From Candidatus Eiseniibacteriota bacterium (GTDB taxonomy: Bacteria > Eisenbacteria > RBG-16-71-46 > JABDJR01 > JAWXBZ01), in NCBI GenBank assembly GCA_034440375.1, contig JAWXBZ010000057.1, forward strand, positions 1-14,708: a DNA stretch of 14,708 nt, read 5' to 3'. A model generated the notes under the pieces. The model did not search any database. It was not told where the DNA came from and saw only the letters and a list, made by a program, of their open reading frames with translations. The translations under genes were made by a program, and so were the position numbers. This document shows positions 1-14,708 of this stretch, in pieces (within the stretch, counting starts at the first letter, position 1; each line of letters begins with the position of its first letter).

Positions 1-14
1 CGAGCTGGCGAGTC

Positions 15-40
15 GACGAAACCACTCCAACCGGGTTACA
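15..40 (-). promoter_or_regulatory. Candidate ECF-sigma promoter TGTAAC-N16-CGTC firing leftwards out of the window
   Basis: The minus strand reads TGTAAC (40-35), 16 nt, CGTC (18-15). This matches the generic ECF consensus (AAC in -35, CGT in -10; compare Bacillus subtilis SigW/SigX/SigM promoters). The target gene would lie outside the window. Confidence 0.45.
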
Positions 41-93
41 TCACAAACGGCGTGACGATACCCCTCAGGGTTACATTCTCAAATGGCTTGACG
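33..93. repeat. Imperfect direct repeat, two copies of about 25 bp with a 35-bp period
   Basis: GGGTTACAT-CACAAACGGCGTGACG (33-57) and GGGTTACATTCTCAAATGGCTTGACG (68-93) share 22 of 26 aligned positions with one gap. Confidence 0.75.
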
Positions 94-188
94 GGCGATG
101 CCCGCCAACTGTCGTGCCCTCACCAGGCCGCGGCGCCGATGATCGGGAAAAAATTACCGGCCCGAATCTTGCAGCACCCATTTCCAGA

Positions 189-2738
189 ATGATGCCTCTG
201 GTAAATTCGTTACACGCGCCACGCGCCGCTGCCGTCCCCCGGCAACTGGGCCCTTCCCTGCTCCTTTTGCTGGCTCTCCTCGTCAATTCGTGTGGCTCCG
301 GTGGTAATGATCAGCCGGATGTCGAACGGCTCCGGGGCTACCAGCCGGGGGGAGCGACCGTTCTCCTCGACAAGGACGGTCATCCCTTCGCCAACCTGTC
401 CCCGGTCGACCGAAGCCTCATCGAACTGGACGAGCTCCCCGAACATGTCCCCAATGCATTTATCGCGGTCGAGGACAAGCGATTCTGGCGGCATCAGGGC
501 GTCGATGTATGGCGTGTGGGAGGCGCTGCCTTTCACAATATTCGGCGGGGACGATTCGAGGAGGGGTTCTCGACCATCACCATGCAGCTCGCGCGCAGTG
601 TGTTTTCGGACCAGATTTCTCTCACAGAGCGAAATGTCGGACGAAAACTCCGCGAGATGCGGGCGGCCATGTCGATCGAGAAACAGTTCTCCAAGAAGGA
701 GATTCTTGAGCTCTACCTGAATCACGTTTATTTTGGCAAAGGAGCCGTGGGAATTGAGGCCGCATCGCGCCACTACTTTCACAAGCGGGCGGCCAAACTG
801 ACCATGGGTGAGGCCGCTCTCCTCGCCGGCATGCTCAAAGCTCCGGCGCGCTTCGAGCCACAGCGTCATCCGGACAGGGCCCGGGGGCGGCGCGATCTGG
901 TGCTCTCGCTCATGCAGAAGCAGGGCCTTGCCAAACCGGGTGCGGCCGCGGCGGCCCGCCAAACCAGTCTCGGCGTGAGCACCGGACGGGGAGGCCTCAC
1001 GGCCGACGGTGTGGTCGCAGGCTACTTCATCGAGGAGATCCGGCGCATCCTGGAAACGGAATTCGGTGATCGCCTCTATATGCAGCAACTTAAGATCTAC
1101 ACGACCCTCGATATGGGCCTTCAGCTTGCCGCGGAGGAAGAGCTGACCAGCCAGCTGGCCAACATCGAGCGTGGCGAGTACGGCCGATATACCGGCACCC
1201 GTTACGTGGCCGGAACCGCCACTCCGGGAACGACCCCGTCTTATCTGCAGGGAGCGATCGTGGCCATGGACGTTGCCTCAGGCGATGTGAGGGCCTGGGT
1301 GGGCGGACGCGATATCCGGCACTCGGAGTTCGACCGTGTGGCCAACGCCCACCGGCAGGCCGGCAGCGCGTTCAAGCCATTTGTTTACGCGGCTGCGCTC
1401 TCGCAGGGAGTGCCGTTGACCCGCGTGCTCGACGATCAACCGTTCCGGGTGGAACTGGCGAGCAACCAGCACTGGGAGCCTAAAAACTTCAATGACAAAT
1501 ACTCGGGACAGGTGACCATGCGCAACGCCCTGGTCCGTTCGGTCAACGTGCCGACCGTTCATCTCGCCGACGAGGTGGGATACCGGCGCATCGCGGCGCT
1601 GGCGCGACAGGCCGGCATCGAGAGTCCGATCGCCGAGACGCCGTCGATGGCCCTGGGCACCGTGGCCGTGTCGCCCCTTGAGCTGACGGCCGCCTACACG
1701 ACTTTCGCCGGCCTCGGGCGGCGGGTGGCACCACGGCTGATCACGCGGGTCGAAACCGTCGATGGCCGGGTGATTCAGATATTTGGTTCCGAAGCCCGGG
1801 GCGTGATGTCCGCGTCCGTCGCCTATCTGATCAACGACACCCTGCACGATGCTCTCGAACGGGGAAGCGGCGCTCCGGCCATGCAATCGGGGTTTTCCGG
1901 ACCGGCCGCCGGAAAGACCGGCACCAGCAGCGACGGGGTCGATGCCTGGTTCATCGGCTATACACCCGAAATCGTGGCCGGCGTCTGGATCGGCTTCGAC
2001 GATCCGAAGCGGATCGTCTCCGGGGCGTCGGGCGGGCGGCTGGCCGCTCCGGCCTGGGGCCGCATGATGAATCGCTACTACGCCGATTCGGAGCCACCCT
2101 GGTGGCAGGCGCCGTCGAACGTCGTGGAGTACGCCATCGACCCCGAGACCGGGCGCACCCTCGAGGATGGATGCCGGCCGAACTGGGGCGAGCCCGTCAC
2201 GGAGATCTTCATCCGAGGCACGGAACCGGAATCCAGCTGTCCCGACTCTGACTATCAATTGACGTCGTTTGTTCCGGGTGGCGACCTTCACGATTCGTAC
2301 CTATCGGAAGATGACAACAACACCAATGACTGGAAACGCGATGACCGCTCCACCGCCGGCAACGCGGAGAGACCCGAAGATCAGCTTGGCGGCTCGTGGG
2401 TCCTCGAGACGACCATTACCCAATCCGGCAGCGCTCATCTCGAAAATCTGCGCATGACGCACCATTTCAAGCTTCGACAGGACGGTAACGAGGTTCACGG
2501 CGAAGGCGAGAAGATCGCCGAAAATGGGGGGCGGGTCGCGGGCAACCGACACACGACCATCTTCCTGAGCGGCCAGCTCAACGGCGACCGCCTTCGGTTG
2601 CGCTTCACGGAGTCCGGCGGCACCGGGGCCATGAGCGGCTGGTTCGACTTTCGACTGGCGGATCACCGCCTCCAGGGCGAATTCATGAGCACCGACACGT
2701 ATACGCGCGGATACGCCTCGGCGCGCCGCAGTTACTGA
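189..2738 (+). CDS. Class A penicillin-binding protein (PBP1A family; transglycosylase plus transpeptidase) with an extra C-terminal domain
   Basis: GT51 motifs EDKRFWRHQGVD, GFSTITMQLAR, RKLRE and KKEILELYLNHVYFG. Transpeptidase motifs SAFK (Ser codon at 1365), SVN and KTG (1914-1922). The start is uncertain: the ORF opens at GTG 114, but ATG 189/192 gives a plausible signal peptide ending LLLLLALLVNS-C. Confidence 0.95.
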   Translation: MMPLVNSLHAPRAAAVPRQLGPSLLLLLALLVNSCGSGGNDQPDVERLRGYQPGGATVLLDKDGHPFANLSPVDRSLIELDELPEHVPNAFIAVEDKRFWRHQGVDVWRVGGAAFHNIRRGRFEEGFSTITMQLARSVFSDQISLTERNVGRKLREMRAAMSIEKQFSKKEILELYLNHVYFGKGAVGIEAASRHYFHKRAAKLTMGEAALLAGMLKAPARFEPQRHPDRARGRRDLVLSLMQKQGLAKPGAAAAARQTSLGVSTGRGGLTADGVVAGYFIEEIRRILETEFGDRLYMQQLKIYTTLDMGLQLAAEEELTSQLANIERGEYGRYTGTRYVAGTATPGTTPSYLQGAIVAMDVASGDVRAWVGGRDIRHSEFDRVANAHRQAGSAFKPFVYAAALSQGVPLTRVLDDQPFRVELASNQHWEPKNFNDKYSGQVTMRNALVRSVNVPTVHLADEVGYRRIAALARQAGIESPIAETPSMALGTVAVSPLELTAAYTTFAGLGRRVAPRLITRVETVDGRVIQIFGSEARGVMSASVAYLINDTLHDALERGSGAPAMQSGFSGPAAGKTGTSSDGVDAWFIGYTPEIVAGVWIGFDDPKRIVSGASGGRLAAPAWGRMMNRYYADSEPPWWQAPSNVVEYAIDPETGRTLEDGCRPNWGEPVTEIFIRGTEPESSCPDSDYQLTSFVPGGDLHDSYLSEDDNNTNDWKRDDRSTAGNAERPEDQLGGSWVLETTITQSGSAHLENLRMTHHFKLRQDGNEVHGEGEKIAENGGRVAGNRHTTIFLSGQLNGDRLRLRFTESGGTGAMSGWFDFRLADHRLQGEFMSTDTYTRGYASARRSY

Positions 2739-2757
2739 GACACCGAGCCACTCTTGA

Positions 2758-2786
2758 TTGTGGGGGGCCGCCCTTGGGGGTAGAAT
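2758..2786 (+). promoter_or_regulatory. Candidate sigma70-type promoter for the response regulator
   Basis: TTGTGG (2758-2763), 17 nt, TAGAAT (2781-2786). Shine-Dalgarno GAGGT at 2807-2811 precedes ATG 2817. Confidence 0.5.
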
Positions 2787-2816
2787 TCGGTTCGTCTCTT
2801 CCTGGTGAGGTAATCC

Positions 2817-3656
2817 ATGGCGAAGATCCTCGTGGTGGACGACGATCGACTGACCCGTGAGTTGATTGAAGCGTTGCTCGTGTCCAAGGGTTTCGAGGTG
2901 ACCACCGCCCATGACGGCATGGCCGCCGTGGCCGAGGTGTCGCGTCAATCGTTTGACCTGATCCTCGTCGATGTCTGGATGCCCCGGATGCCCGGGCTCA
3001 AGCTCCTGGCGGGCCTCCGGGCCATGGGGCGCATGCCTCGGGCCATCGTCATGACCAGCGACGAAACGCCCGAAGTCGTCATCAAGGCGGTCCGCGCCCA
3101 GGCCCAACGCTTCATTCGCAAGCCGATCGACCCGCAGGTGCTCCTCGAGCAGGTGAACAAGGTGCTGGCGCTTCCCGATCTGCCTCCGATCGAAGTGATC
3201 TCGGCAACGCCGAGCTGGGTCGAACTGGACGTGCCGTGCACCGAGGCGGCCGCCGACCGGATCCACGACTTCCTGTCGAAGCTCGATGCGGACCTGTCGG
3301 AGGATCTGCGCGAGTCGGTCAGCCAGGCCTTTCGCGAACTCCTGATGAATGCCATCGAATGGGGTGGCCAGTTCGACCCGCAACAGGTGGTGCGCATCTC
3401 CCATCTGAGGACGAAGCGACTGCTGCTTTATCGCATCAGCGACCCCGGCGCGGGTTTTCGCTTCGAGGGGCTGGAGCACGCCGCGGTGTCGAATCCCGAA
3501 AGCGATCCCGTGCACCATACCGAGGTGCGTCAGGAGATGGGGCTGCGGGCCGGCGGGTTCGGGATACTGATGGCGCGCGAGTTTGTCGACGAGATCCTGT
3601 ACAACGAGGCCCAGAACGAGGTCGTGCTGCTGAAATACCTCGACGAGTCAGGCTAG
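2817..3656 (+). CDS. Response regulator with C-terminal RsbW/SpoIIAB-like (HATPase_c_2) anti-sigma-type Ser/Thr kinase domain
   Basis: REC domain: KILVVDDD, phosphoacceptor ILVDVWMP, VMTS, FIRKP. GHKL boxes: ELLMNAIEWG (N), ISDPGAGF (G1), GGFGILMAREFVDEILYN (G2). No HisKA H-box. Good RBS. Confidence 0.9.
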   Translation: MAKILVVDDDRLTRELIEALLVSKGFEVTTAHDGMAAVAEVSRQSFDLILVDVWMPRMPGLKLLAGLRAMGRMPRAIVMTSDETPEVVIKAVRAQAQRFIRKPIDPQVLLEQVNKVLALPDLPPIEVISATPSWVELDVPCTEAAADRIHDFLSKLDADLSEDLRESVSQAFRELLMNAIEWGGQFDPQQVVRISHLRTKRLLLYRISDPGAGFRFEGLEHAAVSNPESDPVHHTEVRQEMGLRAGGFGILMAREFVDEILYNEAQNEVVLLKYLDESG

Positions 3657-6484
3657 CCGGCGCGCGCCGCCTCGAGCGCGGGGCGCGCGATCGTGATCTC
3701 CTGTTCGAGGCGATTCAGAGCGGGCATGGCGCCTTGCAGGGCGCCCGATCGTCCCATCTCCTCGAGCGTGTGAGCCGCTTCCACGACTCGGTGAGCCGCG
3801 AGATTGGCGACGGCTCCCTTCAACGAATGGGCCGCCGAAAACAGGGCCGGCGCATCGTTATCCGCCACCGCACGCTTGATCGATGCCAGGGTACCGGGCA
3901 GATCGGCAAGGAAGATGTCGATCAACCGGCCCAGCAGGACGCGGTCACCGCCGACCCGCTCGAGGAGTTCGTTCATGCGGACGACCCCCTCCATCCCGTC
4001 CGGCCCCGCGGGTTCATCCGGCGCATGCCGGTCCAGCGCGGCCGCCAGTTCTTCCGGCCGAAGCGGTTTGGCCAGGTAGTCATCCATGCCGGCGGCGAGG
4101 CAGGCTTCGCGGTCGCCTTTCATGGCATGGGCCGTCAACGCCACGATCGAGACGTGCCGTCCCGTATCGCGCTCCCGCTCCCGAATGAGGGCGGTGGCCT
4201 CAAGGCCGTCGAGTTCCGGCATCTGGACGTCCATCAGGATGACATCGAAGGTTTCCTTTTTCCAGGATTCCACCGCCTGACGGCCGTTGGCCACGACGAC
4301 AACCCGGTGCCCCATTTTCTGGAGCAGGCGCTCGGCGAGCATCTGGTTCACCGCATTGTCCTCGGCCACCAGGATGTGAAGCGGGCCCCGGCGCGGCGGG
4401 CGCGCGGCCGCCGGCCGTCGCGAGCGGCCACTGCTTCGAACGCGATGCCCCAGGGCCTTGAGAAGGGCGTCCATCAGGTCGGATGGCTTGAGCGGTTTCA
4501 TGACCGTGGCCGTAATGCCCAACTCCCGGCATCGGGCGATTCCCTCGGGTCGGTCGGAGGAAATCATCATCATCACCGCACCGCGAACGAGGGAGTTTTC
4601 GCCGAGCATGCGGCGGGCCAGCGCATATCCGTCCATGCCGGGCATGCTGGAGTCGATCAGGCAGAGATCGTACGGACGGCCGATGTCGGCCGACTGCTTC
4701 AGAGTCGTGAGTGCCTCCGCCGCGCTCGCGACGACCGTGGGGCGCATCTGCCATGAAAGGAGCATCTCCTCGGTAATCGCGCGGCTGGTGGCGTTGTCAT
4801 CCACGACGAGGACGGGAAGATGATGCAGCTCGATCGTACTGCGGCGGGGTTGGCGGGCCGAGCGTCCGGCCTTGACGCCGAAGCGCACCTGAAAACGGAA
4901 GGTGCTTCCCCGGCTCGGCTCGCTGTCGATCTCGATTCGACCGCCCATCATCTCGACGATCTGCGCCGAGATACCGAGGCCGAGCCCGGTGCCGCCGTAC
5001 ATGCGGGTGGTGGAGCCGTCGGCCTGGGCAAAGGCGTCGAAAATGAGCTGCTGCTTGTCCCGGGGAATCCCGATGCCGGTATCGGCAACGGCCACGGCGA
5101 GCGTCACCTCGCCGGGCGCCTGGGACACGAGATCGACGCGGACCACGACCTCCCCCTCCGTCGTGAATTTGATGGCGTTGTCGACGAGATTGGTGAGGAC
5201 CTGTCCGAGACGGACCGGGTCGCCGACGAGCCACTCGGGAACATCGCGGCTGACCTGGCAGGCCAGCTCGAGGCCCCGGGCATGGGCCTTCGGCGCCAGC
5301 ACCCGGATCGTGTCGGCCAGCGACTCACGGAAGGCGAACTCGGTGAGCTCGAGTTGGAGCTTTCGCGCCTCGATCTTGGAAAAGTCGAGGATATGGTTGA
5401 TCAGGCCCAGCAGGCTCTCCGCCGAATCCTTTACCGCGGTGATGTACTCCCGCTGCTCCGCCGAGAGCTGGGTGTCCAGGGCAAGGTCGCTCATGCCGAT
5501 GATGGCGTTCATCGGGGTGCGGATCTCATGGCTCATGTTGGCCAGGAATTCCCCCTTGGCCCGGCTGGCTGCCAGCGCCGCCTCGCGGGCGGCCCGGAGC
5601 TCCGTTTCCACGCCGATCTTGTCCGTGATGTCACGGGCCGCGGCGAACACCAGGCGCTCGCGTACCCAGGGCCGGGCGTTCCACGACAGCCAGCGGTACG
5701 AGCCGTCCCGGCACCGGTACCGGTTTTCGAACTGCACCGTGACATCCCCGGTCAACAACTTGGAGGCCTCTTTAATGGTGGCTTCCCGGTCATCCGGGTG
5801 AATGAAGTCCCCGGACGGCACGGCCATCAACTCGCCCGGCGTGAAGCCCAGCACTTTTTCCCAGGCCGGATTCAACCGCTTGAAGTACCCGTCCAGGTCC
5901 GCAATGCAGAGCATGTCGAGCGACAGTTCAAACAGTTGCTCGAGCTCGTCCATGCTCCGCATCCGGGCCAGGAACTCGCCGATATCACGCCCGATTGCCG
6001 CCATCATCCGGAGCAAGCCTTCGTCCGGATCGACGGCGCGGGAGCTGAAGAACTCCATGACGCCGATGAGATCGCCAAGCCGATAGATCGGCAGGCAGAT
6101 TGCCCCATGCAGGCCGGCCCGGTCGGCGGCCCGGGCTCGCGGAAAGTTGTCATCGTTGACGACATCCGTCACCCATGCCGCCCGGCCGGTCTTCCAGACG
6201 CGCCCGGGGAGCCCGACACCCGGAGCGAAGGTAAATTGCCGACTCAACGTCTGGAATTCGTCGAGAACAACGGCCGAGGACTGCCACGTTTCGACGCAGC
6301 GCAGAACATTGACATTAGAGTCGGCCATCCAGAGTCCACCATAGGCCCATCCGAGAGCCTCGCAGATCGTCTGGAGCAGCCGCGGCGTGGCATCGGACAG
6401 ATTGGCCGACTCCTGCAGAACGCGCAGGATCGCGTACTGAAGCGTGAGGGGGACTTCGTCCCCGATGGGTTCCCTCTCCATCAT
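3653..6484 (-). CDS. Cytoplasmic hybrid sensor histidine kinase (GAF-PAS-HisKA-HATPase-REC-REC-HPt)
   Basis: GAF (GLPGRVWKTGRAAWVTDV...GAICLPI) and PAS (YFKRLNPAWEKVLGF...IHPDD...YRCRDGSYRWLSW). H-box FLANMSHEIRTPMN (His at 5530-5528), N-box NLVDNAIKFT, G boxes DTGIGI and GGTGLGL. Two REC domains (CLIDSSMP, ILMDVQMP) and HPt AHSLKG (His at 3829-3827). No TM segment seen. The start is placed at ATG 6484/6481 behind AAAGGG; the ORF extends to 6517. Confidence 0.95.
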   Translation of the reverse strand: MMEREPIGDEVPLTLQYAILRVLQESANLSDATPRLLQTICEALGWAYGGLWMADSNVNVLRCVETWQSSAVVLDEFQTLSRQFTFAPGVGLPGRVWKTGRAAWVTDVVNDDNFPRARAADRAGLHGAICLPIYRLGDLIGVMEFFSSRAVDPDEGLLRMMAAIGRDIGEFLARMRSMDELEQLFELSLDMLCIADLDGYFKRLNPAWEKVLGFTPGELMAVPSGDFIHPDDREATIKEASKLLTGDVTVQFENRYRCRDGSYRWLSWNARPWVRERLVFAAARDITDKIGVETELRAAREAALAASRAKGEFLANMSHEIRTPMNAIIGMSDLALDTQLSAEQREYITAVKDSAESLLGLINHILDFSKIEARKLQLELTEFAFRESLADTIRVLAPKAHARGLELACQVSRDVPEWLVGDPVRLGQVLTNLVDNAIKFTTEGEVVVRVDLVSQAPGEVTLAVAVADTGIGIPRDKQQLIFDAFAQADGSTTRMYGGTGLGLGISAQIVEMMGGRIEIDSEPSRGSTFRFQVRFGVKAGRSARQPRRSTIELHHLPVLVVDDNATSRAITEEMLLSWQMRPTVVASAAEALTTLKQSADIGRPYDLCLIDSSMPGMDGYALARRMLGENSLVRGAVMMMISSDRPEGIARCRELGITATVMKPLKPSDLMDALLKALGHRVRSSGRSRRPAAARPPRRGPLHILVAEDNAVNQMLAERLLQKMGHRVVVVANGRQAVESWKKETFDVILMDVQMPELDGLEATALIRERERDTGRHVSIVALTAHAMKGDREACLAAGMDDYLAKPLRPEELAAALDRHAPDEPAGPDGMEGVVRMNELLERVGGDRVLLGRLIDIFLADLPGTLASIKRAVADNDAPALFSAAHSLKGAVANLAAHRVVEAAHTLEEMGRSGALQGAMPALNRLEQEITIARPALEAARAG

Positions 6485-6651
6485 TCCATTTGGGCCCTTT
6501 CGGGGCCACCGTAGCACGCCATCACGATTTCTTCTCCTTCGCCATCGCCCGGGCGGGTCAGCATGAGCTACCTTGTCGGGGTGCTCAACCTCGCCGTCCG
6601 ATTCGGTAAACTGGCGCGGGTGGTGGCGCGTTGCGCTCTGCGGGGAAGACC

Positions 6652-7227
6652 ATGAACTCGGAAGAGATTGCGCGGCTCCTCTCCGAACTGCGGGAGGGGG
6701 ATCGGGGCGCGCTGGACACGCTGATTCCTCTGCTTTACGGGGAGTTGCGTCGCATCGCTCATCGCCAACGGAGTGACCGCCCCTCGGGCGAGACGCTCCA
6801 GACGACCGTGCTGGTACACGAGGCTTACGTGCGCCTGACCGGGCGGAGTCGGCTCAAGTTTGTCGACGCCGACCACTTCCTGTCCGCCTCCGCCACGATC
6901 ATGCGTCACATCCTGGTCGATCATGCCCGGATGAGGCTGGCTCAGAAGCGGGGCGGCGGTGTGGAGGCATTGCCGCTCACGGAGGTCAGTGATGTGCTGG
7001 TCGAACAGGCCGAGGGGCTCATCGCGCTGGACGATGCGCTGCGTCGCCTGGCGGCTTTAAGCCCGCGGTTGGCCGAAGTGGTCGAGATGCGTTTCTTCGC
7101 CGGCTTCACCGTGGACGAGGCGGCGCGGCTCCTCGGGCGCGACGCGCGGACGATCAAGCGCGACTGGCAGAAGGCGCGGCTCCTGCTGGCGGGGTTCCTT
7201 GGCGCCGGGCCGGTGGCGGGGCCGTGA
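6652..7227 (+). CDS. ECF-type RNA polymerase sigma factor, STK-associated (ECF43-like)
   Basis: LYGELRRIAHRQ, TLQTTVLVHEAYVRL, MRHILVDHARMRLAQKRGG, and region 4 VVEMRFFAGFTVDEAARLLG...TIKRDWQKARLLL. ATG 6652 is preceded by GGGGAAG. The stop overlaps the kinase start (GTGA 7224-7227). No anti-sigma gene is adjacent. Confidence 0.92.
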   Translation: MNSEEIARLLSELREGDRGALDTLIPLLYGELRRIAHRQRSDRPSGETLQTTVLVHEAYVRLTGRSRLKFVDADHFLSASATIMRHILVDHARMRLAQKRGGGVEALPLTEVSDVLVEQAEGLIALDDALRRLAALSPRLAEVVEMRFFAGFTVDEAARLLGRDARTIKRDWQKARLLLAGFLGAGPVAGP

Positions 7228-9887
7228 CGCGACCCCCCAGCGGTCCCGATCCGTCACCTGGCCGTCCCGATCCGTCACCGGGTGGTCCTGATCCGTCACC
7301 GGAGCGCGATTCTCTCGACGCTCGGCTGGTCGCCGCCTGGCCACGACTGGAGCCGCTGATCGATGAGCTCCTGGATCTGCCGGATGAAGCCGCACGCGTA
7401 TCACGGCTGCAGAAACTGGCCTCCGACGATCCCGAGCTCGGGGCGCTGGGGACGGAACTGTATGCCAGGATGGCGGAGCAGGACATGCGGATGGCCATCG
7501 GAAACGATGCGATGTCGAGCACCGTCGGTGGGGAATTGCCGGCGCTGCTCGACGACGCGTTCGGGCTCACCACGGCCGCCGCAGAGCCTGCGGAGCGATG
7601 GGGGCCGTACCGCCGCCTGCGGAGTCTTGGCCAGGGCGGTACGGGGCACGTGTTCCTGGCCGAGCGGGACGACGGCCAGTTCCAGCAACAGGTGGCCGTC
7701 AAGGTGCTCCGGACGGAGGTGGACACCGCCCTTGCGCGGGAGCGGCTGAAACGGGAGCGTCAACTCCTGGCCCGGCTCGATCATCCCGGAATCTCGCGGC
7801 TGATCGATGGTGGCATCGGGCCCGACGGCCGCCCCTGGTTCGCCATGGAGCATGTCGAGGGGGAGCCGATCACGACATACGTTCGCCGACTGAACCTGGG
7901 GCGCGCCGCTCGGCTGGAGCTCTTCGGCCGCCTGCTGACCGCGGTGCGCTATCTGCACCAGAACCTGGTCGTCCATCGCGATCTGAAACCGGCGAATGTA
8001 CTCGTGACCGCGAGCGGTGACGTGCGGGTGCTGGATCTCGGCATCGCGCGAATCCTCGATGACAGCCCTGTCAATTCCGCCACGACGCAGACACAGGCCG
8101 CGTTGACCCCGGCCTATGCCGCCCCGGAGCAGATCCTCGGTCGGCCCACGACGACGGCGGTCGACGTCTTTGCCCTGGGGCTCCTGCTCCACGAACTGAT
8201 CACAACCCGTACCGCGTTTCCAGATGGACGCTTCGCCCCGGACGCGGCAGGAGATGTGGCCGCACTCCGCACGGCGGAACCCGCCGGAGTCGATCCCGAC
8301 CTGGATGCCATCATCGCCCGGGCGCTGCGCCCCGAACCGGGGGAACGCTACCCGTCGGTGGAATCGCTCGATGAGGATCTGGCGCGCTATCGACAGGGGA
8401 GCCCCGTGGCGGCGCGCCGCGGCGGCTGGCGGTATCGTGCCTCGAAATCACTTCGGCGACATCGGGTGGCCTGGGCCGCGATGGCGGCGCTCGTCGTCAC
8501 GCTGACGGCCGGGCTTCTTGCCACGCTCTGGCAGGCCCGTGTGGCACGGGAGGAGGCGGGGCGCGCGGCCGCCGTCAGTCGATTCCTGCTCCACATCTTC
8601 GAGGGCGCTGATCCCGAGGTCGAGCAGGGGCCGACGACGACCGCCCGCACGTTGCTCGATCGTGGCACCGGGCGCATCCGGGCGGAACTGGCCACGCAGC
8701 CCGCTCTGCGTGCCGAGATGCTTCACACGCTCGGCGGGCTTTACTCGAAACTCGGCGAGTATGACGAAGCGTGGAAGCTGCTGGACGAATCGTGGCGGCT
8801 CCGTCAGACGCTTCCCGATCTTTCCCTTCGTGAGCGATTGGCCAGCATGACGGCGCTCGGGCAGGTCCAGCAGTCGCGCGGGCGTGGGACGGAGGCCGAG
8901 AGCCTTTTCCGCGCCTCGATCGACATGATCGGCCCGAACGCCGGGAGACTGCCGCTCGATCTGGCCACGGCGCACAACGGCCTGGCCAGCATCTTGAACG
9001 AGCGCGGTCAGGGCGCGGTGGCCGATTCTCTGGCGCGATTGGCGCTGGAGGGGCGCCGCCGCCACGGTGCGGACGATCTCGACGTGGCGGAGTCCCTGAA
9101 CGAACTCGCCACGATTTCCTACGACCGTGGGCGCTACGACGAGGCGAGGCAGTGGTTCACCGAATCGCTGGCACTCTTCGAGAAGAGGCTTGGGCACGAG
9201 TCGCTCCGCGGCGCGGCACTCCGCAGCAACCTGGCCACGGTCCTCATCCAGCAGGGGCGGCCGGCGGAGGCCGAACCGCTCTTCCAGAGTGCGCTCGAGG
9301 TACAGCGTCGTCAGCTCGGGCCGGATCATCCCCGGGTGGCCATCTCCCTGGCCGGGTTGGCCGGGATCGCCTCGCGCCAGGATCGTCTGGAGGAGGCGGA
9401 ACCGCTGTATGCCGAGGTGCTGCGCATCAACCGACGGACGTACGGTGCCCGCCATCCGGATGTGGCGAAGGCGCTGCATGACGTGGGCCGCGCCCGGCTG
9501 CGGCTGGGGCGTATGGCGGAGGCGGATTCCGCTTATCGCGAGTGCCTCTCGATCCTGACCGGGATGCTCGGACCCAACCACCCGTTCGTGGGAAAGACAC
9601 TGAGCAGCCTCGCCGACCTGCAGCGCCAGAGGGGGGATCGCGTCGCCGCCCAGGCCACGTTTCGCCGAAGCCTGGATATTCTGACCCGGAGCCTCGGGCC
9701 GGAGCATGAATTGACGGCCCAGGCCGGGCTCGGCCTCGGTCGCACCCTGCTCGAGACCGGCCACGCCGCGGAGGCCGAGCCCTGGCTCCGCGCGGCGTAC
9801 GAGGCCATGGCCCGCCAGTTTCCCGCCGATGACGCGCGGGTGGTTCAAGCCCGCGGCCTTCTGGAAATGGCAAGCCCCCGCCCCTGA
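7224..9887 (+). CDS. Membrane-anchored Hanks-type Ser/Thr protein kinase with C-terminal TPR array
   Basis: LGQGGTGHV, VAVKVL, HRDLKPANV (His at 7974), DLG (8034-8042), TPAYAAPEQ and DVFALG. TM helix VAWAAMAALVVTLTAGLLATLW (about 8466-8531). About 42-aa TPR repeats follow (e.g. AEPLFQSALEVQRRQLGPDHPRVA). Confidence 0.95.
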   Translation: MTRPPSGPDPSPGRPDPSPGGPDPSPERDSLDARLVAAWPRLEPLIDELLDLPDEAARVSRLQKLASDDPELGALGTELYARMAEQDMRMAIGNDAMSSTVGGELPALLDDAFGLTTAAAEPAERWGPYRRLRSLGQGGTGHVFLAERDDGQFQQQVAVKVLRTEVDTALARERLKRERQLLARLDHPGISRLIDGGIGPDGRPWFAMEHVEGEPITTYVRRLNLGRAARLELFGRLLTAVRYLHQNLVVHRDLKPANVLVTASGDVRVLDLGIARILDDSPVNSATTQTQAALTPAYAAPEQILGRPTTTAVDVFALGLLLHELITTRTAFPDGRFAPDAAGDVAALRTAEPAGVDPDLDAIIARALRPEPGERYPSVESLDEDLARYRQGSPVAARRGGWRYRASKSLRRHRVAWAAMAALVVTLTAGLLATLWQARVAREEAGRAAAVSRFLLHIFEGADPEVEQGPTTTARTLLDRGTGRIRAELATQPALRAEMLHTLGGLYSKLGEYDEAWKLLDESWRLRQTLPDLSLRERLASMTALGQVQQSRGRGTEAESLFRASIDMIGPNAGRLPLDLATAHNGLASILNERGQGAVADSLARLALEGRRRHGADDLDVAESLNELATISYDRGRYDEARQWFTESLALFEKRLGHESLRGAALRSNLATVLIQQGRPAEAEPLFQSALEVQRRQLGPDHPRVAISLAGLAGIASRQDRLEEAEPLYAEVLRINRRTYGARHPDVAKALHDVGRARLRLGRMAEADSAYRECLSILTGMLGPNHPFVGKTLSSLADLQRQRGDRVAAQATFRRSLDILTRSLGPEHELTAQAGLGLGRTLLETGHAAEAEPWLRAAYEAMARQFPADDARVVQARGLLEMASPRP
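7242..7304 (+). repeat. Three 21-bp in-frame tandem repeats encoding (G/R)PDPSP(G/E)
   Basis: ggtcccgatccgtcacctggc / cgtcccgatccgtcaccgggt / ggtcctgatccgtcaccggag, with an invariant core GATCCGTCACC. Confidence 0.9.
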
Positions 9888-9933
9888 ACCCGGTCTCGGC
9901 TCCCCCCTGGAATCCGGGTCATTTCGGGCCGCC

Positions 9934-9963
9934 CCTTGTCCCGCTCCGCCTCGAAAAACCGTT
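9934..9963 (+). promoter_or_regulatory. Candidate ECF-dependent promoter (TGTCCC-N17-CGTT) upstream of the large secreted protein
   Basis: TGTCCC at 9937-9942 and CGTT at 9960-9963, with an A-tract in the spacer, inside the 162-bp gap after the kinase. RBS GGAGG at 10039-10043. Assignment to the adjacent ECF is inference. Confidence 0.4.
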
Positions 9964-10049
9964 CCAGAGGATGAAAGGCATGGTGAGGAGCGGCCGGTCG
10001 ATTGTGCCGGCGGCCGTAGCCCAGGAACCCGCCCGCCGGGAGGATCGGC

Positions 10050-13000
10050 ATGTCCATCCATCAGTTTGCGACATCGAGACGTTCCGGATGGCCGGCGCCG
10101 CTCGTGGCGCTTCTTGTTTCGGCCGGGATTCTCGGCGTCGGGCCTCAACGCGTCGCCGTGGCCCACCTTGCCCTCGTGCGCCAGGGCCTGGAGAGCGCCG
10201 GAAGTCCCGGTACGGGTGAGGAGTTCGGACGGGCGCTTGCCACGGGTGACTTCAACGGAGATGGCGTCGAGGACCTGGCCACGAGTGCGCCCTACGAGGC
10301 GAATGACGTTTCAGGCTTTGCGACCCATGGAGCAGTGGTCGTGTCGTTCGGCAGCGCGGTCGGACTTGTTCCCGAGGGCGCGAAGTGGCTCACCGTCGGC
10401 GACCTGGCCGACCTGACGGTGCGTTACGGCGAAGCCCTCGCTGCGGGCGATTTCAATAACGACGGCTACACCGACCTGGCCGTGGGCCTCCCGTATCGCG
10501 ATGTCGCCGGTCATCCGAGCGCTGGCGAAGTCTGGGTACATCACGGCTCCGCCACGGGCCTCAGCGACGTCCCAGCAATCGTGCTGATCCAGTCAGGCGC
10601 GGGCGGCGCGAGTGAAAACGAGGATCTCTTCGGCAATGCGCTCGTCACGGGAGATTTCAACCGCGACGGTTACGCCGATCTCGCCGTCGGATCGCCGGGA
10701 GAGGATGTCGGTGCGGGTGCCGTATTCCACTTTTATGGTTCGGCCGCGGGCATCACTCTCGCGGGCTCGGGCTGGTTCAAACAGTCGAGCCTCGGACAGG
10801 TCAACACGGCGGCCGATGCCATGGGGCGGGCCCTGGCAGCCGGCCGGTTCGACAACGACGCTTATCCTGATCTGGCCATCGGCACGCCGATGAAGGATGT
10901 CGGCGGCCTGGCGGACTGCGGGCGTGTCTACATTATCCGCGGATCCGGCGTCGGGCTTGTTTCGATCGGAGGGGCTGCGCTGGATCCGGTCAGCCTGGCC
11001 AACAATCCCCAGAGTGATGCCCGGTTCGGTTCGAGCCTGGCGGCCGGCTACTTTTTCGATTCGGCCGGCCCCCTGGATCTGGCGGTGGGGGAGCCGGAGG
11101 CCGATCTTGGCGGGCAGGCCGACGCCGGTCGCGTCGTGATCCTGGATTTTGATCCCGTTCCAGCGCCTTCCCTGGTGCCGCAGGAGATCGACACGAAAAG
11201 CCAGCTGGTTGGACTTCCCGGCAGCGGCGCGGAGGTGGCCGACCGTTTCGGATCGGCCCTCGCCGCCGGCCGCTTCGATCTGGATGGCTACGATGAACTC
11301 GCCATCTCCGTGCCGTATGAAAACCTCGATCTCGGCGCGGAGGGGTCATTCACCGACGCCGGTATCGCACATATCTACTATGGCGGTTCCGGTGGACTCA
11401 CCACCGGCGCCTACACCACGTTCAGCGCGATATCCCAGAATGACCTGACTCGCGCGAGTGATCTTTTCGGCTGGGCCCTCGCTTTCGGCCGGTTCGATGC
11501 GTCGGGACGGGACAACCTGGCGATCGGCGTCACCCGGAAGGAGTATCTGTCGTACCAGCCCTCGACGCCGACGATCGACAACGCGGGCCTCGTCTACATC
11601 GTGGCGCCCTGGCGACAGATCGACCACCTGCCGAATCGCGCGTCGGTGGTGCTCGATTGCAACGCGGACATCATCTACTCGCAGCGCATGTTCGACCGCG
11701 TACGGCCCGCCAGCACCACGAAGACGATGACGCTGCTCCTGGCCTGCGAGGCGATCGAGAACAATGAGGTCGATCCCGACTATCTGTACACGGTGCCCTC
11801 CTGGGTGGCCGGCAACGTGAACGGTTCACAGATGGGGCTGGTGACGGATGAGAAGATCACGCTCGAGTACCTGATGAAAGGGATGATGCCGCCATCCGGA
11901 AACGACGCGTCCTATGCCATTGCGGACATCCTCGAGGGGGACAACAACCCCTGGGGTGGCAGCTACGAAAACACGCTGCTGGCGTTCCAGAACCGGATGA
12001 ACGCGCGGGCGGCGGACTTCGGCATGACCCGTACGACGCTGACGAACCCATCCGGTCTGGATGTCACGAATCACTTCACGACCGCGCGCGATTTCGCCGC
12101 GCTCTCCTACTACGCCATGCAGAACTCCTGTGTGCGCCAGATCGTGGGGGCGCCGGGTTGGCTCGTGACGCATTTCATCCCCGTGAGCACCATGGACGGC
12201 TGGCTGAGCATCGGCGGGCCGAGTCCGATGCCGGGCTACACCGAAGTGACCGAGTATTTCTACGCCGGCTACATGGCGAACATCCGAGGCACAATCCCCT
12301 CCGCCACCGGCATCAAGGGCGGCTACACCGGCGAAGGCCGGATCACGGGGCTCTGGTCGGCGGCTGCTGCTGAGGGCGAGGTCTACGCAACGGCCTTCGG
12401 CCTGCGCAGCACCGAAAAGGGGGATCCGGTTTCGGACTGCCTGTCCTGCACGGGCGGCGGCCTCCTCAAGTTGGGACGATCCATCTGCGAGGAGAACGAT
12501 TTCCTGCCGCCGCCACCGCCCCCGCCTCCCGGACCGTATGGCACGCTCACCGGCATCCCGGCCTGTCCCGATTCGCTGCAGCGCCTCACGACGCATGGCG
12601 AAGCCTTCATACCAGGTGACGCCCTCGTGGAAGTCTATCGCCACACGCTGATCGCACCGAGCGTGGGCGTGCGCATCGCGATCGTGCGCAACAGCCAGAT
12701 CACACTCTCTCCACAAGAGTTGGTCAGCTACGGGGTCGGCGCCATCACCGGTCACGAGGGGGCGCGCATCGTCAATCGGGGTACGGCCAATGCCCAGATC
12801 CTGGTGACCCAGACTCACCCCACGGGGACGACCCTGAACGCCACGCTTCCCCCCTCCGGCGGACTGAATACACCGATCCATGGAACGCCCACCTCGAACT
12901 ATCTCATGACGATTCGAAATGTGGGATCGGTCGACATTACGCTGGAAGTCGAGGAACTCGGATACCGAATCGAGCGCCGATTGACGCCCACCGGGCCTAA

Positions 13001-13460
13001 CGTTGCTTCCTTTCAGGCCACACTGCGGCGTGAGGGGATCTTTGCCAATGAGATGATGGGTGTCTACGTGGTCGGCACCGATGCCGCGTGCAACGAGGAA
13101 CTCGACGTGATCATCCGACCGCCCGTCGCGCCGAGCGAGGTTCCGGTGGGGGGAGGCGTCCCCCGGGAGAGTGGTCCGGCGCTTCTGACGCTACGACCGG
13201 CGCACCCCAACCCCTTCGAGGCCAATACTACGTTGCGGTTCGATCTGGCCCGTTCCGCCGCGGTGGATGTGGCCCTCTTCGATCTGCAGGGGCGGCGTGT
13301 TCGGGGCTTGCTCAGCGCCTCGCCGCACACGGCGGGTGCGCACGAAGTTACCTGGGATGGCCGCGACGCCGCCGGCCGACGAGTCAGCGCCGGAATCTAC
13401 TTCGTGCGCGTCCAGGCCGAAGGGGTTGTTCAGAGCGCGCGAGTGGTCCGGCTGGACTGA
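10050..13460 (+). CDS. Secreted multidomain protein: FG-GAP beta-propeller, peptidase S11-like DD-carboxypeptidase domain, poly-Pro linker, unknown beta domain, FlgD-Ig/T9SS-like C-terminal domain
   Basis: Signal peptide ending about AVA/H. Seven FG-GAP blades at about 10218-11603 (e.g. FGRALATGDFNGDGVEDLA, FGNALVTGDFNRDGYADLAVG). S11 motifs PASTTK (Ser at 11712), SGNDAS (11895), MNARAADFGM, NPSGLD, TTARD and GIKGGYT (12315). Pro8 at 12507-12530. C-terminus HPNPF...FDLQGRRVR...WDGRD...AGIYFVR. Confidence 0.9.
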   Translation: MSIHQFATSRRSGWPAPLVALLVSAGILGVGPQRVAVAHLALVRQGLESAGSPGTGEEFGRALATGDFNGDGVEDLATSAPYEANDVSGFATHGAVVVSFGSAVGLVPEGAKWLTVGDLADLTVRYGEALAAGDFNNDGYTDLAVGLPYRDVAGHPSAGEVWVHHGSATGLSDVPAIVLIQSGAGGASENEDLFGNALVTGDFNRDGYADLAVGSPGEDVGAGAVFHFYGSAAGITLAGSGWFKQSSLGQVNTAADAMGRALAAGRFDNDAYPDLAIGTPMKDVGGLADCGRVYIIRGSGVGLVSIGGAALDPVSLANNPQSDARFGSSLAAGYFFDSAGPLDLAVGEPEADLGGQADAGRVVILDFDPVPAPSLVPQEIDTKSQLVGLPGSGAEVADRFGSALAAGRFDLDGYDELAISVPYENLDLGAEGSFTDAGIAHIYYGGSGGLTTGAYTTFSAISQNDLTRASDLFGWALAFGRFDASGRDNLAIGVTRKEYLSYQPSTPTIDNAGLVYIVAPWRQIDHLPNRASVVLDCNADIIYSQRMFDRVRPASTTKTMTLLLACEAIENNEVDPDYLYTVPSWVAGNVNGSQMGLVTDEKITLEYLMKGMMPPSGNDASYAIADILEGDNNPWGGSYENTLLAFQNRMNARAADFGMTRTTLTNPSGLDVTNHFTTARDFAALSYYAMQNSCVRQIVGAPGWLVTHFIPVSTMDGWLSIGGPSPMPGYTEVTEYFYAGYMANIRGTIPSATGIKGGYTGEGRITGLWSAAAAEGEVYATAFGLRSTEKGDPVSDCLSCTGGGLLKLGRSICEENDFLPPPPPPPPGPYGTLTGIPACPDSLQRLTTHGEAFIPGDALVEVYRHTLIAPSVGVRIAIVRNSQITLSPQELVSYGVGAITGHEGARIVNRGTANAQILVTQTHPTGTTLNATLPPSGGLNTPIHGTPTSNYLMTIRNVGSVDITLEVEELGYRIERRLTPTGPNVASFQATLRREGIFANEMMGVYVVGTDAACNEELDVIIRPPVAPSEVPVGGGVPRESGPALLTLRPAHPNPFEANTTLRFDLARSAAVDVALFDLQGRRVRGLLSASPHTAGAHEVTWDGRDAAGRRVSAGIYFVRVQAEGVVQSARVVRLD

Positions 13461-13466
13461 GCCCGC

Positions 13467-14117
13467 TCAGCGAGTCGGATCGAAACGTGTGGCTTCGCGC
13501 AGGAAGCTGTGGTCGAGATAGTCGCTCAGGATCACGCGCGCCATCTCCTCGACGGTGGGGAAGCGGTCGTAATCCACCTGGATGACCGGGATGACCTTTG
13601 AGATATCGGCGACGAACTCGGCGTAACCCTTATGGAGCGATTTCAGATAATCCAGCGTGATGCCGTCCTCCACGCCGCGCGCGCGGGCCCGGATCCGCTC
13701 CATCGAGCGTTCCGGTGATACATCCAGGTAGATGATCACGTTCGGCTTGCACATGAAGTTGCTCATGTTTCGAAACAGGTCCAGGTAGGTACGATAGTCG
13801 CGCTCTTCCATGAGGCCGGTTTCGGCCAGCATCCGGGCGAAGATGGAATCCTCGTAGATGGTCCGGTCCTGAACCGCCGAGCGCCCGCGCCAGATGATCT
13901 CCTGGTGCTGCTGGAAGCGCCGATTCAGCAGGTAGATCTGCGTGGCGAACGAGTAGCGCTTCGTATCGCGGTAGAAGTCGGCCAGGTACTCGTTGTTGTC
14001 CACCGGCTCGTAGTACACGTCGATCGCAAGGTGCTCGCCCAGCGCGGCGGCCAGAGTCGATTTGCCGGCGCCGATCATCCCGGCAATCCCGATGAAGAGG
14101 TTTTCGAAGCGTGTCAC
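13467..14117 (-). CDS. Deoxynucleoside kinase (dNK/Dck/Dgk family)
   Basis: P-loop IAGMIGAGKST, YYEPV, QIYLLNRRFQQH, QDRTIYED, PNVIIYLDVS and lid RIRARARGVE. The start is placed at GTG 14117 (alternative ATG 14159). The ORF-track extension to 14345 does not look like dNK. Confidence 0.92.
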   Translation of the reverse strand: MTRFENLFIGIAGMIGAGKSTLAAALGEHLAIDVYYEPVDNNEYLADFYRDTKRYSFATQIYLLNRRFQQHQEIIWRGRSAVQDRTIYEDSIFARMLAETGLMEERDYRTYLDLFRNMSNFMCKPNVIIYLDVSPERSMERIRARARGVEDGITLDYLKSLHKGYAEFVADISKVIPVIQVDYDRFPTVEEMARVILSDYLDHSFLREATRFDPTR

Positions 14118-14124
14118 GGTGGGG

Positions 14125-14133
14125 ATTCTAACA
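14125..14133 (-). promoter_or_regulatory. Extended -10 element (TGT-TAGAAT) immediately upstream of the dNK start
   Basis: The minus strand reads TGTTAGAAT-ccccacc-GTG, so 7 nt separate the -10 hexamer from the start codon. No SD and no clear -35. Confidence 0.5.
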
Positions 14134-14202
14134 GAGGCGGCAATTCGGGCCGTCCTCATCCACTCGGCGCCCGGGCGCCCGGTTGCGGAAACGCCGGCAC
14201 GA

Positions 14203-14708
14203 CTACCGTGGCGTGAGCCCTTGCAGCCGACCATCGGCGCCTTGGGGCGTGTCCGTGGCGCGGCGCCCGGCGGTGTCGACGGCATCGGAGGAGACGACGC
14301 CAAACTCCTGCATCCGGACCCCATCGGCATAGACTTCGCCGGCATAGTTCAGGTTTCCCGGAGTGGCCGCGAGATCATACTGGATGCACCCACCGCCGCC
14401 GATGATGAAGCGGGCCACGCCCGATGAGTTCGTCACCTGCTGGAAGACGTACGACCGCGGCCCGACCGGCGTGTCACACCAGCAGGCCAGCGTATCGCCC
14501 GGCGCGATCATGCGAACCTGGACCACCGCGCCATTGATGGGACCACCGGCGCCCAGGATCGTTACATTGTACTTGGCGGCGTGCGCCGGCGCGCTGTTCC
14601 AAGCGCCGTTGACGGGTGGATCTGGAAGCACTGGGGAACCGTGCTGAGCTCGGGAAGTGGAGCGGTCGCGGCGGCGTAGAAGAGGATCCTGGCTTCGCCG
14701 CCACCGGC
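14203..14708 (-). pseudogene. 3' part of a gene entering from the right edge; apparent 1-nt frameshift near 14614-14616 and possibly truncated; Cys-containing beta-rich domain of unknown function
   Basis: The frame from 14708 reads AGGGEARILFYAAATAPLPELSTVPQCFQIH (25 of 31 codons end in G/C), then degrades and stops at TAA 14564-14562. A second frame takes over with VNGAWNSAPAHAAKYNVTILG...ACWCD...TNSSGVARFIIGGGGC...VYADGV to TAG 14205-14203. One extra base at CAC-CC-GTC would join the two frames. Confidence 0.6.

Follow-up and report, generated by a model that had tools for sequence, protein, structure and literature searches.

The window, the whole stretch of DNA analysed here (14,708 nucleotides), contains a single open reading frame for a secreted-type fusion protein whose domains run in the order signal peptide, FG-GAP propeller, S11 DD-peptidase, Pro8 linker, beta-sandwich and T9SS type A sorting domain. 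Genes for an ECF sigma factor and a transmembrane Ser/Thr kinase lie on its 5' side (Table 1). The original prediction had described one secreted-type protein of 1136 residues joining a propeller, an S11 domain and a FlgD_ig/C-terminal domain, with Pro8 after the peptidase; our reading of the ORF and the Pfam and NCBIfam searches recovered all of these parts and placed Pro8 in a linker ahead of the beta domain. The full-length model reached a pTM of 0.75. Among 31 homologues, the mature N-terminus (AHLxL[IV]RQGxES) is conserved and begins at residue 38, and this position, together with hydropathy, makes signal peptidase cleavage after VAVA probable.

Table 1. Features at the locus, with positions in the window.
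Feature	Residues	Positions	Strand	Basis
ECF sigma factor (PF07638 type), ECF43-like; candidate fusion-gene regulator		6631..7227	+	Pfam Sigma70_ECF E 1.2e-47
Transmembrane Ser/Thr kinase with C-terminal TPR domain		7224..9887	+	Pkinase E 3.4e-40, residues 129-376; TPR_12 E 2e-63
Shine-Dalgarno-like GGGAGGA		10038..10044	+	5 bases 5' of ATG; sequence reading
Fusion gene	1-1136	10050..13460	+	one ORF, ATG start, 1136 aa
Signal peptide	1-38	10050..10163	+	hydrophobic stretch 12-37; model pLDDT <50 for 1-36
Seven-bladed FG-GAP (integrin alpha-like) beta-propeller	39-518	10164..11603	+	Pfam, motifs, model overlay
Ca loop, blade 1	67-75	10248-10274	+	motif scan
Ca loop, blade 2	134-142	10449-10475	+	motif scan
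Ca loop, blade 3	202-210	10653-10679	+	motif scan
S11 DD-peptidase (penicilloyl-serine transferase) domain	519-814	11604..12491	+	Pfam, PDB sequence matches, structure overlay
SxxK nucleophile	Ser555	11712-11714	+
SxxK general base	Lys558	11721-11723	+
SxN motif	Ser616	11895-11897	+
SxN motif	Asn618	11901-11903	+
KxG motif	Lys756	12315-12317	+
KxG motif	Gly758	12321-12323	+
Pro8-containing linker	815-830	12492..12539	+	translation; low confidence, pLDDT <50 for 815-827
Family-specific all-beta domain, jelly-roll-like sandwich	831-1028	12540..13133	+	stand-alone model, family profile
T9SS type A C-terminal sorting domain (FlgD_ig-like)	1046-1136	13185..13457	+	TIGR04183, FlgD_ig

The Pfam FG-GAP family matched the propeller in five stretches (E 6.4e-41), and seven units could be distinguished, six with the pattern G-x-F-...-L at residues 66, 133, 201, 265, 407 and 480 and the seventh reading GYFFDSAGPLDL (residues 333-344). 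A motif scan found the integrin-type Ca loop, D-x-[DN]-x-D-G-x-x-D, intact in blades 1-3 only and degenerate in the other four blades, in agreement with the earlier count of seven blades and its placement of the DxNxDG-type loops. Residues D67, D71, G72, D75, D138, D142 and D210 of these loops were invariant in 31 sequences. The propeller model (residues 39-524) overlaid integrin alpha5 (4wjk_A) over 400 residues with a VIA-align Z of 37.5 and an rmsd of 2.9, and Foldseek returned E 2.3e-17 with a TM of 0.73 on the target. The seven FG-GAP blades are thus predicted to form a closed propeller with putative Ca loops. The likeness to integrin alpha subunits lies in the seven blades and the Ca-binding loop motifs; unlike those subunits, the fusion protein lacks thigh and calf domains as well as a beta-subunit partner, its propeller is joined directly to an enzyme, and its loops occupy blades 1-3, whereas those of integrins are in blades 4-7.

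In the model, the final propeller strand (513-518) leads to the first S11 strand (531-535) with no linker between them, and A-P-W-R-Q, the motif at the junction (residues 519-523), shows little or no variation among 31 homologues, bearing out the near-linkerless join proposed earlier. The junction is no assembly artefact, because it is spanned without differences by contigs of two further sequencing runs (X2 covering 11052-11806 and X3 covering 10930-11936; both match the likely source in habitat and year and may represent one campaign) and because the propeller and S11 architecture recurs in independent assemblies. These observations rule out the misassembly near 11600-11640 that the original prediction had raised against itself. 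When the propeller and the S11 domain were modelled as a complex, the ipSAE was 0.49 (runs 0.49, 0.34 and 0.52; best of three controls 0.00), in a test that gave this mark, at or below 0.60, to only 18 of 157 solved complexes as well as to both passing mismatches; partner pLDDT was at least 84, and contacts agreed between runs to at least 69%. The predicted support for an interface between the two domains is weak.

The S11 domain exceeded the cut-off of Pfam Peptidase_S11 (PF00768; E 3e-26, 92.8 bits against 27.6), with a match spanning residues 531-694, equivalent to profile positions 14-169 of 239 only. All four motifs named in the prediction, SxxK, SxN, NPSGL and KxG, were found in the translation (ASTTK 554-558, SGND 616-619, NPSGL 666-670 and KGG 756-758). 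S555, K558, S616, N618, K756 and G758 were invariant in 31 of 31 sequences with 29-73% identity. Across the wider family, S555, K558, S616 and K756 were all kept in 79 of 82 members, with catalytic residues lost in the remaining three (P0161, P0174 and P0182); within SxN, Ser was kept in 79/82 and Asn in 71/82. The KxG motif was present with one correction: the Thr of the canonical KTG is absent from the 31 aligned members, which carry Gly (19/31) or Pro (12/31) at the middle position. Thr or Ser occurs there in 9 of the 82 wider-set sequences, and many of the nearest stand-alone S11s have KIG. By sequence, the closest PDB matches were the K15 DD-transpeptidase (E 3e-15) and B. subtilis DacB (E 8.3e-15). 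The model of residues 520-814 overlaid K15 (1es2_A) with Z 30.5 and an rmsd of 2.1 over 256 of 260 residues, and overlays were also obtained for 6osu_A (Z 31.6) and 3mfd_B (Z 30.6, rmsd 1.7, 237 aligned). The penicilloyl-serine transferase fold, on which the prediction had hinged, is therefore found in the predicted model (Z 30.5-31.6), and the S11 domain looks catalytically competent.

Streptomyces K15 (MEROPS S11; 1SKF, 1ES2-1ES5) combines the best PDB sequence match with a near-complete overlay, and it likewise consists of a single-domain S11 core without the PBP5-type C-domain. It differs in being a 262-residue chain that lacks the propeller, beta domain and sorting domain, and it retains the KTG motif. 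Its best-scoring entry by sequence was 1es4, which we take to be the C98N mutant and which would suit the SGN of the fusion protein as against the wild-type SGC. The PBP5/DacA, DacD and DacB-type enzymes (E. coli 1NZO, F. tularensis 6OSU, B. subtilis 3MFD) have the same fold, with SxxK, SxN and K-x-G in register; the fusion S11 differs from them in its Gly or Pro within KxG (31 sequences), its separate clade and its lack of a Pfam PBP5_C match. A two-domain enzyme of the PBP5/DacA type found no support: a Pfam search of the protein found no PBP5_C (PF07943) after the catalytic domain, and the NCBIfam equivalogs DacA, DacC and DacD scored 41-51 bits against cut-offs of 610-765 (DacA 41.5 against 694). 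In a tree with 60 stand-alone S11s (the S11 of this genome and 59 sampled from 118 of the 120 matches listed), all 31 fused domains fell on one side of a branch with an SH-aLRT of 99, suggesting a single origin. The fused domains are related to PBP5/DacB and Streptomyces K15 but make up a clade of their own.

The region that the original prediction called an unknown domain indeed belongs to no known family, as none of 16 members gave a Pfam match at a meaningful E-value, and it can now be described as a family-specific beta-sandwich. Modelled alone, it reached a pLDDT of 86.6; its best VIA matches (GOLD, PirA, Ena and the Tk-SP C-domain; Z up to 7.2) were generic, and a Foldseek search with the model returned nothing convincing. 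The sorting domain scored 30.2 bits against NCBIfam TIGR04183 (cut-off 23) and E 1.4e-9 against Pfam FlgD_ig (residues 1058-1124). A genome-wide scan gave it 35.6 bits at 13203-13448 and found 104 sorting-domain matches in the same genome, which is 93.7% complete. That genome also encodes a PorU equivalog (520.5 bits against 420), SprA_N (72.3 bits against 27) and, just downstream of porU, a PorV-like gene at 111 bits, under the cut-off of 250; GldM (TIGR03517) had no match, but this model was also silent in every control genome. Export of the fusion protein across the outer membrane is likely, because the genome supplies PorU, an SprA-like translocon and some 100 further genes for sorting-domain cargo. 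The earlier proposal of a surface-displayed or released enzyme thus stands as regards a design for export, from signal peptide to sorting domain and translocon. Members from other lineages have no recognisable T9SS domain, so this route would not be universal in the family. Gingipains and other Bacteroidota proteins are examples of T9SS type A cargo; the fusion protein resembles such cargo in its TIGR04183 score and in the PorU and SprA-like protein of its genome, whereas its host is not a Bacteroidota but shares its class with a MAG labelled Candidatus Eisenbacteria at NCBI. Our literature searches found no report of T9SS cargo with a DD-peptidase.

A profile search with the beta domain retrieved 146 representatives among 1.84 billion (clusters at 50% identity), and 70 of the 72 beta-domain proteins of at least 1000 aa also carried the propeller and S11 domain. 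The architecture had been called unusual; it is rare, and literature searches found no description of an FG-GAP propeller fused to S11, but it defines a small, undescribed, conserved family rather than a one-off. Within the phylum, 26 of 201 genomes and 21 of 82 genera had matches, with up to 4-5 in one genome (counts that include the unpublished genome G015). Of 61 genomes in the class, 38, among them the one studied here, have a separate single-copy S11 gene of the KTG type. The patchy, multi-copy distribution and this separate conserved S11 suggest that the fusion gene is accessory rather than housekeeping. The host of the gene studied here is an uncultured mat and sediment bacterium.

The sigma and kinase genes overlap by 4 bases. 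Of 27 loci, 6 have such a pair, with an orthologous sigma, immediately next to the fusion gene, co-directionally in the window, L004, L107 and L108 and divergently in L009 and L113. In a further locus (L106), the pair lies 4.4 kb away, a proximity that may be chance given the 44 such sigmas in that genome (G040). The other 20 loci have no such pair nearby, and their neighbours are otherwise heterogeneous. Most of these genomes have only a handful of strong PF07638 sigmas (six in G000, five in G102, four in G143), and two of the five in G102 adjoin its two fusion copies. A single hydrophobic segment (about residues 414-438) separates the kinase and TPR parts, a topology that would place the TPR part outside the inner membrane. 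In all seven linked sigmas, the acidic DAED motif, placed by visual comparison with VHEAY rather than by a reference alignment, is absent and Thr/Ser stands in its place (Q-T-T-V in the window sigma). According to the excerpted text of a review (PMC8999054), replacement of DAED marks the phosphorylation-activated ECF43 sigmas. By this by-eye motif, the kinase adjacency and the lack of an anti-sigma, the neighbouring sigma can be classed as ECF43-like. The pairs EcfP/PknT of Vibrio parahaemolyticus and EcfK/PknS of Xanthomonas citri similarly place a sigma with Thr-containing residues instead of DAED beside a transmembrane kinase, as described in excerpts of PMC8999054 and PMC13147305. The ECF43/kinase outputs covered by the excerpted review are polymyxin resistance and T6SS (PMC8999054), whereas the candidate output here is a secreted DD-peptidase, which would suggest a third. 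The recurrent linkage of the fusion gene to an ECF43-like sigma/Ser-Thr kinase pair is new here.

From the architecture, modelled fold, conserved motifs, secretion machinery and gene linkage, we infer, with somewhat less than even confidence, that the fusion protein is a regulated, exported DD-peptidase acting on peptidoglycan other than the cell's own. The protein would leave the cytoplasm by Sec export and fold in the periplasm, where a disulfide between Cys537 and Cys813, both invariant, is probable. The T9SS would then recognise the type A C-terminal domain and transfer the protein over the outer membrane, and PorU would cut off the sorting domain, leaving the protein either free or attached to the surface. 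Once outside, the propeller, presumably loaded with Ca and rigidly coupled to the peptidase through the invariant APWRQ, could act as a binding platform, while Ser555 would attack D-Ala-D-Ala-type or cross-linked stem peptides of foreign peptidoglycan in the exposed walls of neighbours or in wall debris of the mat. Expression of the fusion gene would probably be switched by phosphorylation of the adjacent ECF43-like sigma by the kinase; the sequencing runs listed as containing the gene included no RNA run. Counting against this reading, the wall of a diderm neighbour is out of reach for an extracellular enzyme as long as that neighbour is intact. The missing Thr of KTG, the weak support for a propeller-S11 interface, the PorV score below its cut-off, the T9SS-less members of other lineages and the 20 loci with no sigma/kinase pair nearby count against it as well. 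Penicillin-binding-type peptidases active outside the producer's own wall compartment include the secreted DD-endopeptidases Bd0816 and Bd3459 of Bdellovibrio and the exocellular actinomycete DD-peptidases R61 and R39, which belong to other families (PBP4/S13 and S12) and have no propeller, T9SS domain or sigma/kinase link. Export across the outer membrane, if true, would widen the site and substrate range of DD-peptidases beyond periplasmic housekeeping, and uncultured mat and sediment bacteria may attack their neighbours or feed on their walls with the fusion enzyme.

The same secreted domain could instead acylate, and perhaps hydrolyse, beta-lactams ahead of their entry into the periplasm, as an inducible extracellular trap or weak beta-lactamase under a kinase responsive to antibiotic or envelope stress. 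Such a role has long been considered for the DD-peptidases that actinomycetes export, and the S11 domain also passes the Pfam Beta-lactamase2 cut-off (24.6 bits against 22). An antibiotic response is among the ECF43/kinase outputs as well, EcfP/PknT with polymyxin being the example in the excerpted review (PMC8999054). A stoichiometric trap would nevertheless be costly, the sequence bears no obvious mark of a deacylation residue, and the large propeller and beta domain would be left without a role, making this explanation rather unlikely. Remodelling of the cell's own peptidoglycan in the periplasm, with the sorting domain unused or activity in transit and the propeller as a scaffold for wall-synthesis partners, appears less likely still. 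S11 enzymes normally work in the periplasm, where low-molecular-weight PBPs are textbook housekeeping enzymes; the contig also carries a class A PBP gene (3-2738), and the members of other lineages without a T9SS domain would fit. Yet a distance of 7 kb and the signalling genes within it separate that PBP gene from the fusion gene, and the sorting domain above its NCBI cut-off, the T9SS machinery genes, the patchy, multi-copy family and the separate conserved S11 all speak against it. We consider it very improbable that the protein is mainly an adhesin, whose propeller and beta domain bind a surface while S11 serves as a non-catalytic D-Ala-D-Ala binder. FG-GAP propellers are adhesion or ligand-binding modules and the three members without catalytic residues would agree with such a role, but Ser, Lys, Ser and Lys persist in 79/82 members and all six motif residues in 31/31 down to 29% identity, which points to selection for chemistry.

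A more ambitious version of the exported DD-peptidase reading, which we regard as unlikely, would unite these genes in one sense-and-respond module for wall warfare or defence. The periplasmic TPR part of the kinase would detect neighbours, attack or wall fragments, and the sigma would be phosphorylated; the propeller-guided DD-peptidase would then be secreted, latch onto foreign walls and strip D-Ala-D-Ala donors or cross-links, an enzymatic counterpart of vancomycin-type wall inhibition. In its widest form, each ECF43-like pair in these bacteria would drive its own dedicated T9SS surface protein. Three sigma/kinase pairs of the ECF43-like kind were seen in this genome.

The window is one complete contig, 14.7 kb of a 3.96-Mb metagenome-assembled genome (G000; completeness, 93.7%), and profile searches of the product of the fusion gene recovered FG-GAP repeats (E = 6.4e-41), a Peptidase_S11 domain (92.8 bits, cut-off 27.6, spanning profile positions 14-169 of 239), a FlgD_ig match (E = 1.4e-9), and, at 30.2 bits (cut-off 23), the type A sorting domain of the T9SS, TIGR04183. 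The finer features of the original prediction were found again in the protein: seven FG-GAP units were counted, only blades 1-3 keep an intact integrin-type calcium loop (D-x-[DN]-x-D-G-x-x-D), the active-site motifs ASTTK, SGND, NPSGL, and KGG are all present, and the linker carries the run of eight prolines. Misassembly at the propeller-S11 junction (11600-11640) was ruled out by bridging contigs from two other sequencing runs together with the same architecture in homologues. The contigs, X2 (11052-11806) and X3 (10930-11936), cross the junction with 0 differences and come from the same habitat and year as the likely source run, of which they may be non-independent; runs X6 and X7, without cover at 11451-11704, are informative neither way.

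Table. Coordinates of the fusion gene, its neighbors in the window, and related features at other loci
Feature	Position	Strand	Remarks
Class A penicillin-binding protein (Transgly + Transpeptidase)	window 3-2738	+	open at contig start; 7 kb upstream of fusion gene
Receiver domain fused to RsbW-like HATPase_c_2 kinase	window 2817-3656	+	convergent with next gene, 4-base overlap
Hybrid histidine kinase, 954 aa	window 3653-6517	-	GAF-PAS-HisKA-HATPase, two receivers, Hpt
ECF sigma gene, PF07638	window 6631-7227		directly upstream of kinase and fusion genes
Ser/Thr kinase gene	window 7224-9887		4-base overlap with sigma gene; one membrane segment, then TPR repeats
TGTCCC-N17-CGTT block	window 9919-9957		5' of fusion gene
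GGGAGGA ribosome-binding site			5 bases 5' of fusion ATG; read from sequence
Fusion ORF	window 10050-13460	+	single 1136-aa reading frame, ATG start
TGTCCC-N17-CGTT block	L004 ~6715-6770		5' of fusion gene
Sigma/kinase pair with 1078-aa Ig-rich cargo protein	G000:C117 (L114 494-7803)
Sigma/kinase pair with 1894-aa DUF7948/SBBP/Laminin_G_3 cargo protein	G000:C2 (L115 1-9223)
Ordinary KTG-type S11 gene	G000 C92:3-683 (L001 3-683)		separate from fusion
FG-GAP propeller gene with T9SS domain	L001 736-2079		53 bases after ordinary S11 gene
Split member, 813-aa S11-beta-CTD part	L100 7907-10348	-	overlaps next ORF
Split member, 507-aa FG-GAP part	L100 10296-11819	-
Two fusion paralogues	L097 (G040:C1:1092800-1112200)	opposite	starts near 11444 and ~14900; ~5 kb apart
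1459-aa version	L013 3707-8086	+	MAG labelled Akkermansiaceae

A homologue search with residues 510-1040 returned 35 close clusters, 33 of which were annotated with both FG-GAP and S11, the full-length members measuring 1033-1147 aa at identities down to 26%. When a profile of the beta domain (residues 831-1028) was run over 1.84 billion representatives, 146 proteins matched, and 70 of the 72 that reach at least 1000 aa contain the propeller and S11 domain by our family HMMs, the other 2 being weak multi-stretch matches. With 33 of the 35 clusters and 70 of the 72 long proteins sharing the architecture, the fusion therefore belongs to a small coherent family instead of being a single oddity, and this family has the beta domain essentially to itself. 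Among the 74 shorter proteins, 34 retain part of the propeller or S11 domain, consistent with cut gene calls, and the other 40 (115-683 aa, most 140-400) have neither; these may be either C-terminal fragments or proteins in which the domain stands alone. Distribution across the phylum of the window is patchy: of 201 genomes, 26 have the family, and of 82 genera, 21 (counts that include genome G015), with multiple copies in some genomes; further members occur in MAGs whose labels read Planctomycetota, Verrucomicrobiota-type, or Limnocylindria, some of them with no recognizable T9SS domain. Because a separate contig search was keyed to an FG-GAP pattern, unrelated propeller proteins make up most of its 78 loci, and only 7 are family members.

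Across 31 aligned members (29-73% identity), S555, K558, S616, N618, D619, K756, G758, and T760 of the peptidase domain are invariant, and the Ser, Lys, Ser, and Lys are retained in 79 of 82 proteins of a wider family set. The remaining three (P0161, P0174, and P0182) have the catalytic Ser, Lys, and Ser replaced, for example by N-L-E, N-I-L, or R-M-L, and are possible pseudo-enzymes inside the family. Only at the central position of KTG does the domain depart from the canonical motifs, with Gly in 19 members, Pro in 12, and Thr in none of the 31; this position tolerates change, since KIG is frequent alongside the predominant KTG in the 120 nearest stand-alone S11 proteins. Cys537 and Cys813 are also invariant in the alignment and probably form a disulfide. 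In a tree with 60 stand-alone S11 proteins (a sample of 59 drawn from 118 of the 120 matches listed, plus the one encoded by G000), the fused domains fell on one side of a branch with an SH-aLRT of 99, and the best stand-alone relative among the matches listed scored 111 bits only. The fused domain cannot be assigned to DacA, DacC, DacD, PbpG, or PBP4, because all NCBIfam equivalogs scored far under their cut-offs.

An AlphaFold2 model of the full-length protein, built with 31 homologues, reached a mean pLDDT of 83.9 and a pTM of 0.75, a high value for the whole protein as predicted; only the signal peptide, two short loops, and the linkers 815-827 and 1029-1043 were modelled with low confidence. 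The modelled propeller (39-524; Foldseek E = 2.3e-17) aligned with integrin alpha5 over 400 residues (Z = 37.5, rmsd 2.9), and the modelled S11 domain (520-814) overlaid on Francisella tularensis DacD (Z = 31.6), Bacillus subtilis DacB (Z = 30.6, rmsd 1.7), and the K15 DD-transpeptidase (Z = 30.5, 256 of 260 residues). Because of these overlays, the penicilloyl-serine transferase fold of the original prediction is upheld within the limits of a predicted model. The beta domain, which follows the proline linker, is all-beta when modelled alone on 16 sequences (pLDDT 86.6); none of these 16 matched a Pfam family, Foldseek returned only matches with a TM of at most 0.2 or short cupin pieces, and VIA structural comparison gave only generic jelly-roll or sandwich matches (Z at most 7.2). 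The ESM Atlas yielded no usable match to either the whole fusion protein or the beta domain. The 31 aligned members show little or no variation in the junction motif A-P-W-R-Q. When the propeller and S11 domain were modelled as two chains, the ipSAE was 0.49 (runs of 0.49, 0.34, and 0.52; best of 3 controls, 0.00), on a calibration in which, of 157 solved complexes, only 18 reached the mark with a value of at most 0.60, as did both of the passing mismatches. Partner pLDDT was at least 84 and the runs shared at least 69% of contacts, which lends weak support to a predicted contact between the two domains.

The original prediction missed a recurrent link of the fusion gene to a sigma/kinase pair. 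We compared 27 distinct loci (the window, 7 from the contig search, and 19 further ones) and found an orthologous pair directly beside the fusion gene in six, pointing the same way as the gene in the window, L004, L107, and L108 and divergent from it in L009 and L113; in L106, the pair lies 4.4 kb away. Strong PF07638 sigmas are few in most such genomes (6 in G000, 5 in G102, 4 in G143), and 2 of the 5 in G102 adjoin its two fusion paralogues. Genome G040 has 44 such sigmas, so the pair near the fusion there may be due to chance. All seven linked sigmas carry Thr- or Ser-containing residues at the canonical ECF DAED position, a replacement that section 3.4 of the review PMC8999054 presents as the mark of those ECF43 sigmas that phosphorylation by a kinase activates. 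The examples given are EcfP/PknT, concerned with polymyxin (PMC8999054), and EcfK/PknS, concerned with a T6SS against amoebae (PMC8999054; PMC13147305). Two further PF07638 sigma/kinase pairs of G000 adjoin large T9SS cargo genes, one of their kinases having WD40 repeats in place of TPR, which suggests that such modules are generally paired with surface proteins. Considered as a candidate shared promoter, the TGTCCC-N17-CGTT block, which has an ECF-like two-box layout, was common to the window and L004, whose fusion relative is 74% identical to that of the window; none was seen in L009 or ahead of sigma genes, and a sigma-70 promoter scan returned 0 sites. No RNA run containing the fusion gene was listed.

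G000 encodes probable components of T9SS export, with a PorU equivalog (520.5 bits against a cut-off of 420), a PorV-like gene directly after it (111 bits, under the cut-off of 250), a SprA-like ORF of 2321 aa, and 104 type A sorting domain matches; a GldM model matched nothing in G000 and nothing in control genomes either. An ordinary KTG-type S11 gene is present separately in G000, and 38 genomes of the class, out of 61, have this gene. These T9SS genes, the separate S11 gene, and the patchy, multi-copy spread argue for an accessory, exported role of the fusion and against its being the enzyme with which the cell trims its own wall; that it works in the periplasm on the producer's own wall is unlikely. 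The FG-GAP gene that follows the ordinary S11 gene of G000 was considered as a functional partner, and this adjacency was treated as coincidence because just 1 of 28 relatives showed it again (L141 of G015 excluded).

We tentatively favor, with a little less than even confidence, a regulated T9SS-exported DD-peptidase that would act on non-self peptidoglycan, with the propeller as a rigid, calcium-stabilized binding platform; its substrate, the ligands of the propeller and beta domain, its localization, and its regulation are all inferred. An inducible extracellular beta-lactam trap we consider improbable, if somewhat less so than the own-wall enzyme. That the protein is an adhesin whose S11 domain binds peptides without catalysis, a reading to which the three substituted members would conform and the 79 others would not, is very improbable. 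Outside subscription journals, no description of an FG-GAP/S11 fusion was found in work on FG-GAP or T9SS with DD-carboxypeptidases, on beta-propellers with low-molecular-weight PBPs, or on Eisenbacteria with T9SS or peptidoglycan. Source names given to the homologues are limited to 'D-alanyl-D-alanine carboxypeptidase', 'T9SS type A sorting domain-containing protein', and 'hypothetical protein'. Only one part of the protein falls outside known families; the novelty lies in how the domains are combined, in a beta domain restricted to this family, and in the link to signalling.

Among the other neighbors, M20 peptidases recurred at 2 loci (L017 and L098) and further FG-GAP or T9SS cargo genes at several, the remainder being heterogeneous, and no such candidate was convincing. 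The class A penicillin-binding protein gene showed no linkage to the fusion in related loci with the query used. Close to its fusion gene, L107 likewise has a relative of the hybrid histidine kinase. In L100 (genome G144, of the window's class), the member is read as two overlapping ORFs, either through a frameshift or as a true split, the 813-aa product apparently being P0018, named Candidatus Eisenbacteria at NCBI. The paralogues of L097 have a Ser/Thr kinase match between them and are two of four copies in G040, and the version in L013 has approximately 500 additional N-terminal residues ahead of the propeller and a weak S11 match (46 bits).
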